Source: a virus
Lineage: Duplodnaviria > Caudoviricetes
Direction: 5' to 3' (one strand)
IMG/VR virus record: IMGVR_UViG_2541047043_000003
Span: 1-64,000 of that record
DNA length: 64,000 bases
Of the stretch, positions 1-64,000 are shown piece after piece (positions within the stretch are counted from its first letter, which is position 1; the number at the start of each line of letters is the position of its first letter). The notes under the pieces are model-generated. The model searched no databases. It worked only from the letters and a program-made list of their open reading frames with translations, and was not told where the DNA came from. The position numbers and the translations under genes were made by a program.

Positions 1-375
1 GTAAAACCTTTGAATAATGATCCCTACCCTACCGATCCCGAATGGATTGCGGTCATCGGAGGTTCTACGGGAGTGAGCACTCTACAACCGATCACCTCAA
101 TTACTACTACAAACAGAACCGACTTTTTTCAAAACGGAACTCTGGCGTTTGCTATCGGTCCGATCCTTCCGGTTTCCGTTTATTATCCGGGAGTTCAAGC
201 CTCCTATGAAACGAGAAAGTTATTCGTCTTTGGAGGAGCTTCCGCCCTTAACATTCCCACAGACGCGGTTTACTCAATCGGTCTTCAAAATCCGATCGCA
301 AGCACCTGGTCTCTGGATTCTCTAAAGATGCCTCGCGCAAGATACTCCCACAAAGTAATCAGGATCGACAGGTAA
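1..375 (+). CDS. Kelch-repeat beta-propeller protein, C-terminal part (5' end outside window)
   Basis: Frame open from base 1; Kelch-like KLFVFGG and W...MPRARYSH motifs. Confidence 0.65.
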   Translation, partial: VKPLNNDPYPTDPEWIAVIGGSTGVSTLQPITSITTTNRTDFFQNGTLAFAIGPILPVSVYYPGVQASYETRKLFVFGGASALNIPTDAVYSIGLQNPIASTWSLDSLKMPRARYSHKVIRIDR

Positions 376-387
376 GTAGGTTCTTAT

Positions 388-1038
388 ATGAAACTTAAAT
401 TAAATTCATTTCTTGTTTCAAAACTCGAGTTTTCATTGTGGGTTCTATTTTTTCTTTTCACCTTTTCTTTCGGAATTTTTTCACAAGACAACGATTATTC
501 CGGAAGTCACGAAAACGGTAAAAAACTGTTAGAAGAAAAACGTTATTCCGAAGCCGAAAAGCTGGCGATTTCCCTACTTTCAAACAATCCTTCCGATCAC
601 CACGCGGAATATCTTCTTTCTTCCGCCTGGGTTGGGTTAGGAAGGGAAGAAGCAAATAAGGGAAATCACATCCAGGCAATCGAACTTTTACAAAAGGCTC
701 GTCAAAAATGGCCCTTCGATCAGGAACTCAAAACGGAGATTGATTTACTCCGAACGACATCGACTCAAAAAAAATTGAGTTCAAGTTCTTCCCAAAATCG
801 TAAATCTTCCGGATCGCAAACGGTCATTCTCTTGGATTCGGAAATTTATCGTTCGATCAATGATTTGAAGTCGGAACTCCATTCTACCCTTTCCAATCTC
901 AAAGAAACCGGCTCCTACAGGAAAGAATCGGACTCCTTTTCTAAAAGAGAAAAACTCTATCTCGGAATCATTTCTGGTTTTGCCCTCGTCTCGCTTTTGA
1001 ATTTGGTTTTTACCTTTCTTTTGTGGAAAAGAAAATAA
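388..1038 (+). CDS. TPR-containing membrane-anchored protein
   Basis: N-terminal hydrophobic signal, TPR-like helices (AEYLLSSAW...AIELLQKA...WP), C-terminal TM helix ending in KRK. Confidence 0.7.
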   Translation: MKLKLNSFLVSKLEFSLWVLFFLFTFSFGIFSQDNDYSGSHENGKKLLEEKRYSEAEKLAISLLSNNPSDHHAEYLLSSAWVGLGREEANKGNHIQAIELLQKARQKWPFDQELKTEIDLLRTTSTQKKLSSSSSQNRKSSGSQTVILLDSEIYRSINDLKSELHSTLSNLKETGSYRKESDSFSKREKLYLGIISGFALVSLLNLVFTFLLWKRK

Positions 1039-1098
1039 AGCCTATTATTTGATTGCCAATCGTTTGACACGCCCATTGTGGCCGCAAAAGTTTCGTGG

Positions 1099-2325
1099 CT
1101 ATACAAGCGAAATACTCCAACGCCCTCCCCTTCCGAGTGCCGTAAGTTTTTGAATAAACTCTTCGTGTGGAAATGCGTCGTCGGATAATTTTCCTTTATT
1201 ACTATTAATGTCGGTTTTCTTTTTTGAATATAGATCCGATTTTTCCTCCGTGGCCGCTTTCTTAAATTCAACCGGCACAATCTTTTGAACTTCTTCCGTA
1301 AAATATTTTGTTATTATCATCCGTAACGATTCAGGCACTTCATTTAATATTAAAAGCGTCTCGTTATCTTCAAACTTGATTTGAACTTGTTTCAGAATTT
1401 CGATACTGGACTTAGTTAACCGTTCCGACGACCAGTTTAAGAAACCCTCCCAAGTAGGGGCTTGGTATTTTCGATTCATCAAGTTTAATCTTTGAGAAAC
1501 GCTTTCTTGTTTAACGGATTTTTCCGTTGTTTTACCTGAGTCGTATTTTACAAGGGCGTTATATGTATTTTTGATCTGGTCCTTATACGAATAGGACGAG
1601 GATATATTTACTGGTATCGTATTCCAAAAAGTATGTGTTTTATATTTTTCAGATCTTCGGATATAGATTAATTTTTGAATCGTCTCCAAAATAATTTCCG
1701 GTTTTTCCCCTTTTTGAAAATCGGTCCATAACTTAATTTTAGCATTTTCTAATTTAGGTGTGTGATCGTATTCCCCCCACTCTTTCAATATCAGAATTTC
1801 AGTGTGTTCAGAGATATTTGACCAATTCACTTCAGAAGGGGAAGAAGATGTTGTTTTGTTCTTCTTTTTATTATTTGTTTTGTTTGTACCTTTGTTACTA
1901 AGAATAGGCTCCGTACTCTCGTACGGGACAGCCCCGTACTCTTGGTTACCGTTGGCTAGGCTATTAACGCTAGGCTGGCTAGGATTTTTTTCTATCAATT
2001 TTGATTGATTATACTGATTCCTTTCCATCGTAACGGCATTGTGAAGAGTTGAGTGGAGTATTCTGTGGTGGCCGTGGAATGTACCCGCTTTGAGGTATCC
2101 CTCCCGTTTCATTTCGCGGATATATTTTGAAACGGTTGTTTCCGCTAATTTGACGGCGTTACCGAGTGTTTTATTTTTTGCAATACAGCCACCCAAGCCC
2201 TTTTTCTTTCCTGCGATATCAAGTTCCGTGATTTTCGCAAGTAACTGTCGTTTGGCCCTTGGTAATGGTAGTGACTCAATGACATTTGGTATAGTCAGAG
2301 CATACGTGGATATAGCTTCGCCCAT
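1099..2325 (-). CDS. Plasmid-type replication initiator (N-terminal winged HTH), Leptospira Rep-like
   Basis: N-terminal HTH (CIAKNKTLG...ETTVSKYIREMKREGYL); lies co-oriented downstream of parA-parB. Confidence 0.75.
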   Translation of the reverse strand: MGEAISTYALTIPNVIESLPLPRAKRQLLAKITELDIAGKKKGLGGCIAKNKTLGNAVKLAETTVSKYIREMKREGYLKAGTFHGHHRILHSTLHNAVTMERNQYNQSKLIEKNPSQPSVNSLANGNQEYGAVPYESTEPILSNKGTNKTNNKKKNKTTSSSPSEVNWSNISEHTEILILKEWGEYDHTPKLENAKIKLWTDFQKGEKPEIILETIQKLIYIRRSEKYKTHTFWNTIPVNISSSYSYKDQIKNTYNALVKYDSGKTTEKSVKQESVSQRLNLMNRKYQAPTWEGFLNWSSERLTKSSIEILKQVQIKFEDNETLLILNEVPESLRMIITKYFTEEVQKIVPVEFKKAATEEKSDLYSKKKTDINSNKGKLSDDAFPHEEFIQKLTALGRGGRWSISLV

Positions 2326-2737
2326 GTTTTTGTTCCTATTTTTTTACGGTGCGGACATACACGGGCGCGCACGGTAAAGGTATTACCCTACTCTATTTCA
2401 AAAACGGGGAACTAAAGATATGGCGTGGAGCCGTTTCGGTAGGTCCTCGATTGAATGTGTTTCGGCTATTTGTCAGAGAAGCCGATTCTTAGTTATGTCG
2501 CCTAAGATTTTTTGACTAGATACAAGTACGTGACGGATGTCAAGCACTTTAAGAGACATAATTTATTATTTGAATTTAAAGGAAGAATGCCCTTGGGGAC
2601 TCTGACCTCCCCTTGGGCGGGCTTACACATTCAATCTCGGATGAGATCTGTTTGGTACTATAAAACACGGGTAATAATTTGGGTACTCTTTTTTTGGATA
2701 TTTTTTAAAAAGAATGATAGTGACCAAAATAATGAAT

Positions 2738-3694
2738 TCATTCAACTTTTTGTTTTTTTAGAAATTTATTATAACCAGTTGCTGTTTCATTGTTCTGTAG
2801 GGCTTTGATCTGCTTATGATAAACTTTAATACGATTTTCTATTGTTTTAATCTTTTCTTTAGCACGAATAATTCGATCTTCTAATTTTTCAATTTCAGTG
2901 TTAAATTTTTGCGGTTCTTTGTTAGTAGACACTTTGTTTTTTATAGCATATTCTTTAAATTCCGCTCTTTTAGGAATTATACCTTCTTTTAATTGTGGGA
3001 GTAACCAAGACAATGCTTCATTAGGATTTTTTTCGAGTTGTGGTTTTATACTCAAAATTATTGAAGTTGGTATCTCTGAAAGCGTTTCGATTGATTGGAC
3101 ATTCTTTCCTGATATTAATTTATCTATTATAGCTGCATGTGCTAATTTTTGTTTTACCCAAGATTCCGACTTCCCAAACTTTGCAACGAGATCAGAAATA
3201 GAATAATTGTTTCGCTCACGTATTTCGGCTAATGATAAAGCGGTTTCGATGTCTTTTAAATCTTCTCTTTGTAGGTTTTCTACTAAACGATATTCAGGAA
3301 TAAAAAGTGGGTCGATTTGATCTACATTTTTGACTATAGCATCAATAAATATATCACCGTTTAATTTCGCTGCTCGTATCCGCCTTTCCCCCGCAACGAG
3401 TTCGAAAGACTTCCCTTTTTTTCTGACTACTATGGGTTGCAAAAGTCCCATAGATTTTATATTGCGAGCAAGTCCTTTAATAGATTCTTGAGTGAACTGC
3501 TTTCTTGGATTTCCAGAAACGTCTATGAGATCAATCTTTACTTTAGTTAATTCTCCTTCGGGTTGGTTACTTGCGTCATAGAGTTGATTTAGATAAACAT
3601 TAGATTTTCTTGGTTTGCTTGAGGATTCTCCATCTCTTGCGGAGGTCGTATTTGCAACGGAGTTGCTTAGATCGAATATTCTATTTTTTGCCAT
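2738..3694 (-). CDS. parB: ParB/Spo0J partition protein
   Basis: NPRKQF, GLLQPIVVR, LVAGERRIRA, ENLQREDL, then HTH. Confidence 0.92.
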   Translation of the reverse strand: MAKNRIFDLSNSVANTTSARDGESSSKPRKSNVYLNQLYDASNQPEGELTKVKIDLIDVSGNPRKQFTQESIKGLARNIKSMGLLQPIVVRKKGKSFELVAGERRIRAAKLNGDIFIDAIVKNVDQIDPLFIPEYRLVENLQREDLKDIETALSLAEIRERNNYSISDLVAKFGKSESWVKQKLAHAAIIDKLISGKNVQSIETLSEIPTSIILSIKPQLEKNPNEALSWLLPQLKEGIIPKRAEFKEYAIKNKVSTNKEPQKFNTEIEKLEDRIIRAKEKIKTIENRIKVYHKQIKALQNNETATGYNKFLKKQKVE

Positions 3695-3703
3695 ATTGAA
3701 ATC

Positions 3704-4582
3704 CTAATGCACTAACCGTTTGTTTAGGACATCCGGATGCACTTTGCTCGATATTTTTGATTTATGGAATGTTAAGATTTCCTCTACTAATCGCTCATAA
3801 TATTCGGAGCCTTTAGTATTAGGTTTAAACGGCTCTCCATTTTCAGTTCGATCATCCATTTCTTGTATATAAGGAATAGGATCTGTCACATGTGGATTTT
3901 TCACTAATTCAAATCCGTGCTCCTTTTCTTTTAAGAGCTTTAATATATTATTGTAGTTGCGTAGTTGCTCTAAAATTTTTATAGAACGAATCGATGGACT
4001 GGTTGGGTGACCCCATTGTACTGGTACAATAAAAACTTCCAACGTTCGACCGTCTTGGTATTGATTGATGTAGTCTTGCGCTTCATTAACTTTTCTCAAA
4101 ACGCGTTTAATAGTTCTAGTCGCCCATTTCGTCGGTTTAACGGGAATAATTATATAATCAGCACCCATAAATGCAGAGATTACTTCTGAAGCTCCCGAAC
4201 CCGGGGTGTCAATGACCACATGTTCATACGATGAATTTCTAACAAGCGAGCCTATTTTTGGTATAAGCGATTGGTTTTTCGTAGCAAAGTAACCATAGTC
4301 TTCCAATTCAAGCGATGCAACTAATACATCTACTCCGTGGATTTCTCGAATAGATTCGTTGAGCGAAGTTTCACCTTTGATGACGGTAAGAGTATTTGCT
4401 TCATCAAACTCTTCGATTGGCACATCTGGAAAAAAGGCGTCTGTCAGATCGCCTTGCATATCAAAATCAAGTGCTAAGGTTCGTCCAGTTTGTGAATTTT
4501 TTGCTAAGGAAATGATAAAATGAAATCCTGTAGTAGATTTACCGCTTCCACCTTTTGGGTTGCTTATTACAAAAACAGCCAT
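3704..4582 (-). CDS. parA: ParA partition ATPase
   Basis: Deviant Walker A NPKGGSGKST, DFDMQG, VVIDTPG; directly upstream of parB. Confidence 0.92.
   Translation of the reverse strand: MAVFVISNPKGGSGKSTTGFHFIISLAKNSQTGRTLALDFDMQGDLTDAFFPDVPIEEFDEANTLTVIKGETSLNESIREIHGVDVLVASLELEDYGYFATKNQSLIPKIGSLVRNSSYEHVVIDTPGSGASEVISAFMGADYIIIPVKPTKWATRTIKRVLRKVNEAQDYINQYQDGRTLEVFIVPVQWGHPTSPSIRSIKILEQLRNYNNILKLLKEKEHGFELVKNPHVTDPIPYIQEMDDRTENGEPFKPNTKGSEYYERLVEEILTFHKSKISSKVHPDVLNKRLVH
3719..3745. repeat. 27-bp repeat copy 1, palindromic core CATCCGGATG (candidate parS)
   Basis: Exact reverse complement of 4655-4681. Confidence 0.6.
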
Positions 4583-4654
4583 GTTGCAAATTTATCAAAG
4601 AGACATAATATAGAAAATAAGAATTTTATGAAACCGGAAAAATGTTCGAGAACA

Positions 4655-4681
4655 AAAGTGCATCCGGATGTCCTAAACAAA
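4655..4681. repeat. 27-bp repeat copy 2 AAAGTGCATCCGGATGTCCTAAACAAA (candidate parS/par operator)
   Basis: In the parA upstream region, inverted relative to 3719-3745. Confidence 0.6.
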
Positions 4682-4973
4682 AATATAGGAATAATAATGT
4701 GAGTTTTATGTACGGCCTATAAGCTTATCAAAAAATATATTTCTTAAACCTCAACATTAACCAAATTATCAACCGGTAAAACTATCGACTCGCATGATCA
4801 TTGACCCTAACGAAATAAATAAAAATTAGGGAGATAAGTGAGGAAATAAAAAATGGAAGCCGGACAAAATGAAAGACTCAAACAAGAAATCAGAGAAAAA
4901 ATAAAAATATTTTTAAGCGAAGCTTTGAGAGGGGAGGCGTTGGAAAAATCGTTGGAAAAAGTATGCGTTAATA

Positions 4974-5360
4974 TTATGATTGAGATAGAAAAAATGCAAA
5001 AAAATCCTTCAGTTGTTTCTTGCGTTCATGAGAAAGATCCTCCGGGAGCCTTTCGATATAGGGGAGAATTTCGAAAGTGTCGAGCTTCATAAGTAATTTC
5101 AATTTTTTCTGCATTTCGACCAAATGTTCGGAATCCTCTAATTTCATTTTACCAAATCCGGAATCTATCCAATTGTCGTCGTAACCCGAAAGTCTAAAAA
5201 TTACACGACTACTTTCAGGTAACTCGGTTTCACCGCTTCGATATCTAAAATAAGTACTCCGTCCAACACCTAAAAATTTAGCCATTTTCGGTACATTGAG
5301 CTTCAAATCTTTACGGATCGCATCAAACCGCTCGCTTTTTGACTGTAATTTTGATTTCAT
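4974..5360 (-). CDS. XRE-family HTH regulator, CI-like repressor candidate (likely start ATG 5360, MKSKLQ)
   Basis: IRKDLKLNVPKMAKFLGVGRSTYFRYRSG HTH; divergent from early operon; operator-like palindromes upstream. Confidence 0.75.
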   Translation of the reverse strand: MKSKLQSKSERFDAIRKDLKLNVPKMAKFLGVGRSTYFRYRSGETELPESSRVIFRLSGYDDNWIDSGFGKMKLEDSEHLVEMQKKLKLLMKLDTFEILPYIERLPEDLSHERKKQLKDFFAFFLSQS

Positions 5361-5396
5361 GAAATAGTCTCTTTTTGGGATTTTTTTGACTTTACT

Positions 5397-5415
5397 AAGT
5401 CCCATATTGGGACTT
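5397..5415. promoter_or_regulatory. Operator-like palindrome AAGTCCCA-tat-TGGGACTT; degenerate second copy at 5366-5382
   Basis: Perfect 8-bp arms next to TTGACT (5386-5391), between the repressor and the early operon. Confidence 0.55.
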
Positions 5416-5762
5416 TATGGCAAATATCTACTTCTACTGTGTATACCACAGGAAAAAAGTAAAGAAATGGAAAACGATGTGTTTTTGATACAAATTGTAA
5501 CGTTAGTCCACTTTGCAAGCGGACCGCCTTTCAAAAAGAACGAGAAAAAAGCCTCTAAACATGGTCTTTGTCCATTCAATAAATATAATATATATCCCGA
5601 ATACAATTGAATTAGTCGAAAAAAATACGTAAAATACGAAACAAAAATACCAAACCCTCGCTTTGGGACAAGCAGTAAAAAATGAAAGAAGAGCCAAGAT
5701 ATTCCGAAACTGTAATGTGCCTGGCTAAAATGAAATAGTTTGGACACTAAAACAAACAAAAA

Positions 5763-5936
5763 GTGGACCCTTTAGAAAAATATAGGATAAGCCCGATAGG
5801 GGAGGGGAGTGTAAACTACGAAGTATACGAACAAAAAACAAAGGAAGTTGTCTTCGAACATCCGACGCGCGCGTGGGGTGCGGATTGGCTAATCGAAGAA
5901 CATTTGAAGTATCTGGAAGAACTTAAACGAGAATAG
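5763..5936 (+). CDS. Small early protein, 57 aa (MDPLEKYRISPIGEG...EELKRE), not in the ORF track
   Basis: GTG-TAG open frame read by hand; co-oriented with early operon. Confidence 0.55.
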   Translation: MDPLEKYRISPIGEGSVNYEVYEQKTKEVVFEHPTRAWGADWLIEEHLKYLEELKRE

Positions 5937-5962
5937 GAAGGAGCAAGGAGAAAAAAGATAAA

Positions 5963-6199
5963 ATGGATTGGATAACCTTGATAACGATAATTACCGGCGT
6001 ACTATTTTTCGGAATAGAAATTTTCCGATATCGATTTAGACGCCAAACTCAAACCGAAATCCTAAGACGGATTAATAAAAAATATGCGAAAAAAAGAAAA
6101 TTATTCCTAGGAAATGACGTTGGAAACATTAAGAAAACCTGTCCTAACACACGAGAAAAACGAAACCCAAAAAACAAGGCTGGAGTTGATCCTATTTAG
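5963..6199 (+). CDS. Small membrane protein, hypothetical
   Basis: N-terminal TM helix, basic tail, purine-rich upstream RBS region. Confidence 0.5.
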   Translation: MDWITLITIITGVLFFGIEIFRYRFRRQTQTEILRRINKKYAKKRKLFLGNDVGNIKKTCPNTREKRNPKNKAGVDPI

Positions 6200-6467
6200 A
6201 AACCACTGGAGAAAACTACCAAACGACAACGACATTTATGAAAGTCTAAAAATTCCGGACCTTGAGATACTCATCGGGGAGGGGTTTGGATTACAGTTCA
6301 CACACAAACGAAATCTATTCTACTACACCTACTCGATAGACGTAGCCGAAAAGATCCTAAAATATATAGAACACACCTGGAAAGAAACCGGCAAAAAAGG
6401 AACTGAAATATCATTTTCAACCTACTGCAAAGTCGCCTCCGGAAAACTCGAAGAAGAAGTCGCTTGA
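6114..6467 (+). CDS. Hypothetical phage protein
   Basis: 117-aa ORF in early operon. Confidence 0.55.
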   Translation: MTLETLRKPVLTHEKNETQKTRLELILFRNHWRKLPNDNDIYESLKIPDLEILIGEGFGLQFTHKRNLFYYTYSIDVAEKILKYIEHTWKETGKKGTEISFSTYCKVASGKLEEEVA

Positions 6468-6479
6468 GGATTTTGTATT

Positions 6480-7721
6480 ATGAAATCGACGACAGAGCGA
6501 ATTTTTCATACGGAGAAAACAAATAATTTCACCGTAGTAGACAATAAATATCTGAGGGATAAAAGACTCGGATGGAAAGAAAAAGGACTCCTAACTTTTC
6601 TTTTACAACTTCCCCCGGACTGGAAAGCAAATCCGAAAGAAGTTAGTATGCACTCCTCGGATAGCGAAAGCGCGACTGCAAACGGGTTTCGAACACTCGC
6701 GCATTTCGGATACGCAGAATATCGAAAAGAAAGAGACCCACAAACCGGAAGATATCTGTCCGGATGGTATTTTTTTGAAGAAACAAAAAAGCCAGAAGTA
6801 TCTGCACCACCGAAAACAGCTAAAAAGAAAAAGGGAATCGATCCAAGATTAGAACCAACCCTATTTGAATCCGAAGAAGCGGAAGAAAAAACACCACACC
6901 TGGAAAAACTAGGAGTGGAAATACCACTTCTGGATTTACCACACCCCGAAAAACCGGGAGTGGATTTACCTGTCGTGGAAAACCGACCCCTACTAAATAC
7001 TAAAGACCAAGAACTAACAAACCAAGTACTCTTAAACCAAAAACTAAAAACAAAAACTACTAGAGAGAACGAACCCACCCCGCACCCGCAAAAGCCGGGC
7101 CTGGAAAAAACAAAATCCAAACCACAAAACAGCTATCCCGAAAGTTGGTTGGAATCCTTTCAAAAGATCTACAAACAAAATCACGGAGGCTATATGGGAG
7201 AACCGCACTCGGAATTAAAAGCATTGGAGTGGTTGTACAAAACTTCTCAAGGCGACTGGAGTTTAATCGAATCGAAAGTGAACTTACTCACAACACTCAG
7301 AAAAGAAGATGTGAAATTTTGGAACAATCAACCGGTAAGCCCCGAGACGATTTCAAAATACTGGTCGAGGTTATTTGAAAGGGAAAAAAAAGTCCAAATC
7401 TTTAAAAACAAAAAAGTGAACGAAGAAAATGAAAAAAAAGAGAAACCGAAAGAAGAGAAAAAAGAAAAACAATTTAAGCTAAAAATAGCAATCACCGATC
7501 CCTATGAAATCTTTTTGGAGTGGGGAAGAGCAAAACTCCCAAAAACAACCCAAGAGTATTTCGAAACGAATAGAGACCCGGCAAAATTTGAAGGAACAAA
7601 GAAAATCTTGTATGACAAGTATTTTTCGCAAATTTCCCCCCATTTGCAAAAAGCGTCGAATGCGGAAATACCGAAAATTGAAAATCAGATAGAAATCAAA
7701 ATGGGAGAAAAAATCGCATGA
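6480..7721 (+). CDS. Phage replication initiator (HTH Rep, lambda-O-like organisation)
   Basis: NNFTVVDN..LRDKRLGWKEKGLLTFLL.LPPDW N-terminus typical of phage replisome organisers; internal iterons. Confidence 0.75.
   Translation: MKSTTERIFHTEKTNNFTVVDNKYLRDKRLGWKEKGLLTFLLQLPPDWKANPKEVSMHSSDSESATANGFRTLAHFGYAEYRKERDPQTGRYLSGWYFFEETKKPEVSAPPKTAKKKKGIDPRLEPTLFESEEAEEKTPHLEKLGVEIPLLDLPHPEKPGVDLPVVENRPLLNTKDQELTNQVLLNQKLKTKTTRENEPTPHPQKPGLEKTKSKPQNSYPESWLESFQKIYKQNHGGYMGEPHSELKALEWLYKTSQGDWSLIESKVNLLTTLRKEDVKFWNNQPVSPETISKYWSRLFEREKKVQIFKNKKVNEENEKKEKPKEEKKEKQFKLKIAITDPYEIFLEWGRAKLPKTTQEYFETNRDPAKFEGTKKILYDKYFSQISPHLQKASNAEIPKIENQIEIKMGEKIA
6894..6998 (+). repeat. Seven degenerate 15-bp tandem repeats (probable iterons) followed by an A-rich tract
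   Basis: ccacacctggaaaaa/ctaggagtggaaata/ccacttctggattta/ccacaccccgaaaaa/ccgggagtggattta/cctgtcgtggaaaac/cgacccctactaaat. Confidence 0.65.
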
Positions 7722-7930
7722 ATAGCGTACTTGAACAAAACACCAAAGAAGAAAAATTGAAAACGATACAAAAAGAAAACGCGTATATACAAAAGTCGTT
7801 AAAAGACGGAGAGACCTTTTTCGTAAAAATTAAAGACGGAGAAATATTGTATGTAGATCGGTATGACGCGATTCGGTTCCTTGACGCACAAAGAAGAAAT
7901 CGAAGGCACAAACAAAACGACGTTCAATAA
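7718..7930 (+). CDS. Hypothetical protein
   Basis: ATGA-coupled to the Rep gene. Confidence 0.6.
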   Translation: MNSVLEQNTKEEKLKTIQKENAYIQKSLKDGETFFVKIKDGEILYVDRYDAIRFLDAQRRNRRHKQNDVQ

Positions 7931-7946
7931 AAAGAGTGTTACAGGT

Positions 7947-8207
7947 ATGGAAAGAATTAGAGAGGAATACCATATTTACAAACACATGCAGCCGACCGAA
8001 AACTCTCCAAGACTTTGGGGAGCGATCGGACAAAGCTTTAAAGGCAAGGACGCTCGCAAAAAAGCGATCGAGGAAGCTACACACTTGCAAGAGACTGCAC
8101 CCGAGGGGGTGGAATACTCCGTACAAAAATACGTATATTCCGAAAAGAGCAAATACCGGCCCGTAAAAACTAAAATATGGCGAAACGGGAATTTGATCGC
8201 CGCTTAA
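7947..8207 (+). CDS. Hypothetical protein (likely start ATG 7947, MERIREEY)
   Basis: In-frame ATG after the preceding stop. Confidence 0.55.
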   Translation: MERIREEYHIYKHMQPTENSPRLWGAIGQSFKGKDARKKAIEEATHLQETAPEGVEYSVQKYVYSEKSKYRPVKTKIWRNGNLIAA

Positions 8208-8452
8208 AAAAAGGAGAAAAAAGATTAAAGAAAAAAAAGAACCTAACTAAAAAGGCGGGAAAAAATAAAAAGAACCCCGCATCTTTTTAAAAAAAGACAT
8301 CATTAAAATATTCGAATACAATAAACAAAAAATAACCCGCCTTTCAACCAAAACAAAAGAAAATTTAAAGTCAATAGACAGTCCTTAATATTTCTAACGA
8401 ATAAAAAAAACAGGAATGGACCTTTTTGTACAAGGGGAAGTATCCAGGAAGG

Positions 8453-9343
8453 ATGAAAGAAGAAAAAGTTAGAAATATTGGAAACCAACTAAAACTCACA
8501 AAAATAGAACTAAAAAAAATCGTATTTGATACGAGAAAAAAAGAACTCTTCGAAGAGAAACCAGAGAGGTATATAACCGAACTCGCGGAGAATATAAGAA
8601 GAATCGGACTACATGAACCGATTTCCGTAAGATATGACAAAGAAAAAGGCGAGTATCATTGTTTGTCCGGAGAAAATAGAATCCACGCGGTTACACTCCT
8701 CGGATGGACTGCAATAGACGGATATATCGTAAACCCGAAAGACGAACTCGGGTTTATGATATCTAGGAAAATATTAAGAACTCAAATCGGCCACAAACAA
8801 AGAATCAAAATATATAAGGCTTACTGTCCGGATCTATTAACCCCTGAAATTAAAAAAAACAGAATAGAAGAAGTATCTTTTCTAACGGGAATATCCAAAA
8901 CTACGGTTTACTCGGATCTAAAAAAATTAAAAACGGGAGTAAAAAAAGAAGAAAGTATAGAAGAATTAAGCGAGCTGTGGTCAAAGAAAAAAATCAAAGG
9001 CTTGGTATTAAGTCTAACCGGGCTCACAGACGGAAGTTTTCTTTTAATCGTATCTGGAAAAAATCTCAAATACGAGTGGAGGGGAAAATTAAAGGAGGTT
9101 TTAAAAGAAAGTGCAAGTGCGGCCAGATCGCCTTGGTTTGACAAAACCTATAAACCCGAAAATTCGGAAACCGCAACCAGGATCAAACAGTTAAGAATGG
9201 ATGCGGGATTAACACAGTTCCAGTTATCCCAGGCAATAGGATACTCACAGTCGTATCTAGCGGAACTGGAAGCGGGGAAGTGGAGTTGTCCCAAAAGATT
9301 ATTCGAAACGATTGCAATTTACTGTCAGGAAAAAATCGCATGA
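8453..9343 (+). CDS. ParB N-terminal domain protein with C-terminal XRE HTH
   Basis: IGLHEPISV, LSGENRIHA; C-terminal RIKQLRMDAGLTQFQLSQAIGYSQSYLAELEAG. Confidence 0.8.
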   Translation: MKEEKVRNIGNQLKLTKIELKKIVFDTRKKELFEEKPERYITELAENIRRIGLHEPISVRYDKEKGEYHCLSGENRIHAVTLLGWTAIDGYIVNPKDELGFMISRKILRTQIGHKQRIKIYKAYCPDLLTPEIKKNRIEEVSFLTGISKTTVYSDLKKLKTGVKKEESIEELSELWSKKKIKGLVLSLTGLTDGSFLLIVSGKNLKYEWRGKLKEVLKESASAARSPWFDKTYKPENSETATRIKQLRMDAGLTQFQLSQAIGYSQSYLAELEAGKWSCPKRLFETIAIYCQEKIA

Positions 9344-10296
9344 GTTTCGAAATATTACACGGAGATTCTTTTCAAATATTAAAAAATTTAACGTTAAAAA
9401 ATCCAACACAACAATTTGATTGTATTGTAACGTCTCCCCCTTATTTTCAAAAACGAAATTACTTAGACGTATCGAATCCTCTTCTACCTTTAGAGATCGG
9501 GAGAGAGGGGAATCAAGTGGACTATTTAGGAAGTTTGAGAGAAGTATTTTTGCAATCTAAAAAATTGCTAAAGGAGAGTTCGACAATCTTTGTAAATCTT
9601 GGGGATACGTTTAGACGCGGACGAACGCTGAAAGTGCCTTTCCACTTTGTCGAGATGATGGAAGGTATAGGGTATCATTACATACAAGAAATTATATGGG
9701 CGAAATCAATCACGACTAAAACGGGAAATATAGGGTCGTGTAAACCGGAATCGGTAAGAAGGCGATTCACACTTTCCCACGAGTACGTATTGTTTTTTGT
9801 AAAAGATTTAAAAGAATACTATTTCAATTCTAAAATCGTATCGGTTCCGTCATCGAATACCCACAACGAAAATAAAAATCCACAAGCCTTACTAAAAACA
9901 ATGTTAGCCACAGAAGACGGAAAAGAAAAGTCAAACGGCCTAAAAAATTACGAAGAAACAAACGCAGAAAATCCCTCCGAACTTAAAAAAAGGATAATAG
10001 AGAACAAAATTAAAAATTTTGATTTAACAGCCACAAGACGAAGTGTCTGGCAAATCCAGACACCGAATAGCCGGACAAGACACACGGCGGTCGGACCCGA
10101 GGAATTGTTTGAGATTTGTATATTAGCGGGAAGTCCTTTAAACGGATCGGTACTCGATCCGTTTGTCGGGGAAGGAACGGTCGGGAAGGCGGCTTTAAGA
10201 CAAGGAAGAAGTTTCCTCGGAATCGATTTGGATATCAGGTCTTGCCTTGAGGCCAAAAACAATTTAGAGGAATGGGAACTCAGGACTGTCTCTTAA
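9340..10296 (+). CDS. Beta-class DNA methyltransferase (N4-C/N6-A family)
   Basis: TSPPY catalytic motif followed by VLDPFVGEGT SAM-binding motif; ATGA-coupled. Confidence 0.9.
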   Translation: MSFEILHGDSFQILKNLTLKNPTQQFDCIVTSPPYFQKRNYLDVSNPLLPLEIGREGNQVDYLGSLREVFLQSKKLLKESSTIFVNLGDTFRRGRTLKVPFHFVEMMEGIGYHYIQEIIWAKSITTKTGNIGSCKPESVRRRFTLSHEYVLFFVKDLKEYYFNSKIVSVPSSNTHNENKNPQALLKTMLATEDGKEKSNGLKNYEETNAENPSELKKRIIENKIKNFDLTATRRSVWQIQTPNSRTRHTAVGPEELFEICILAGSPLNGSVLDPFVGEGTVGKAALRQGRSFLGIDLDIRSCLEAKNNLEEWELRTVS

Positions 10297-10349
10297 ACAA
10301 AAACGAGAACCAACAATCCTTTTTTAAAGTTCGAAAGAATTCGAAATGT

Positions 10350-10952
10350 ATGCCGCCCAAAAAGAAAAAAACCATCAAGAAAACGGACAAAGAAAAGGAG
10401 GTAAAAAAGAAAGATTCCAAATCCATTTCGTTAAAAGAAATAGAAAAAATCAGAATGGATTTCGTTCAAGGAACCAAAAGAAGACTGATATGTAACAAAT
10501 ACAAAATCGACTACAAAACGTTAGACAACCTTATACTAAGAAATTCATGGAAAAATGAACGTGAGGAAATTCGAGGAAAAGTGAGGAAAAAAATGGACTT
10601 TAAAATCCTCACAAATTCGACTAATTTGCTCTCTAGAATGAATACGGAGGCTACTCTGTACTTAAATCTATTCAAAGAAAAGATCTTAGATCCAAATACA
10701 ACGAACCTAGAACTATCCGTTTTAATCAAAGCAAGAAATATACTCGTCAAGGAACTTCTCCGATCCCTCGGACTCACAGATACTATACACCAAAACTCTT
10801 CTTTAGAAGAAGTGGAAAGCCAGGTGACGATTCAGATCGTAACGGGGGTGGGAGAAAAACCCGGAAGCGTAGAAAAGTTAATCGGCGGGCGCGTGATGGG
10901 TGGGGAAAAAGAAACTACTAACAAGAAATATATCCAAACCGAAAATTCTTGA
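10350..10952 (+). CDS. Probable terminase small subunit
   Basis: N-terminal HTH-like segment (ICNKYKIDYKTL...W); immediately upstream of and overlapping terL. Confidence 0.55.
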   Translation: MPPKKKKTIKKTDKEKEVKKKDSKSISLKEIEKIRMDFVQGTKRRLICNKYKIDYKTLDNLILRNSWKNEREEIRGKVRKKMDFKILTNSTNLLSRMNTEATLYLNLFKEKILDPNTTNLELSVLIKARNILVKELLRSLGLTDTIHQNSSLEEVESQVTIQIVTGVGEKPGSVEKLIGGRVMGGEKETTNKKYIQTENS

Positions 10953-12339
10953 AGTATCTCGTAGTAATTTATTTTCAAAAAAACAATCCCAAGCCCTTGA
11001 CGAAGACTGGTCAAGTCATGAGGTAACGGAGATATGTTACGACGGAGGAGCGCGTAGCGGAAAAACCTACCTTGTCATAAAAGCGATCATATCGCGCGCT
11101 TGGATATCCCCCGAGTCCCGTCACCTAATCGCACGTTACAGACTCAATCATTTACGAATGTCGGTATGGAAACAAACCTTGCTTCCATGCCTAAAGCAGA
11201 TGGGTTTTGTAAAAAACCGAGATTATACGATCAACGAGTCCGATCACGTAATCAGTTTTTCAAACGGATCTGAAATCTACGGAGCTGGACTAGACGATTC
11301 AGACCGAGTAGAAAAGATCATGGGGACCGAGTTCAACACCATCTTTATCAACGAAGCGACCCAAATATCATACGCAACATTCCAAAAAATTAAATCAAGA
11401 ATTTCGTATGTGAGACCAGAACTCACAAACAAGTTTCTTGTGGATTGTAACCCAAGAAACCGATTTCACTGGATCTATAAATATTTTGTATTAAGACAAG
11501 ACCCCGAAACCGGAAAAGCTTTACCACACCACAGACTAAAACGAATGACAAGGCGTCACTGGACACCGCTCGACAATCCGTATATAACGGATGAGTATAA
11601 ACAGATCCTGGGCGAACTTACCGGGGTAGAGCGCGAAAGATTGTATCTCGGACAGTGGGTAGACGTGGAGGGACTTGTATATCCGAATTACGAACAAGCA
11701 ATCGTAGAACCGTTTGAAATCCCAAAAACTTGGGACTGTGCGGGAGCCGTTGACTTCGGATACACAAATCCGTTCGTATTTCTTTGGCTCTACTATGACA
11801 AATCGAATGAAACTTGGTATTTAGCGGATGAACACTACGAGACTTCAAAAACGGTAAGGGCGCACTGTGAAATCCTAAAAACAAAACGAAAACCGAATTT
11901 GTATATCGTAGCCGACCATGACGCGGAGGACAGGGCGACGATGGCGGAGTGCGGGTATTTAACGCTTGCGGCTGATAAGGACGTCACAACCGGGATACAA
12001 GCATTGTTCGAACTCCTTTCGGGAAAAAAAGGAGTTAAGTTGAAGATATTTAGAACGTGTGTCCATACGATAGAAGAGTTTTCGATCTATTCCTGGGAAG
12101 AACCAAAAGACGGCAAAAACGCAAAAGAGAATCCGATTAAAAACCACGACCACGCGATGGATGCGTTACGGTATATCGCGCTTAAAATTGTGGGAAGGAA
12201 AAATAGAATCGTAACCTCGAATTTAGAAAGCGTAAGAACTGCAATCGAGGCAAAAAAAGTTACGGGCGTGGAAGAGATACGAATGCAAAGGCTCAAAAGT
12301 TTTGGAATCGATCCGAATTCGTTTACGTATAGAAAATAA
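10900..12339 (+). CDS. terL: Terminase large subunit (PBSX/Terminase_3-like)
   Basis: GGARSGKT Walker A, FINEA Walker B, CNP, DFGYTNP, DHAMDALRY. Confidence 0.93.
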   Translation: MGKKKLLTRNISKPKILEVSRSNLFSKKQSQALDEDWSSHEVTEICYDGGARSGKTYLVIKAIISRAWISPESRHLIARYRLNHLRMSVWKQTLLPCLKQMGFVKNRDYTINESDHVISFSNGSEIYGAGLDDSDRVEKIMGTEFNTIFINEATQISYATFQKIKSRISYVRPELTNKFLVDCNPRNRFHWIYKYFVLRQDPETGKALPHHRLKRMTRRHWTPLDNPYITDEYKQILGELTGVERERLYLGQWVDVEGLVYPNYEQAIVEPFEIPKTWDCAGAVDFGYTNPFVFLWLYYDKSNETWYLADEHYETSKTVRAHCEILKTKRKPNLYIVADHDAEDRATMAECGYLTLAADKDVTTGIQALFELLSGKKGVKLKIFRTCVHTIEEFSIYSWEEPKDGKNAKENPIKNHDHAMDALRYIALKIVGRKNRIVTSNLESVRTAIEAKKVTGVEEIRMQRLKSFGIDPNSFTYRK

Positions 12340-12360
12340 AAAGGGGGCAAGGCGTTTTTT

Positions 12361-12386
12361 CCGATAGAACAAAAATATCGTATAAT
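12361..12386 (+). promoter_or_regulatory. CCGAT-N15-TATAAT promoter (type example of the repeated motif)
   Basis: Perfect -10 hexamer at fixed spacing from CCGAT; motif recurs before many virion genes. Confidence 0.6.
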
Positions 12387-12425
12387 AGGATTAAAAAGAT
12401 TTGGGATGAAAGGAAAAAAATTAAA

Positions 12426-12785
12426 GTGCAAGAAGAAGAAACGGACCTAATCAGAGAAATATTAAGCCTAGATGAAAAACAAAAACAAACACTCTACGAC
12501 AGTCTACATTCATCGGTGATAAACAACCAAACTCGGGATACGGTATTACATTTAATTTTTACAAAGGCCATAAGACTACTTAGGGAAACGGGAAAAATTA
12601 GAACGGAGGAAACAAACGATACCGAGTTTGCCAAAAGAATCGGAAGACTATCTTCAAGAGATAGACAAATCCTATTTGACAGTGTGTGTTCCTCGGTAAC
12701 AAACCAAAACGACAAAGAAACGGTACTCCATATCCTATTTTGGAAGGCGTCCAAACTACTAAAAGAGAAAAGGGAAGAAAATTGA
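12426..12785 (+). CDS. Hypothetical protein made of two ~50-aa internal repeats
   Basis: LYDSLHSSV..NQ..DTVLHLIF.KA.RLL vs LFDSVCSSV.NQ..ETVLHILF.KA.KLL. Confidence 0.65.
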   Translation: MQEEETDLIREILSLDEKQKQTLYDSLHSSVINNQTRDTVLHLIFTKAIRLLRETGKIRTEETNDTEFAKRIGRLSSRDRQILFDSVCSSVTNQNDKETVLHILFWKASKLLKEKREEN

Positions 12786-14317
12786 AACGGGAATCCCCGC
12801 TATCGGAATACAGGGTAGTTCGCGAACTCTCCTACGCTTGGAGCTACTATTTACTATCCCTACAATTTGAATTACTCGGAAAACCGAATCAAATATACGA
12901 TATAAAAATTCAAAAATCACTTTGGTCCGACGTGATGGGAGTTTTAAGACGGAGGTATTTTGGAGAACTTCTCGTAAGGCGAACCTATTTACCGAGAACA
13001 CTTTTGGTAACTCCCGATCCTACAAAAGACTATTCGTATCTTACAAAAAAAACGAATCGGCTTGAATTTCCGGAAGGTGTCATAAACCGAGAAGACTTAG
13101 AAGAAGTTGACCGGGAGATATTTGATTTTTTAGCGCAAAACTGGAACCGGGTATACCTGAAAGAAAGAAACAAAGCGTCCATTCTCGGATACATTGCAGA
13201 GTATTTAATCGGTGAAGGGGAAGACGCGAGTGACTTAAAAGAAATGACTATCCCTGAATTTTCAGAAGTTGCAACCACCCACAATTTACCGGGACTTGAG
13301 GATATAGAAGTACTCGAAGAGGAGTTAGGACTCACAAAAGAACAAACCTATGGACTACTCTATGCACAGGCGCGCGGAGCAGAGTGGCTTGCGGTATACG
13401 ACGAGAACGGAGAAAGAAAAGGTAAGGCGCATGAATTAATCACAAAAATGTATAGGGAACAAATCGCGGCGGCGATCGCAAATAACGCGGGGTTAGAAGA
13501 GATACAGAGTTTAATGATATCACCAGACGATACTAAAATACAAGAGGCCCTCGGGTTATTTGAAGAAGGAATCAGCGCGGAAGAAAGAGGAGAAAGAGAA
13601 AAAGAGTATGAAGAACTCGTCATAAGACATTTAAACCGGGATATGAGAAGATTTGCATATACGGAAGTCTCAATCAATTTTAATAACGGCAAATTACTCT
13701 ATCTCGCAAACGAAAAACAAACTCCAACGTATGTAAGGTTTGGCGGAGGAAATTACTAACCCAACTTGCAAGAGACGAATAAAGCACCTGTATCTTGCGA
13801 CAAATGCCTTGAATTTTTAGGACAAGTCGCCCGCGTATTTCCTTCCGAAGAACACTTAAAAGACCCTCAGTATATGCAAAACCTGGGACTAAAATACTTA
13901 GGTGAAGACAAGTTTAGCGGTGATTCGATCACAGAAATCGCGGTATGGCCCGCAAAAAGTAACGGAAATTTAAAATATTCTAAATATAGACTCTGTTGTC
14001 CGGTTCATCCGAATTGTTCCCACGAATACGAATATATAGACATTGAAAAAGAAGAGAAAGAGGACGACGACGAAATCGGTGAAATATTTCGGGAGGGAAG
14101 GTTAAGGGATGCAAAGGCAAGGCTTCGAACCGATTACATATATGAGCAAAACGCGGAGGCCAACGAGGAATGGATACAGTTAGAAAGAATGTATGGTCCG
14201 ATAAAAAAATCCGGAGTATTTAGAGTAGGGGTCTGGGAGGAACCTACGTGTAGCGAAGATTCAAATAAAGAATCTTGGCTCATAAAATACATCGATTGGA
14301 AACTAAAAACAATTTAA
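12782..14317 (+). pseudogene. MuF/gp7-like head morphogenesis gene interrupted by an in-frame TAA at 13757-13759
   Basis: First part ends RRFAYTEV..NFNNG; second part (same frame) has CDKC and PVHPNCSH, the two halves of the MuF signature. Confidence 0.6.
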
Positions 14318-14541
14318 CCGGAAAAATAACCCGTTACATCCCTTGGAACCGAACCTTAAACAAAGGAGGCTACGGATTTGTAGAATCGAACGGAAAAGAA
14401 TATTTTTTTAACGCGAAATATTCGAGTATCAAAGACGAAGAGATTATTCACGGCCTACCGGTCACATTTGAACTGAGGCGCGGGTACGACAAAAAACGAT
14501 TTGAGTATGTGACCCAGGCGACTCGGGTCAAAAGACTTTGA
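14275..14541 (+). CDS. Cold-shock-domain (OB-fold) protein
   Basis: GKI...GGYGFVE..GKEYFF RNP1/RNP2-like motifs. Confidence 0.7.
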   Translation: MAHKIHRLETKNNLTGKITRYIPWNRTLNKGGYGFVESNGKEYFFNAKYSSIKDEEIIHGLPVTFELRRGYDKKRFEYVTQATRVKRL

Positions 14542-15650
14542 AAAAAAGCGGTAGAGGGGGAAACACCCCCTTTTCGATCACAACCAAACCGAACGTACTC
14601 ACTCCTCTAACCAATGAGGAAATGATTGAAAGGCGGGGGGAATCTTGTCTTTGGTACAGACTAACCCCCTGCCCCTGTCCGGGGGAGGAGAGAGTTCCCG
14701 ATTGTAAATATTGTTTTGAAGGAATGATTCGGACTTTCCAAGAGGAACTAGAAATAACCGAGGAACTGAGTTGGAAGATAGAGGGAAATAAAATATATAC
14801 CCGGTATGCGCCCATAACGGAAGTAAAAAATGCGGTACTCATCTCAAGAGAAACACAAAAAAAACTGAATGTAAAAAGGATATGTGATGAGTACATCGAA
14901 GTCGAAGAGACATTAAAATATTGGAATAGCGTACTGCTACATTACAAAGTATCGATGCTCGAAGAGATTTGTGTAGAGGGATACGGAGAAAACGAATACG
15001 TCCTATTTCCAAAAATACCGTTAGGCGCAATCGTCGGAGTAAAAGAAGTTTTTAAAATAGAGGAAGGCAAAGAACCGGAACTCATAGAACACTCAAGCTT
15101 TACACTCAATTCGGTGGTATTTCCAAAAAGGGTCAATGGACTCTACAGATTAAAAATCCTTTTTTTCAATCCGGTAAAAGTCGGATACAAAACGTATCGA
15201 GTGGATACCGATGCACGCAGGATTTTTGATAGAAGTCAGATTACTTTCCAAGAGGGCGAAATAATGGCCGTAATCGGAGCCGGATACAATGTCGGACAAG
15301 GGGACATTATCACGCTACTTTCCTCAACGCTTAGGTTTAGCGAATACGTCCCTTGGCAATCGTCAAGCAATGACATACTCTCCTATTCTCCCATAACCCG
15401 CGTAGAAAAAATACTTACGAAAGAAAAAACGGGACTAAAAACCCACGAATTAGGAAAGGACTTTGTAATATTCGGAGATTCCAAAATCAAATGGATCACC
15501 GATAAACCGAAAAACGGATATAGTGTAATTTATGACTATCACCCGAGCTTTCGAATCTCCGGCTTTATCGAAGGCGGAAGCGGGGAAGACAGGGAAAAGC
15601 CGAAAATATTTAAACTAAAACCGATATCGAATTTAAACACACGTACTTAA
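14538..15650 (+). CDS. Virion structural protein (neck/head-completion-like)
   Basis: CPC..C..C..G motif seen in myovirus neck proteins; late-gene context. Confidence 0.5.
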   Translation: MKKSGRGGNTPFSITTKPNVLTPLTNEEMIERRGESCLWYRLTPCPCPGEERVPDCKYCFEGMIRTFQEELEITEELSWKIEGNKIYTRYAPITEVKNAVLISRETQKKLNVKRICDEYIEVEETLKYWNSVLLHYKVSMLEEICVEGYGENEYVLFPKIPLGAIVGVKEVFKIEEGKEPELIEHSSFTLNSVVFPKRVNGLYRLKILFFNPVKVGYKTYRVDTDARRIFDRSQITFQEGEIMAVIGAGYNVGQGDIITLLSSTLRFSEYVPWQSSSNDILSYSPITRVEKILTKEKTGLKTHELGKDFVIFGDSKIKWITDKPKNGYSVIYDYHPSFRISGFIEGGSGEDREKPKIFKLKPISNLNTRT

Positions 15651-15667
15651 AAGTAAGGAAAAAACAA

Positions 15668-16129
15668 ATGGAACTAAAACTAAAAGCGGATTGGAAGTTT
15701 AAAACCTTTAAAGAAAAAACGCACACTTTCTTGAAAATGAAAAATCAAGAATCCAAATTCATAGAAACCCTAAAATTAAACGCACTCTTTCCAATGTATC
15801 TAATCGGGATGATGAAACTTGCCTGGAGTATCTGGAGACACAAAATCAAATTTAGAACCGAAGTGCCGGGACAGTTGATGATTCTACACTACAACCAAAA
15901 AGAAATTAAGGATCTAAGCGGTGTATTAAAAAGAATTGAGGAGAGAGTCGTAAAACCCTTTCGTTTGTTACACAAAGTAAATCCTATAGTCCTTCTATTG
16001 CCGTTTGGAATCTCGTTTCAAGCGGGAAGTTTTAAAGGGTTTGTAAAATCACTGGACTCAGGCCAATTACAAGCCCTAAAAAAAGAGCTCTATGAAATAA
16101 AGATCCTAACCCCCGCAAATAACGAATAA
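15668..16129 (+). CDS. Hypothetical phage protein
   Basis: AAGGA RBS, 153-aa ORF. Confidence 0.6.
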   Translation: MELKLKADWKFKTFKEKTHTFLKMKNQESKFIETLKLNALFPMYLIGMMKLAWSIWRHKIKFRTEVPGQLMILHYNQKEIKDLSGVLKRIEERVVKPFRLLHKVNPIVLLLPFGISFQAGSFKGFVKSLDSGQLQALKKELYEIKILTPANNE

Positions 16130-16134
16130 GAGAC

Positions 16135-18339
16135 TTGGAAGAATTAGAAAAAGAAGATATCACTTCCGAACTCGCAGAAATAATCTTAGATAAAATTCAC
16201 CTGGCAATGACGAAAGAAAATCCGTCTTGGCAGGAAATGGCGATGAGTGATGGGCCGGACTCACACGAAGAAGAACTAAACTCACTATTAAAAGAAGGGT
16301 TTTTAAAGGTACTAAAACATTCCTCTAAAACTTTGTCGGAAGGGGCCTGTATCCAACTGTCAAAAGAATTTAAAACACTCAAAGCCTCCTATCTTTCAAA
16401 CTATCTAAAAGAAAAATCAAAAGCAGTCCAAACCCCAGAACAAAAAGAAGAAATTCAAAAATCAAAGCTACTACCCGGACAAAAAAGGCAGGGCAACTAC
16501 AAAAAAACGTATCTCCAAGGGATTGAAATCAGAATCGAAAATAAAAAGGGGACATATAGAGAAGGAACCGACTCCCACGGAAAAAAATGGAGAAACAAAA
16601 TCCATAACGACTATGGATACATAAAAAAAACAGACGGCGACCATGTAGACGTATTTGTCGGACCCGACAAAGAATCAAGGGTCGTATTCGTAATCAATCA
16701 GAAAGACAAGGAGGGAAATTTCGACGAACACAAGGTAATGCTTGGGTTTCACGACGAAAAATCGGCCAGAAACGGATATATAAAAAACTATCCGAAAAAT
16801 TGGAAGGGGTTCGGTAGTATCGTCAAATTAACCGTAGGAGAGTTTAAGGAGTGGTTAAAAACCGAAAACACCAAAAAAGAATTAAAAAATCCTAAAATAG
16901 AATTTTTAAAATCAAAACTCTCTCATTTAAGAAGCACACTAAAAAACATAAACACTCCACAAAACAAACTCTTTCAAAAAGAAGAGTATGGAGAAATGGA
17001 GGAAGAGTCCGTCTACAAAAGTCTTCTTTTAGAAGTAAAAAAATCCACGCATCTAATCTCAAACCTACAAAAAGCGGATGTAGGCAGGCCGCCCGATTTA
17101 ATCGGAACCGAAGAAGAATGGAATGACGGGCGGATGCATAAAAAAACGGAAAGCGGTTGGATTACACTCCCAAAAAAGAGAGAGAAAAGAACACCCGAAG
17201 AAACAAAAATTAAAAAACACCCGAAAAAGAAAATAGAAGAAAAACCAAAAAAAGGAAATACTCATCCGACAAAACTTCCCTTTTCACAAATAAGAGTCAT
17301 CGAACAATATACGGCAAAAAAAGACTACGATCGCAATCAAATCGAAACTTTAAAAATTAAAATAAAAAAAAATGGATACGATCCGAGCTTTCCTTTGTCG
17401 GTCGATTTAAAAGAAGGAAAGTGGACCGTTGTTGCCGGTCACCACAGATACGAAGCGGTGCGTGAGCTAATCGAAGAAGGGCATTTGTCGCAAAATATCG
17501 AAATACCGGTAGTCGAAAAAAATTTCGCGTCTAAAAACGATCGGCTGGTTGCACAAATTTCAGAAAATCACAGACGAAACGTACTCGCAACCGACGAAGC
17601 CAAAGCCTACGGGGAAATGGTAAAAAACGGATGGGACGTAAAAAAAATCTCGGAAGAACTAGGAATCAAAGTCGGGGAAGTAAATAAAAGGTTAGCACTC
17701 AATAATTTATCACCTGAGTTATTTGCACTCGTACACAAAAAAGACAGATCTTTGCCTCTTGGAATTGCAGAGGTGATAGGGATGAACGCAAAAGATGCAA
17801 ACGACAAACCCTCTCACACAATGCAAATCAGAGCGTTTAAGTGGTACGCTGAAAATAGGTCCAAATACGGAAGTAGGGGTGCAAGCGTACTCCAAAACTA
17901 TATCAAAGAATTACAAAGTGGAGAATTAGAAAATTTTGATTTTGATTACGTAGCGACGGATATACAAAAAGAGGCACTAAAGAACGTTTCCAAAGAGAAA
18001 GCGTCCGCAAATAAAAAGATGCTTGAGGTCATGCTCGACGGATTAACCAAAAGCATACAAAGGCCGCTTGGCGACAATATCACTTCCCTAAATCCACAGG
18101 TTGTAAAGGAGCTAGCGGCCTCACTCGCACTTAGCGCGGACAAAGGCGTGGAATCGTCTTCTGTACTCGGAAGACTTGGAGTCATAATCCAGGATTTGAC
18201 TTTAATAAAGAATTCGATTCAAAGTAAATTGAAAGAGATCGAAAACGAATCGAGTACACCTCTACTATTTGCAAAAGGTTTTTTACAAAAAATTAAAAAA
18301 ACCCTAGAACTTTCAAAAGGAAAGAAAGTGGAAATCTAA
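16135..18339 (+). CDS. Polyvalent protein: inorganic-pyrophosphatase-like (InPase) domain plus ParB domain
   Basis: GNYKK..IRIENKKG..R.G.D..GK.W...YGYI..TDGDHVDVFVG...FDEHKVMLGF; later VVAGHHRYEA...SENHRR. Confidence 0.8.
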   Translation: MEELEKEDITSELAEIILDKIHLAMTKENPSWQEMAMSDGPDSHEEELNSLLKEGFLKVLKHSSKTLSEGACIQLSKEFKTLKASYLSNYLKEKSKAVQTPEQKEEIQKSKLLPGQKRQGNYKKTYLQGIEIRIENKKGTYREGTDSHGKKWRNKIHNDYGYIKKTDGDHVDVFVGPDKESRVVFVINQKDKEGNFDEHKVMLGFHDEKSARNGYIKNYPKNWKGFGSIVKLTVGEFKEWLKTENTKKELKNPKIEFLKSKLSHLRSTLKNINTPQNKLFQKEEYGEMEEESVYKSLLLEVKKSTHLISNLQKADVGRPPDLIGTEEEWNDGRMHKKTESGWITLPKKREKRTPEETKIKKHPKKKIEEKPKKGNTHPTKLPFSQIRVIEQYTAKKDYDRNQIETLKIKIKKNGYDPSFPLSVDLKEGKWTVVAGHHRYEAVRELIEEGHLSQNIEIPVVEKNFASKNDRLVAQISENHRRNVLATDEAKAYGEMVKNGWDVKKISEELGIKVGEVNKRLALNNLSPELFALVHKKDRSLPLGIAEVIGMNAKDANDKPSHTMQIRAFKWYAENRSKYGSRGASVLQNYIKELQSGELENFDFDYVATDIQKEALKNVSKEKASANKKMLEVMLDGLTKSIQRPLGDNITSLNPQVVKELAASLALSADKGVESSSVLGRLGVIIQDLTLIKNSIQSKLKEIENESSTPLLFAKGFLQKIKKTLELSKGKKVEI

Positions 18340-18389
18340 CTTTCCCGATACTTCCAAAAACAAGTAAAAGGAAAAAAGAGTAATTTTTT

Positions 18390-18611
18390 TTGAGTAAATC
18401 TTTCAGACATCATCCGGAAGTGCTTCGAAATAGAGCCTTACTTACGGAAGGGTTGTATTTTCAAAAACTTACACACTCCGTATTTGATGAAATATGGCAA
18501 AATATAGATAGGACGTTTGTAGACCGAGACAGGCTTTTGGAATTTGTAATCAAAGAGGATTTACTCGGGGACTATGAGAAGTTTTTACAGCAAAAAGAGA
18601 ACGAAACTTAA
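18390..18611 (+). CDS. Small hypothetical protein
   Basis: 73-aa ORF downstream of a CCGAT motif at 18345. Confidence 0.5.
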   Translation: MSKSFRHHPEVLRNRALLTEGLYFQKLTHSVFDEIWQNIDRTFVDRDRLLEFVIKEDLLGDYEKFLQQKENET

Positions 18612-19149
18612 AAGTCTTTTAAAAAAAGAACGAAGTTTTGGAAAGGGGTTCTCGAATTGATTAAAAAGTCGGAACACATAAAAAACCGTTCGTTTTCGTT
18701 TTTACTACGAACCCAGAGAGTAAGATCCTCTAAAACTACGGACCGATTGTAATTTAAGTTATGCTCGTTTTTAAAGCCGTACGTTTTACTGAGTCCGATC
18801 AAAACTAGAAACCGACCTTTAAAAAGTCCTTTTTGGATATCTTTTAAATCGTGGATATCGCTAGAGTCCGGAAACCCGAAGGGGATCAAATTAATTTTAG
18901 GACCGATTGAAAATTTAGATTCCGAATTTAACGCATAAATAAAAGTATCCACAACGTTTCTAAAACCTTAATATTCTATTTTGGGATTTCTGTAAATAAA
19001 AAGAACGAATTCAAGGCCCGAAAACAGCAAGACTTAGTGAATAAAAAAACAGTCCCGATTTCTTTTTTCCAATTTTAAAAAAAAGAGAAAAAAACTCGGA
19101 AAATGGGTCACGAAAAATGACGTTAAACCTTTTAAAATTTGAAGATCTA

Positions 19150-19485
19150 TTATTTAGAGAATTCTTCCGCCAAAGATCTCGACATATCCGCATAAGAGGA
19201 GACTGACTTGGAAACAAGGTCTAAGATTTCTTCCTGATTGTCGTTTGTATGGAAAAGGGTAAGCCCTTGCGTTGACATTTGGTGAAAAAGAAGGTCTTTG
19301 TTAGAAGTGGGGTATTTTTTAAAAAGTTCGTTTGCGCGAAAAAGAAGTCCCCGCACAAAGTTGTAGGCGTCACTGGCCGCCTCGCTTTCCGATCGTCCTT
19401 TGTTTCTTGCAATTTGGCTAAGTTGACCGATCTGTTGAAAAATTAAATCTTGATTCATTGTTTTTGTACCTCCGCAACAACTCAT
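19150..19485 (-). CDS. Hypothetical helical protein
   Basis: 111-aa ORF with protein-like composition. Confidence 0.65.
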   Translation of the reverse strand: MSCCGGTKTMNQDLIFQQIGQLSQIARNKGRSESEAASDAYNFVRGLLFRANELFKKYPTSNKDLLFHQMSTQGLTLFHTNDNQEEILDLVSKSVSSYADMSRSLAEEFSK

Positions 19486-19664
19486 ATACTAATCTACCAC
19501 CTAAAAATCGGACAAGACTCTGATTTTAATTTTGTTTTGAGACGCACAAAACAACCACACACGCTACACTGCTCCGACAAAAACCCCTTTAAAATTAAAG
19601 GACAGGACAAACAAGTCTCCAAACGTTTTTTAGAAAAATCACTTTCCTTTTTAATCATACTTTT

Positions 19665-20111
19665 TTAACTCCAATACCTACCGTGAACGAGGTAAGTCGT
19701 GACCGGTTTCCACTGAAAAAATTCATAACGAAAAACTCTGTAACGAGTATACCAGTCCGGAATATAACAAGAGTTGCATGTGTGAATACAACACGTAGTG
19801 GTGCAACACCAAACAAAGGTGGTGCCACCCACCCAGCAAAGATTAATACTGACACTTCTGGAATAGCCGCCGGGACAAGGAAGACAATCAAACCAAGGCC
19901 CTTTTTGAAAACAGGAATCGCTACCACCGCATTGATTGCAGTCCGTAACCGAATAACCGTAATCAAGATGAGCGTCCACAACGTACCAAGTGTCTCCGAT
20001 AGTGTAAGAGCCTTTTGGAAAAACGTCGTAACGATTCGAACCTAAATTCCCCACCCAATGGCCGCTTGCTCCGCTTACCGGAGAAGAAGGCCCACTCGGC
20101 GGGGTTATGCG
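19665..20111 (-). CDS. Cys-rich (12 Cys) domain, probably expressed as a -1 frameshift extension of the upstream gene
   Basis: Frame open from the slippery site at 20111-20117; P/S/G-rich linker RITPPSGPSSPVSGASG; its GTG is buried in the hairpin. Confidence 0.7.
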   Translation of the reverse strand, partial: RITPPSGPSSPVSGASGHWVGNLGSNRYDVFPKGSYTIGDTWYVVDAHLDYGYSVTDCNQCGGSDSCFQKGPWFDCLPCPGGYSRSVSINLCWVGGTTFVWCCTTTCCIHTCNSCYIPDWYTRYRVFRYEFFQWKPVTTYLVHGRYWS

Positions 20112-20117
20112 AAAGGG
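20049..20117 (-). other. -1 programmed ribosomal frameshift signal
   Basis: C CCT TTC heptamer (20117-20111), 6-nt spacer, long stem-loop 20104-20049. Confidence 0.75.
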
Positions 20118-20881
20118 AGCCAGGTGGCTCCTTCGTTATCGCTCCAATAGGAAAAATTACCTTGAGTTCTAACCCTCCAGTTCTTGCTTGTAGAACCGGG
20201 GGAGGGGGTGGTTTTTAAAAAATCCTTTGATTCAAGGTGTTCGTAAATCCAGTTGATCGCACTGGCAAGAGACTCGTTGTCTAAAATTCCGGGGTTTAAT
20301 TCCACGTCGATTCCGATCAGTTTCGGGTCATAGACGGGTAAAGTGCGAGTAACGTTTGAAATGACACCACCGACACTTGTTTTTTGAAACGATAACAAAC
20401 CGATTCGGTTCGGAGAAACAGAGGGAAGATTTTGGGAATTAACGGATTGTTCGAAAACTCTGGACCTGAAAGTTTTTCTTGTGGGCCTTGTTTGAGGTTG
20501 GAATCTTTCGCTTGAATTAAAAATAGGAACCGCTTTTTCGTCGGTAAGAGAGGATTCTAGAGCAATTTCATAAATACCGACTCGCGAATTCGGATTAGGG
20601 GTTAAAGTTAAAGCGGGAACGATAAAAACGCAGTCGGTTCTTATAAAAATACCGGAACTCACTTGTATCGTATTCGGACCCGTTAAGGAAACTTCAAAAC
20701 CGATTGCTGTATCCGAATCCCTGTTGATCGTTGCAAGGATCGCAGAAAGTAAGGCCGGAACGATCGAGTTTGAACTTTCAGCCCCCGAGAGTCTGTTAAA
20801 ATCTTCTGCTGTGACTTTTTGAAAAAGATTTTGATAATAGACTTTGACTTCGTTACCGGAAATTAAGATTTCAGTTTCCAT
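20105..20881 (-). CDS. Baseplate/tail-fibre protein (likely start ATG 20881, METEIL; 258 aa)
   Basis: Follows baseplate J and gpI-like genes; ends in Asp-box-like YWSDNEGATW. Confidence 0.6.
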   Translation of the reverse strand: METEILISGNEVKVYYQNLFQKVTAEDFNRLSGAESSNSIVPALLSAILATINRDSDTAIGFEVSLTGPNTIQVSSGIFIRTDCVFIVPALTLTPNPNSRVGIYEIALESSLTDEKAVPIFNSSERFQPQTRPTRKTFRSRVFEQSVNSQNLPSVSPNRIGLLSFQKTSVGGVISNVTRTLPVYDPKLIGIDVELNPGILDNESLASAINWIYEHLESKDFLKTTPSPGSTSKNWRVRTQGNFSYWSDNEGATWLPFA

Positions 20882-21470
20882 TTTTAGCTCCAAGAAAAAC
20901 GGCGGTGCCAGCCGCAAGAATTCGATTGAGTTGTGTGATTTGAATGTCTTTAAAAGAAGAAAGGTTTTCGGCGACAATGTAACTCACACCTCTGTCGGGT
21001 GTGACGATACTCGAAACCGAGTTCGTATCGGGACCCGGAAGAAAAAGGCCGGTATCACTAGCCGATACGTCGGTTGCAAACCCGAGTTCGTTACATCGTA
21101 AAACCGCAAAGTCAGGCCTTTGAAAAATCTGTCCGATTTTTGGAATCGTAGGTTCGTTAGAAAGAACGTATCCTAGGATGTAGCCTACAAACTCGGGATC
21201 ATTCATATTCAAAGGTCGCTCGATTCCTAGAAGCTCTGCCCACTTTCTAAGGAAATGACCTTCCGTGTTAGACAAAACCGCGCAGTGTGTGGCAAGTTCT
21301 TGATACCTCAAATGCCACTCAACGGAATTAAAAAGCGCGCCTACGTTTATATCATTGACGTTCGTTGTCGGAAGATACTCGGGACGGGACTTGTCGCCGA
21401 ACAGTTCTTTAAACGTAGGGTCGGTTTCGTTAAACTGAGGGAGTCTTTCTAAAAGTTTATTTAAAGCCAT
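20871..21470 (-). CDS. Baseplate wedge protein (gpI-like)
   Basis: GHFLRKWAELLGIERP...D..F motif; directly after baseplate J. Confidence 0.7.
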   Translation of the reverse strand: MALNKLLERLPQFNETDPTFKELFGDKSRPEYLPTTNVNDINVGALFNSVEWHLRYQELATHCAVLSNTEGHFLRKWAELLGIERPLNMNDPEFVGYILGYVLSNEPTIPKIGQIFQRPDFAVLRCNELGFATDVSASDTGLFLPGPDTNSVSSIVTPDRGVSYIVAENLSSFKDIQITQLNRILAAGTAVFLGAKNGN

Positions 21471-21475
21471 ATATC

Positions 21476-22660
21476 TTAAGAGGGTTCGGATTTGGAAGCG
21501 GAACCCAAAATCACGCCCAGAGACGAACCGCCGGTTCTTGGAAGAAACGTGGGAGGAACGCTAACGTCATTTGGAATCGGCGGCGTATTTGGAACGGGGT
21601 CGGTCGCAAGTTTTCCGTAGAGTTCTAAGATCGTTACCTTGTAAAAGTCGGGATGACTTTTAAGGATAGTACCTTCCACTTGTTTGAGTAAAACGTCAAA
21701 ACCAACCGGAAGGGTGTTGAGATAAGTTGTGATTGCGTTTGTTGCGACCGAGATCGCGTCATCGATTGAGACTTGAGAATTATTTAATATTTCTAAATGA
21801 AATTTAACCGAGATTCCAAGAACCGGGATTTTAAAAACACAAACCCAAGTGCCAGCGGCCGCATACCCGGGGAAATTTTCAGGGTCTTGTAAATCCCCTT
21901 CGATTGTTTTTTGAACGAAGTCAAGGAGGGATTGCGGAGGATTTGACGTGCCGTCTGAGACATACAAATTGATCCAACCGAATTCCCTTTGACCCGAAAA
22001 GGGGTTTACGTTTGTAGTAAGTTGCGCTCCGGCGATACCTGGAATAGAAATCGTAGCGGTATAGATACCGAGGGGTGTGGATCTACCCAAAGAAACGATA
22101 AAATTACGAAATCTTTTAAGACGATTTTCTTCGCTTTCTTTATTTGTACCTCCCGCAAAATCGTTCGGATTCCAAACCCGAGTATTTGCAGGAAGTTGAA
22201 TATTTAAGGTACCGAGACCTTCTTCCGTATCGATCGAAAGCCTACGAATATTAAAGTCGACACCCGGCTCTTTGGCCCGAATTTCAATTTCACCAAAGGT
22301 TTGGCCCACTTCGATGGAAGTAGGTAGAACGGATTCGTACATAAGGCCGAAAAGATCGAGGGTAAAAATCGGAATTGGAACGGGAGATGTATGGCCTTGG
22401 TGTTCGATTCGAACGATACCAACCGATCTTAAACCCGGAAGCCTTGAAAACCCGAGTGCTGTATATATTCCTTCCCGGATCGAGTAGTCAAAACCGTTGA
22501 GGGTTCTAAGATCGCCTTCGGCTAAAACGGAGGCAATGGCCGCGATCCAAGTGGAAATCCTAGAACCCGGATTGAAGTTACAAAGTCTAGAACCCGTAGA
22601 GATTAGGAAATTTTGAATCGCTATTTTGTATTCAAGTTCGGTTTTGGGAACGTAAGCCAC
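21476..22660 (-). CDS. Baseplate J/gp47 family protein (likely start GTG 22660)
   Basis: FNPGS, A..PG...N, FAGG..KESEE.R..RF, GWINLYVSDG, YAAAG. Confidence 0.88.
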   Translation of the reverse strand: MAYVPKTELEYKIAIQNFLISTGSRLCNFNPGSRISTWIAAIASVLAEGDLRTLNGFDYSIREGIYTALGFSRLPGLRSVGIVRIEHQGHTSPVPIPIFTLDLFGLMYESVLPTSIEVGQTFGEIEIRAKEPGVDFNIRRLSIDTEEGLGTLNIQLPANTRVWNPNDFAGGTNKESEENRLKRFRNFIVSLGRSTPLGIYTATISIPGIAGAQLTTNVNPFSGQREFGWINLYVSDGTSNPPQSLLDFVQKTIEGDLQDPENFPGYAAAGTWVCVFKIPVLGISVKFHLEILNNSQVSIDDAISVATNAITTYLNTLPVGFDVLLKQVEGTILKSHPDFYKVTILELYGKLATDPVPNTPPIPNDVSVPPTFLPRTGGSSLGVILGSASKSEPS

Positions 22661-22735
22661 GTTCTTAAAACTAAACATAAAAAAAGGTATCGGAAAAAAA
22701 ACCGATACACGTAAGCGGGTGTTAGATTCTTTTTT

Positions 22736-24646
22736 GTGGGAATCATGGGTCTTGCAACATCAGGATTTAATTCGGTAACGGGAGGGGGGTTTTCAGGAAG
22801 CCTTGCACCGACGTATGAGGCTCAAAACGTATTTTCTTTCGCCTTCTATGAAAAGGAAAAAAGCGGAAAATACTCGATTACGAAAGGGGACTCAAACGAA
22901 TATTTTTTTGTAAACGGTCCGCTGTCGTATACGGAGAATTTTAAAAATAGAACCAACATAGAAAAAACATTCGGCGGAGTAGTAGTCGTAGACTTTGGAC
23001 CGGACAATCACGAAATTAAACTAGAAGGCGAATTCCATATCTATCACCTAGGACTTCCCCAAAAACCTAGATCTACGATACCGGGAGAATCGGGGTCCGG
23101 ATTTGTACAGTCCGCTTTTTCAGCCGGTAAAACGATATTAAAAAATAAAATCGGAAGTTACTACGACAAGTTGAGAAGCAGTTATTTAAGTCTCGGGGGA
23201 GGGGAGTTTCGTAGCGGCCTACAGGAATTCCAGGACTTTATGTTCCTACTCCACTACTCTCGAAATTTAGAAAGAGTGGAATATACGACCAACGACCCGC
23301 AAGCGTCGAGTATCATAAAACTGTTCCTTGAAAAAAGACTTACCTGGAAAACACACGCCTTCGTATTCAGAGACTACGATAGAAATAGAACCGTAGAGGT
23401 AGTCATTCCAAGTAACGGCTTTACGATTTCAAGATCGGTATCCGATACCAACACTTACAAATATTCCTTAAGTTTAGTGGTCGTAAAAGAACTGGAATCA
23501 AGAATTACAAGTCAGTTAGTGAGGTCGAATTTTAACGCGTTTAGAACGATTTCCGGCCTTATGAACGAAATTGAAAATTTAGTGAACCTTCCTTTAAAAA
23601 TATCGGGCGCGTTACTCGGAGTTGCAAGAGGAATCCAGGTGTTTGCAAGTTCCACCAAAAGACTACTTACCTCCTGGGACAGAATGAAGGATCAGTTTGG
23701 TATAGAAGGAAAACTTGCGAGAAAAACATTCGAAAACGCTAAATTAGAACTCTCTCTAAAAACCAAAAAAAGAGGATTACACTCGGATGAGCTTTCGGAT
23801 CAAATTGATATTTCATCTAAAAAATCCCGTTCAAATGAAGCCGAATTTAGACAAAATTTAGATACGGCTACAAACGACTGCAATTCCCTAGTTACTTCAA
23901 TTTCTCAAGTTTTAATCTCCGTAGACGATTCAGGTTCGATCGAGGCAATGTCACTAAAACCGAACGCGGATTTAAGCGTTTGGATAGAAAACGACGTATA
24001 CAAGTTCGTCTTAACTTCCAAAGAAATTTTAATCGAAATAAAAGCGGCCCTAAACCTTGCATCCACTGACAACGAATTTTCAATATACCACGTTAGCCCT
24101 GGAGATACCTGGGAAAGTATCGCCGAAAAAAAGTTAAAAGACTTAAAACTCGGACTTTCCCTTGCCAAATATAATAACGCACAAGACACGACAAGTTTAA
24201 CCAAAAGGGCGATTAAAATCCCGTATGGAACAAACACTAACGTATTCACAACCCTTCCGGACAATCCAAGTCCAAAGGATTTAGAAATCGCACTCATCGG
24301 ATGTGATATACGACTAAATCCGAATCGAGGGATTGAAATCTCTCCCACGGGTGATTTAAGTCTCCTCGAGGGGGATGAGACGTTAATCAATGAAAAGTTG
24401 GATTTAATCGATATCGTACAAGGTTCATTGATCGGTGCGTCCGAATTTGGAAACCCGATCCTACCGGGAGAAAACCCGGATGAGATTTTTAAAAAAGGGA
24501 GTATTACAAATCTTTTAAATCAATTTCGGTCCGATCCGAGAATTAAAAGCGCAAAATTTTTAGGGGCCGTAGGGGAGGGGGATGTTTTCTATTTTAATTT
24601 CCAATTGGAGTCGATATCCGGAGGGAGTGTTATTCTTTCCGTATGA
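22736..24646 (+). CDS. Tail-tube initiator/LysM protein with C-terminal gp25-like baseplate segment
   Basis: P..YTE...RT.IEKTFGG.VV.DFG; LysM YHVSPGDTWESIA; C-terminal GDLSL..G...DPRIKS. Confidence 0.65.
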   Translation: MGIMGLATSGFNSVTGGGFSGSLAPTYEAQNVFSFAFYEKEKSGKYSITKGDSNEYFFVNGPLSYTENFKNRTNIEKTFGGVVVVDFGPDNHEIKLEGEFHIYHLGLPQKPRSTIPGESGSGFVQSAFSAGKTILKNKIGSYYDKLRSSYLSLGGGEFRSGLQEFQDFMFLLHYSRNLERVEYTTNDPQASSIIKLFLEKRLTWKTHAFVFRDYDRNRTVEVVIPSNGFTISRSVSDTNTYKYSLSLVVVKELESRITSQLVRSNFNAFRTISGLMNEIENLVNLPLKISGALLGVARGIQVFASSTKRLLTSWDRMKDQFGIEGKLARKTFENAKLELSLKTKKRGLHSDELSDQIDISSKKSRSNEAEFRQNLDTATNDCNSLVTSISQVLISVDDSGSIEAMSLKPNADLSVWIENDVYKFVLTSKEILIEIKAALNLASTDNEFSIYHVSPGDTWESIAEKKLKDLKLGLSLAKYNNAQDTTSLTKRAIKIPYGTNTNVFTTLPDNPSPKDLEIALIGCDIRLNPNRGIEISPTGDLSLLEGDETLINEKLDLIDIVQGSLIGASEFGNPILPGENPDEIFKKGSITNLLNQFRSDPRIKSAKFLGAVGEGDVFYFNFQLESISGGSVILSV

Positions 24647-25326
24647 GTGGGAGCTTTACAAACGATTCTTTTGACTGGCAAGAAAAAATAAAGTCTTTGG
24701 ATTCTCGTTTTGCGCCTCCCGTATTTGCAACCGTAACGGAAGTTTTTCCCAGATTTAGAGCGAACGTCCTGACAACTTTCGGTGAACAATTTTTAAAAGT
24801 CAGGTATTTCGGACCCGCATTGTTTTCAAACGGGAAGGCGCACGGACGGGCCTTCTCATTAAAAAAAGATCAATTAGTACTTCTAGAATTCATCGGCGGG
24901 TCATTTAGAAGTCCCGTGATAACGAAAACGTTTCCGTTTGCGACAAAAGACAGCGAGTTTGATTCTTTAAGTATGTTTTGGAAGAAATTTTCCTTTTTAG
25001 ATCCGAATACGGATATCATCGACTTTCACGAATCCGGTTATTGTGTCAGGCAAACAACGAATAAAATAGAAGTGTATGACTCGGATTTAAGTATCGTTTT
25101 GGAATTTGATTTTTTAGAAAAGAAAGGAAAATTAAATTTTACTGATTTAGAAATAACGGCCAAAACCAAAATCACCGGGGACTTGGAGGTCAAAGGAAAA
25201 ATCAAAGCAAGCGGGGAAATAGAATCGGAAAAAGACCTAATCTCTTCTAAAAAGTCCTTTAACAATCACGGCCACACGTATAACCCGGGGCCTTTAGCAC
25301 CTACAAAAACAAGTCCTCCGATTTAA
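24643..25326 (+). CDS. Baseplate central spike (gpV/Gp45-like)
   Basis: OB-fold VLLEFIGG..RSP, beta-helix ITGDLEVKGKIKASG, HGH metal-binding tip, T.PP end. Confidence 0.8.
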   Translation: MSGSFTNDSFDWQEKIKSLDSRFAPPVFATVTEVFPRFRANVLTTFGEQFLKVRYFGPALFSNGKAHGRAFSLKKDQLVLLEFIGGSFRSPVITKTFPFATKDSEFDSLSMFWKKFSFLDPNTDIIDFHESGYCVRQTTNKIEVYDSDLSIVLEFDFLEKKGKLNFTDLEITAKTKITGDLEVKGKIKASGEIESEKDLISSKKSFNNHGHTYNPGPLAPTKTSPPI

Positions 25327-25349
25327 AAAATAAAGGTTTCTTTTTTTGT

Positions 25350-26912
25350 ATGTTAGAGGATGAAAAAATCTCGATTGCGTCTCGTAGTGACATATCGATC
25401 CCACCGAAATCGTTTGCACTCGAAATCCATCTTCCCGGTTCTTCTAAAAATATCTTTTTTCCGATTGAGTATGTCACTCAAATCAAATCACACAGGTCTT
25501 TAAGTGCCGGTCGAGGAGGGATTTCACTTTCGATTCCCTTGCAAGAAGAATACGTAATTCAATACGGAGAAACAAAACCGCTTCCGCTTTCTCAAATTGA
25601 AAACCCGGAAAGTTTAAAATTCAAGGATATATTTCGGGTAAGAAGTCTTGTGTTTTTGTACTACGATAATTCTTCTCCAAGCACGAAAACGATCGGATTT
25701 AAAAAACTAAACGCAGGGAAGATAAAAAGTAGGGCTCTTGAGTATTCACCCGACGGTAAAAGTTTTGTAAGCGTACAAATAACTCCGATGGAGACTTTAC
25801 TTACGGACACAGACTTTTTTATCGACTACCAAAGAGAGGAAGGCGCACCCCAAACAAGAACCGGCGAATCGTATGCGGGCGTGATTACAAGTGCAGCTAA
25901 GGTTTTTTTACAAGGACAACTAAAAGACCTTCTAAAGAACTTTTGGGACGAGTTTTTTTGTAAGCTTATGAACGTTACAAGATTCGCGGATCATCCAGTA
26001 TTACGTCCGACCACTTCCCAAGATCCGAATGCGGCCTTGTCGATACTCTTACCTAAAAAAGCATACACGGAGTTTTTCGTATACGAATCCCAAGTAATTA
26101 GCTCTTTTACGATCGGACAGTACGTGAATTTTTGGGAGATTCTACGTTCCTATTTGTGCGAACCGCTCTATGAACTTTTTGTAGATCCGTTGGAAACTTT
26201 TGAGATAGAGGGAATTTTTGGAAAAGGGATTTCGTTTGGAGAAATCGGATCTCCTCACTTAGAAGAATACGAAGTCGGTAGTAAAGAATCAAAAGTAGTT
26301 TTTCGCCCGACTCCCTTTTATATGTTTTCAGAGGACGGTAAATACAGGGATTTAAAAAACTTCGGAATCGATGCGGTATATACGTTTTTACTAGAGGATT
26401 TAAAAAACTTTAGAATCGAAGAAAACGAGGAAAACGTGGTATCAGGGGTTCACGTAATTCAAAATACATTCCAGCAATTCGGTACCGTGTTATCAGAACC
26501 AAAATACGCGGATAAAATCAGATCCATATTTGGACCGAGACTTTTACACGTAAAAATTCCGGGACTCATTTTTAAGGAAGAAAACTTAAAAACTAAAAAC
26601 AAAGAAAACTACAAGAAAGAACTTTCCGGGATTCGGGATATGTTATTTCGAATTTTTTGCGATTTGGAAGAATTAAAAATAACGAACGGATCTTTTGATC
26701 TTCCCTTTATTCCTCTAAGACCCGGAATGCCCTTTCAAATCCTTTTTAATCCTTCCAAAAAGTACCCTATATCCGAAGAAGAAATTTGCAAATTCGGATA
26801 TATCACGGACGTAGTGGACGAATTTTCACCCGGTAGCGCAAAGGCAAATACGAACGTTTCGTTTAAATGGGGGCCTTCTTCTTCAAACTACGAAAGTAAT
26901 TTTAGAAGTTAA
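25350..26912 (+). CDS. Probable baseplate hub protein
   Basis: Adjacent to spike; EPLYELFVD and VFRPTPF motifs resemble myovirus hub proteins. Confidence 0.55.
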   Translation: MLEDEKISIASRSDISIPPKSFALEIHLPGSSKNIFFPIEYVTQIKSHRSLSAGRGGISLSIPLQEEYVIQYGETKPLPLSQIENPESLKFKDIFRVRSLVFLYYDNSSPSTKTIGFKKLNAGKIKSRALEYSPDGKSFVSVQITPMETLLTDTDFFIDYQREEGAPQTRTGESYAGVITSAAKVFLQGQLKDLLKNFWDEFFCKLMNVTRFADHPVLRPTTSQDPNAALSILLPKKAYTEFFVYESQVISSFTIGQYVNFWEILRSYLCEPLYELFVDPLETFEIEGIFGKGISFGEIGSPHLEEYEVGSKESKVVFRPTPFYMFSEDGKYRDLKNFGIDAVYTFLLEDLKNFRIEENEENVVSGVHVIQNTFQQFGTVLSEPKYADKIRSIFGPRLLHVKIPGLIFKEENLKTKNKENYKKELSGIRDMLFRIFCDLEELKITNGSFDLPFIPLRPGMPFQILFNPSKKYPISEEEICKFGYITDVVDEFSPGSAKANTNVSFKWGPSSSNYESNFRS

Positions 26913-26962
26913 AAAAAATTAAAAACCCGATTCTATTAAAAAACGAATAAAATATTAGTTGA

Positions 26963-27352
26963 ATGTCTTCTTTTCTTGGACCCTTTGCGAGCGACGATAC
27001 GCTTTCCGATTCTAGAAAAAAAGTTTTAAACGTATCCCAAGTGGAAATCGATTTTTCAAGTCCGCTCGGAACCTACAATTTAGGGGAAAATTTACAGGTC
27101 AATTCTACAGTTCTCCAAATACTCGTAAAAGTCGAGACGGCTTTTGACGATTTTCCGATTCTTACCGTCGGAAGTACTACGTCTCCCGATCTTTGGATGG
27201 ACGGTTTTAACGTAGATTTGTCGGTTGCAGGGATCTACGTGGGATTTGGATTTGATTTAATCAAAACGACAACTCAGTGCAGGGTGTATTGGAATCCGAA
27301 CGGAAGTAGCAAAGGAAGACTGAATGTTTTTCTAATATTTTCGGATAACTAA
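26963..27352 (+). CDS. Virion structural protein, beta-rich
   Basis: V.VETAFD..P.LTVG motif; late context. Confidence 0.55.
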   Translation: MSSFLGPFASDDTLSDSRKKVLNVSQVEIDFSSPLGTYNLGENLQVNSTVLQILVKVETAFDDFPILTVGSTTSPDLWMDGFNVDLSVAGIYVGFGFDLIKTTTQCRVYWNPNGSSKGRLNVFLIFSDN

Positions 27353-27382
27353 AAACTAAAAACGTTCCAATTGGAAAAAAAT

Positions 27383-27411
27383 CGGTATTCGGACTTACAT
27401 TCCGAATACCG
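27383..27411. terminator. Hairpin CGGTATTCGGA-7-TCCGAATACCG, possible terminator
   Basis: Perfect 11-bp stem with an A-tract on its left (U-tract on the - strand). Confidence 0.45.
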
Positions 27412-27803
27412 GTATAGCTAGTGTTGGATATTTCTTTAAAAAAAACTTCGCTTGAAATTTAAAAGAAAAAATTATCCCTTTTTTTAAAAGAAAAAGCAGT
27501 CATAACGTCTAATTTAACAATATAGAATATGGTTCGCAAATTTGAAATCGAGGAGGGTGTGATTTATAACCTTTTTTATATGGGTCTTTCCGTACAGGGT
27601 TATTATTTCAGAGGCAACTGGATCTTATTCGGATTGTTTGCGGTTTTAATTAAAAAACTTAAAATTCATCCAGACGGTTACTTTTTAATCGCCTACAACT
27701 GTAATTATTTCAAAGTCCTTTATCTTTTTTTAAAAGGGGAATTTATTTCCAAAGAATAAAAAATCCCACCGTCCGATAACTAAGTTTTCTTGATAACAAG
27801 GTC

Positions 27804-28718
27804 TTGATGCTTGAGACCGCGTTTTTACATCCGTTCCAAATCCTAAAGGCTAGCCCCGAAGAACGAACCGGCGCGATCAAAATACTGGTTAGGGCTTCTT
27901 CCGAAAAAGAAGACCTCCAGGGCGAAGTAATCCTAAAGTCCGCGTACGCAGACCTCGACATGAGAAGTGAATTTCTCACACAAGGATACTTTGATTACAA
28001 TCATCTAACCGACTTAATCGACAAAGAAATTCAGGATTTAAGAAGCAAAGGGAAACTTTCCGGGACAGAACTTGTAAATTTACAAAAAGCTAAAGTTGAA
28101 TCAATCATCGGAGGGGTAGAACGGATCGGATTCAAAGACGATTTTCCACAAAATTTAGGAATTAAAAACGACGGATTGTATATCCAAGGACGCCTATTCC
28201 CGGAAAACAAATTTGCGGAAGAAATAAGTAAAGGGCTCCAAGCCGGTTTTATGGGATGGGGTGCGTCCGTTTCGGGATACGCAAGGCCCCAAGACTACCA
28301 AGGAAAAACGATTCGAAAAATACAACTTCGTAAATGCGCCATAGCTCCCCTTCAAGAAGTCTACAACCCCGACACTGCCGTACAATTAATTAAGGGTGCA
28401 GTTCTACTTCGCGATATTGAAAAAAGTTCGTTACCCGTTCCGAGTGAGGACTTACAAAACCCGGAAAGTTTAGACCGACTGTTTCGAATCGAAAGAAAAC
28501 TCGATTTTTTATCGAAACTTTTTTTATCAGATCCGAACACACAAGACAAGTTTTTAGACTTAATCTTTTCCGATATTGCAAACCGGACTAAAACTCAAGA
28601 ATTAAAACTCGGGTCTTCTTGGATTCGTTCCGTTCTTTCGGACGAATTCTATCTAGAAGGGGAAGACTTAGAGAATTTTACCGATCTTTTATTTTTAAAA
28701 CTAAACGGAGAATCGTAA
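27804..28718 (+). CDS. Prohead protease (HK97/U35-like fold)
   Basis: ASSEKEDLQGEVI, GYFDYNH, GLYIQGRL, GASVSG, CAIAP..V.NPDT; upstream of scaffold and capsid. Confidence 0.8.
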   Translation: MMLETAFLHPFQILKASPEERTGAIKILVRASSEKEDLQGEVILKSAYADLDMRSEFLTQGYFDYNHLTDLIDKEIQDLRSKGKLSGTELVNLQKAKVESIIGGVERIGFKDDFPQNLGIKNDGLYIQGRLFPENKFAEEISKGLQAGFMGWGASVSGYARPQDYQGKTIRKIQLRKCAIAPLQEVYNPDTAVQLIKGAVLLRDIEKSSLPVPSEDLQNPESLDRLFRIERKLDFLSKLFLSDPNTQDKFLDLIFSDIANRTKTQELKLGSSWIRSVLSDEFYLEGEDLENFTDLLFLKLNGES

Positions 28719-29479
28719 TGTTAAAAGACGCGATTTCGCGATTAAAAGAAAGACTAACGACTAACGTAACAAAATCCTCGATCAATGAATCGGATTTACA
28801 GACGTTAGCCTCGACTGTGACGACCCTACTCGATTCTGGAAAAGTGGAACCCAAAACTGATAAAATAAAAGAGTGGGCCGTTTCGAAAGGCTTGGAAGAA
28901 GCCGAAGCCATTTCTTTTGCAGAGGAGGTAATTGATGCGTATTTTGACGATACGACTGATGAAACCGTTTCTAAATCGGAACTGGGGGATTCTTTAAATG
29001 GCGAAGAGGAAGAAGAATCTGAGGAAAAAAAGAAAAAGGAAGAAAAAGACAAAAAAAAGAAAAAAGAGGAAGAGGAGAAAAAAGAAATCGAAAAATCAAA
29101 ATTTATTTCAGAGATTCAAAATACATTAGAAATACTTAAATCAGGACAGGAAACACTGGCCGCTGCAATCGAACATCTGCTTGATAACGCACGAGATAAC
29201 CAGAAACTAAAGTCGGAACTTCTAACCTTAAAATCAGAAATCGGAAGTGTGTCTTGTCGACCCGCAAATACAAAAACACCCGTAACCACTCAAATACAAA
29301 AATCAAATCTAAACGGTCAGGTGGACGCTCGCGAAAGGGACAATGTAGCGAATAAAATCATTAAAGGAATCGAACTCGGTAAGTGTCAGTTAGAGGACGT
29401 TTCCTATTTTCAATCCACTTGGAAGCTTTCCGAGAGAGCCCAAAAATTCTTTAACGAATATAAGGAGGTTTTAAAATGA
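28718..29479 (+). CDS. Capsid scaffold protein (likely start ATG 28718)
   Basis: Charged coiled-coil protein between protease and capsid; TAATG coupling. Confidence 0.65.
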   Translation: MLKDAISRLKERLTTNVTKSSINESDLQTLASTVTTLLDSGKVEPKTDKIKEWAVSKGLEEAEAISFAEEVIDAYFDDTTDETVSKSELGDSLNGEEEEESEEKKKKEEKDKKKKKEEEEKKEIEKSKFISEIQNTLEILKSGQETLAAAIEHLLDNARDNQKLKSELLTLKSEIGSVSCRPANTKTPVTTQIQKSNLNGQVDARERDNVANKIIKGIELGKCQLEDVSYFQSTWKLSERAQKFFNEYKEVLK

Positions 29480-30927
29480 TCGGTCCTTATTCCCTAGACC
29501 AATTAATCGAAATTAAAAAAGGGTTCGAAGCAAACACGGCTCAAAACGGCGCGGCTCCGTTTGTGGATTTTAATTCTTCGGGTGCAACGCTTTCCATGCA
29601 ACTACTTGACAAAGTGGAAGTCGCTTTGGTGTCCACGGACAAGGACTTTAAGTTTTTAAAAGAAGTACCGAGAAGAGCCATCACTCAGACGCTTGCAGAA
29701 TACAACCGCTACAAATCACACGGTGGCGGGTGGTACCATACGTCCAATATTGGACAATCCGAAGAGCCTAGTTTTCGAGACGCACAACTAGAACGTCTGT
29801 ATAACGAAGTCAATTACAGCGCGGAAGGATTCTCTTTTAATAAAGTAGTCGATACGGTAACAAATGCCCAGGACCCGGAACTGATTCAATCCAACGCCGC
29901 ACTCAGGCGCGCAATGGAGAATCAGATGAGACGTATTTGGTTTGGAAATAAAAAACACAACCGAAACGAACAGGACGGTTTTGAAACGGTCGCCAAAAAA
30001 CTAGGAAAAGAATTTTTTACGGATTGTAGGGGTGCGTTACCCGCAATCGATCAAATGAAATATGTGACTTCCAAAGTCAGGACCAAATATTTCGGTCTCG
30101 TAAACTACGTAAAAATGCACCCGTCCACAAAAGCACTCTACGACCAAAATTTTGATCGTAACGGTTCCGGGATGGTCTTGCAAAATAACAGTTATTCTCC
30201 TTCAAACACTTCTCTTTCCAATATCGTCTATGGCGTTGCGGACTCGAACGCTAAAGACAATATGATTATTTTTGACGACGATATCTGGCTCGACCGTCAT
30301 AGTTGGGGAGTACCTCAAAGGCTCGATCACAACGGAAATATGGTCGAAGGCGCGACAAGCGACAAGGAATCTCCTTCTACACCAAGCCTTTCAGTATCCG
30401 TAATTCCTTCCGTTCCGAATTCGTTATTTACGGGTTCGTATGTCGGAGACTACAACTACAGAGTTTGCGCGGGGACTCTAAGACACTTTTCGGCCGCTTG
30501 TCCGGAGGTAAACGTTTCGATTCCGAATGGAGGTGCCTCGGAACTTACGATTACACCGGGAGTCGGTGGAATACCGGAAACAAGATACGTGATACTTCGG
30601 GATACGACCCCGGATTCAAATCTACTTCTGTATATGCGGACAGTTGAAAGAAACTTAGTCGGTGCTACGACGATTATTCAGGATCTTAACGAGGATTTAC
30701 CCGGTACTACAATTATGGTTCAGGGAGATTTTAACTCAAAGTCGTCAAGCGACGAAACAAGAACTTTGGTGTTGTCCGAGCTTCTTCCGTATACCAAAAC
30801 CTTATTTCCCTACGGTGCGGGAGGTGTATTAAGGACGCGAGTCGGAATCGTCGAAAACTACAGCGCACTTCAAGAGTTAGCACCCGAGAAGTTCCACGTA
30901 TTCACGAACGTTCCCGTAAGACTTTAG
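29476..30927 (+). CDS. Major capsid protein, SPO1/Twort-like
   Basis: GATLSMQLLD...DFKFLKEVP...TLAEYN...HG, QDPELIQ..AAL...IWFG, EQDG resemble Herelleviridae-type capsids. Confidence 0.85.
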   Translation: MIGPYSLDQLIEIKKGFEANTAQNGAAPFVDFNSSGATLSMQLLDKVEVALVSTDKDFKFLKEVPRRAITQTLAEYNRYKSHGGGWYHTSNIGQSEEPSFRDAQLERLYNEVNYSAEGFSFNKVVDTVTNAQDPELIQSNAALRRAMENQMRRIWFGNKKHNRNEQDGFETVAKKLGKEFFTDCRGALPAIDQMKYVTSKVRTKYFGLVNYVKMHPSTKALYDQNFDRNGSGMVLQNNSYSPSNTSLSNIVYGVADSNAKDNMIIFDDDIWLDRHSWGVPQRLDHNGNMVEGATSDKESPSTPSLSVSVIPSVPNSLFTGSYVGDYNYRVCAGTLRHFSAACPEVNVSIPNGGASELTITPGVGGIPETRYVILRDTTPDSNLLLYMRTVERNLVGATTIIQDLNEDLPGTTIMVQGDFNSKSSSDETRTLVLSELLPYTKTLFPYGAGGVLRTRVGIVENYSALQELAPEKFHVFTNVPVRL

Positions 30928-30960
30928 AATTATCTAATACGTTTATTCTCCTTACTTTAG

Positions 30961-30984
30961 AGGGTGAGTAATCACCCTTTTTTT
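30961..30984 (+). terminator. Intrinsic terminator after the capsid gene
   Basis: AGGGTGA-gtaa-TCACCCT followed by a T-run. Confidence 0.7.
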
Positions 30985-30986
30985 AA

Positions 30987-31730
30987 ATGGCAAATTTCGA
31001 ATCGTTATACGCAAAAGGAAAGTTTCCAAGAACAAGATTTCTTTTGGAAAAAATCGCGGTTTCTGCAAAAGACTCCTGGACTCACAACACACTGAGTGCA
31101 AAACCCGCTTGGTGGGGAAAAATGGCGATGTCCAACCGTACAGGCGGGGGAGGTGGGATTTTAATTAAAAAAATTCCGGGAGGATATCAAGTCTTTCATC
31201 CGAATAAGGGAAAATACAATTATATGGCGGTGATTGAAAGGGGTAGAAGACGTTACGATATGCGTCCGGCTTTACTCGGAGGAAGTCGCGCACGTATGGG
31301 TGAAAACGGTCCTTATGTAATCGTCCCGGTCACTAAAAACGAAAATAAAACTCCCGTTTCTCCAAAAAACAATTCGATCAATTCCGTTATTATAAAGACC
31401 GGTTCTTTTAAGGAAGAAAACGCGCACGGTAAACTTGTAACCAGGAATAGATACAAATACAGACAAGACCCCGGAATGACCGGTCGCGGAAACGTATTTG
31501 CAAGCGAACAGGTTTACAAAAACGGGCATGTGCAGAGATCTTTTGTAAAATTTGTGGTAGTAACCGAAAGAAGTACGGATTTTTTTCAATCCGTGATACC
31601 GGCGCAAAGGGTTTTAGGTCGAGTAAAAGAAGACGTTAATCGCGCTCTAAAATCAAAACAATTAAAATCGGCCGTAGCCTTGGATACGAAGGATTTAATA
31701 AGTGAGCTATTAAGTAAGAAAAGAAAATGA
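30987..31730 (+). CDS. Probable neck/tail-completion protein
   Basis: IE.G...YDMRPALL....R....GPYVIVP motif common in myovirus neck proteins. Confidence 0.55.
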   Translation: MANFESLYAKGKFPRTRFLLEKIAVSAKDSWTHNTLSAKPAWWGKMAMSNRTGGGGGILIKKIPGGYQVFHPNKGKYNYMAVIERGRRRYDMRPALLGGSRARMGENGPYVIVPVTKNENKTPVSPKNNSINSVIIKTGSFKEENAHGKLVTRNRYKYRQDPGMTGRGNVFASEQVYKNGHVQRSFVKFVVVTERSTDFFQSVIPAQRVLGRVKEDVNRALKSKQLKSAVALDTKDLISELLSKKRK

Positions 31731-31802
31731 AATTTTACTTTCGAAAACGATTTGAAATATTGATATACAAAAAAATAAGACTTTCCTTAATCTAAACGGT
31801 AA

Positions 31803-32753
<951 letters not shown>

Positions 32754-32762
32754 GGGAACTTT

Positions 32763-32939
32763 ATGACTACCGCAGAGAGACTGAGAGAAGAAGGCAAGAT
32801 TGAGGGAGAACTCAAAGGTAAAATCGAAGGCAAAATCGAAGACGCTCGCAATATGCTTTCGGAGAGAATCGACCTAAACGTCGTTCTTCGAGTCACGGGC
32901 CTTACTGAAAAAGAACTTAAAGATCACGGAGTCATTTAG
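32763..32939 (+). CDS. Stand-alone second RpnS copy (58 aa), not in the ORF track
   Basis: Near-identical duplicate of 32553-32753 with two fewer 12-bp GKIE units; own AAGGGA RBS; intact ATG-TAG. Confidence 0.75.
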
Positions 32940-33028
32940 GGAACGATCGGCCCTAAATAAAATCCTTCCTATCCCGCAAAAAATAACACCCTTTCCGATT
33001 CTTTTTTTTCCTTATTCTTTTCTCTTAA

Positions 33029-33826
33029 ATGGACGCAAATTTAAGAGAAGATGACATTCGCAAACAAGACGGACGGGACAAAGGTCTTGTATTAATCACG
33101 TATCCCGCTCCACCCGAAGACGTGGTAGTCGATTATTTTAGAATCAACATTCCCCTGACAGGACTTGAATACAGAAATATAAACGTACCGATAGAGCACG
33201 GACACCCTTTGTATCAAGAAGGAATATCCACAAAAGGTCCGAATACTAAATTTCCGAAAATCGGAATCGAATGCGCGACTGAAAAACACACTCAGTTTTT
33301 AGGATTAAACGAATTACATTTTGAAAATTCAGAAAAGTTTTTGGAGTATTTAAAAAAAATCTCAGAACTCCCCGAAAGCAGACGAATCGCTTCCAAATCT
33401 TTTTTAGACGAGTTTTCTAACAAAAAATACTTCCAACAGTTTCAATTCACTTGCGAGTCGGACGTAATTATCACCGGGTTTGTAACCGGTGCAGCCGGAA
33501 GAAACACAAACAAGTTTCTCTATGACTCCGCACTCGCTACAACTCTCCTACTCGCAAACGATTTACCCGTAATGTATCCGGGACTGACCGTATTTCTACC
33601 CGAAGACACGGAACCAAATCTAACAACGACCGATTTTTCAGAACCGTTCTGGGGATTTGAAATAAAATTAAAAATCGTACAAACAAAATCGATTTTTAGA
33701 ACCAAACCCGCATTTCTTTTTCCCGATATTAAAACCTTTGACGTATCTTTAACGCGAAGCCGCACCCGATTCGAAGGTCGATTCGCTTTAAAGGACAAAC
33801 AAGGTGGAACCGGAATTAAATCTTAA
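33029..33826 (+). CDS. Probable tail terminator/completion protein
   Basis: Position upstream of the sheath gene; FP.I.I motif. Confidence 0.5.
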   Translation: MDANLREDDIRKQDGRDKGLVLITYPAPPEDVVVDYFRINIPLTGLEYRNINVPIEHGHPLYQEGISTKGPNTKFPKIGIECATEKHTQFLGLNELHFENSEKFLEYLKKISELPESRRIASKSFLDEFSNKKYFQQFQFTCESDVIITGFVTGAAGRNTNKFLYDSALATTLLLANDLPVMYPGLTVFLPEDTEPNLTTTDFSEPFWGFEIKLKIVQTKSIFRTKPAFLFPDIKTFDVSLTRSRTRFEGRFALKDKQGGTGIKS

Positions 33827-34016
33827 AGGAAAAGAAAAAAATTCATCTTCAAACAAGAACCAGACTCCCGAAGAGTTTCTACTAAAAAAAGAAACTCAAC
33901 TAGGTAAAACGATAACCCCGCGCTTTCGGGAATATTTTTACCGGGAACTAAAAAGAGTCTCAAACCGAACTTTCGAAGACGTTTGGGAGGCCGTAAATGG
34001 GAACACGCGAGCCTGA
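33804..34016 (+). CDS. Small hypothetical virion-module protein
   Basis: Overlaps both neighbours; small pre-sheath gene typical of this module type. Confidence 0.5.
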   Translation: MEPELNLKGKEKNSSSNKNQTPEEFLLKKETQLGKTITPRFREYFYRELKRVSNRTFEDVWEAVNGNTRA

Positions 34017-35808
34017 GTTTTTAGGACGCGGATATATTCAACCCGGAGCGCGCGGTGCGTTTAGAACCAAACCCCAAAGTGCCGGAATCTCCCCCGACTT
34101 AAGCACCCTCATTTTAATCGGACCTTCCGACAACGGATACGACACAAACGACCAAACATTACACGTAACAAAACGAGTATTGGAACTGGGAAGCTCCGAC
34201 GAAGCGAGGTCGGTTCTTTACTCGGGCGACTTAGCCGATGCGGTAATAAACGCATTTTCGCCTTCCAAAGATTCACGATTTGCAAACGGGCCTCAAACCA
34301 TCAAAGCGTTAAATATATCTCCGAACGTTTCCGCAAGCGCACAAGCACCCACAAACGTATCAGGAATATTGAATACGATTAAAGCCACCGTACCGGGACC
34401 GAAAGGAAATCAGATTCGTTTTAGAATCACAAACAACGGAAGTATCATCCAAGTGGGGGATAGCGATCAAATCGTAACCTCTCAAACGATCGAAGCAAAC
34501 GAAATCAGGATACAATACTCAGGAAACGCGGGAGCTGCAAACCTAACGTTTAACGGAATAGAATTACGAGTCACGTTATCAGGAACCCCTGCAACGGACA
34601 CGAGTCGAGATTTGGTCGCCTTGGTAAAAGACTACGAAACTCTATCGGAACTGGTTGCGTATATTTCCAGTCAAAACGGATATAGCGCGGTTTTGTTGTC
34701 GCAACCCGATCGTAAAACTTACCACCTAGATTACATATCCGCAACAGACGCGGTGGATATAAAAACTCAAAACTTCACCCTAAAATCTCTTCTCCACCAG
34801 CAAGAAACTTTTTTTCTCTCAAACGGACTCGCTGAAATTGTCGCAACTTTGGAGAGAAAACCCCTTTCGGATATGGCTAGTTTTACGTATCTCACGGGCG
34901 GAAGAACGGGAGTCGTAACGACGAAAGCGTATTTAGATGCGATTGATACCGTATTTGAAACCGAGATTGCAAAAGGATTTTACGTCAACGTCTGCACTTC
35001 CATCGAACCGGTAAGACTTTATTTAGCCGACAAACTCTCAATCGGGAATTCAGCCGAAGGCTCGGATGAAAGATTCGGTGGAGCTGGACTTGATTTAGAC
35101 AAGTCAATCGATGCGAGGATTGACGATATAAAGACGACGAATTCGGAATATATGGTACTCGGACTTTCTCCTGTTACGAGATACAAAGCAGACAGAGTCA
35201 ATTTAAAAACATATCCGGGTTGGATGTTATCGGTACTGCACAACGCAATCAAGGCGGCGGCAAACGTAAGAGAGACGGTAACATACAAGGATTTGAATAT
35301 AGTAGACGCGCCCGAAATTCTTTCCAAAACACAAATTAAAAAAGTATTAAGAGCGGGCGGACTTGTAGTCACAAGAAAACCGAATAGCGGACCGTTTAAA
35401 ATCGAACTCGCGCTTACCAGTTATCAGGCCCAAAACCTAATCAAAAACCAGGCATCAACGGTTTGTACAGCGTTAGCTTTGGTAAAAGATTTTAGGGAAT
35501 GGTTAAATGTTACCTTTACGGGAGAGGTACCGACAGATCCAAACGCACTCGGAACCAATTTAACGGACGCGGACATTCGAACCGCTGTAACACAACGATT
35601 TCGTAATGTATATATTCGCCAATACGGCTGGCTGACTCGAAACATCTACACCGGCGAAGACGCATTTGACGAAAACTTCGAAATACGACGCGACGGAGAC
35701 GTAGCGTATTTCGTATTCCCCGACGGTAAAATCGTAACTCCGATCAATTACATGTTCTTTCTCTTAAACTTAGACGTCGTTCGCGGTGCTGCAACGGGAG
35801 GAAATTAA
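33997..35808 (+). CDS. Contractile tail sheath protein
   Basis: YIQPGA, LIG...G, SGDLADA, PG.KGN.I, YLTGG..G; 603 aa, followed by tube gene. Confidence 0.88.
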   Translation: MGTREPEFLGRGYIQPGARGAFRTKPQSAGISPDLSTLILIGPSDNGYDTNDQTLHVTKRVLELGSSDEARSVLYSGDLADAVINAFSPSKDSRFANGPQTIKALNISPNVSASAQAPTNVSGILNTIKATVPGPKGNQIRFRITNNGSIIQVGDSDQIVTSQTIEANEIRIQYSGNAGAANLTFNGIELRVTLSGTPATDTSRDLVALVKDYETLSELVAYISSQNGYSAVLLSQPDRKTYHLDYISATDAVDIKTQNFTLKSLLHQQETFFLSNGLAEIVATLERKPLSDMASFTYLTGGRTGVVTTKAYLDAIDTVFETEIAKGFYVNVCTSIEPVRLYLADKLSIGNSAEGSDERFGGAGLDLDKSIDARIDDIKTTNSEYMVLGLSPVTRYKADRVNLKTYPGWMLSVLHNAIKAAANVRETVTYKDLNIVDAPEILSKTQIKKVLRAGGLVVTRKPNSGPFKIELALTSYQAQNLIKNQASTVCTALALVKDFREWLNVTFTGEVPTDPNALGTNLTDADIRTAVTQRFRNVYIRQYGWLTRNIYTGEDAFDENFEIRRDGDVAYFVFPDGKIVTPINYMFFLLNLDVVRGAATGGN

Positions 35809-35810
35809 AC

Positions 35811-36242
35811 ATGGCAAAAAGTTCAAAACCGAATCCAAGAGTACTCACCGGAAACGACGCAATCGTTAAAATCAACGGACAATCCGTCGGGTTTATGAAA
35901 TCTTTGCGAGTAAATATAAACAACAATCAAGGAAGAATTCAAGCGATCGGAAAAAGAAAACCGAAAGGACTTAAATCCCTCGACTGGCAAGGAACGGCGT
36001 CGGGAGAGTTCCATATATTGACAGTACCAACCGATGGGGTCGTAGTAATCGATACGTATGACGATGACAACGCGGACGACTTGTACGATATTTTAGTTTT
36101 AGACAAAAAAAGCGGGAAACGAGTGGGACTCTTAACGGGGGGAGTGAACACAGAAGGGTTTAGTATTCAAAATAACGAAATGAGTGGAAGGGAAATTGAA
36201 TTCGAACTCGTGGATTGGGAACCGATGGAGGCATTTAACTAA
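35811..36242 (+). CDS. Tail tube protein
   Basis: VLTGN.AIVKING..VG...IG motif; follows sheath. Confidence 0.85.
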   Translation: MAKSSKPNPRVLTGNDAIVKINGQSVGFMKSLRVNINNNQGRIQAIGKRKPKGLKSLDWQGTASGEFHILTVPTDGVVVIDTYDDDNADDLYDILVLDKKSGKRVGLLTGGVNTEGFSIQNNEMSGREIEFELVDWEPMEAFN

Positions 36243-36523
36243 AACGTAATACGTCTATTTTTTTAATGAATTTTATCGATATATATTTGGCTGTTATATA
36301 AAGCAAGGGCTACCCCTTTCGAAGTAGCCCCGCACCCTACACGTTACCATAGGGGGATATACTTTAAAAGCGTCGTCGTAGAAAGGAAATTTGTAAAGTA
36401 AAAATTGTATCGATACAATCATGCTAAAAAAATGAAACGGTTCGGCCCCAAATATAGAATAACGACCCTAACTATATACACTTCACATTCTCCGATAACA
36501 ACATTTCAATTAAAATCTCGAAT

Positions 36524-37177
36524 ATGAGAATTCTGGAACCAAATAAACGAGTCACACTTTCGGCGAAATACGAAAGTGAAAGTTATTCTTTCGAGGCGGA
36601 CATTGCAGATCCGAGTACGGAGCTTGATATAGAGATAGGAGTAGCGAAACGATTGGGAGGTGCGTCCTTAGAATCGATTCCAAATACGACGTACGGTTAT
36701 ATATTTGCGATAACGACCCTCGATCACGTAATTAAAGAGATACCGCCCGACTTTCCGATCGAAGAGATAGTTTCGTTTGAACAAATACGAGACAAAGAAT
36801 TCGTATTAAGACTATTTAATGAATATAAGAAGAAAGAAAACTGGTTTCGATCGGAGTTAAAAAAAAATAGGGACGCTCGACGCACTCTCAAACGAAAAGA
36901 ACCTGCTCGATCTTTTTTTAATGAAGGAGTTTCAAATTCTACCGAAGGGGGTAAGGCATCTGGGGAATCTATTTCTAGAACAAAAGAGGTTTTTGCTGGA
37001 GGCGACGTCGAGAGTGGATCTAACGAGTTTAAAGACCAAAACTCGACTATTGTCGGAGAAAAAACAAGTGGAGAGGATGAAATCGGAGGAGTTTTTAACG
37101 AACATAAGCCCGACGCTGATTCGTATCCTGGAAGAAGAGGCAGGGTTTTCACAAGAACAGATCCACGCGCAAGGTGA
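36524..37177 (+). CDS. Tail assembly chaperone (zero-frame product)
   Basis: Between tube and tape measure; A9 run at 36859-36867. Confidence 0.7.
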   Translation: MRILEPNKRVTLSAKYESESYSFEADIADPSTELDIEIGVAKRLGGASLESIPNTTYGYIFAITTLDHVIKEIPPDFPIEEIVSFEQIRDKEFVLRLFNEYKKKENWFRSELKKNRDARRTLKRKEPARSFFNEGVSNSTEGGKASGESISRTKEVFAGGDVESGSNEFKDQNSTIVGEKTSGEDEIGGVFNEHKPDADSYPGRRGRVFTRTDPRAR

Positions 37178-37238
37178 ACAAAAAAGGGAAGAGATTTTGA
37201 AACGAATCGATGACGAATTAAAAATACATGGCCTCTGA
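36861..37238 (+). CDS. Tail assembly chaperone frameshift extension (+1 frame)
   Basis: +1 frame opens inside the A9 run; LFLMKEFQILP...L..EQ resembles the second chaperone ORF of SPO1/Twort-like phages. Confidence 0.65.
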   Translation, partial: KKIGTLDALSNEKNLLDLFLMKEFQILPKGVRHLGNLFLEQKRFLLEATSRVDLTSLKTKTRLLSEKKQVERMKSEEFLTNISPTLIRILEEEAGFSQEQIHAQGEQKREEILKRIDDELKIHGL

Positions 37239-38910
37239 ATCCTTAGAAATAAAAGTACACGCAAAACCCGATTTTAAGGAAGTCGATCAAGGTTTTGATC
37301 GAATCGCCAAAAAATTTAAAAAAGGATTCTCTCTTTTTGGAAGTGGCGCGGGTGGAAGTGAAGACCAAAATTCAAAAAACAAAAAATCAAAAAAGAAAAG
37401 AAAACTAGAGGCCGCTTCCAAATACGCGGGGGGAAGTGCGTACGCGTCGAAAATCGGTGCCGACGGATCGGATTTAGACGAAACCGGCCACGGTGGATTT
37501 TACAATACTCTTGATAAAAAGATTTCAGCGGCTAAAGACCTGTTTTCGAAAAAGAAAAAAAAGAAAGAAGAAGACGAGGAAGAAAAGACTTCCTCGACAA
37601 AACCGGACTCATTCAAACAACTTCAGATCCAAAAATCGGAAATTAAAATCCAACACGCACATTTTGATAAAGGCGGGTTTGGAGGACTTGGGGGAAGCGG
37701 TGGAAATACAAATCCAAGTGAAGCGGGAGAAAGCGGAGGCGGCCTTAAATCCAAATTTCTTTCCGCTTTAGGTGCGACAATTCCGATCGCCGGAGCCGCG
37801 TTTGCAGTTGCGGGTGGGGTATTAAAAACAATCTCAGCAATCGGAGAACAGTACCACGCTTCCATGCAATCGCAAGCGTCTACAATCGGAGCCACAGGCG
37901 GATACGTGGGAGGAGGGGGAGGTTATTTTTCCAACTCGGAACTTGCACAAGCAAACGTATTTAAAAGTAGAGTGAGTGGGGAAAGTATATACCAAAAAGG
38001 TAATTTAATAGATTCAAATACGATTCAGTTTGCGGCGTCTCAAGGAAAGGGAATTGCAGACGTAGTTAAGGAACTGGAGACGATTCGAAAAGATTCAAAA
38101 AATGCGGATTTAGGATATTTAAGGGGAGGAGCGGCCGCTTCAGGGTTTACAGGACTTAGACAATCCGAATATATATCGAAACTTGCATCAATTTCTGAAA
38201 ATTTAAGAAACAAAGGCTTTTCCGGCGACATTTCCGATTTTGCAAAATTTTCATCCGGATTCAATAGAAACGATTCCAAAATGGACCCTTCCAGACGAAT
38301 GGCTCTCGCGGAAGACCTTTCCAACCAAGGAAGAAGTGGAGCGTTTGGAGGCGGAATTTTCGGTTCTCTCTCTATGAGTCATGCACTCGGAGCAAACGGA
38401 GGGGATATTTTTAAAGCGATAGAGGAGTCGGAACTAAGTCCCGGAAAATACATGTCGTCCGCGCTTTCAAGTCTTGATCCAAAAACAAGAGGACTTGTTC
38501 ACAAATTACAGGGTGGAAGTTTTTCGGAAATGTCGAATATGAGTTTCGGGTACAAAAACTTTTCATCCGACAATTCTCGAATAAGCGCGGGATACAATAA
38601 GGGTCTAGAATTAGATAACCGAAAAAAAGAAACTTTTGCTTCGGACGTAGGAGCGCAAGCCGCCGAAGTTGGGTACAACTTAAATACGGCGATGATTCAA
38701 GTTTTTAAAGAAAATAAAAATGCGATGCTTGGTTTGACTGAAGTCGTTTCGAATATAGAAACAAAACTTCTTCCGGTAGTATCCACTTCAATTACAGGAA
38801 TTGTCACGGGAGTAGAAAAGTTGTGCGAGTACTCAGAACCTGTTTTCGGAGCGATTTCCAAATTAATGTCATTTTCAAATCCGGCCGGTTTTTTAGTTCG
38901 TACCAAATAG
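37228..38910 (+). CDS. Tape measure protein
   Basis: Gly/Ala/Ser-rich helical protein after the chaperones. Confidence 0.75.
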   Translation: MASESLEIKVHAKPDFKEVDQGFDRIAKKFKKGFSLFGSGAGGSEDQNSKNKKSKKKRKLEAASKYAGGSAYASKIGADGSDLDETGHGGFYNTLDKKISAAKDLFSKKKKKKEEDEEEKTSSTKPDSFKQLQIQKSEIKIQHAHFDKGGFGGLGGSGGNTNPSEAGESGGGLKSKFLSALGATIPIAGAAFAVAGGVLKTISAIGEQYHASMQSQASTIGATGGYVGGGGGYFSNSELAQANVFKSRVSGESIYQKGNLIDSNTIQFAASQGKGIADVVKELETIRKDSKNADLGYLRGGAAASGFTGLRQSEYISKLASISENLRNKGFSGDISDFAKFSSGFNRNDSKMDPSRRMALAEDLSNQGRSGAFGGGIFGSLSMSHALGANGGDIFKAIEESELSPGKYMSSALSSLDPKTRGLVHKLQGGSFSEMSNMSFGYKNFSSDNSRISAGYNKGLELDNRKKETFASDVGAQAAEVGYNLNTAMIQVFKENKNAMLGLTEVVSNIETKLLPVVSTSITGIVTGVEKLCEYSEPVFGAISKLMSFSNPAGFLVRTK

Positions 38911-38947
38911 AAACTTCCGATTTTTAATTTCGTTTTAATCTTTCGAA

Positions 38948-39337
38948 ATGGAAATCCACCGAGTACTATTTCAATTATTCCAAAGAAACGGCGTCTCGAT
39001 TGAAAGAGAAGTAGAGGAGTTTGCCGCAGAGTTTCAAGTACAACAACCTCAAAAACTAACCAAAGCGTTTAAACAATCGGACAATTTGGTCGCGATTCCG
39101 ATTCCTTCCGGAATTGCGTTTAAATACGTATTGATCCTTGGCACATACCTTGCAGACGACACCGCAATCGGCGTAAAAAAAGGAGACCCCGCACCGATTG
39201 TAGTTCGACTAAACGGGTCCGCACAAGACCATCCTCTTCCTCAAGGCTTTATGACCTGGAGCGGCGGACTTAATTCTCTAAGAGTCGCAACTACGTATGA
39301 CACGAATCAAATACTCGTGGAAGTATATCTAGGATAA
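38948..39337 (+). CDS. Virion structural protein
   Basis: First gene of the fibre operon, preceded by the CCGAT promoter motif. Confidence 0.55.
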   Translation: MEIHRVLFQLFQRNGVSIEREVEEFAAEFQVQQPQKLTKAFKQSDNLVAIPIPSGIAFKYVLILGTYLADDTAIGVKKGDPAPIVVRLNGSAQDHPLPQGFMTWSGGLNSLRVATTYDTNQILVEVYLG

Positions 39338-40842
39338 TGAATGGCGTATTTCATTTCCTACTGAAAGGGATCGCAACCCAAGTTAGTTTCGGAAAAAAAG
39401 GACCGAGTTTAAAAGCGACACCTTCCGGATTTGAAGTACGTCTTCCGGACGACTCAGGACTTACGCACCTAAAAGTTGCAAGCCCGCTACAAGGAGACGA
39501 CGCGGTAAATCTAGATTGGGTAAGAAACGAAGTACTCGCAAATTGGAATACACCCGTTCAAAACCTGGAGGAACTTCGTAGAATTCCAGTACAAGAAAGA
39601 AGGGACAAACAAATCAGGGAAGTTGAAGACGAACTTACCCTCTACCAATTCGATTCAGAGTCTTTTGCCAATGTTCCCGATCCAGTCGATCCTTTACGCA
39701 CAATTCTTCCAAACGATTTAAACGTGCAAAGTCCCGGAAGATGGCTAAAAACGACAGCCCGTAATTCTCTTCATTCTCAACTCATCGGGTTATCTGCAAA
39801 CGACCATCCACAGTACGAACTTAGGTCCGAAAAAAATTTACCCGGCGGATATCCGGGACTCAGTACGGATTCAAATAACCCGGGAATTGAAATCCTTTCC
39901 GAAGAAACGGTAAGTGTTTTGAAGTCGGATGCTTCTCAAAGTAGAGAATATCTTTTACCGGATATCTCGGGGACGCTCGCACTCGATAACGTATTTTTAG
40001 GAGCAACTGAGCTTTCAAACGGAAACAAGGGACTCGTTCCGGCACCACAAGTTTTAGACAGAGAAAAGTTTTTGTCGGGAGACGGAAGCTGGAGAACAAA
40101 TTTCGGTTCTTTAAAGAACTCATCCGTTAAATCTTCCCCCTATACCGCCACCAAATACGAACGGGTTCTTTGCGACGTAACAAGCGGGGGGTTCCCTGTT
40201 TTTTTACCGCAAAATCCAAACGACAATATCGTAGTCGCAATATTAGACGTTTCTAATTTAGCAGGCACGAATCCGATCACACTCCTTCGAAACGGTGAAA
40301 AAATCGAAAACTTAGAAGAGGACTGGCAGCTTGATTTAGACGGAGGTTCGTTTGAACTTATCTACTCTTTAGAAAGAAGGAGTTGGTATTTTTTAGGAAC
40401 ACCCGCAACTTCCAATCTTGCTACGACAAACGGATTTTTAACTAACACTCCGACGTTTGAAGAAGTAAGCATCGCGCCTTCTGCAAGATCGGTTAAAGAA
40501 TATATCGAAGCCCAAAATATAGCGATCTTTCAACTGATTTCACAAATAGGTGTTTTTCTTTTCGGAGGTAATTTTGCGCCTCAAGGAACGATGAAAAAGA
40601 ACGCATTTTTCGAAGGAACGACAAACGGAAGCGGTCAATGTATTATCAACACCGGTCTTTCCAATTCCATCCTCGCCGTTTTTGCATGCGTTTCGGATAA
40701 CGCGGGTAAATGGTATTTTCTTCCGCCTTCGGGAACTACAGCCGCCGGGTATTTCGACAATCAAGGATACGTTACAATTCAGTTTACGGGAAGCTCTACA
40801 TTTTATAACCGGAATGTTCGTATCGTGGTTGAATACAAATGA
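39337..40842 (+). CDS. Tail fibre-like protein
   Basis: DAVNL.W, DHPQY, GLVPAP...KFL.GDGSW, V.CD.TSGGF.V.LP..P fibre motifs. Confidence 0.75.
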   Translation: MNGVFHFLLKGIATQVSFGKKGPSLKATPSGFEVRLPDDSGLTHLKVASPLQGDDAVNLDWVRNEVLANWNTPVQNLEELRRIPVQERRDKQIREVEDELTLYQFDSESFANVPDPVDPLRTILPNDLNVQSPGRWLKTTARNSLHSQLIGLSANDHPQYELRSEKNLPGGYPGLSTDSNNPGIEILSEETVSVLKSDASQSREYLLPDISGTLALDNVFLGATELSNGNKGLVPAPQVLDREKFLSGDGSWRTNFGSLKNSSVKSSPYTATKYERVLCDVTSGGFPVFLPQNPNDNIVVAILDVSNLAGTNPITLLRNGEKIENLEEDWQLDLDGGSFELIYSLERRSWYFLGTPATSNLATTNGFLTNTPTFEEVSIAPSARSVKEYIEAQNIAIFQLISQIGVFLFGGNFAPQGTMKKNAFFEGTTNGSGQCIINTGLSNSILAVFACVSDNAGKWYFLPPSGTTAAGYFDNQGYVTIQFTGSSTFYNRNVRIVVEYK

Positions 40843-42200
40843 AATCTTTTAAAAACGATTTTTTAAAGGACAATCAAATCCGTGAGTATGTGGATTCTAA
40901 AATTTTAAATGAGATTGTCGCAAGAAATACCGCTCTTTCCTTACTTCAAACCCAAATTTTAACAAAAATAAACTTTACCGAAAAAGGCGTGCCTTTAGGC
41001 GTTGCAACTCTTGGGTCCGACGGATTCCTTTTATCCAACCAAAGACCGCCGGTTCCATTATCCACAAATGTATTTGTCTTTAGACCGGGCGAGGTTTCTC
41101 CAAACGAAAATGTATATTCCACTTGGGTAACTTTTCGCTCCGCATTTGTCTCAAAAAAAGGTCTTAAATTTTTACAATTCGACGATTCCCTTCAAGGTAT
41201 CTCAATCCCTCCGGAGAATATTGATTTTTCGGAATGTATTTTACTTTCTAGGTATAAAAAGCAAATTCCTACTGCTATTAACTTTGCCTCCGGATTTTTA
41301 GTGAGTGCGTGGCCGATAGATGTTCAAGGATTAAAACTAAACTTTTCTTCTCATTTTTTTGATAACGGAGGATCAACTTCACTTTCCCTTTCTGATTCCG
41401 TTCTCGAATATACCGGAACGGAAACAGGAATGGATTTTTTTTCGGGTTCTTTGTCGGTTTTTTTAAAAAACTCTAAAATAGTCGGAAACGGAAGAACCGT
41501 TTTTTCATTAGGAAACAGATCCATTCAGATATTTGGAATATCAGGATCTTGTAATGTTGAGGCCGGTTGTATTCAAGGGGGAGATAGCTCCACAATGACC
41601 ATTACAAATTTAGGTTCGGTTTTAACCTCCGGCAATTCCTTTGTAGGCATTCAAGGATCGTTTCTTGGTACAAAATCCGAATCCGATCTCTCCCACGTAT
41701 TCGAAAAAACATTAATTTCCAAGGGTCAACTTGTAACACGGGACTCTTCAGGAAATTTTATTTCGGTTTCCCCCGGACTTAATAATGAGATTCTAATCTT
41801 TGATTCAAACTCGCAAGGCGGATTTAAACCTGCGTCAATCGGTAGTCTTTTTTCTCTTCCAGGAATGAAGACATTATCCGATTTTGTTCGTCAATCTTCT
41901 CCTCTTACAAGTCTTCTTTCTGCGGGAAGTAAGACACTCGACTGTTCAGCCTCGAATCTGTTTCGAATCACCGGGGGAAACGCTACGATCACGTTTTCAA
42001 ATATGACTGAAAACGAAGTTGTAAATGTCGTTCTGGAATCTACGGGTTCCTCGTATACAATTACCTGGTCTGGAGGAACGTTTCTTTGGGCGGGTGCGAG
42101 TATTCCGACACCGACCTTAGCTTCAGGAAGAAAAGACTTTTATTCTTTTATAAAAGTCGGAGGTTCTATTTATTCCTCCTGTATTTTGAATATGGGTTAA
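40839..42200 (+). CDS. Tail fibre-like protein
   Basis: KG...GVATLG.DG, KG.LV......V..G..IL..DS, ITW...F.W.G...PT...G..D.YSF C-terminal fibre module. Confidence 0.7.
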   Translation: MKSFKNDFLKDNQIREYVDSKILNEIVARNTALSLLQTQILTKINFTEKGVPLGVATLGSDGFLLSNQRPPVPLSTNVFVFRPGEVSPNENVYSTWVTFRSAFVSKKGLKFLQFDDSLQGISIPPENIDFSECILLSRYKKQIPTAINFASGFLVSAWPIDVQGLKLNFSSHFFDNGGSTSLSLSDSVLEYTGTETGMDFFSGSLSVFLKNSKIVGNGRTVFSLGNRSIQIFGISGSCNVEAGCIQGGDSSTMTITNLGSVLTSGNSFVGIQGSFLGTKSESDLSHVFEKTLISKGQLVTRDSSGNFISVSPGLNNEILIFDSNSQGGFKPASIGSLFSLPGMKTLSDFVRQSSPLTSLLSAGSKTLDCSASNLFRITGGNATITFSNMTENEVVNVVLESTGSSYTITWSGGTFLWAGASIPTPTLASGRKDFYSFIKVGGSIYSSCILNMG

Positions 42201-42204
42201 GCGA

Positions 42205-43356
42205 ATGTTTTTACCGTTCGCCCATTTTCAAATACCAAAAACAAAACCGATCGTAGATTCGGGTTTTCCGGTAAGCGAGGCCAATTGGGCCGTATATGCT
42301 ATGGCATTGAGTGGAAATAAAATATTTATTGCAGGTGCATTTACAAGTATAGGGGGAGTTTCAAGAAACAAAATCGCGGCGTTGGACTCAAACAGTGGAG
42401 AAATACTTCCTCTTTTTCAAGGACTACAAGGTGCAAACGGAACTGTAACCGCGATGATCGTTGTCGGAAGTATGCTCGTTATCGGAGGTAGTTTCACATC
42501 CGTAAACGGAGTGGCGCGTAACGGAATCGCCGCACTCGATCTTAGTAACGCAAACGTACTACCCTGGTATCCAAACGGTGGAATTGCAGGAGGTTCTTTG
42601 ACGGTTAACGACTTTTGCGTTAAAAACAATTCACTTTACCTTTGCGGGAATTTTACAAGTATCGGAGGAGTTTCAAGAAACGGAATCGCGGCCCTTGATG
42701 TTACTACGGCCGGTGTTTTGTCTTGGTACCCAAACGGAGGAGTTTTAGGCGGTGAAGGTTACAGGCTTTTACTTTCTTCGGATACAAACAAGGTGTATAT
42801 AGGGGGAAGTTTTACTCAAATCGGCGGGGTCGGTCGGGAAAAAATCGCGGCTTTTGACGCAAGTACTGGAAGCGTCATTGGCACTTGGGGACCCACAAGT
42901 CCACCCGCGGGAGCCGGGGCTTCCCCTCATGTAAAAGACATGGTACAAATCGGGAACACTCTTTTTATCGGAGGGGCATTTGGTGTAATTTCAGGTCAAG
43001 GACGGCTCGGATTTGCGGCGTTAAACGCAAATACGGGTACGTTACTCGACCTTTATCCCACAAACCTCGGCGGAGACGCGGTCAAACCTAATATTATGAC
43101 TTTTGCAAGTAAAAATAACCAACTCCACTTTGCCGGTTTTTTTTCTTCGGTAGGCGGTGAAACTAGGCTTTCGATTGCCTGTTTGGATGCGGTTACAATG
43201 CAAGTTCTACCTTGGTATCCTCCGTCTGGAGTCGGGAATCTTACTTCCAAGGTATCCAAAGGTTTTTCCTTTTTAGACAATACTTGGTGGTTAAACGGTA
43301 ATTTTCAAAGTATGGGTGGAATTACTTGTAACAATTTGGTAAAACTCAATCTCTAA
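42205..43356 (+). CDS. Beta-propeller repeat protein, candidate receptor-binding protein
   Basis: About seven repeats of L.IGG.FTSIGGV.RN.IAALD..T..VL.WYP. Confidence 0.75.
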   Translation: MFLPFAHFQIPKTKPIVDSGFPVSEANWAVYAMALSGNKIFIAGAFTSIGGVSRNKIAALDSNSGEILPLFQGLQGANGTVTAMIVVGSMLVIGGSFTSVNGVARNGIAALDLSNANVLPWYPNGGIAGGSLTVNDFCVKNNSLYLCGNFTSIGGVSRNGIAALDVTTAGVLSWYPNGGVLGGEGYRLLLSSDTNKVYIGGSFTQIGGVGREKIAAFDASTGSVIGTWGPTSPPAGAGASPHVKDMVQIGNTLFIGGAFGVISGQGRLGFAALNANTGTLLDLYPTNLGGDAVKPNIMTFASKNNQLHFAGFFSSVGGETRLSIACLDAVTMQVLPWYPPSGVGNLTSKVSKGFSFLDNTWWLNGNFQSMGGITCNNLVKLNL

Positions 43357-44966
43357 AAAACAAGATCCGCATCCTTTTCTTCCTCTTCTTCAAAGTCAAA
43401 TCCATCGTCGTTCTCTAAATCCTCCGAATATCCCGAATCGGAATATTCCGTTTCAGGATCTTTTGATTCGAGCTGTTGGTTTGATTGCTGCATCATTTGA
43501 AAATTCTGTTGAAAAATCGGATTTAAAATTACCGCTCCGGCCATTTTATATTCTTCCTCGCTGACACCGTAGAGATCGGCCAGGGTTTCCGCGATTGTAG
43601 GTTCATCTTGTGCAATTCGGATTTCGTCGATTAGTTTCCAGTTTGAAACCTCGTCTTTTAATTTGGAAAGTTTGTCTTTTTCATCTTCCGGATTTTTTCC
43701 TGTGAAATCGCATACGATTCCCGCGAAATCATCTTCTCTAAATTCCCGTATCCTGTTAAATGAGGCTTCGAAGTAGGTTAAAAGAGAAAGACTCGCTCGG
43801 TTCATCGAGAGTTTACTTTTTCCAACCTGATTGCCTTCCGAAAAAGTAGCCTGGGAACCGGTGAGTCTAAGCCCAAGTTCGGACTGATCCATTCCGTGGC
43901 CCATTAGTACGAAAGAAACGCACCATTGCATGAGTTCCTTGAAGAGCATATCGTTTGGAATATTAAGAGGAGTCCATCTTACTTCCCCGGCGGAAGTTCC
44001 GATGATGGGGATTCCGTGAGAGTCGTCAAGGCCCGAAACCATTTCCTGCCACTGTAGTTGTAACGACTCGATTACTTCTTGCGTAGCGTCTCCCTGAAAA
44101 CTCATGAACCCTTGTGGGTGTAGTCTTGAAAAAGTATCCCGATTGAATTTAAGGGATCTGATTACTCCGATTAAATCCAAAATACACGCTTCGAGCGGTG
44201 AAAATCCGAATCCCCGAAGGGATACGTCCGAGATATGATTTTTGTGAAACCACAGAATTTCGTTTTCTGAGAAAGTTTCGACTACGTTGTCGTCTATAAT
44301 CTGTACAAATGCGATACTTTTGTCGCTACGATAACCCTTGTTTCTGTCTACGGGAAAAATCGTTGCCGGATCTAGGTATCTGATTTCAATGAGTTTATTA
44401 AAAGAATTGTATATTAGAAAAAAGGCGATACTGTCGATCGTGAGAGTATCCCTTAGCATCATCTCAAAGACGGACCCTAGATGGTCTCTATTGGCCCAAC
44501 CGGGGGTTAAATCCCCCATTTTTTCAAAAAACCTACCGCACGATTTCATCTTAGAAAGGATTTCTTCGTCCACTTCGTCGTCTTCGTTTTCAGTCCGAAA
44601 CCAAAGTCCGGTTTTTTTACTAATTCGTGCAAACCGACTTAGTTCCTCGACTCTTACGGTGTGTATCGCCGATATGATCGATGTCGTGTAACTTGCGTTT
44701 CTTAGCTGGGTAAAAGGGATTCTCCAAGTGGGCCGAAGTTGTACGCCGTCTCTGATTTGATTTATTTGGTCGTAGGTATATACCGGATTTCTTCCCGCGA
44801 GTTTTTCCGAATTTATCTGATTAAAAAATGATTTTGCTAAAGTAAGTAGGTGTTGGTTTATTTTTTCAGGTTTTACTACGTTTTCGTTTGAGTTTACAAG
44901 CCTTTGTCGTTTGGCTAAATTTTTCTCGTAATCGTTTCCTCGAGGGCGGCCGTTTTTTAAATTCAC
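43353..44966 (-). CDS. Portal protein (likely start GTG 44966)
   Basis: RDTLTID, LDPATI, GFGFSPLE, PQGFM, Q....G....HGIPI, G.D..E.G, IDEIR. Confidence 0.9.
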   Translation of the reverse strand: MNLKNGRPRGNDYEKNLAKRQRLVNSNENVVKPEKINQHLLTLAKSFFNQINSEKLAGRNPVYTYDQINQIRDGVQLRPTWRIPFTQLRNASYTTSIISAIHTVRVEELSRFARISKKTGLWFRTENEDDEVDEEILSKMKSCGRFFEKMGDLTPGWANRDHLGSVFEMMLRDTLTIDSIAFFLIYNSFNKLIEIRYLDPATIFPVDRNKGYRSDKSIAFVQIIDDNVVETFSENEILWFHKNHISDVSLRGFGFSPLEACILDLIGVIRSLKFNRDTFSRLHPQGFMSFQGDATQEVIESLQLQWQEMVSGLDDSHGIPIIGTSAGEVRWTPLNIPNDMLFKELMQWCVSFVLMGHGMDQSELGLRLTGSQATFSEGNQVGKSKLSMNRASLSLLTYFEASFNRIREFREDDFAGIVCDFTGKNPEDEKDKLSKLKDEVSNWKLIDEIRIAQDEPTIAETLADLYGVSEEEYKMAGAVILNPIFQQNFQMMQQSNQQLESKDPETEYSDSGYSEDLENDDGFDFEEEEEKDADLVF

Positions 44967-45111
44967 AATCAAGAATTTAGTTTAAAACGTAAATATCGGA
45001 AGGAGGTTTTTCCGGGTTTTTCCGCCGGAAAAACCCCTTTTTACCAAGGTTTGTACTTTTAAAATTTAACTTAATTTTTCCGATATTTTCTTTCTTTGTT
45101 ATCTTTTCTTT

Positions 45112-45417
45112 ATGCCTAAAAAATCGATTACTCTTCAAGACTTTAGCCGTCTTGAATTTCAAAATCAGTTTACTCTACCGGGGAATGCGGTTTTAAATTC
45201 ACCCGATCGGCTCTATTACGTTACCGGTATATACGCAAACGGCGCGTGGAAGATATTCGTCAAAGGAAATAACGCAGACGCAAATCTTCAAAACTACATA
45301 AGGTCTGGAAACGGAGACATTCAGTTTTTTCGTCCAATTTGTGCGTGTGAAGCTTCCTTTTCGGGTGTAACCGAAGTTTCCGGCTTTTGGACGGATAGCA
45401 GTCTTTCCTCCCACTAA
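45112..45417 (+). CDS. Hypothetical virion protein
   Basis: Preceded by CCGAT-N15-TATCTT-N6-ATG. Confidence 0.6.
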   Translation: MPKKSITLQDFSRLEFQNQFTLPGNAVLNSPDRLYYVTGIYANGAWKIFVKGNNADANLQNYIRSGNGDIQFFRPICACEASFSGVTEVSGFWTDSSLSSH

Positions 45418-45423
45418 AAGATT

Positions 45424-45888
45424 ATGTTTAAAAACTCTAACTCCTTAGTAAAAAAGAAAGTGCTCGTCCACGGTAAAGCGGGCGACTACATGGCGTTTCG
45501 TAATACGAAGACGGGTAGTGATACCCTTACTCCCCGTGAAAAAAAAGTGGAACAAGCGCGTCATGAGAGAAATAAAATTTCCTATTCCAAAAACCTTTCC
45601 GAAAAAGAAAAAACCTTAATCGAGGAAATGACACAAAGACATTTACAATTCGAATCGGAAGCAAAAGAACAAAGAAAAACGTACGGAAGCGGTCCTAAGA
45701 TTCCGAAACCCGGTATGATTATGCGTGTGTATGCAAAAGGAAAAGTGAATGTGGGTGGTATGCTTGCAAAAGTCAAAGAAATCGCACACGACGGCAAAAC
45801 CGTAGTTTGCGAACTTACCTCCGGCAAAATCTACAGTTTAAGTTTAGAGCACTTAGAATTCGCTAAATCCAAACTCTTTTCCGATTAA
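45424..45888 (+). CDS. Probable capsid-internal protein
   Basis: N-terminal LVKKKV.V.GK.G motif; C-terminal KOW/SH3-like segment; EFAKS motif. Confidence 0.5.
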   Translation: MFKNSNSLVKKKVLVHGKAGDYMAFRNTKTGSDTLTPREKKVEQARHERNKISYSKNLSEKEKTLIEEMTQRHLQFESEAKEQRKTYGSGPKIPKPGMIMRVYAKGKVNVGGMLAKVKEIAHDGKTVVCELTSGKIYSLSLEHLEFAKSKLFSD

Positions 45889-45935
45889 ACTTTTTTAATG
45901 TATATTAAAAAAATGAAATTTTTATTCATCAATTC

Positions 45936-46898
45936 TTGTATTCCAAAAAGTTTTCTTTGACTTACGGTTTTGGCGGGGACTTAAACAAACAGTCCGAAGA
46001 CTATGAGTATCATGATCTTTCCGCCCGTATCTATCCGGAGCTTGAAAAAAAAGGAGAGATACTTCCCGGTTGGGGTACTCTTATTCATCCGGACGAGCTT
46101 CGTCGTATTATGTTCTACGGGAACGAACCACTTCTGACTACGAGAGGCTCTCAGTTAGAGGACTTCCAGTTAAAAAATTGGTGCGACCAAACCGTTCGCG
46201 CATTCGCTTCTGAAATCGATTGGGATATTTACCCTAGACTTTTTCGGTCCCGGCCACTTGTCGGTCAAAGCGGAAGATTTGATTTAGAACCTCGAACCGG
46301 AAGGATCGAAGATTATGCGGAGTGGGACGATAGCTATGACTACGACGTTTCTAAAAATTCGAACTTCTTTTTAAAACTAAGAAGAAAGAACCTTTGCTGT
46401 CTTCACAAGTGGGTCTTAACTCTTCCCTGGAGCGGGAATACGGTTTTAGATCTTACAAACCGCGCAACGATTCAATACAAAACCGGAATCTTGCGCGCGG
46501 TCTATTCTAGGATTCCTTTTGGTAATACCGGCATTTCTCAAATCGGAATTCAAGGCTACAGGGCTTTGGACCAAAATTCCACCAACTTACCCGGTGCCTA
46601 TCAAGTCGATTACACGACCGGATACGACCACGCAACACGAGTTCCGAGTGAACTTAAAAGTCAAATTCTAAAGTATTTTTCGATATGTCTTTTATCTTCC
46701 TACGGAGAAGGAATCATCGGAGGGGTTGCCAATTATTCTACTTCCTTAGGCGTTATTTCGGAATCTATTGGAACTACAATGTCCGCTGAAAACGCATTTT
46801 TTGGAGCGCGAATCAAACAATTTACCAACGAACTAAACGAGTGGTGGAAAAAAAGTAAAATCCGTTATACCGGAATTTCTTTTGGAGCTTTGGGCTAA
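45936..46898 (+). CDS. Head-tail adaptor/neck protein (start may be TTG 45957)
   Basis: PGAYQVDYTTG...VP..L...I.K, G.ANYS.S....SES..T..SAEN..FGARI, SPO1/Twort-like adaptor pattern. Confidence 0.7.
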   Translation: MYSKKFSLTYGFGGDLNKQSEDYEYHDLSARIYPELEKKGEILPGWGTLIHPDELRRIMFYGNEPLLTTRGSQLEDFQLKNWCDQTVRAFASEIDWDIYPRLFRSRPLVGQSGRFDLEPRTGRIEDYAEWDDSYDYDVSKNSNFFLKLRRKNLCCLHKWVLTLPWSGNTVLDLTNRATIQYKTGILRAVYSRIPFGNTGISQIGIQGYRALDQNSTNLPGAYQVDYTTGYDHATRVPSELKSQILKYFSICLLSSYGEGIIGGVANYSTSLGVISESIGTTMSAENAFFGARIKQFTNELNEWWKKSKIRYTGISFGALG

Positions 46899-47452
46899 TG
46901 GATGAGTTTTTTAATTTTAAATTTTTTGAAAATGAATTTCAACACATTGCAGGTTATATTGCGAGTTTTGTAATATTCTTAGGACAGTTTATTTTTTGGT
47001 TTTTAAAAAAAATCAAAGATATCCGTTCTTCTAACTCCAAACCTTTGTATACCGTTTCAAGTCCTTATTTTCATTTTTTCGGTGAAATTACTCGTCTTGA
47101 TATTTTTTTAAAAAATAATTTGAGTGTGGCGGTAAGCGAGGTTTTATTTACGGATTTAGTTTCCCTCTACAAAAAAGCCAAAGATAGAAATCTGGAATCG
47201 ATTAAAATCGAACTCGCTCATTTTTGTAATATCTCTCAAAGTGCGAGTCTCGCAATTCGTAATTTTGTGGACTACGTTGCGGCGTTTAACGGCATTCGAG
47301 TCGTTATTAAATTCCCGGCTAATTCAGACGACGCCGTTAATCTTTTTTTAGACCTAAAAAAACACCGGGCTCATTCGGATTCGGGTAGGATCGAACTGTA
47401 TCTTAACGATTACTCTCTTTTTTCTGGAAAAAATAGAAATTTTTTCCGATAA
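46898..47452 (+). CDS. Membrane-anchored protein with STAS-like domain
   Basis: N-terminal TM; IKIELAHFCNISQSASLAI resembles the STAS core. Confidence 0.45.
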   Translation: MDEFFNFKFFENEFQHIAGYIASFVIFLGQFIFWFLKKIKDIRSSNSKPLYTVSSPYFHFFGEITRLDIFLKNNLSVAVSEVLFTDLVSLYKKAKDRNLESIKIELAHFCNISQSASLAIRNFVDYVAAFNGIRVVIKFPANSDDAVNLFLDLKKHRAHSDSGRIELYLNDYSLFSGKNRNFFR

Positions 47453-47477
47453 CCTTTTATTCTTTATTATCCAAGGT

Positions 47478-48149
47478 ATGAAATACGAAACTTTCATACC
47501 TCTTCTAATCGAAAAAACTAAGTCTAAGTTCCTTTCCTTAGAAAAAAATAAAGGACCGAAACTTGATTTTGAATCCTCTCTTATCTTAATCGGAGTTCGA
47601 GGTATCAGCGTTTGTAATAACGAAGTATCCTTAAACGACAACGACTTTGATTCGTTTAACGACGTGCTTTTTAATATCTATCCCGGTGGTAAATCCTGGG
47701 GGAGTAGGGTTGTCACTCTCGATCCGGGAAAGGTTTCTAAAGAAACGCTTTTAAAATACGGCATCAAAAACGGTGAATCCAGAACCGAGGAAGGCGTCTA
47801 TCTCGTTAAACTTGGGAACCATCGCGGTCACGTTGCAATCGTTCAAGGTTCTCCTTTTTATTTTCGTCGGGACGAAAATGGGGATCATATCTGGAACGAA
47901 CTGGACCCGATTTATTTTGACTGTGTGGGTTTAAATATTCACGCTCAAGGAACTCTAAAAAATTACGTGGGAGTTTCCTCTCTTGGCTGTACGGTTACTA
48001 AAGCGACTTGGAAGGATTCGGAGTGGATAGAGCTTATTTCTGTTTTTAAAGGCGCGGAGCTTAGTGCAAAAAAGAAAAATCCAAACTTCCCGGGTTTTTG
48101 TTACGCGGTTCTAAATCAAGACTCTGTGAAAGATATTCTTTTAAGGTAA
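47478..48149 (+). CDS. Probable endolysin (YkuD/L,D-peptidase-like)
   Basis: TLDPG, G.Y..KLG.HRG, RRD.NGD, GLNIH...SLGC His/Cys motif; upstream of membrane genes. Confidence 0.65.
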   Translation: MKYETFIPLLIEKTKSKFLSLEKNKGPKLDFESSLILIGVRGISVCNNEVSLNDNDFDSFNDVLFNIYPGGKSWGSRVVTLDPGKVSKETLLKYGIKNGESRTEEGVYLVKLGNHRGHVAIVQGSPFYFRRDENGDHIWNELDPIYFDCVGLNIHAQGTLKNYVGVSSLGCTVTKATWKDSEWIELISVFKGAELSAKKKNPNFPGFCYAVLNQDSVKDILLR

Positions 48150-48155
48150 ATCACT

Positions 48156-48494
48156 TTGCAAAAGAAAATTAAAGCAAAAGAAATCTTAAAACTCCATCCG
48201 GATTCGGTAGAAGCAAAAGGTCTGGAAGAAAGATTAGAAAAGTGCGTAGTCGTTGAAAAAAACTTTTTTCGTATCACGAACCAGGCGTTTTTTCTCGGTC
48301 TTTTCTTTTTGTTTATCGGACTCTATACCCTAAAATCCTTTCCGGAGGCTAAAATTTCGGAAGGGTTCGGGGGAGTGAGCGTCTGCGGCCTTTTTCTTAC
48401 CTCCGGAATTATTCTAATGTCTTGGTTTAAAACCGGTGAAATTTTAAAAGCTGTTGGGGATTTTATCTCCAAGGCAAAAGGAGGAAGCGGGTAA
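48156..48494 (+). CDS. Holin candidate (2 TM)
   Basis: Two hydrophobic helices, adjacent to the endolysin. Confidence 0.5.
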   Translation: MQKKIKAKEILKLHPDSVEAKGLEERLEKCVVVEKNFFRITNQAFFLGLFFLFIGLYTLKSFPEAKISEGFGGVSVCGLFLTSGIILMSWFKTGEILKAVGDFISKAKGGSG

Positions 48495-48573
48495 ACTCAA
48501 TTAGATTTCTTTCATATTCTAAACATACGTCAAATGTAATCTTTTCTTAATTTTTTTAAAAAGGATTCATATT

Positions 48574-48852
48574 TTGAACAAACATATTTCTAATCTTAAA
48601 ATCTATTTTTTTTCTCACAAGTCCTTTGTGATTTCTTTGGTGTTCATTCTTCTTTTACTCGTTACGTTTATCAAAGTAAACAACATTCAGATTCGTTTGT
48701 CCGATACCGACAGCGTTACTTCTGAAAATATAGCTCCCGTTGACTACTCCATTGACAGAAGCCGTTTTCTTTGTTACGCAAAAAAAACTCCTGTAGACGT
48801 TCAAAAAACTTGCGACGGTGCGTTTCCTAAAAACAAAGAGAAAGTAAAATGA
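48574..48852 (+). CDS. Single-TM protein of the lysis cassette
   Basis: N-terminal TM, small periplasmic domain with two Cys. Confidence 0.45.
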   Translation: MNKHISNLKIYFFSHKSFVISLVFILLLLVTFIKVNNIQIRLSDTDSVTSENIAPVDYSIDRSRFLCYAKKTPVDVQKTCDGAFPKNKEKVK

Positions 48853-49229
48853 TGAAGCGTTTCGTTTTTCTTTTTTGTTTTTTTCTTACCTTTAACTGCG
48901 CTTCTATTCAAAATTCGACTCCTAACTCCTTGCCTTCAAGGTCTTCGGGTTGTTCCGAGTATGTCGGCTCTTCTTGGTTTTTGTGTTTGGAAAAACTTCA
49001 TGCAAAGTGGGAAAAAATCGAATCTTCCAATGCTTCGATTACAATCCTTTCGGAGGCAAGGGAAGGGGAGTATATTCGTCGTAAAAAAAGAATCTGTTGG
49101 TCTCCGTTTTTTTGTCGGGATCTAGAGGAAAGAGTTTATTCCCCGTCCTTTTTTCAATCCCTAAAGAAGACTTTGTCTACGGTCCTAATTTCTGTGTGTA
49201 TAGGTCTTTTGATCGGTATTTCTCTTTAA
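48849..49229 (+). CDS. Lipoprotein with C-terminal TM (spanin candidate)
   Basis: [17 protein letters not shown] lipobox; hydrophobic C-terminus [15 protein letters not shown]. Confidence 0.6.
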
Positions 49230-50011
49230 TGTCTTATACACAACATTTGAATACGAAACTTTTTTACGACGATTGCTTTAACGTTCTTCCAAAGATTCCA
49301 GACAAATCGGTTGATCTGATTTTGTCGGATCTTCCGTATGGTACGACCGATTGTTTCTGGGATAAAATTCTTCCTTTAGATCTACTTTGGAAAGAATACG
49401 AAAGAATCATCAAAGACAACGGAGCTATTATTTTAACGTCTTGTCAGCCCTTGACGACTAGACTCATTTGCAGCAATCAAAAACTCTTTCGTTACGAACT
49501 CGTTTGGTACAAATCAAAACCCTCCGGTTTTTTAAACGCTAAAAAAATGCCAAACAAGTCGCACGAAAACATTTTAATTTTTTACAAAAGGCTTCCAACA
49601 TACAACCCTCAAAAATTTAGGATTGATCCTAAATTTCAAAAAAAGGGAAAATCTTCTAAGGCAGGAATCAACGTTTTCAAAGTAAGTGGTCCGAAATCGG
49701 AGAATTATCAGTACTTAGATGAGGGTTTAAGGTATCCGGATTCCGTTCTTTGTTTTCCAAGTGAGTTCGCAAAAGGGATGCACCCGACTCAAAAGCCGGT
49801 TTCTCTTATGAAATTTCTAGTTCAATCCTACTCGAACGTCGGTGATTTGGTTCTTGATAACTGCATGGGGGCGGGAACGACCGGCGTTGCGTGTGTTGAG
49901 TCCGATCGCAATTTTATCGGCATCGAAAAAGAGAAAATTTATTTTGATCTTGCTAAAACTAGAATCTCGAACGCGAAGAAATTGAAATCGCAAAATCTAT
50001 TCGTTTCTTAA
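49229..50011 (+). CDS. Beta-class DNA methyltransferase (likely start ATG 49229)
   Basis: [23 protein letters not shown]. Confidence 0.92.
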
Positions 50012-50043
50012 GATTTAATAATGAAACGTCAGGTTAATCTTTC

Positions 50044-50163
50044 ATGACCAATTTCCAAATCTTTGAACTGATCCTTATGTATACCGCGTTCTGGAGTCTT
50101 GTAGTCTGGGGACTTTGTGGGTTAGTTTTCGGGATTATCGCTTTATGTTTTTGGAGAGATTGA
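50044..50163 (+). CDS. 39-aa hydrophobic peptide MTNFQIFELILMYTAFWSLVVWGLCGLVFGIIALCFWRD
   Basis: Hand-read ORF; frame conserved in the paralog at 50587. Confidence 0.55.
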   Translation: MTNFQIFELILMYTAFWSLVVWGLCGLVFGIIALCFWRD

Positions 50164-50294
50164 TTTTTTGTTTTACTTGATCCAAGATTAAAGTCTGCTT
50201 TGTTTTTATCCGATTTTAATTGAATCGTTACTAGGCAAGTATTAAAGAGATTTAAACCTCCTCCCAAAGAACTTAGATTACATTATATTCCTGT

Positions 50295-50385
50295 AAAGGA
50301 CACGGCCCTCCAAAGTGACTTACGTTCGAAGGACCGTGTTTATTTAGTTGTAGTTACTTACCCGCAATAATGCGGGTAAGTGTAT
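50295..50385 (-). ncRNA. Candidate two-hairpin small RNA
   Basis: - strand TATAAT at 50396-50391; perfect 10-bp stem 50356-50381; ~15-bp stem 50300-50339 that needs G-U pairs available on the - strand. Confidence 0.45.
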
Positions 50386-50586
50386 AGTTAATTATAATAT
50401 TCAAGATTGTTGTCGAGTATTTTTTGAATGTTATCTACCGAAATCCAATCGTATTTTCATCGGCATCGATCAAAATAATATCTATTTTGATCTTATTAAA
50501 ACTAGAATCTCGAATACGAAGAAATTAAAATCGCAAGGTATCTTTGCCTGAGCGGATTTTAAAATGAAACGCTAGTTTAAACTTTC

Positions 50587-50682
50587 ATGACCCATTTCCA
50601 GATCTTTCAATTGATTCTTTTGTACACCGCACTCTGGGGATTTTGTAGGTTAGCTTTCGGGGTTATCGCTTTTTTATTTTAA
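50587..50682 (+). CDS. 31-aa hydrophobic peptide MTHFQIFQLILLYTALWGFCRLAFGVIAFLF
   Basis: Paralog of 50044-50163 within a degenerate ~200-bp duplication. Confidence 0.45.
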   Translation: MTHFQIFQLILLYTALWGFCRLAFGVIAFLF

Positions 50683-50751
50683 AAAAGTAGATTAGTATAT
50701 TATTTTTTCGTTGTAGTAACTTTATCCTTATTCATTTTTGTACTCGGTTCA

Positions 50752-51729
50752 ATGAATACTGAGATAAATGAAACTGTCGAGAAGTCCCTCTGGGATCAAA
50801 TGAAGTCCTCCTTAAACGAACGAGTTGGAAGCCCATTTTACTTCTCTTTCACGATTTCCTTTTTAATGTGGAATTGGGATATCTTTTATATTCTGTTCTT
50901 TGAAAGTTATAGCTATGAAAAGTTTCGAATTTCACTTACTGATTATGATTTCACAATTTGGAAAGCTACCGGGACCGCATCGATTTATACTCTTATTTAT
51001 ACAATACCCAATTTGATTTCTGATAACGTTTCTTTTCGGTTCAAAATTTTTAATGAGAACAATAAAAATAAATATCAAGAAAAGAATCTATTTCTTGATT
51101 CGGTAACCGGTGACAAAATTAAACATTCATATCAAGATTCAATATCGAAGTTAAATAAAAAAATCGAACATTTGAACTCTGAATTAGATAAAATTCACGA
51201 TTATTATCATAACTATATGACTTCATACTTTTTAAAGGACAACAATTTAACGGATGCAAAATTATCTCTAGAAATGTGTTGGAAAAATCAGTCTTATTCC
51301 TTAAACGATATAGGAAAATCAGTTGGCTTATTTAATATTAGTTCCAATGGAAAAGAATTAATACTAACCAATTCTCCAAATTTCAATACCAGTGGCGGAC
51401 TTCATGAAAAAGGAATTATTCTCGCAGTATATGAGAAAGAAGTCCTAATTGCAAAAAAAGGTACTATACCGTTGGAATTTTTTAAGAATTCAATTTCTAA
51501 TTACGAAGAATTATTAAACCAAGTTCAAAATACGACTTTCGGCATTGAAATTTATTTAAGAAATGATCCAGGAATGATGACTGCACATTTTAATATGTCT
51601 ACAACTCGAAATGAACTCTCTCGAAAATATAATGGCGACTATACTTTAATTGGAACCGCTTTGAAAATCGGTGTAACTTTAAATTTTCAAGATAAATCAA
51701 CTGTACCAATGTTGTTCTTTAAAAACTAA
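50752..51729 (+). CDS. Low-GC accessory membrane protein with coiled coil
   Basis: ER..SPF..SF.ISF..WNW N-terminal TM motif seen in prophage moron proteins. Confidence 0.65.
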   Translation: MNTEINETVEKSLWDQMKSSLNERVGSPFYFSFTISFLMWNWDIFYILFFESYSYEKFRISLTDYDFTIWKATGTASIYTLIYTIPNLISDNVSFRFKIFNENNKNKYQEKNLFLDSVTGDKIKHSYQDSISKLNKKIEHLNSELDKIHDYYHNYMTSYFLKDNNLTDAKLSLEMCWKNQSYSLNDIGKSVGLFNISSNGKELILTNSPNFNTSGGLHEKGIILAVYEKEVLIAKKGTIPLEFFKNSISNYEELLNQVQNTTFGIEIYLRNDPGMMTAHFNMSTTRNELSRKYNGDYTLIGTALKIGVTLNFQDKSTVPMLFFKN

Positions 51730-51852
51730 TGTCTTTACTTGAATCGATTCAACAATTTCAAAATACCGAAATCCAAAACTTAAATCAATGGATTTTAAAA
51801 GAAGATTTCTATTTACCAAGTTTTTGGGTTTATTTGACTTCGCGTGTCTTTA

Positions 51853-52938
51853 CTACTCGGACGTATAAAAATGGAACCCAGAATAAATGAGAATTAAATA
51901 ATGTCTTAATGGATATAGATGCAAGGAAAATAGGAAGAAAAGGACAAGAGAAACTTCGACGTCTTGGAGTCCAACGAGTATTGGAAGGAGAATCGCCAAA
52001 AGCAGTATCGGAAAGTTTAAAGTTAGGAAGAAAAACAATCTTTGTATGGTTGAAAAAATACAAGGAAGATGGAGAAAAAGGCCTGATTCCCGGTAAGGCG
52101 AAAGGTAAAGCCCCTTTACTGAACGCCAAACAGAAACAAAGATTAAGTAGAATGATTGTCGGTAAAGATCCTCGACAATGGTCATTGAGCTCGGGTTTGT
52201 GGACTCGAAAATTGGTATCAGAACTGATTATGAAAGAGTTTGGAATTAAAATCGGTTTAACGGCGGTAGGTAATCTATTACATAGTTTGAATATAACCCC
52301 GCAAAAGCCGTTAAAAGTAGCCTACCAAAGAGATCCTCAAGCAGTCAAAGAATGGATGGAAGTAACGTATCCTTTGATCCGCAAAAATGCGAAGAAAACC
52401 GGGGCAGAGATCTATTTTACAGATGAAACGGGAATTCGCTCAGATTCTACGGTTGGAAGGACTTGGGGTCGAAAAGGAGATAAGGTCATTTTAAAAGATA
52501 CTGGAGTTCGTAGTAAAGTAAATGCGATCTCGGCTGTGAATATTTCCGGTGCATTTTGGTATCAAACTTACACTGGAAAGTTTACGGGATCTAAGTTCGT
52601 AGAACTGTTAAAAGACTTCATGAAGTATAGAAAAAAGAAAGTCTTTCTCATTTTGGATGGCCACCCCACTCACAAGGCAAAAGAAGTGAAAGAATACTTA
52701 AAACTTCTCAATGGTAAATTAGAATTTTATTTTCTTCCTGGATATTCTCCTGACTTAAATCCAGATGAGTTTGTCTGGAATCATTTAAAGACAAATCTTC
52801 TACCTAAACGATTCTTGGGTTCCAATGATACTATTTTATATGTTGTTCAAGCATGTCTTCAATCTATTAAAGCTAATGCTAAACTCGTGCGTTCATTCTT
52901 TTTGTTTAAATCGGTATCCTATTTATACGACTGAGTAG
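51853..52938 (+). mobile_element. IS630-family insertion sequence
   Basis: Imperfect terminal IRs CTACTCGGACGTATAAA / TTTATACGACTGAGTAG; TA target duplication at 51851-52 and 52939-40. Confidence 0.9.
51909..52934 (+). CDS. IS630 transposase
   Basis: HTH, LWT, FTDE, ILDG..TH, FLPGYSPDLNPDE.VW DDE motifs. Confidence 0.95.
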   Translation: MDIDARKIGRKGQEKLRRLGVQRVLEGESPKAVSESLKLGRKTIFVWLKKYKEDGEKGLIPGKAKGKAPLLNAKQKQRLSRMIVGKDPRQWSLSSGLWTRKLVSELIMKEFGIKIGLTAVGNLLHSLNITPQKPLKVAYQRDPQAVKEWMEVTYPLIRKNAKKTGAEIYFTDETGIRSDSTVGRTWGRKGDKVILKDTGVRSKVNAISAVNISGAFWYQTYTGKFTGSKFVELLKDFMKYRKKKVFLILDGHPTHKAKEVKEYLKLLNGKLEFYFLPGYSPDLNPDEFVWNHLKTNLLPKRFLGSNDTILYVVQACLQSIKANAKLVRSFFLFKSVSYLYD

Positions 52939-53468
52939 TAAGTGGGTTAACTACACCTTGTTATAGCCCAATTTTGGGATCTTTTTTATTGACTCTTATT
53001 TAGTATTACTAATATTTGAATATATTATATTCTAATTAATATGATCTAAAACGCACTTACCGTAATCCCTGGGTTGAGAAAGAAGACTCTGGCGCCATTA
53101 GCCAAATCAGATTTAACGAATGGGATAAGGAAGATTCAAAAACGGATCAGGAGGTCAAGGAATCATGAAAAGCATTTCAGAGAATAAGAAATTAAAAATT
53201 AGCGCAAAGGTTCTAAAACTTATCAATACTTATAAGAGAATTTTTAATGAGAACGTATAGTATTTTTTAGGAACAAAAAAATACTATTCTAATCCAGAAA
53301 AGAGACAGGAAATCCTTGAAAAGGAACAGATGAAAGATGAATCAAATAGTTAATATATTTGTGACAGACGCAAAACATGAAAAATAAATAGAAAATCTTA
53401 ATGAAGCAAGAGCAGTGAATACCGGCTCAACTCATAATTCATTAACTATTAATAACAAAGGATAACAT

Positions 53469-53789
53469 ATGAAACCACTTATATTCGATTACATGCGAGA
53501 GCAAACAAATGTGGAGTTTCCAGAATTAACTTACGACCGGAAGTCAGGATTAAATTTCATTAATGGAACTAAATTTGTAGATTTGTGCAATTCCAAAACT
53601 GTGTTGCAAACGAAAACATTTACGCAAAGAGAGTCTGATGATGAGGAGAAGCCTTATACTTCCAGTATTTCAAAGATGTTCTTGGTGACAAAAACAGATA
53701 CAATAAGGGAAGTAGATGATGATATGAATTTTAATAATTTAACATATTTATTGACCAAAACCGAAGAAAACAAGGAACAGGATGAATAA
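53469..53789 (+). CDS. Graspetide (omega-ester/amide RiPP) precursor with three cores
   Basis: Leader KPLIFDY...YD..SGLN; cores TKTFTQRESDD, TKTDTIREVDD, TKTEENKEQDE; overlaps the ATP-grasp gene. Confidence 0.85.
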   Translation: MKPLIFDYMREQTNVEFPELTYDRKSGLNFINGTKFVDLCNSKTVLQTKTFTQRESDDEEKPYTSSISKMFLVTKTDTIREVDDDMNFNNLTYLLTKTEENKEQDE

Positions 53790-54750
53790 GGTTCTCATTA
53801 TAACAAATAAAGAGGACGTTACGGTAGACTTTGTTATCAATAAACTAATTCATCTTAATGCCAATTATTTAAGGTTAAATACTGAGGAACTCGGTTCTGA
53901 AATTTTTATAAAAATAGATCCAATAAAAGGGGAAGTTCTTATCAAGGAAAACTCCAAGAAAGAAGCCTTAGATTTATCCACATTTGATACTGTATATTAT
54001 AGAAGGCCCAAGCTCCCTACAGGGCCGAACTCACTCACAAATGGTGAATTACATTTTTTCTCTCAGGAATTAAATGTTATATTGGAATATATTAATGTAT
54101 TTTTAGATAACAAATTATGGCTGAACAAAATTTCAAACATACGTAAAGCCGAGAATAAAATTAATCAGTTGTCAGTAGCAAAAAATATTGGCTTTACTAT
54201 CCCTATCTCCCTAATAACAAACTTGCCGAAAGAAGCTAACGCATTCATTAATTATACTGAAAGATCGATTTTAAAACCACTTAAAGTGGGCCTCATAGAA
54301 GAAGAACAATTATCCTCAAAGATTGTTTATACCAATGAAGTAAATCAGTATTTTCGAGATAATATTGATCGTGTCGGGTTGTTGCCTGTTTATCTTCAGG
54401 AAAAAATTGAAAAACAATTCGATATTAGAGTAACAATTGTTGGAAATAAGATTTTCGCAGCGCAAATAGATTCGCAGTCCGACGAAACATCAAAAACAGA
54501 CTGGCGAGCATCAAGAAACATCCTCCCACATCAACGAATACAACTCCCAGCAAAAATCGAAAGATATTGTTTAGAATTAATGAAACATTTTGAATTAAAT
54601 TTTGCTGCAATTGATTTAGTCTTAGACAAAAATGATAATTACATATTCCTAGAAATAAATCCAAATGGTCAATGGGCTTGGATTGAAAAAATATTGGAAT
54701 ATCCGATAAGCGATTCAATAGCAAGGTTTCTCATCAGCGGCATTGTATGA
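53782..54750 (+). CDS. MvdC/MvdD-family ATP-grasp peptide macrocyclase
   Basis: VYYRRP, AENKINQL..A...GF.IP, LKPL, QEKIEK..DIRVT.VG, DWR, FAAIDL, FLEINPNGQW.W. Confidence 0.92.
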   Translation: MNKVLIITNKEDVTVDFVINKLIHLNANYLRLNTEELGSEIFIKIDPIKGEVLIKENSKKEALDLSTFDTVYYRRPKLPTGPNSLTNGELHFFSQELNVILEYINVFLDNKLWLNKISNIRKAENKINQLSVAKNIGFTIPISLITNLPKEANAFINYTERSILKPLKVGLIEEEQLSSKIVYTNEVNQYFRDNIDRVGLLPVYLQEKIEKQFDIRVTIVGNKIFAAQIDSQSDETSKTDWRASRNILPHQRIQLPAKIERYCLELMKHFELNFAAIDLVLDKNDNYIFLEINPNGQWAWIEKILEYPISDSIARFLISGIV

Positions 54751-55370
54751 AAAAATTCTTATCGAAGATAATTAATATTTTCTGGCCTTTTTTAGAAGGA
54801 GAGGTTAGCAATTACAATAATTTTCTTAAAATAGAAAACATGAAATCCAAGCTTATTGATGAAAAAGATATTGATAGATGTATAAAAATGTATGAGTTCC
54901 AAAGAGATCGAATAAAAACAATTGAATCTAAATCTATAGTATTTATTGGGTTTTTTGGAAGTATCGTGGCCCTATTAGGAATTACATTAAAAGAGATCAT
55001 ACTTAATAAAGATAAAGACTTACTTGAATATGGTCTGATGCTATTAGTTAGTATATTTATAATTTATACTTCTACAGTGATTCGCTATGCAATTAAAGCT
55101 TTAGAGAGAAAAGCATATTATAGTATTGACGAAAAAGATATTTTTGAAAGTAGAAATATTGATAAGGCTATAGCAATAATCAATAAAATTAAGCGCAACT
55201 ATGATGCCATAAATACAAAAGTAGATTCAATGACTTTAGCTCAAGAATTTGCAAAAAGAATATTATATTTATTAATATTCTTGGCTTTGATGAGCGGTAC
55301 ATATAGTATAATGAACTTATTAGAACCTCTAAACTTATTTTATATTTGTTTCGCTCACTATTTAAGCTAG
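54747..55370 (+). CDS. 3-TM membrane protein coupled to the ATP-grasp gene
   Basis: ATGA overlap; RIKTIESKS + TM-TM, soluble loop, NTK..M + TM. Confidence 0.75.
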   Translation: MKKFLSKIINIFWPFLEGEVSNYNNFLKIENMKSKLIDEKDIDRCIKMYEFQRDRIKTIESKSIVFIGFFGSIVALLGITLKEIILNKDKDLLEYGLMLLVSIFIIYTSTVIRYAIKALERKAYYSIDEKDIFESRNIDKAIAIINKIKRNYDAINTKVDSMTLAQEFAKRILYLLIFLALMSGTYSIMNLLEPLNLFYICFAHYLS

Positions 55371-55466
55371 TTTAAGTATGTTTAAATAATTCGACGTTAA
55401 ACGACTAAATTAAAATTTATCTGAGCCAATTCATTGAGGATCAGACTTTTTCTTACAAATATAGAT

Positions 55467-55838
55467 TCACTCTGCATATAGAAAAACCTCTACCGGCTTC
55501 TTAAACAATTTAGAAAGCTGTTTTGCTAAATCTTTTGAAATTGGCCTTTTTCCTAATTCCATAGCAGAAAGATTTTGTCTCGGGATACCGCCCAATTTAT
55601 CTCCAAGTTCCGAAAGGCTCAATCCTGCTTTTTTTCTATAATATTTCAATTTTGATCCAGGCTGAAGAAACTCCTCATTCTCTTTGAAAAATTCAGTATC
55701 CTTCCAAGGAATCGATTCCTCAGACTTATCAATATGAAGTTTTTTACCAAATTCCTTTTTAAGAGCTTTCAGAAAGGTAGAAGAAATTTCACCTTTAATC
55801 GTAACTTCAGTACGGGGCGTTTTCACGACTGCCTGCAT
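55467..55838 (-). CDS. XRE-family antitoxin (HigA-like)
   Basis: LKYYRKKAGLSLSELG..LG.IPRQNLSAMELGKRPIS. Confidence 0.85.
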   Translation of the reverse strand: MQAVVKTPRTEVTIKGEISSTFLKALKKEFGKKLHIDKSEESIPWKDTEFFKENEEFLQPGSKLKYYRKKAGLSLSELGDKLGGIPRQNLSAMELGKRPISKDLAKQLSKLFKKPVEVFLYAE

Positions 55839-56073
55839 AATATACCTCGATTAATAATGAATTCTTTTCATTTCTCCAGCATGCGACCCAGCTATAAGAT
55901 AGATGACAATGATATTCATTTTTACTTAATTTACTATAATTAGGCCACTCGGCTTGAACCGGACCTTCTTTCTCTAATTCTTCCAATAATAAAACTAAAT
56001 CTTGTCTTGCACTCTTTGGCATTTGGCGAGCTTTCTTTGCCGCTGATTTTGTTAGCTCCACATGGAAGGCCAC
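55807..56073 (-). CDS. RelE/HigB-like toxin
   Basis: V.LTKSA.K...MP, L...L...GP, YHCHL...WVACW, IEV.YAGSRE.APY; upstream of the antitoxin. Confidence 0.8.
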   Translation of the reverse strand: MAFHVELTKSAAKKARQMPKSARQDLVLLLEELEKEGPVQAEWPNYSKLSKNEYHCHLSYSWVACWRNEKNSLLIEVYYAGSRENAPY

Positions 56074-56080
56074 TATTCAA

Positions 56081-56102
56081 CTGTAATCAAATATGATTAC
56101 AG
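56081..56102. promoter_or_regulatory. TA operator palindrome CTGTAATCA-aata-TGATTACAG
   Basis: Perfect 9-bp arms between - strand TTGACT (56108-56103) and the toxin start. Confidence 0.7.
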
Positions 56103-56299
56103 AGTCAAACTTTTTACTGCAATACTTCGACCGGATACGAAATGAAATTTAACAACTTGTAAAATAGAACGATAGGGATAGATTGACTCGTTTGTTTTTG
56201 ATTTAAAAATTTAATCAAATGTTTACTTAACTTCCGATAATGGTAAATATGTCCCATAAATGAACATTTGTTCATTTTTTATAAAAATTAGGAAATAAT

Positions 56300-57520
56300 T
56301 TACTTCTTATTTTGTTTTTCTCCTCTTTCCTTTAAAAGTTTATTGATTTTAAATATCTCTTCTTTTTTTCCAACCGATATTAACTTTTCGTGAATCTGGC
56401 TGGTATGTCTTTCGTTGGATCTGATTTGTTCATTCATTTTGTCCCACTCATGATTCAGTTTTATTAATGTTCTTTTCAATCGATTTACTTCAGTTTCTTT
56501 TTGGGATTTGGTCATTTGAGTGTATCGTTTTCGAAATTCCCTTACTATTTCTTTTAAGGGTTTGTGTGTTGTTTCTTCCTGTTCCTGTTTTTTTTCAGGT
56601 TTCGGTTCTTGAGGTTGAAGCTCTTTTCGTAGTTCGGCTACATACCGAGTCGCGGTCCCTAAAGGTATTTTCTCCTTTTCTGAAACCTTTTTAGCTAGGT
56701 CTTTGTGTTCTTCTTTCGAGCTCTGAGGAGTTATATTCGGTTTCTCTTCTTTTGGAATACTTTGTTTTTTATCTTCATTTTGTTTGTTTTGGAATAATAC
56801 GTTTTCCGGCTTTAAATCTTTTTTTAATTTCTCCGATTTTTCAAGGATCAAACCTTCAGAGTGAAGGTTTGATTTTTCTTTTTTTGTATTTTTAAACGAC
56901 TTTCTGTCTCCACCCCGATTTTCTTTTTCCAATTCCGTTTTGTAAAGCCTACGGATTCTTTGTTTTATTCGTGCTTTTCTTTGTTCTGGTGTCAAGTGTC
57001 TTCGAAACAAATTGTCGGATTCCATTATATCGTATTCTTCTTCGTCGGTAAGGGGTTTTAAATAATATCGTGCTGGGATTTTTGCGAACTTTTTTCTTAC
57101 CTCCTTGTCTTCGTGAGTTTGTAACTCTAATGCGATGTTATATCGATTTTCACCCGTTACAATGATTCCGCCTTTTTTTACGGTAAGTGGGTCTAAAAAC
57201 CCGTTTGCAATGATATTCTGTTTTAGGTTATTATATTCTTCTTTTGTTAAGGGGTCAAAATCGTTTTTCGGATTCGGTTTTAATCGTTTGGGACTTACAA
57301 ATTTTACGATCGGATCTAAAGAATCTATTTTTAAAGGTAGTGTAAGAGATATTTTCTTTTTAATCTTTTTCTTAGCTGAAAACCCTTTGTTTGATTTTTT
57401 CTTTTTTAATTTATTCTTAGTAGAAGTGGTTTTCTTTTTTGATATAGGGGCTTTTGAAACCTTCTTTTTTATTTTCTTCTTCATTTTAAGTTTATCAGAA
57501 CGTTTCATTGATGTGTTCAT
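56300..57520 (-). CDS. Lys-rich ParB N-terminal domain protein
   Basis: LKPNPKN.F..L...EY..LK..I...GFLDPL.V, IVTGENRY, DN..RRHLT.EQR. Confidence 0.8.
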   Translation of the reverse strand: MNTSMKRSDKLKMKKKIKKKVSKAPISKKKTTSTKNKLKKKKSNKGFSAKKKIKKKISLTLPLKIDSLDPIVKFVSPKRLKPNPKNDFDPLTKEEYNNLKQNIIANGFLDPLTVKKGGIIVTGENRYNIALELQTHEDKEVRKKFAKIPARYYLKPLTDEEEYDIMESDNLFRRHLTPEQRKARIKQRIRRLYKTELEKENRGGDRKSFKNTKKEKSNLHSEGLILEKSEKLKKDLKPENVLFQNKQNEDKKQSIPKEEKPNITPQSSKEEHKDLAKKVSEKEKIPLGTATRYVAELRKELQPQEPKPEKKQEQEETTHKPLKEIVREFRKRYTQMTKSQKETEVNRLKRTLIKLNHEWDKMNEQIRSNERHTSQIHEKLISVGKKEEIFKINKLLKERGEKQNKK

Positions 57521-57821
57521 CTAAAAGCAATGCGTTTAACGGCGGCTCTTCTACTTCATCTCCTGTTTTACTTCTTACCCAACTTATTAAATTTGCGATT
57601 ACGTTGAAATCTCTTTGTTTTAGTTCGTTACTTGGTCCGTATCCCCAAGCAAGGCTATATTCTAGTAGTTCTAAGAAAGTTTGTTTAGAAAGTCCTATTT
57701 TTATATTTTATAGATTTTCAATCAGATCAATCGGCGCATCGTCATTTTCCAGGATATTAGGTTGTATTGTCCGTAGATATAGAATCGTTTACGGGATTTT
57801 AGTGCGTATATTGTCGCTCAC
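57495..57821 (-). pseudogene. Degraded hypothetical gene with two in-frame TAA stops
   Basis: GTG MSDNIRTKIP*TILYLRT...IENL*NIKIGLSK...INETF* reads in one frame. Confidence 0.45.
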
Positions 57822-57922
57822 TTTTGTTCAAAACCTTGGCTTAATGTTTTTATTTAAGTTGATTGGTAGTACAAGTCAAATTTTTCACCCGAAGGCAAAA
57901 CCACTTGTTTCCCTTTTTGAAG

Positions 57923-58279
57923 TTATGTTAATTTATTTTCTACTACCGAAGCCGGTGGCAAACTCGCAATTTTTTCCAATAACTCAATCACTTCGGATTC
58001 TTCATAATAGCGAATCACGCAATCCTCATCCGGATCTACAAAGATACCTTTTGCAAATTCTCCCGTTTGGGTTATCCACAATCCTATTTCGTAATAGTCG
58101 AAATTAGGATTGTTTCCTAATTCCTTTTTTGTGTCTTCAGAATATTTTATTAAAGACGCTGTATATCCGTTTATAAATGCCAAGTGAATTCTAATAATCA
58201 ATTCATCCGAAATATCTTTTATATTCAAAATCTGATCTTTCAGATCTTGCTTGAGATTTTGCAAAAGTAACTCAGTCAT
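57923..58279 (-). CDS. Hypothetical protein
   Basis: 118-aa ORF with upstream AAGAGA. Confidence 0.6.
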   Translation of the reverse strand: MTELLLQNLKQDLKDQILNIKDISDELIIRIHLAFINGYTASLIKYSEDTKKELGNNPNFDYYEIGLWITQTGEFAKGIFVDPDEDCVIRYYEESEVIELLEKIASLPPASVVENKLT

Positions 58280-58401
58280 ATCTCTTAATTTTACTTTTTA
58301 TATTTTTTAAGATCAAGTAAATTTTCTTACATTAAATATTTAGAATTGAATATCATTTTTCGACGTTATAACGATTTGTGATAATGGTATCACGGATTAT
58401 T

Positions 58402-59211
58402 TTATTGATTAAAATCATTTCTTACTTGGTGATATTTTTTAAAAAAGGATTTTTTAGGATGAACTTGAATAATATTTTTACTTGGAATATCTGATTTAAC
58501 AAATCCCTCTAAATCACTAGTATGAAACTTTTTATTTATGGAGTGTGCATAATTGCTTACAAGAGTTTTCCCAAATCCATATTCTTGAAATATCGTTAAT
58601 TCTGAAACTTCAATTAATGCCTCAATAACCACAGGCTTTCCAATACTTTTACACAGTTTTGTAATTTTACGATCTTCTTTAAACCAAAAATAAACCGCTT
58701 CCCCGCCATAATATTTTAAGAAATCTTCGGAGTCTTCTCCTACAAAGTTGCGATTTAAACAAAACCATAAGGTTCCTTCTCTTCCTTCAGAATTGTTTTC
58801 GCGAAAATAATCTAACTTTTCTTTAAAGTAAACAATGTCTTCTTTAGAAATTCTGAGTTCATCTTTTAAATATTGAATAAACTCAGAATGATGTTGACGC
58901 ATGTTCAGAATTCTTAGACCAGTTTTATGGTAAGGCTTAGTATGAATCTCTTTTGTACAATGGAACCCGACTATTCCATTATTGTTACAATATTTTTCTA
59001 CATCCTCGAAAATATCGACTATACAACGATCTCGTTTAATGTTTTCGATCCATAAATTATTCATTAATAGATCAATAACTTTCCTTTGATTCAGTTGATC
59101 TATTATGTTTTTTGGATACGTTTTTGAATCATCGAGTATTATCATATATAAATTAAAAAAGTTTTTCGCATCGATGTCTACCATATTAGGCTTTTGACTT
59201 TGAATCCGCAA
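58402..59211 (-). CDS. Hypothetical protein with possible ADP-ribosyltransferase-like fold
   Basis: GFHCT....GL, LWFCL, YYGGE, EG....IP..NI pattern. Confidence 0.5.
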   Translation of the reverse strand: MRIQSQKPNMVDIDAKNFFNLYMIILDDSKTYPKNIIDQLNQRKVIDLLMNNLWIENIKRDRCIVDIFEDVEKYCNNNGIVGFHCTKEIHTKPYHKTGLRILNMRQHHSEFIQYLKDELRISKEDIVYFKEKLDYFRENNSEGREGTLWFCLNRNFVGEDSEDFLKYYGGEAVYFWFKEDRKITKLCKSIGKPVVIEALIEVSELTIFQEYGFGKTLVSNYAHSINKKFHTSDLEGFVKSDIPSKNIIQVHPKKSFFKKYHQVRNDFNQ

Positions 59212-59337
59212 TCATTTACTGAACTGCTTCTTATGCGAACGTACCAAAGGATGGAGGAGACCGAGCGGAAACCCCGTGGTGTTCAGATACGCTGCGAAGC
59301 TCCCTTAGTTATATCACTGAAAATACAACGGAAGAAA

Positions 59338-59946
59338 CTAAATTAAATAACTATTATCAAACTTATCTTTCAGTCGTTGCAATATGACCGGTTGATTACT
59401 CAATAAATTAGCAGTAAATATTTTAAGTGGAATCTCGTAATCAGGAAATAAAATTTTATCCGCTAAATACACTGGATAAGGAATCAAATGACCAAGTATT
59501 CTTCCTTCAATTTGATAGTTGTTTTCTGTGTCTAAAACTACAACGACCACAGGCGCGTTAAAATTTTTAATAGAAATCGACTTCCTTGCTAACTCATTCG
59601 CTCTAAGAGGCAGAGGTTTATCGTTTTCTATTTTTTGAAATAAAAAATTCCCATCATCAGTAAGCTTATATGACAAATAATGGAGGCCGCACCATTCCGA
59701 AACCAATTGATAACTCTTCGTGTTAGTTTCCGCTTTAAACAAAGTGTTTCGCAAAACTGAATAGTCTTCCTCCGATATTCCATATAACCTAATCTTTTCA
59801 ACGATTCCGTCGGCAATATGCTCGTTCCCATTACCAGATTTTCTTTTTGCATACCAAATGTATCTGCAATTATTGCAGAAAAATTGTCTTCTACCTTCAA
59901 CTAAGTTCTCATTTATCGACCCTAATTCGCAGTTCGGACAAGTCAT
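59338..59946 (-). CDS. Zn-ribbon protein (likely start ATG 59946, MTCPNC)
   Basis: CPNC...CNNC; AAGGAG RBS. Confidence 0.65.
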   Translation of the reverse strand: MTCPNCELGSINENLVEGRRQFFCNNCRYIWYAKRKSGNGNEHIADGIVEKIRLYGISEEDYSVLRNTLFKAETNTKSYQLVSEWCGLHYLSYKLTDDGNFLFQKIENDKPLPLRANELARKSISIKNFNAPVVVVVLDTENNYQIEGRILGHLIPYPVYLADKILFPDYEIPLKIFTANLLSNQPVILQRLKDKFDNSYLI

Positions 59947-60082
59947 TTTGACTCCTTTAATGTATGATATATTTAAAGATGATCTCACTAATGACGCCTA
60001 ACGAAGTAGGTTTGCCGACGTCGCCAACCCGAAGGGGGACCGACACGACATCTTTCTATAAATTCACCTTATTACTATTTTA

Positions 60083-60244
60083 TCAAGTGAAACCGTTGTT
60101 AGCCGCCGCTTCTATATATTCCAACCAACGAGTCGCCTCGCAAACTTTTGCATTATACCTTTCTAACTCTTCTTGTTTGATTGCCGTTTCTGATTTCGGT
60201 TTTGTTAATAATTTTTCCAATTTTGGAAGAACATCCAAATTCAC
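60083..60244 (-). CDS. 53-aa hypothetical protein, not in the ORF track
   Basis: GTGA coupling to the upstream gene; MNLDVLPKLEKLL...AAANNGFT. Confidence 0.5.
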   Translation of the reverse strand: MNLDVLPKLEKLLTKPKSETAIKQEELERYNAKVCEATRWLEYIEAAANNGFT

Positions 60245-60699
60245 TTCCCAACATTTCTTATCCGATTCCCAAATCGCATTATAATTTTTTTCAGTCGGGT
60301 GGATAATTGCGGATCGTAGGAAAATTTTAATTCGGCGGTTTTTCCTACGATTTTTGTAGTTATCGGCCCTATAGTAATTCCGTCATATTGTTTTGTTAGA
60401 TTTTCTATTTTGTTTTTAAGTCGATTTTTATCTGCGTCATTTTGTTTTTTAACGGTTTTGGAAAGTTCCGGATTATATTGATTTAAAATTTCATGATATA
60501 ACGCTTCGTATTCTTCGTTCTCATTGCGTAATCCAGTGATATATTGGTTATATAATCTTGAATAGAGGCTATTCGATTTATTGTTTTCCAACTCAGGATA
60601 TACTTCGAATATCTTAGAATTAATCCTTTCCTTTGCAATTTTATCAAAATCAGCATTTTCGTTATACAAAACGGCAAATCGACTTAATTTCGGTTTCAT
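60241..60699 (-). CDS. Hypothetical protein
   Basis: GGAG RBS, 152 aa. Confidence 0.65.
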   Translation of the reverse strand: MKPKLSRFAVLYNENADFDKIAKERINSKIFEVYPELENNKSNSLYSRLYNQYITGLRNENEEYEALYHEILNQYNPELSKTVKKQNDADKNRLKNKIENLTKQYDGITIGPITTKIVGKTAELKFSYDPQLSTRLKKIIMRFGNRIRNVGK

Positions 60700-60744
60700 T
60701 TCTTACTCCGGATATTGCTATTTTAGACGGTAGTATTTAAACAT

Positions 60745-60766
60745 AGTGTTGACTATAGTCAACACT
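60745..60766. promoter_or_regulatory. Perfect 22-bp palindrome AGTGTTGACTATAGTCAACACT
   Basis: Between divergent genes; TTGACT on both strands. Confidence 0.6.
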
Positions 60767-60857
60767 TAATATATGAATACCTATTATTTTTTGTATTTTT
60801 ATATTCCAATTTACCTCTCTATTTTAGTATATTTCATCGATAATCGAGGATTTAACA

Positions 60858-61145
60858 TTGAGCAACCATCCTTCTAAAAAGATTCATTTCAAATCAATTG
60901 CCGAATTGGAAAATACATTGGAAAATCTTTGCCTTTCGTATATCGAGCAAGAATCGAAAATCTTGGGTCAATTCGAACTTTCTAGACGGATTGCAGGGGA
61001 AAAATCCTTTAAACGAGAGGATCATGGGGCGCGTTATATTAACGAATCCGTCCATCGTTTCCACAGAGTGAAAAAAACGGGTAAACTTAAAATCGACATT
61101 TTACTTGAAATATGCCAAAAAATTTCCAATTTAAAAAAAGGTTAA
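60858..61145 (+). CDS. Hypothetical protein, possible DNA-binding regulator
   Basis: GAGGA RBS; divergent from 60699. Confidence 0.55.
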   Translation: MSNHPSKKIHFKSIAELENTLENLCLSYIEQESKILGQFELSRRIAGEKSFKREDHGARYINESVHRFHRVKKTGKLKIDILLEICQKISNLKKG

Positions 61146-61535
61146 TTTCATTCAATTGTGTTACTTTATTATTTCATAATATTCTTAATAAAGCTTTTTA
61201 ACGTTACTGAGAAGGGCCCTCCCCCGGTTTTTTGGATACGTATCTTAGGAATTCGAGTAATTTTTCCCCGTTTCCAAATTTTGAATCTTTACTGTCCTGT
61301 AACGATTCTTGTGTTTGAGTTTCGAAAGTAACCGTTTCCTATCAGTCACAAACGATATCATTTCCATAAGCGTTTTTGACGAATTTGATGTTCCTTGTCA
61401 ATAAGAAGGATAATGAGATTTGATTTTTAGCTACAGATCGATCCGAATAATCAAATATAAGAACCGCTCTTTTCTTTAAGTCAGCCGGTAAACTCGATTA
61501 CAAATTCCACTTTCAAGTGAATTGTATTTCTTCTT

Positions 61536-62516
61536 TTAAAGATTTACCGGAATTGGAGACAACCATCTGAGTAAGAGTTCCTTGGATCTTTTTCCTCCTA
61601 TCCAAAAATGATGCCAGTGTGCTCTTCGGATATGTGGACTTTTCATATTGGATTGAATTTCTGTCTGTTTTTTTGTTTCTCTGTAATCCCTTAGCTTTTT
61701 ACCGATTTCTTTCCCCACGTCCCAAACTGTAACTTGCGCCGCTTGATTGAGTTCTATATTACTTTTTTCTTTCGCTCTTTGTTTGTAAGTCGTGTGGGAG
61801 TAAGTTCCCGTGATCTCTGCATTTTCCGAACAGATATACAGGATTAGAGTGATGAATTTTTCTAATTCCAGGGTTTGAGTCTTTATACTCTCTTTGATCC
61901 GTTCGAATCCCGCAAATCCCAATTTTTGTTCTACTTTTTTTGTGTTCGTTTTGAGTAATTCTAAAATCGATTCTTCTACGGTATAGTCTCCGAGTTTTAA
62001 GATTAACGGAAATGGTGGTTGATTATCGTAATCCGGTAATATTCGCAACTCCTCTTCTCCGTCTGTAGATTCTAAGAATACAAAAAATCCGTTACAATCC
62101 TCTATGATGCCTTCCGGTATTTCCACGTAAATCGACCAGAGAGGTATTTTTTTTAATATCTCCGTTGGGATTTTTTCAGGCAAAGCGGAAGAGACTAACT
62201 CTTTTGCAAGTTCTTTTGAAAACTTGTATACCCCTTTCGAAAAACTCCAAGGGGCTAGTGCTGCGAGTTGATTCACGAGTAGTAGTTTAAATACCAATTG
62301 GGAATCTGATTGTTCAGGCATTCCCTCAAATACATTCGGGAAATACGTCGCCATCGGCGCAAATACGTAACTCGGCCATTCGGGGAGTTTTTTCCCCTTT
62401 TCTTCCAGTGCGTATTTGGCTACCGTTTTCCAGTTTGGAAATTGTCCTAAAACTTTTTCACAGATTAATTCCGGTTTTGATTGTATTTGTTTTTCGGTTT
62501 TTTCTTCTGGAGGTGA
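61536..62516 (-). CDS. AcrVA2-family-like protein, 5' end damaged
   Basis: LPEWPSYVF.P, LAALAPW...KGVYKF, IP.WSIYVE, ELRIL, LILYICS, WDVG..IG..LR, PHIRRAHWH.FW.G, RWL.PI.VN; frame open to 62516 but first ATG is 62354. Confidence 0.7.
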   Translation of the reverse strand, partial: SPPEEKTEKQIQSKPELICEKVLGQFPNWKTVAKYALEEKGKKLPEWPSYVFAPMATYFPNVFEGMPEQSDSQLVFKLLLVNQLAALAPWSFSKGVYKFSKELAKELVSSALPEKIPTEILKKIPLWSIYVEIPEGIIEDCNGFFVFLESTDGEEELRILPDYDNQPPFPLILKLGDYTVEESILELLKTNTKKVEQKLGFAGFERIKESIKTQTLELEKFITLILYICSENAEITGTYSHTTYKQRAKEKSNIELNQAAQVTVWDVGKEIGKKLRDYRETKKQTEIQSNMKSPHIRRAHWHHFWIGGKRSKELLLRWLSPIPVNL

Positions 62517-62709
62517 TCATAGTTTATGTTTTAAACCTTTTTTGTATGTTCGATCTTTATTATATTCTGTTTTTAGAATTCTTCTTTTTCTAATTTTTTA
62601 GTTAAATCGGTTCTTTTCTCGGTTCCCTGTAGTGTTTTTTTGACATCATTGTTGCTATTTTTACTTAAAATAAATTTGACTCTCTCGTAGGGTTTTGTAT
62701 TTAAGTTCC

Positions 62710-63223
62710 GTGCATATTTTAGAAGTCGGTAAACTTTATCACCCGAATAAAACGAAGTGGCAGGAGGGAGCCTTTTATCAATGCGCGGGTGGTGAACACA
62801 GGCTTGAATTATTTTTCAATTCCCCTTCTCCTAAAGAAATCAAATCGGTGAAAAGCGGTACAGCGAGTTTTGGTTTTTTGGTTCAAGACGAGCTAATTTG
62901 TTTTTTATTTCGTTTTTACCCTGATTTTGATTGGTTCGATTCACCTAGTTTTACCTGAAAAAAATAGAGTTCCTCCTTTAAAAAGGAATTTGGATTCGGA
63001 TATGCCCGTTTTGACTACGCTTCTTATTGATGCGTCTACCGGTATTTTGAAAGTTATCCGAGCCACTTCTCTTAATTTAGATTTTGCTAATCGTTTAGAA
63101 TCTGAAATTCTAAATCAGTTAAACCGTCCTTTTGATTCAAACGTTTTTGATAAAAAGTTTGCCTTACTTTATGACTTGTATCCGACCACTCAGTCGATGC
63201 TAAAAGATGCGATTTTGTCTTAG
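62710..63223 (+). pseudogene. Frameshifted hypothetical gene (two overlapping ORFs)
   Basis: 62695-62958 and 62927-63223 overlap in different frames and read as one protein across about 62940-62955. Confidence 0.55.
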
Positions 63224-63617
63224 GAGTAATTGTATTCGGTTTTTTGTTTTTAATAGTAAGTTAGGGTTTTTTGATTCTATTTAGTTTTTCATTGAATAGC
63301 CCGATATCTTTTTTAAAGAACTTTTAGTTACCACTTTAGTTGTTTCTTAGTACCCTTTAACCAGTTCAAATTCATTTCCTAAACACCCCGCTTTGCGAGG
63401 CTCTTTTTTATTCTAAAATAGAATATATTTTTAATTATCTGGTTTATAATAGATTCAAAAGAATTGTTCCGGGCTTGCTTTTATCTTCTTCCCGCTAGTT
63501 TTAATCGATAATCCTCGTAATCGTCAAAGAAACATAGCGCACACCACTGAAAAAATACCATTGGGAGATTTTAATAAATAGTTGAAAATTTGATATTAAA
63601 GAGACATAATTAACATT

Positions 63618-64000
63618 ATGTCTATCGCAATTCAAAAGTCAAATTTCGTTAAGAATTTACATGTGATTCGGTTAGTCGGGTTGGAAAACCCTCAAGAACT
63701 TCAAAATGTTAAAAAATTTGCTAGTAATGTTTTTCTACAAAGCGGTTACACTAAATCATTATATACGACAGTCGATATGGACCCTTGGTCTACTTGGTTC
63801 TATGTGCGGGAAGGGTCGGAAATCTTGGCCGCCATGCGTATTGTAGAAAAAAAACCGATGAATTTAATCCCTTTGGAACTCGGTATCATTAAAGAAAGCG
63901 ATCCAATACAAAGATATGCAGTGATTGGGGAAAATATTGCAGATTGGAATTCGGTCAGTTTTTTGCTCTCTAAAAAAGGTGCACGCGCCGCTTTGTCTAC
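63618..64000 (+). CDS. Leptospira LBL_2463-like protein, partial (runs off the window)
   Basis: MSIAIQKS...ENPQEL..VK.F...F..SGY...DPWSTWFYV...AAMRIVEK...IPLE...ADWNSV; family name recalled from memory. Confidence 0.6.
   Translation, partial: MSIAIQKSNFVKNLHVIRLVGLENPQELQNVKKFASNVFLQSGYTKSLYTTVDMDPWSTWFYVREGSEILAAMRIVEKKPMNLIPLELGIIKESDPIQRYAVIGENIADWNSVSFLLSKKGARAALS

Follow-up and report, generated by a model that had tools for sequence, protein, structure and literature searches.

A conserved -1 frameshift signal probably joins a Cys-rich domain to a putative tail-fibre protein in LE1-like phage-plasmids of Leptospira

The window analysed here is a 64,000-nt stretch of a tailed-virus genome (Caudoviricetes; IMG/VR record IMGVR_UViG_2541047043_000003, positions 1 to 64,000). 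On its - strand, the gene of a Baseplate J-like wedge protein is followed by a gene matching phrog_4015 and then by ORF1, whose 3′ end reads ctC CCT TTC gca TAA (Table 1). This gene order is also found in most of the related loci with enough flanking sequence, and the Baseplate_J gene is syntenic in relatives. ORF1 is followed by ORF2, which encodes a Cys-rich domain, and a DUF6171 gene is the next after ORF2 in 42 of the 46 loci compared.

Table 1. Features of the ORF1-ORF2 locus and its neighbours in the window
Feature	Position	Strand	Description
Baseplate J-like wedge protein	22678-21476	-	PF04865, E 2.9e-9; phrog_6 baseplate wedge subunit; same operon
199-aa protein, phrog_4015	21470-20871	-	Between Baseplate_J and ORF1; overlaps the ORF1 start by 11 nt
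ORF1	20881-20105	-	258 aa; ATG at 20881, TAA stop at 20107-20105; 0-frame product, phrog_4351
GGAG, possible Shine-Dalgarno-like upstream stimulator (putative)	20131-20128	-	Ends 10 nt before the heptamer
Slippery heptamer C CCU UUC	20117-20111	-	X XXY YYZ register of ORF1
Linker, -1 frame codons 1-19 (RITPPSGPSSPVSGASGHW)	20111-20055	-	Pro/Ser/Gly; encoded by spacer and hairpin
Spacer GCA UAA	20110-20105	-	6 nt; holds the ORF1 stop
Predicted stimulatory hairpin	20104-20049	-	56 nt, G+C-rich; basal stem CCCCGCC / GGUGGGG
Rest of ORF2, including stop at 19667-19665	20054-19665	-	Cys-rich all-beta domain; begins at the GTG of gene callers
54-aa Cys-rich DUF6171 protein	19658-19494	-	PF19668, E 3.9e-8; immediately 3′ of ORF2

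ORF1 matches phrog_4351 end to end (2-260 of 260, E 7e-134) and no Pfam family, and its C terminus reads ...YWSDNEGATWLPFA before the stop. The structural model of the protein had a pLDDT of 69. Its best fold match was the tail fibre of cyanophage A-1(L) (8kec; E 3.6e-3, TM 0.25), and other weak matches, none of them at E ≤ 0.001, were to the receptor-binding proteins of p2 and 1358 and to SPP1 gp22. Being encoded directly after the baseplate wedge genes, ORF1 occupies the position that tail fibres take with respect to J and I. Gene position and these weak fold matches indicate that ORF1 is probably a distal baseplate or tail-fibre protein.

An earlier note on this DNA had proposed a -1 frameshift signal at the end of ORF1, and its elements were found where the note had placed them. 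The heptamer is in the register of ORF1, and the G+C-rich stem-loop begins after a 6-nt spacer, inside the range of about 5-9 nt for -1 frameshift structures. Shuffled sequences have a mean folding energy of -22.2 kcal/mol, compared with -34.8 kcal/mol for the hairpin (z = -4.17), and none of 200 shuffles folded as well. Its G+C content is 69.6%, compared with 38.4% for the window, where 0.006% of 56-nt segments reach that value. An intrinsic terminator was rejected for want of a U tract after the stem in the window sequence. A +1 shift like that at UCC_UUU_CGU in influenza was rejected as well, the register being C_CCU_UUC and the downstream frame -1.

The host genome encodes tRNA-Phe with GAA only, and tRNA-Pro with GGG and UGG. 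Both tRNAs would thus be cognate in the -1 frame, on CCC and UUU, and re-pairing of these tRNAs with the two codons follows wobble rules. According to PMC4066793, C_CC.U_UU.C gives "high level frameshifting" in E. coli and belongs there to the efficient H_HH.U_UU.Y class.

From the slip site, the -1 frame runs without a stop through 148 codons, 12 of them for Cys (20111-19668), in agreement with the earlier note, and it begins with the linker sequence given in Table 1. In each locus with a complete ORF2, this frame is open for 139-197 codons. We calculated pN/pS from 25 distinct sequences. Over the last 18 codons of ORF1 the ratio was 0.35 in frame 0 and 1.1 and 1.6 in the other frames, and over codons 4-18 of the linker it was 0.19 in the -1 frame and 2.4 and 2.2 in the others. 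Entropy in the linker was 0.47, 0.31 and 1.47 at the three codon positions, and ORF2 had a pN/pS of 0.26, i.e., it is under purifying selection. Judged from these substitution patterns, it is at the heptamer that coding moves from one frame to the other, before any start codon that could serve ORF2.

The comparison set of 46 related loci came from 15 of 114 genomes of the family (4 of 14 genera), 3 phage records, 21 viral contigs and 7 metagenome contigs. It comprises 31 distinct junctions, whose counts are not independent observations as the loci are mutually related. All 31 have CCCTTTC, an ORF1 stop one codon after it (+4 from the slip base; TAA in 30 and TGA in 1) and a hairpin from about +7, i.e., 6 nt after the heptamer. 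The codon that holds the first base of the heptamer varies (CTC, CAC, TAC, CGC, TTC or ATC, for L, H, Y, R, F or I), its third base always being C. The third bases of all three heptamer codons are invariant, and nearby third positions have a mean entropy of 1.19 bits. A GGAG motif is present 8-14 nt upstream of the heptamer in 21 of the 31 junctions (at exactly 10 nt in 19) and missing from 10, and it overlaps conserved Gly codons.

In-frame fusion of the two parts occurs in none of the 46 loci. Upstream, the -1 frame stays open over only 4-25 codons, so that ORF1 and ORF2 are nowhere joined in these loci. A protein database search with ORF2 returned no match of 260-2000 aa that would represent a fused protein, and none of 15 ORF1 homologues was longer than 273 aa (range, 186-273 aa). 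The retention of heptamer, stop and hairpin spacing, together with the lack of a fused homologue, supports the -1 frameshift reading of the locus.

Three distant contigs, L044-L046, keep CCCTTTC GCATAA and carry after it, at the same spacing, an unrelated perfect stem (z = -3.5 and -3.9). Their ORF1 is only 50-57 aa long, and a tblastn search of these contigs found none of the neighbouring genes of the window, including Baseplate J. When the short ORF1 of L044 (49 aa) was compared with the ORF1 profile using hhalign, only 19 C-terminal residues were aligned (probability 10%, E 0.003). Its position and the shared ...YAYW...PFA end suggest that the short ORF1 of these contigs is homologous to ORF1. 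In L045, a phrog_4073 homologue is found downstream.

The homologous hairpins folded at -28 to -45 kcal/mol, with z values from -2.6 to -6.2 (14 of 14). The hairpin of L019 reached -37.1 kcal/mol, those of L044, L045 and L037 had z values of -3.0 to -3.9, and that of L042 is weak (z = -1.28, with 22 of 200 shuffles folding as well). In the alignment, 86.4% of the cells at stem pairs were paired, versus 40-54% with the partner slid, and double changes occurred at 5 pairs. Covariation in the alignment is modest: just 11 pairs remain in the RNAalifold consensus, whose covariation term is -0.04. Part of the stem is expected regardless from the Pro (CCN) and Gly (GGN) codons.

These observations indicate that ORF1 and ORF2 very probably constitute one recoded gene, expressed through programmed -1 ribosomal frameshifting at the heptamer. 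Most ribosomes would translate ORF1 and terminate at UAA, yielding the 258-aa protein. A fraction of them would slip back by one base when the P site holds tRNA-Pro paired to CCU and the A site holds tRNA-Phe paired to UUC, and the two tRNAs would re-pair with CCC and UUU. The hairpin beginning 6 nt further on would favour slippage, to which the neighbouring stop codon and the upstream GGAG may also contribute. The slipped ribosomes would then read the linker encoded by the hairpin and the Cys-rich domain, giving a predicted product whose size, 257 + 148 residues, agrees with the 405 aa stated in the earlier note. From the signal we infer that both the 258-aa and the 405-aa products are made, as well as a ratio between them.

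ORF2 could instead be a separate gene of about 129 aa whose start codon is the stem GTG. Its initiation might be coupled to termination of ORF1, with the hairpin regulating access to the start. This GTG, at 20054, is indeed buried in the stem as the note had it, within the 3′ arm. It is present at that codon in 23 of the 31 distinct junctions, it is preceded at 7 nt by GGAGG in L001, and public gene predictions (P0003, P0004, P0007, P0009 and an Atlas record) call ORF2 from it. However, the GTG is absent from 8 of the 31 junctions, and 4 contain no canonical start codon (ATG, GTG or TTG) ahead of the conserved GHW motif; in L006, a GUG>GCG change at this codon creates a G-C pair with the opposite G. 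The linker of L044-L046 is 39-40 codons long, and that of L045 contains no canonical start. Furthermore, purifying selection acts in the -1 frame on the 15 linker codons that precede the GTG, and a separate gene leaves unexplained the invariant heptamer, the invariant synonymous positions and the fixed one-codon distance to the stop. We therefore regard a separate gene as very unlikely at this locus. Independent initiation may occur in some relatives, since the metagenomic proteins P0005 and P0006 are called from positions a few codons before the slip, and P0013 from its own Met close to the Cys-rich domain. The ATA or GTA at linker codon 2 was rejected as a start, L002, L013 and L040 having GTA, which is no start codon.

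The one-base offset between the two adjacent coding regions is also what an indel produces. The frame could therefore change at the RNA or DNA level, by transcriptional slippage, phase-variable indels or a sequencing or assembly error, or ORF2 could be the decaying remnant of a once-fused gene; the database protein P0004 does resemble a copy broken further downstream. Nevertheless, no homopolymer at the site exceeds 3-4 nt, a length at which polymerases do not slip, and the identical arrangement recurs in 31 distinct sequences from independent assemblies. Decay is at odds with the purifying selection on ORF2, which is more conserved than ORF1, and no fused, ancestor-like form was found, making this whole family of explanations extremely improbable. 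It would be just as surprising if the heptamer-stop-hairpin block were an RNA element with another role, in transcript stability or as a processing or pause site at the end of ORF1, with ORF2 expressed by non-canonical initiation. The hairpin is very stable, directly follows the stop codon and matches no Rfam family (none within 19600-20900 at E ≤ 1). Yet no U tract follows the stem, the block itself is read as protein in the -1 frame, and its invariant part is the exact tandem-slippage heptamer in the register of ORF1. The replacement hairpin of L044-L046, moreover, is set at the same distance of 6 nt, as is typical for stimulators of -1 frameshifting.

As far as sequence and model searches reach, the domain that the frameshift would add matches no known family or fold. 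ORF2 had no Pfam family at E ≤ 0.1 and no PHROG family, and its profile reached PDB sequences only at E ≥ 0.17. Its model had a pLDDT of 80.9, and Foldseek searches with it against PDB and BFVD gave no match at E ≤ 0.001 (best TM 0.24-0.30); elongated Cys-rich sheets of viral glycoproteins (TM about 0.24) were judged not meaningful. The ESM Atlas yielded no usable match for ORF2, and phmmer returned only 11 matches among 1.84 billion representatives. P0010 and P0011, long repetitive Cys-rich proteins with 11-13 short matched stretches, were set aside as compositional.

The number of Cys residues is even in all 30 distinct complete ORF2 peptides (12, 10, 8 or 4) and in all 10 database ORF2 proteins, including counts of 10 and 6. 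The earlier note had left the choice between a metal-binding and a disulfide-rich domain; as the number is always even and not always a multiple of four, disulfides are favoured. Its expectation of a variable module beside a conserved heptamer and stem was borne out for the heptamer and for a stem at constant spacing, and for the module only at greater distance. In all 12 pairs compared within the genus, ORF2 was the better conserved of the two (e.g., 77 versus 59% for ORF1), whereas at greater distance the central Cys block gives way to different blocks of 52-82 residues, the flanks staying conserved.

In the frameshift reading, the protein would be a baseplate-distal fibre, with the added disulfide-rich beta domain as its outward-facing end. 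Should the long form prove to be the end that contacts the host, it would be the obvious target for understanding leptophage host range. A more far-reaching proposal, which we consider unlikely, is that the slip is the sole route to a new disulfide-knotted receptor-binding fold for which the ORF1 body is dispensable. In the relatives with an ORF1 of 50-57 aa, the frameshift would be a translational gate that sets the share of tipped fibre subunits, or tunes it through hairpin stability or tRNA supply. The virion would then mix short and long subunits, and the adjacent Cys-rich DUF6171 protein would be a dedicated folding or oxidation helper.

KF114879 and KF114880 have no CDS for ORF2, and the one in KF114877 covers only the 3′ end of ORF2, so that the 148-residue domain is unannotated in these three deposited phage records. 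The locus adds a well-supported recoding site to the LE1-like phage-plasmids of Leptospira, a group in which nearly every structural gene is "hypothetical." The combination of C_CCU_UUC with a hairpin that is translated into a linker represents a compact natural case of dual RNA/protein constraint.

Virion proteins known to be extended by frameshifting include the major head and major tail proteins of Lactobacillus phage A2, the T3/T7 capsid proteins 10A/10B, and capsid and tail proteins of the Listeria phages A118, A500 and PSA. The A2 and T3 cases involve -1 slippage with a 3′ structure, according to Atkins et al. 2016 (PMC5009743). The locus described here would join this class of frameshift-extended phage structural proteins. 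As in those genes, the slip site is at the extreme end of a putative structural gene and the N-terminal body is common to both forms; the minority form there carries a C-terminal extension, of which the 405-aa form is the predicted counterpart. Unlike those capsid and tail-tube genes, in which the extension is usually Ig-like, ORF1 is at the tail-fibre position after baseplate wedge genes and its extension is a Cys-rich beta domain without a Pfam, PHROG or fold match. The searches with ORF2 found no Ig-like fold of the kind of the frameshift-added Big_2, I-set or FN3 domains (Fraser et al.). The available portions of PMC5009743, PMC10885494, PMC3711429, PMC4758666 and PMC6078989 describe no frameshift-extended product at the tail-fibre position of a baseplate module, and in that of PMC5009743 the terms "tail fiber," "tail fibre," "baseplate" and "receptor binding" occur 0 times. 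The accessible text of the LE3/LE4 virion proteomics paper, which concerns other phages, has 0 mentions of "frameshift."

The signals of E. coli dnaX and of the IS3/IS911 type have the same tripartite arrangement of heptamer, spacer of about 6 nt and stem-loop. In dnaX, the heptamer is A AAA AAG, from which C CCU UUC differs, and a Shine-Dalgarno-like stimulator is placed about 10 nt upstream, which is also the approximate spacing of GGAG in 21 of the 31 junctions. The shifted frame of dnaX stops almost at once and gives a shorter product, whereas here it would add 148 residues. In the tail assembly chaperone G/GT of lambda and most tailed phages, too, a -1 frameshift is conserved near the 3′ end of a tail gene and sets a fixed ratio of short to long product (PMC5009743). 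ORF1 differs from that class in following Baseplate_J on the - strand, whereas the sheath and tube region of the window (33997-38910) is on the + strand. A separate candidate pair of tail assembly chaperone genes is found at 36524-37238, before the gene of a 560-aa protein.

ORF1, a 258-aa gene, is followed in the -1 frame by ORF2, a Cys-rich extension, and a real, unannotated recoding site at their junction is strongly supported. The slippery heptamer stands in the ORF1 reading register, and the G+C content of the hairpin region is 69.6%, versus 38.4% for the window, a level reached by only 0.006% of 56-nt windows. Its folding energy is -34.8 kcal/mol against a shuffle mean of -22.2 (z -4.17), and none of 200 shuffles was as stable. 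The -1 frame is open for 148 codons from the last heptamer base, first encoding RITPPSGPSSPVSGASGHW... and then a 12-Cys domain, and the predicted product after the slip has 257 + 148 = 405 aa. The anatomy described in the earlier note, from heptamer and spacer to the 12 Cys and the 405-aa product, was thus correct in every detail. Canonical programmed -1 frameshifting yielding 258-aa and 405-aa products is very probably the mechanism; we infer the product ratio, the virion location and the receptor role of these products.

Features of the recoding locus, its operon and homologous loci
Feature	Coordinates	Strand	Remarks
Baseplate_J	22678-21476	-	PF04865, E 2.9e-9; phrog_6 'baseplate wedge subunit'
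199-aa protein	21470-20871	-	phrog_4015
ORF1 (P0001)	20881-20105	-	ATG 20881 to TAA 20107-20105; 258 aa; 3' end ...tgg ctC CCT TTC gca TAA; phrog_4351, end-to-end match, 2-260 of 260
GGAG	20128-20131	-	end 10 nt 5' of heptamer
Slippery heptamer C CCT TTC	20117-20111	-	X XXY YYZ register of ORF1
Hairpin region, 56 nt	20104-20049	-	begins 6 bases past heptamer
DUF6171 protein, 54 aa	19658-19494	-	Cys-rich, CxxC...CxxCxC; directly 3' of ORF2 (P0002)
phrog_4073 protein	19485-19150	-	same operon
ParB-like ORF	16135-18339
ORF2 region, L001 (KF114877)	2501-2941		CDS overlaps 3' end only
ORF2 region, L002 and L003 (KF114879, KF114880)	2450-2893		gap between CDSs
Distant locus L044	2792-3162		heptamer + stop kept
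Distant locus L045	233-990		heptamer + stop kept
Distant locus L046	1183-1571		heptamer + stop kept

We compared 46 homologous loci, from 15 of 114 family genomes (4 of 14 genera), 3 phage records, 21 viral contigs and 7 metagenome contigs, which reduced to 31 distinct junction sequences. All 31 carry the heptamer CCCTTTC, a 0-frame stop exactly one codon past it (TAA in 30, TGA in 1) and a hairpin starting 6 nt past it (7 nt in the minimum-energy fold of L045). The codon preceding the heptamer varies (CTC, CAC, TAC, CGC, TTC or ATC) but ends in C, the first X, every time; CCT and TTC likewise show no synonymous third-base change, and across the 18 preceding codons the mean third-position entropy is 1.19 bits. 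ORF1 coding alone cannot explain the invariant third bases at the heptamer. In all junctions an upstream stop closes the -1 frame 4-25 codons before the slip site, so that ORF1 and ORF2 are never fused in frame; where ORF2 is complete, 139-197 codons are open downstream. A database search found no protein of 260-2000 aa matching ORF2, no ORF1-ORF2 fusion occurred among 11 ORF2 matches from 1.84 billion representatives, and all 15 ORF1 homologues in the searched range of 141-452 aa measure 186-273 aa. The end-to-end match to phrog_4351 indicates that annotated family members stop at the same place too. Homologues with an in-frame fusion or without the signal, named by the earlier note as grounds for refutation, were therefore not found.

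Homologous hairpins were stable in 14 of 14 cases (-28 to -45 kcal/mol, z -2.6 to -6.2); L042, folded separately from these, has the weakest hairpin seen (z -1.28). In a 17-sequence alignment, 86.4% of pair cells were paired, versus 40-54% after sliding the partner by 1-3 columns; 5 of 22 pairs showed double-sided changes, with a covariation score attained by 1 of 500 shuffles. RNAalifold retained just 11 consensus pairs with a covariation term of almost nil; different lineages have solved the inner stem differently, and CCN and GGN codons promote pairing regardless. In the distant A+T-rich metagenome contigs L044-L046, CCCTTTC GCATAA is kept, but the stem at the same 6-nt spacing from the heptamer is unrelated, with 8-10 perfect pairs (z -3.5 and -3.9); the linker there spans 39-40 codons, and ORF1 has just 50-57 aa. 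We regard this replacement as the strongest single piece of evidence, as position and function appear to be conserved and sequence not. Neither the window's neighbour genes, Baseplate J included, were found in these contigs by tblastn, nor did the ORFs 5' of ORF1 in L044 have an informative PHROG match; L045 has a phrog_4073 homologue downstream.

The change of coding frame was followed by Nei-Gojobori counts in 25 distinct sequences that have the 56-nt hairpin in common. The last 18 ORF1 codons gave a pN/pS of 0.35 in frame 0 versus 1.1 and 1.6 in the other frames. For linker codons 4-18, encoded by spacer and hairpin and all lying 5' of the GTG in the stem that gene callers use as the ORF2 start, the ratio was 0.19 in frame -1 versus 2.4 and 2.2, and the first 40 domain codons gave 0.26 in frame -1. 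Entropy in the inner hairpin was 0.47/0.31/1.47 by codon position. Together, the linker ratios and these entropies argue that the hairpin is translated in the -1 frame, from a point without any start codon.

This selection 5' of the GTG opposes an independent start of ORF2 at that codon, which we consider very unlikely. The GTG is present in 23 of 31 junctions and absent from 8 (L006, L018, L019, L020, L026, L042, L044, L045), and in 4 of the 31 (L019, L020, L042, L045) no ATG, GTG or TTG occurs in the stretch from the preceding -1-frame stop to the conserved GHW motif. In L006, L019, L020 and L026, GUG has become GCG facing a G of the 5' arm; pairing is retained at the price of Val>Ala, so the pair is preserved and the start codon is not. 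The invariant heptamer, stop and hairpin and the want of any in-frame fusion also oppose such a start, although P0013, and possibly P0005 and P0006, database proteins matching ORF2, suggest that some remote relatives might initiate the domain independently. An indel, transcriptional slippage or a pseudogene, opposed by the conservation, the selection and the missing homopolymer, is exceedingly improbable, and we give hardly any credence to an RNA element with another role combined with non-canonical initiation of ORF2.

Frameshifting at this heptamer is plausible from the tRNAs encoded by the genome, a single tRNA-Phe (GAA) and tRNA-Pro GGG and UGG: after the slip, CCC would be read by tRNA-Pro GGG with full Watson-Crick pairing, and UUU by tRNA-Phe, which normally decodes it. 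Of the 31 junctions, 19 have the upstream GGAG ending exactly 10 nt 5' of the heptamer, and in 2 more the distance is 13 nt; the dnaX stimulator has a 10-nt spacing upstream of its heptamer. As GGAG shares bases with conserved Gly codons in a ...YWSxDxGxxW... motif that we take to be Asp-box-like, and is absent from 10 junctions, it is only a possible dnaX-like auxiliary stimulator, or just these Gly codons. In E. coli, according to the accessible text of Sharma et al. 2014 (PMC4066793), C_CC.U_UU.C is among the patterns that 'exhibit high level frameshifting' and H_HH.U_UU.Y ranks among the most efficient classes.

ORF1 has no Pfam family, and its AlphaFold model (13 sequences, pLDDT 69) gave no matches at E <= 0.001. 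The matches, weak but thematically consistent, were to the tail fibre of cyanophage A-1(L) (8kec; E 3.6e-3, TM 0.25), the receptor-binding proteins of lactococcal phages p2 and 1358, SPP1 gp22, and the phi812 and HFTV1 baseplates. ORF1 lengths of about 50-57, 253-261, 286 and 359 aa fit a modular fibre-like body; the 359-aa form (L042, 1851-2927) has three tandem copies of a ~30-residue motif, ...IGSLASL...ALNF.Y....

The ORF2 model (22 sequences, pLDDT 80.9, pTM 0.55) is an all-beta structure with long strands, and neither PDB nor BFVD yielded a match. Conserved flanks, GHWxGN..RYDVFPxGSYxxGDxW on the N-terminal side and NTCxxPNWxTxYxxxxYxFxxW...G on the C-terminal side, enclose a central block that is constant inside the genus and swapped, at greater distance, for other Cys-rich blocks 52-82 residues long. 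All 30 distinct complete peptides have an even Cys count (12 in 25, 10 in 3, 8 in 1, 4 in 1), as do 10 of 10 database proteins, and L015 has lost exactly two. Of the metal-binding or disulfide-rich tip proposed earlier, the even count favours disulfide pairing rather than metal binding, and a disulfide-rich domain suits an extracellular virion tip. The variability proposed for a possible host-recognition module is seen in the exchanged block at greater distance and not within the genus, where ORF2 is not hypervariable: all 12 paired comparisons show it to be better conserved than ORF1. P0004 (106 aa), an ORF2 copy with its C-terminal third in another frame (...GGGFVFVAHQLVV...), comes either from a genome with a broken copy or from an assembly error.

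Both the mechanism and the logic of C-terminal extension are already known: the available text of a 2016 recoding review (PMC5009743) describes extended minority forms of structural proteins in T3/T7 gene 10, Lactobacillus phage A2 and Listeria phages, with the G/GT chaperones as further precedent. New are the gene class, a tail-fibre position after baseplate wedge genes, the host group, and the added module, a predicted non-Ig, disulfide-rich domain whose modelled fold has no known match. Within the sources as available, our literature search found no description of this frameshift: the review has no mention of tail fibre, baseplate or receptor binding, 'frameshift' does not occur in the LE3/LE4 paper (PMC6078989) or in the Leptospira comparative-genomics paper that describes LE1-like prophages (PMC4758666), and the GeneTack (PMC3711429) and PRFect (PMC10885494) papers lack 'Leptospira' and 'baseplate', and 'tail fiber' and 'baseplate', respectively. 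The closest deposited relatives are the LE1-like Leptospira phage-plasmids KF114877, KF114879, KF114880 and KX656785; the first three, which are annotated, have no CDS matching ORF2.

The minus-strand operon runs Baseplate_J, phrog_4015, ORF1, ORF2, DUF6171, phrog_4073, an order conserved among loci, and the DUF6171 gene lies directly 3' of ORF2 in 42 of 46. Because P2-like phages have a fibre assembly chaperone at the corresponding position, its product could assist folding or oxidation of the Cys-rich domain. The adjacent plus strand carries baseplate, head, sheath and probable tape-measure genes. At 22678/22736, a 57-nt gap separates the Baseplate J operon from a divergent gene for a 636-aa protein with a baseplate-protein match (phrog_4033/phrog_975), an unusual split of the baseplate module. 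At 36524-37238 (+), a 217-aa ORF is overlapped by a 105-aa ORF with frames differing by +1, just upstream of the 560-aa probable tape-measure gene; this pair may be the tail-assembly-chaperone recoding pair of the prophage. Finally, since a 316-aa ORF (31803-32753, +) matching a transposase family (phrog_3300, E 1.5e-112) separates the head genes from the sheath gene, an insertion sequence may be present inside the structural module.

What the first reader, a model, noticed from the sequence alone, without database searches (positions are those of the whole stretch)
53469..55370. Phage-plasmid graspetide operon coupled to a Pycsar-effector-like membrane protein: candidate RiPP-based defence or signalling system
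Seen: three overlapping genes (GATGAATAA and ATGA junctions). They encode a 106-aa precursor with three TKT-x4-E-x-D[DE] cores, an MvdC/D-type ATP-grasp ligase, and a 207-aa 3-TM protein. No protease, ABC exporter or acetyltransferase is nearby. The block is visibly more AT-rich and sits in the accessory arm between an IS630 and a TA pair. Established: such ligases form Thr/Ser-Asp/Glu esters and Lys-Asp/Glu amides (microviridin, plesiocin, thuringinin). Inference: the TM protein layout (R..IE.K.-TM-TM, loop, N.K-TM) recalls PycTM/DUF5706 or SLATT-type effectors. The cyclised peptide may therefore stay inside the cell and gate or neutralise a membrane effector, as an abortive-infection or superinfection-exclusion module rather than a secreted protease inhibitor. 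I know of no described Leptospira phage graspetide system, but I cannot search.
Basis: partly seen in the sequence, partly recalled or inferred. Interest (0 to 1): 0.85.

Follow-up and report, generated by a model that had tools for sequence, protein, structure and literature searches.

The report
Phage-borne graspetide cassette with membrane partner
A Leptospira prophage carries a compact three-gene unit (a repeat peptide, the enzyme predicted to staple its side chains into rings, and a small membrane protein that always travels with that enzyme); the unit is of a kind already catalogued, but what the membrane partner does is still unknown.

Summary
Three translationally coupled genes sit at 53469-55370. 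They encode a 106-aa precursor with three TKTx4ExD[DE] cores, a graspetide-type ATP-grasp ligase and a 207-aa 3-TM protein.

The element is an LE1-like Leptospira phage. A free plasmid state is not shown, because the contig runs on for about 125 kb of higher-GC DNA.

The membrane protein is an obligate partner of the ligase:
- Every TM-homologue locus with room upstream has the ligase directly upstream: 1 Leptospiraceae, 4 genome and 20 metagenome loci, 25 in all.
- Three natural ligase-TM fusion proteins exist.
- In a related phage the same triad sits at a different position, so it moves as a unit.

The layout (precursor, ligase, membrane protein of unknown function) is in print for thuringinin and plesiocin clusters. 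This scan also noted the same kind of cassette before on other DNA.

Homology to PycTM or SLATT is not supported:
- No Pfam or PADLOC match.
- hhalign probability 2-5%.
- A pLDDT-94 model finds no fold match.

Only the general helix/TM-hairpin layout is alike.

The defence idea is untested but not excluded. In 8 of 12 non-Leptospira loci a tested neighbour matches a PADLOC model, with no control for the base rate.

My best reading is a mobile thuringinin-branch graspetide cassette whose TM protein tethers the ligase to the membrane and handles the modified peptide.

The parts
52935..53468 (+). Upstream intergenic region, the presumed promoter region of the cassette
   Evidence: 534 nt lie between the IS630-type gene and the precursor ATG. 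Promoter-like hexamers occur at 52989-53045 and 53330-53359, but no more often than in shuffles: 12 found against 14.3 expected. The start of transcription is not established.
53469..53789 (+). Graspetide precursor, 106 aa: leader of about residues 1-47 (MKPLIFDY..., LNFING) plus three cores
   Evidence: ORF. tblastn finds homologous precursors directly upstream of the ligase in L005 and L007-L010 and in 14 metagenome loci. All 18 precursors are shown.
53610..53642 (+). Core 1, TKTFTQRESDD (residues 48-58)
   Evidence: Motif scan. Sequence read.
53688..53720 (+). Core 2, TKTDTIREVDD (residues 74-84)
   Evidence: Motif scan. Sequence read.
53754..53786 (+). Core 3, TKTEENKEQDE (residues 96-106, the C-terminus)
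   Evidence: Motif scan. Sequence read.
53782..54750 (+). Graspetide ATP-grasp macrocyclase, 322 aa
   Evidence: PF21068 and RimK. TIGR04187, TIGR04184 and TIGR04185 at 1e-58 to 9e-73, all under their cut-offs. Nearest solved structures are CdnC 7mgv (8e-41) and MdnC 5ig9 (4e-38). It carries all 42 columns that are invariant among 39 relatives.
54747..55370 (+). Obligate membrane partner, 207 aa, 3 TM, N-terminus inside
   Evidence: Family of 484 representatives at E<=1e-3. Always downstream of the ligase. Three fusions to the ligase. AF2 pLDDT 94. K+R counts are 13, 2, 10 and 0 for the N-terminus, loop 1, loop 2 and tail.
51909..52934 (+). IS630-type transposase (context, not part of the cassette)
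   Evidence: DDE_3 8.8e-35 plus HTH domains.
55467..56073 (-). HTH_3 regulator (123 aa) with an overlapping 88-aa ORF, convergent on the cassette (context)
   Evidence: HTH_3 4.9e-12. The 88-aa ORF has no Pfam match.

Best explanation
This is a self-contained, horizontally mobile graspetide cassette of the thuringinin branch. It is carried as cargo (a moron) in the AT-rich accessory arm of an LE1-like Leptospira prophage.

Inferred from the family:
- The ATP-grasp ligase binds the precursor's leader (MKPLIFDY...).
- Using ATP, it joins Thr side chains to downstream Glu/Asp side chains as omega-esters in each of the three TKTx4ExD[DE] cores.
- It may also join the Lys to an Asp as an amide.
- The product would be a tandem array of small, very acidic ring modules.

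Shown by association and fusion:
- The 3-TM protein is the ligase's obligate partner.

Inferred about the partner:
- Its N-terminus and its conserved polar residues face the cytoplasm.
- It tethers the ligase to the inner membrane.
- It receives the modified peptide there, most likely passing it out of the cytoplasm or holding it at the membrane.

The end use is not resolved. It could be an exported protease inhibitor, like all characterised graspetides, or an activity that serves the phage or lysogen.
For: Ligase class.

Precursor: the leader and repeated core are conserved in 18 of 18 precursors compared.

Translational coupling:
- 8-nt and 4-nt overlaps here.
- Overlaps also in G095, L007 and L008.

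Obligate partnership:
- TM and ligase are each found in the same 2 of 114 Leptospiraceae genomes.
- The ligase is directly upstream of the TM gene in G095, in 4 of 4 genome loci from Gammaproteobacteria and Bacteroidota and in 20 of 24 metagenome loci.
- In the other 4 metagenome loci the TM match lies within 251 nt of a contig end.
- Three natural ligase-TM fusions exist: P0133 (Pfam ATP-grasp at 4-315, TM profile at 337-517), P0239 (hhalign prob 100) and P0248 (prob 99.5).

Topology:
- In the fusions the cytosolic enzyme sits at the TM protein's N-terminus.
- K+R counts are 13 (N-terminus), 2 (loop 1), 10 (loop 2) and 0 (tail).
- The invariant and near-invariant residues (P14, R55, E60, K62, N151, N156, K158, D160, Q166, R171) lie in the cytoplasmic segments.

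Mobility:
- The related phage in G095 is syntenic at 48-72% amino-acid identity.
- There the triad sits between the homologues of window genes 20105-20977 and 20871-21470, which are adjacent here.

No dedicated transporter or protease is seen in the cassette or its scanned flanks.

Literature:
- Makarova et al. 2022 call the thuringinin-locus membrane proteins likely peptide transporters, because those loci lack known transporters (PMC8939145, passages).
Against: - No experiment bears on any step.
- A 3-4-TM protein with no conserved polar residues inside its TM helices, apart from Y107, is not a typical transporter.
- Its fold matches nothing in PDB or BFVD.
- No leader protease is present, so a classical mature secreted product is not evident.
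- Tested neighbours in 8 of 12 other loci match defence models. The triad also rides predicted phages in 3 of 12 viral ligase loci. Both fit a conflict role as well as, or better than, a secreted inhibitor.
- I could not confirm that this TM family is Makarova's 'cluster 18', because supplementary tables are closed. The membrane protein of a Bacillus thuringiensis thuringinin-type locus shows no detectable similarity to it.
- Ligase-TM docking could not be modelled (see Tried and rejected).
Confidence: 0.5

Rival explanations
1. Conflict system. The cross-linked peptide stays in the producing cell and gates or neutralises the membrane protein. That protein acts as a membrane-disrupting effector in abortive infection or superinfection exclusion for the benefit of the prophage or lysogen.
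For: - Location in a phage accessory arm.
- The triad sits at different positions in two related phages.
- It is present on two further predicted viral contigs, L068 and L069.
- PADLOC-type neighbours occur in 4 of 4 genome loci: Dsr1-like, ThsB-TIR with TIR/TPR-S and QueC, Upx-like, and type I REase.
- They also occur in 4 of 8 metagenome loci: REase_I twice, PDC-S58/ApeA-like and PrimPol.
- No exporter or leader protease is present.
- The protein-atlas lead: clusters in which 11-15% of members carry PycTM come up at feature score 0.91 and TM 0.51/0.67.
- NINJ1, a membrane-rupture protein, recurs among the top fold hits, though not significantly, at E 0.12-0.37.
Against: - No homology to any known effector. 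There is no PADLOC or Pfam match, and hhalign gives 5.2% and 2.4% against PycTM profiles.
- The neighbour counts have no control for base rate, and I chose which neighbours to test.
- Mobile islands carry many kinds of cargo.
- All characterised graspetides are protease inhibitors (PMC8939145, passage).
- No sensor component is evident.
- No paper links graspetides to anti-phage defence in my searches.
Confidence: 0.25
2. The membrane protein is an immunity or self-protection factor, or a membrane receptor for the peptide, rather than part of its biosynthesis or export.
For: - Small membrane proteins often serve as immunity factors in peptide-toxin loci (general knowledge, recalled).
- The linkage to the ligase is strict.
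Against: - Fusion to the biosynthetic enzyme in three proteins is not expected of an immunity factor.
- Its conserved residues face the cytoplasm, not the outside where a returning peptide would arrive.
Confidence: 0.08
3. The membrane protein is the missing processing enzyme, a leader peptidase or a further tailoring enzyme.
For: - No protease is encoded nearby.
- A conserved E-S-K triplet precedes TM1.
Against: - Among 64 relatives only R55, K62 and N151 are invariant.
- No Ser, His, Cys or metal-binding motif is conserved.
- There is no match to any peptidase family.
Confidence: 0.05

Closest known systems
Thuringinin-branch graspetide clusters (omega-ester peptide groups 3, 5 and 6 of Lee et al. 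2020, which Makarova et al. 2022 merge as precursor cluster 13 with 'cluster 18' membrane proteins)
   Same: - One ATP-grasp ligase.
- A precursor with several repeated cores, in which Thr donors precede Glu/Asp acceptors.
- A shared leader type.
[quoted passage not shown] 1 legend).
- The window precursor aligns weakly with the precursor of a B. thuringiensis plasmid locus: 32% over 109 aa, E 8e-4.
   Different: - The core here is TKTx4ExD[DE]. In the B. thuringiensis-type loci I saw, it is Tx2Tx3ENxDxDE-like.
- Gene order here is precursor-ligase-TM. There it is ligase-membrane-precursor.
- The B. thuringiensis membrane protein (361 aa) shows no detectable similarity.
- Which numbered group this core belongs to is recalled only and was not checked.
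- Carriage on a Leptospira phage is not in the papers I searched (listing of 12 of 66 papers, none holding 'Leptospira').
Microviridin / chryseoviridin systems (MdnA with MdnB/MdnC; CdnC)
   Same: - Nearest solved ligase structures: CdnC 7mgv at 8e-41, MdnC 5ig9 at 4e-38.
- Leader-guided side-chain ester and amide formation.
- Some relatives' leaders (KxPFIARFAE in L055, L057, L062, L064) recall the PFFARFL leader motif quoted in PMC8939145.
   Different: - One ligase, not two.
- Repeated cores of a different motif.
- No acetyltransferase and no ABC transporter/protease.
- The NCBIfam MvdC and MvdD models score far under their cut-offs: 196 of 425 bits and 199 of 475 bits.
Pycsar effector PycTM (PF18967 / DUF5706)
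   Same: - Gross layout: a cytoplasmic helix running into TM1, a tight TM1-TM2 hairpin, a cytoplasmic helical insert, then TM3.
- hhalign puts ESKS opposite DQKA in the same register.
- The atlas lists PycTM-containing clusters among the look-alikes.
   Different: - No HMM match.
- No PADLOC match.
- Profile-profile probability of 5.2% and 2.4%.
- No cyclase partner. The partner here is an ATP-grasp ligase.
Partner-protein-dependent graspetide synthetases (rosaritide MirB/MirC, Carter et al. 2026, PMC13097080)
   Same: A strictly co-occurring protein forms a complex with the graspetide synthetase and is needed for its activity and stability (abstract). This is a precedent for an obligate non-catalytic partner.
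   Different: That partner is a soluble SurA/PPIase-like protein (section 9 passage), not a membrane protein, and it belongs to a different graspetide group.

Membership tests
Graspetide (ATP-grasp RiPP) biosynthetic cluster | MvdC/MvdD-type ATP-grasp ligase with a pre-ATP-grasp domain | tested here: met
   PF21068 6.7e-10 and RimK 8e-8. Four NCBIfam peptide-maturase models at 3e-39 to 9e-73, all below their equivalog/subfamily cut-offs. CdnC and MdnC are the nearest structures.
Graspetide (ATP-grasp RiPP) biosynthetic cluster | Adjacent small precursor with a leader and a core in which Thr/Ser/Lys donors precede Asp/Glu acceptors | tested here: met
   Three TKTx4ExD[DE] cores after a conserved leader. 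The same design occurs in 17 other loci.
Graspetide (ATP-grasp RiPP) biosynthetic cluster | Side-chain ester or amide cross-links actually formed | not testable with these tools
   Needs mass spectrometry of the co-expressed precursor and ligase.
Thuringinin-branch loci (Makarova precursor cluster 13 + membrane cluster 18) | Several repeats of a T...E..D-type core behind a shared leader | tested here: inconclusive
   Repeats and leader are present. Similarity to a B. thuringiensis thuringinin-type precursor is weak: E 8e-4, 32%. The membership tables are in supplements that I could not open.
Thuringinin-branch loci (Makarova precursor cluster 13 + membrane cluster 18) | The membrane protein belongs to 'cluster 18' | not testable with these tools
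   The cluster lists are supplementary and closed. The one thuringinin-type membrane protein I could compare (L006, 361 aa) gave hhalign probability 0.2%.
PycTM / Pycsar effector (PF18967) | Match to the PF18967 profile | tested here: not met
   No hit for the protein at E<=1. PF18967 is not among the 25 most-matched families for 8 or for 64 relatives at E<=10. It finds nothing in G000 at 1e-5, while it does find genes in 33 of 401 Spirochaetota genomes.
PycTM / Pycsar effector (PF18967) | Profile-profile similarity to PycTM proteins | tested here: not met
   hhalign probability is 5.2% against 29 Spirochaetota sequences. It is 2.4% against that set plus 113 database relatives. As positive controls, the fusion proteins score 99.5-100%.
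PycTM / Pycsar effector (PF18967) | Adjacent pyrimidine cyclase | tested here: not met
   The neighbours are the ATP-grasp ligase and a convergent HTH gene.
SLATT membrane effectors | Match to a SLATT profile | tested here: not met
   No SLATT family is listed for the protein (E<=1). None is among the 25 most-matched families of 64 relatives. No PADLOC model matches.
LE1-like Leptospira phage | Phage structural and packaging genes related to LE1-type phages | tested here: met
   Terminase large subunit, baseplate wedge and Leptospira-phage PHROGs. 70.1% nucleotide identity over 77% of 14538-22500 to Leptospira phage vB_LnoZ_CZ214-LE1, KF114877.1.
Phage-plasmid | Extrachromosomal circular replicon | tested here: inconclusive
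   A ParB-like gene is present. But the contig is 194,662 bp with no terminal overlap. After about 70 kb it continues at GC 0.43-0.46 with an AraC-type regulator and an RHS-repeat gene.

The most novel reading that the evidence does not exclude
Graspetide-plus-membrane-partner triads are a widespread mobile conflict module, carried on phages and in defence islands. In this reading the ATP-grasp-cross-linked acidic repeat peptide is not a secreted natural product. It acts in the producing cell on its own membrane partner, a previously unseen fold, to control membrane integrity during phage infection or superinfection. That would be the first RiPP-gated membrane effector.
Probability: 0.2. Interest if true: 0.85.

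Novelty: new member of a known kind. Interest (0 to 1): 0.5.

Why it matters
[quoted passage not shown] Nobody has said what it does beyond a guess at transport.

This locus and its relatives show several things about that protein:
- It is inseparable from the ligase and is even fused to it.
- Its conserved face points to the cytoplasm.
- It has a confidently predicted fold with no known look-alike.
- The three genes travel as one unit on phages and among defence-type genes in three phyla.

This makes a simple experiment informative: express the peptide and ligase with and without the membrane gene, then follow mass, location, toxicity and phage plaquing. If the unit proves to be an exporter, a gap in graspetide biosynthesis closes. 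If it proves to be a phage-exclusion device, RiPP chemistry joins the list of bacterial immune mechanisms.

Tried and rejected
- PycTM/SLATT homology was rejected.
- Fold matches: Foldseek found none at E<=0.001. NINJ1 at E 0.12-0.37 is treated as architecture only.
- No solved structure matches the TM profile by sequence (E<=1).
- The B. thuringiensis plasmid membrane protein shows no detectable similarity.
- DNA-level relatives of the cassette: none in 50,697 phage records, and only short fragments in plasmids.
- tblastn of the TM protein: none in phages and none in 72,556 plasmids.
- tblastn of the ligase: 1 phage record at 33% identity.
- Expression: no RNA holder was listed among the sequencing runs, so I did not lay reads.
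- Promoter and terminator scans were no better than shuffles.
- Complex prediction of ligase with TM protein was not available for this window. Ligase-TM docking therefore stays untested.
- Earlier-findings look-ups by place and by sequence returned nothing.
- Group numbering of the core motif (Lee et al. 2020) could not be checked. That paper is not in the library and the supplements are closed.
Full report
**What is there**

Window 53469-55370 holds three same-strand ORFs.
- The precursor's last codons overlap the ligase start by 8 nt (GATGAATAA).
- The ligase stop overlaps the start of the third gene by 4 nt (ATGA).

The 106-aa product has a leader (MKPLIFDY ... LNFING) and three cores. These are TKTFTQRESDD, TKTDTIREVDD and TKTEENKEQDE, at residues 48, 74 and 96.

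The 322-aa product is a graspetide macrocyclase.
- It matches Pfam MvdD pre-ATP-grasp and RimK.
- It matches four NCBIfam 'ATP-grasp ribosomal peptide maturase' models at 3e-39 to 9e-73, all under their family-specific cut-offs.
- Its nearest solved structures are CdnC and MdnC.
- It keeps every column that is invariant among 39 relatives.

The 207-aa product has three hydrophobic helices and no match in Pfam, NCBIfam or PADLOC.

**The setting**

The window is an LE1-like Leptospira phage.
- It has a terminase, a baseplate wedge and Leptospira-phage PHROGs.
- It shares 70% nucleotide identity over 77% of the structural block with phage vB_LnoZ_CZ214-LE1.

The cassette lies in an AT-rich arm. 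GC is 0.32-0.35 from 50 to 70 kb, and 0.30 for the cassette itself. Its neighbours are an IS630-type transposase and a convergent HTH gene.

The label 'phage-plasmid' is not established.
- The contig is 194,662 bp and its ends do not overlap.
- Beyond about 70 kb it continues at GC 0.43-0.46 with an AraC-type regulator and an RHS-repeat gene.

The '88-aa toxin' of the supposed TA pair has no family match.

**The membrane protein is the ligase's obligate partner**

A word-index search found only 7 relatives. A profile search of 1.84 billion representatives found many more: 484 at E<=1e-3 and 226 at E<=1e-10.
- Most are about 240 aa with a fourth TM helix.
- Conserved motifs are FWPxLE, ESK, ALERxxY and INxKVDxMxxAQExxKR.

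Among 114 Leptospiraceae genomes, the TM gene and the ligase each occur in the same two: this one and G095, in another genus. In G095 the three genes are again overlapping and in the same order.

In every locus with room upstream, the ligase sits directly upstream of the TM gene.
- This holds for four genome loci: two Gammaproteobacteria and two Bacteroidota.
- It holds for 20 of 24 metagenome loci.
- The four exceptions have the TM match within 251 nt of a contig end.

A repeat-core precursor precedes the ligase in all four genome loci. Among the 20 metagenome loci it was found in 19: 14 by tblastn and 5 by reading the ORFs. The remaining one is cut by the contig end.

Three database proteins are natural ligase-TM fusions: P0133, P0239 and P0248.

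**The cassette moves as a unit**

The G095 phage is syntenic with this one at 48-72% protein identity. There the triad sits between the homologues of window genes 20105-20977 and 20871-21470. Those genes are adjacent here, some 33 kb from the window's cassette.

IMG/VR holds that G095 element as an 84,970-bp viral contig.

Of 12 viral contigs with a relative of the ligase, three have a TM-family gene directly downstream: the G095 phage, L068 and L069. Five others carry the thuringinin-type order of ligase, 369-aa membrane protein, then precursor.

None of the deposited Leptospira phages has the cassette.

**Topology and structure**

In the fusions the cytosolic enzyme precedes the TM domain, so the N-terminus is inside. 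K+R counts agree: 13, 2, 10 and 0 for the N-terminus, loop 1, loop 2 and tail.

The conserved polar residues therefore all face the cytoplasm. They lie at the membrane-proximal ends of two long helices that run into TM1 and TM3.

With 64 relatives as the alignment, AlphaFold2 gives pLDDT 94 and pTM 0.85. Foldseek then finds nothing at E<=0.001 in PDB or BFVD.

**Test of the PycTM/SLATT idea**

Evidence against kinship:
- No HMM match for the protein or its relatives.
- PF18967 finds no gene in this genome, although it finds genes in 33 of 401 Spirochaetota genomes.
- Profile-profile comparison with those genes gives 5.2% probability.
- Adding 113 database relatives lowers this to 2.4%. The fusion proteins, as positive controls, give 99.5-100%.

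The only positive signs:
- The atlas look-alike lists include clusters where 11-15% of members carry PycTM, at feature score 0.91 and TM 0.51/0.67.
- The two families share the same gross layout.

I read this as resemblance in architecture, not membership.

**What bears on function**

For a role in export or as a scaffold:
- The obligate link and the fusions.
- The cytoplasmic conserved face, rich in Arg and Lys, opposite a very acidic product. The core part of the precursor has 15 D+E against 8 K+R.
- The lack of any other transporter.
- The suggestion in print that the thuringinin-locus membrane proteins transport the peptide (PMC8939145, passage).
- A precedent for an obligate partner of a graspetide synthetase (PMC13097080, abstract).

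For a conflict role:
- Phage carriage.
- Tested neighbours matching PADLOC models in 4 of 4 genome loci: Dsr1-like, ThsB-TIR with TIR/TPR-S and QueC, Upx-like, and type I REase.
- The same in 4 of 8 metagenome loci.
- Overall, 10 of the 20 proteins tested matched. There was no control for base rate, and I picked the neighbours to test myself.

No experiment and no RNA data exist.

**Comparison with what is known**

The layout of precursor, single ligase and 'membrane protein of unknown function' is drawn for the plesiocin and thuringinin clusters (10.1101/2021.05.19.444834, Fig. 1 legend).

[quoted passage not shown] I could not check that it is this family, because the supplements are closed.

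This scan's earlier notes describe the same kind of triad on other DNA, with the same suspicion of a pore-like partner (e1-2497650, e1-1257546). Another note describes a phage-borne graspetide cassette of a different family (e1-5328284).

I found no paper linking graspetides to anti-phage defence. Among the 12 papers listed of 66, none links them to Leptospira.

**Verdict**

This is a real, intact, mobile graspetide cassette of a catalogued kind, and a new member on an LE1-like Leptospira prophage.

The added value here has four parts:
- Firm evidence that the membrane protein is the ligase's obligate, cytoplasm-facing partner.
- A confident model with a fold that matches nothing known.
- Rejection of PycTM/SLATT kinship.
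- A context that keeps a defence or exclusion role alive, at roughly one chance in four or five.

Noticed in passing
G000:C35 about 71277-77993 (L066 9275-15994, minus strand), outside the window: A very large ORF (2239 aa or more) with RHS repeats, an SpvB-like N-terminus and FG-GAP repeats lies just beyond the AT-rich arm of the phage. I only name it.
   Followed up: no
window 16135-18339 (+): A 734-aa phage protein combines a segment shared with minor head / DarB-like antirestriction proteins (residues about 102-249) and a ParB-like domain (about 357-534). It is conserved in the G095 phage at 51% identity.
   Followed up: no
window 50752-51729 (+) and 58402-59211 (-): Two AT-rich accessory ORFs (325 and 269 aa; GC about 0.28) have no Pfam match. 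They are further unexplained cargo of the same arm.
   Followed up: no
L055 301-2721, L057 393-2852, L062 992-3454, L064 664-3171: In one branch of the cassette family, a conserved protein of about 806-835 aa with paired CxxC motifs sits directly upstream of the precursor. It has no PADLOC match. It may be a fourth component in that branch.
   Followed up: partly
L055 2746-3171 and relatives: These precursors have a leader KxPFIARFAE, close to the microviridin PFFARFL leader motif quoted in PMC8939145. Their cores are of the TKTx4ExD type. This links the two leader types.
   Followed up: no
L011-L038 (Leptospiraceae genomes): Stand-alone proteins of about 175 aa from the PycTM family (PF18967) are present in 28 of 74 Leptospiraceae genomes sampled, but not in this genome. 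So the family is not confined to Pycsar operons there.
   Followed up: no
L006 (B. thuringiensis plasmid pHS18-2, NZ_CP012101.1 53077-61227): This is a thuringinin-type locus in the order ligase, 361-aa membrane protein, 130-aa four-core precursor. It sits next to an IS6 transposase and a Cry8Ea1-family gene. Its ligase ORF has a foreign N-terminus and is annotated 'PH domain-containing protein'.
   Followed up: partly
L009 4504-5469, L010 4498-5463: In the Bacteroidota loci a conserved 321-aa protein with no Pfam or PADLOC match directly follows the TM gene.
   Followed up: no
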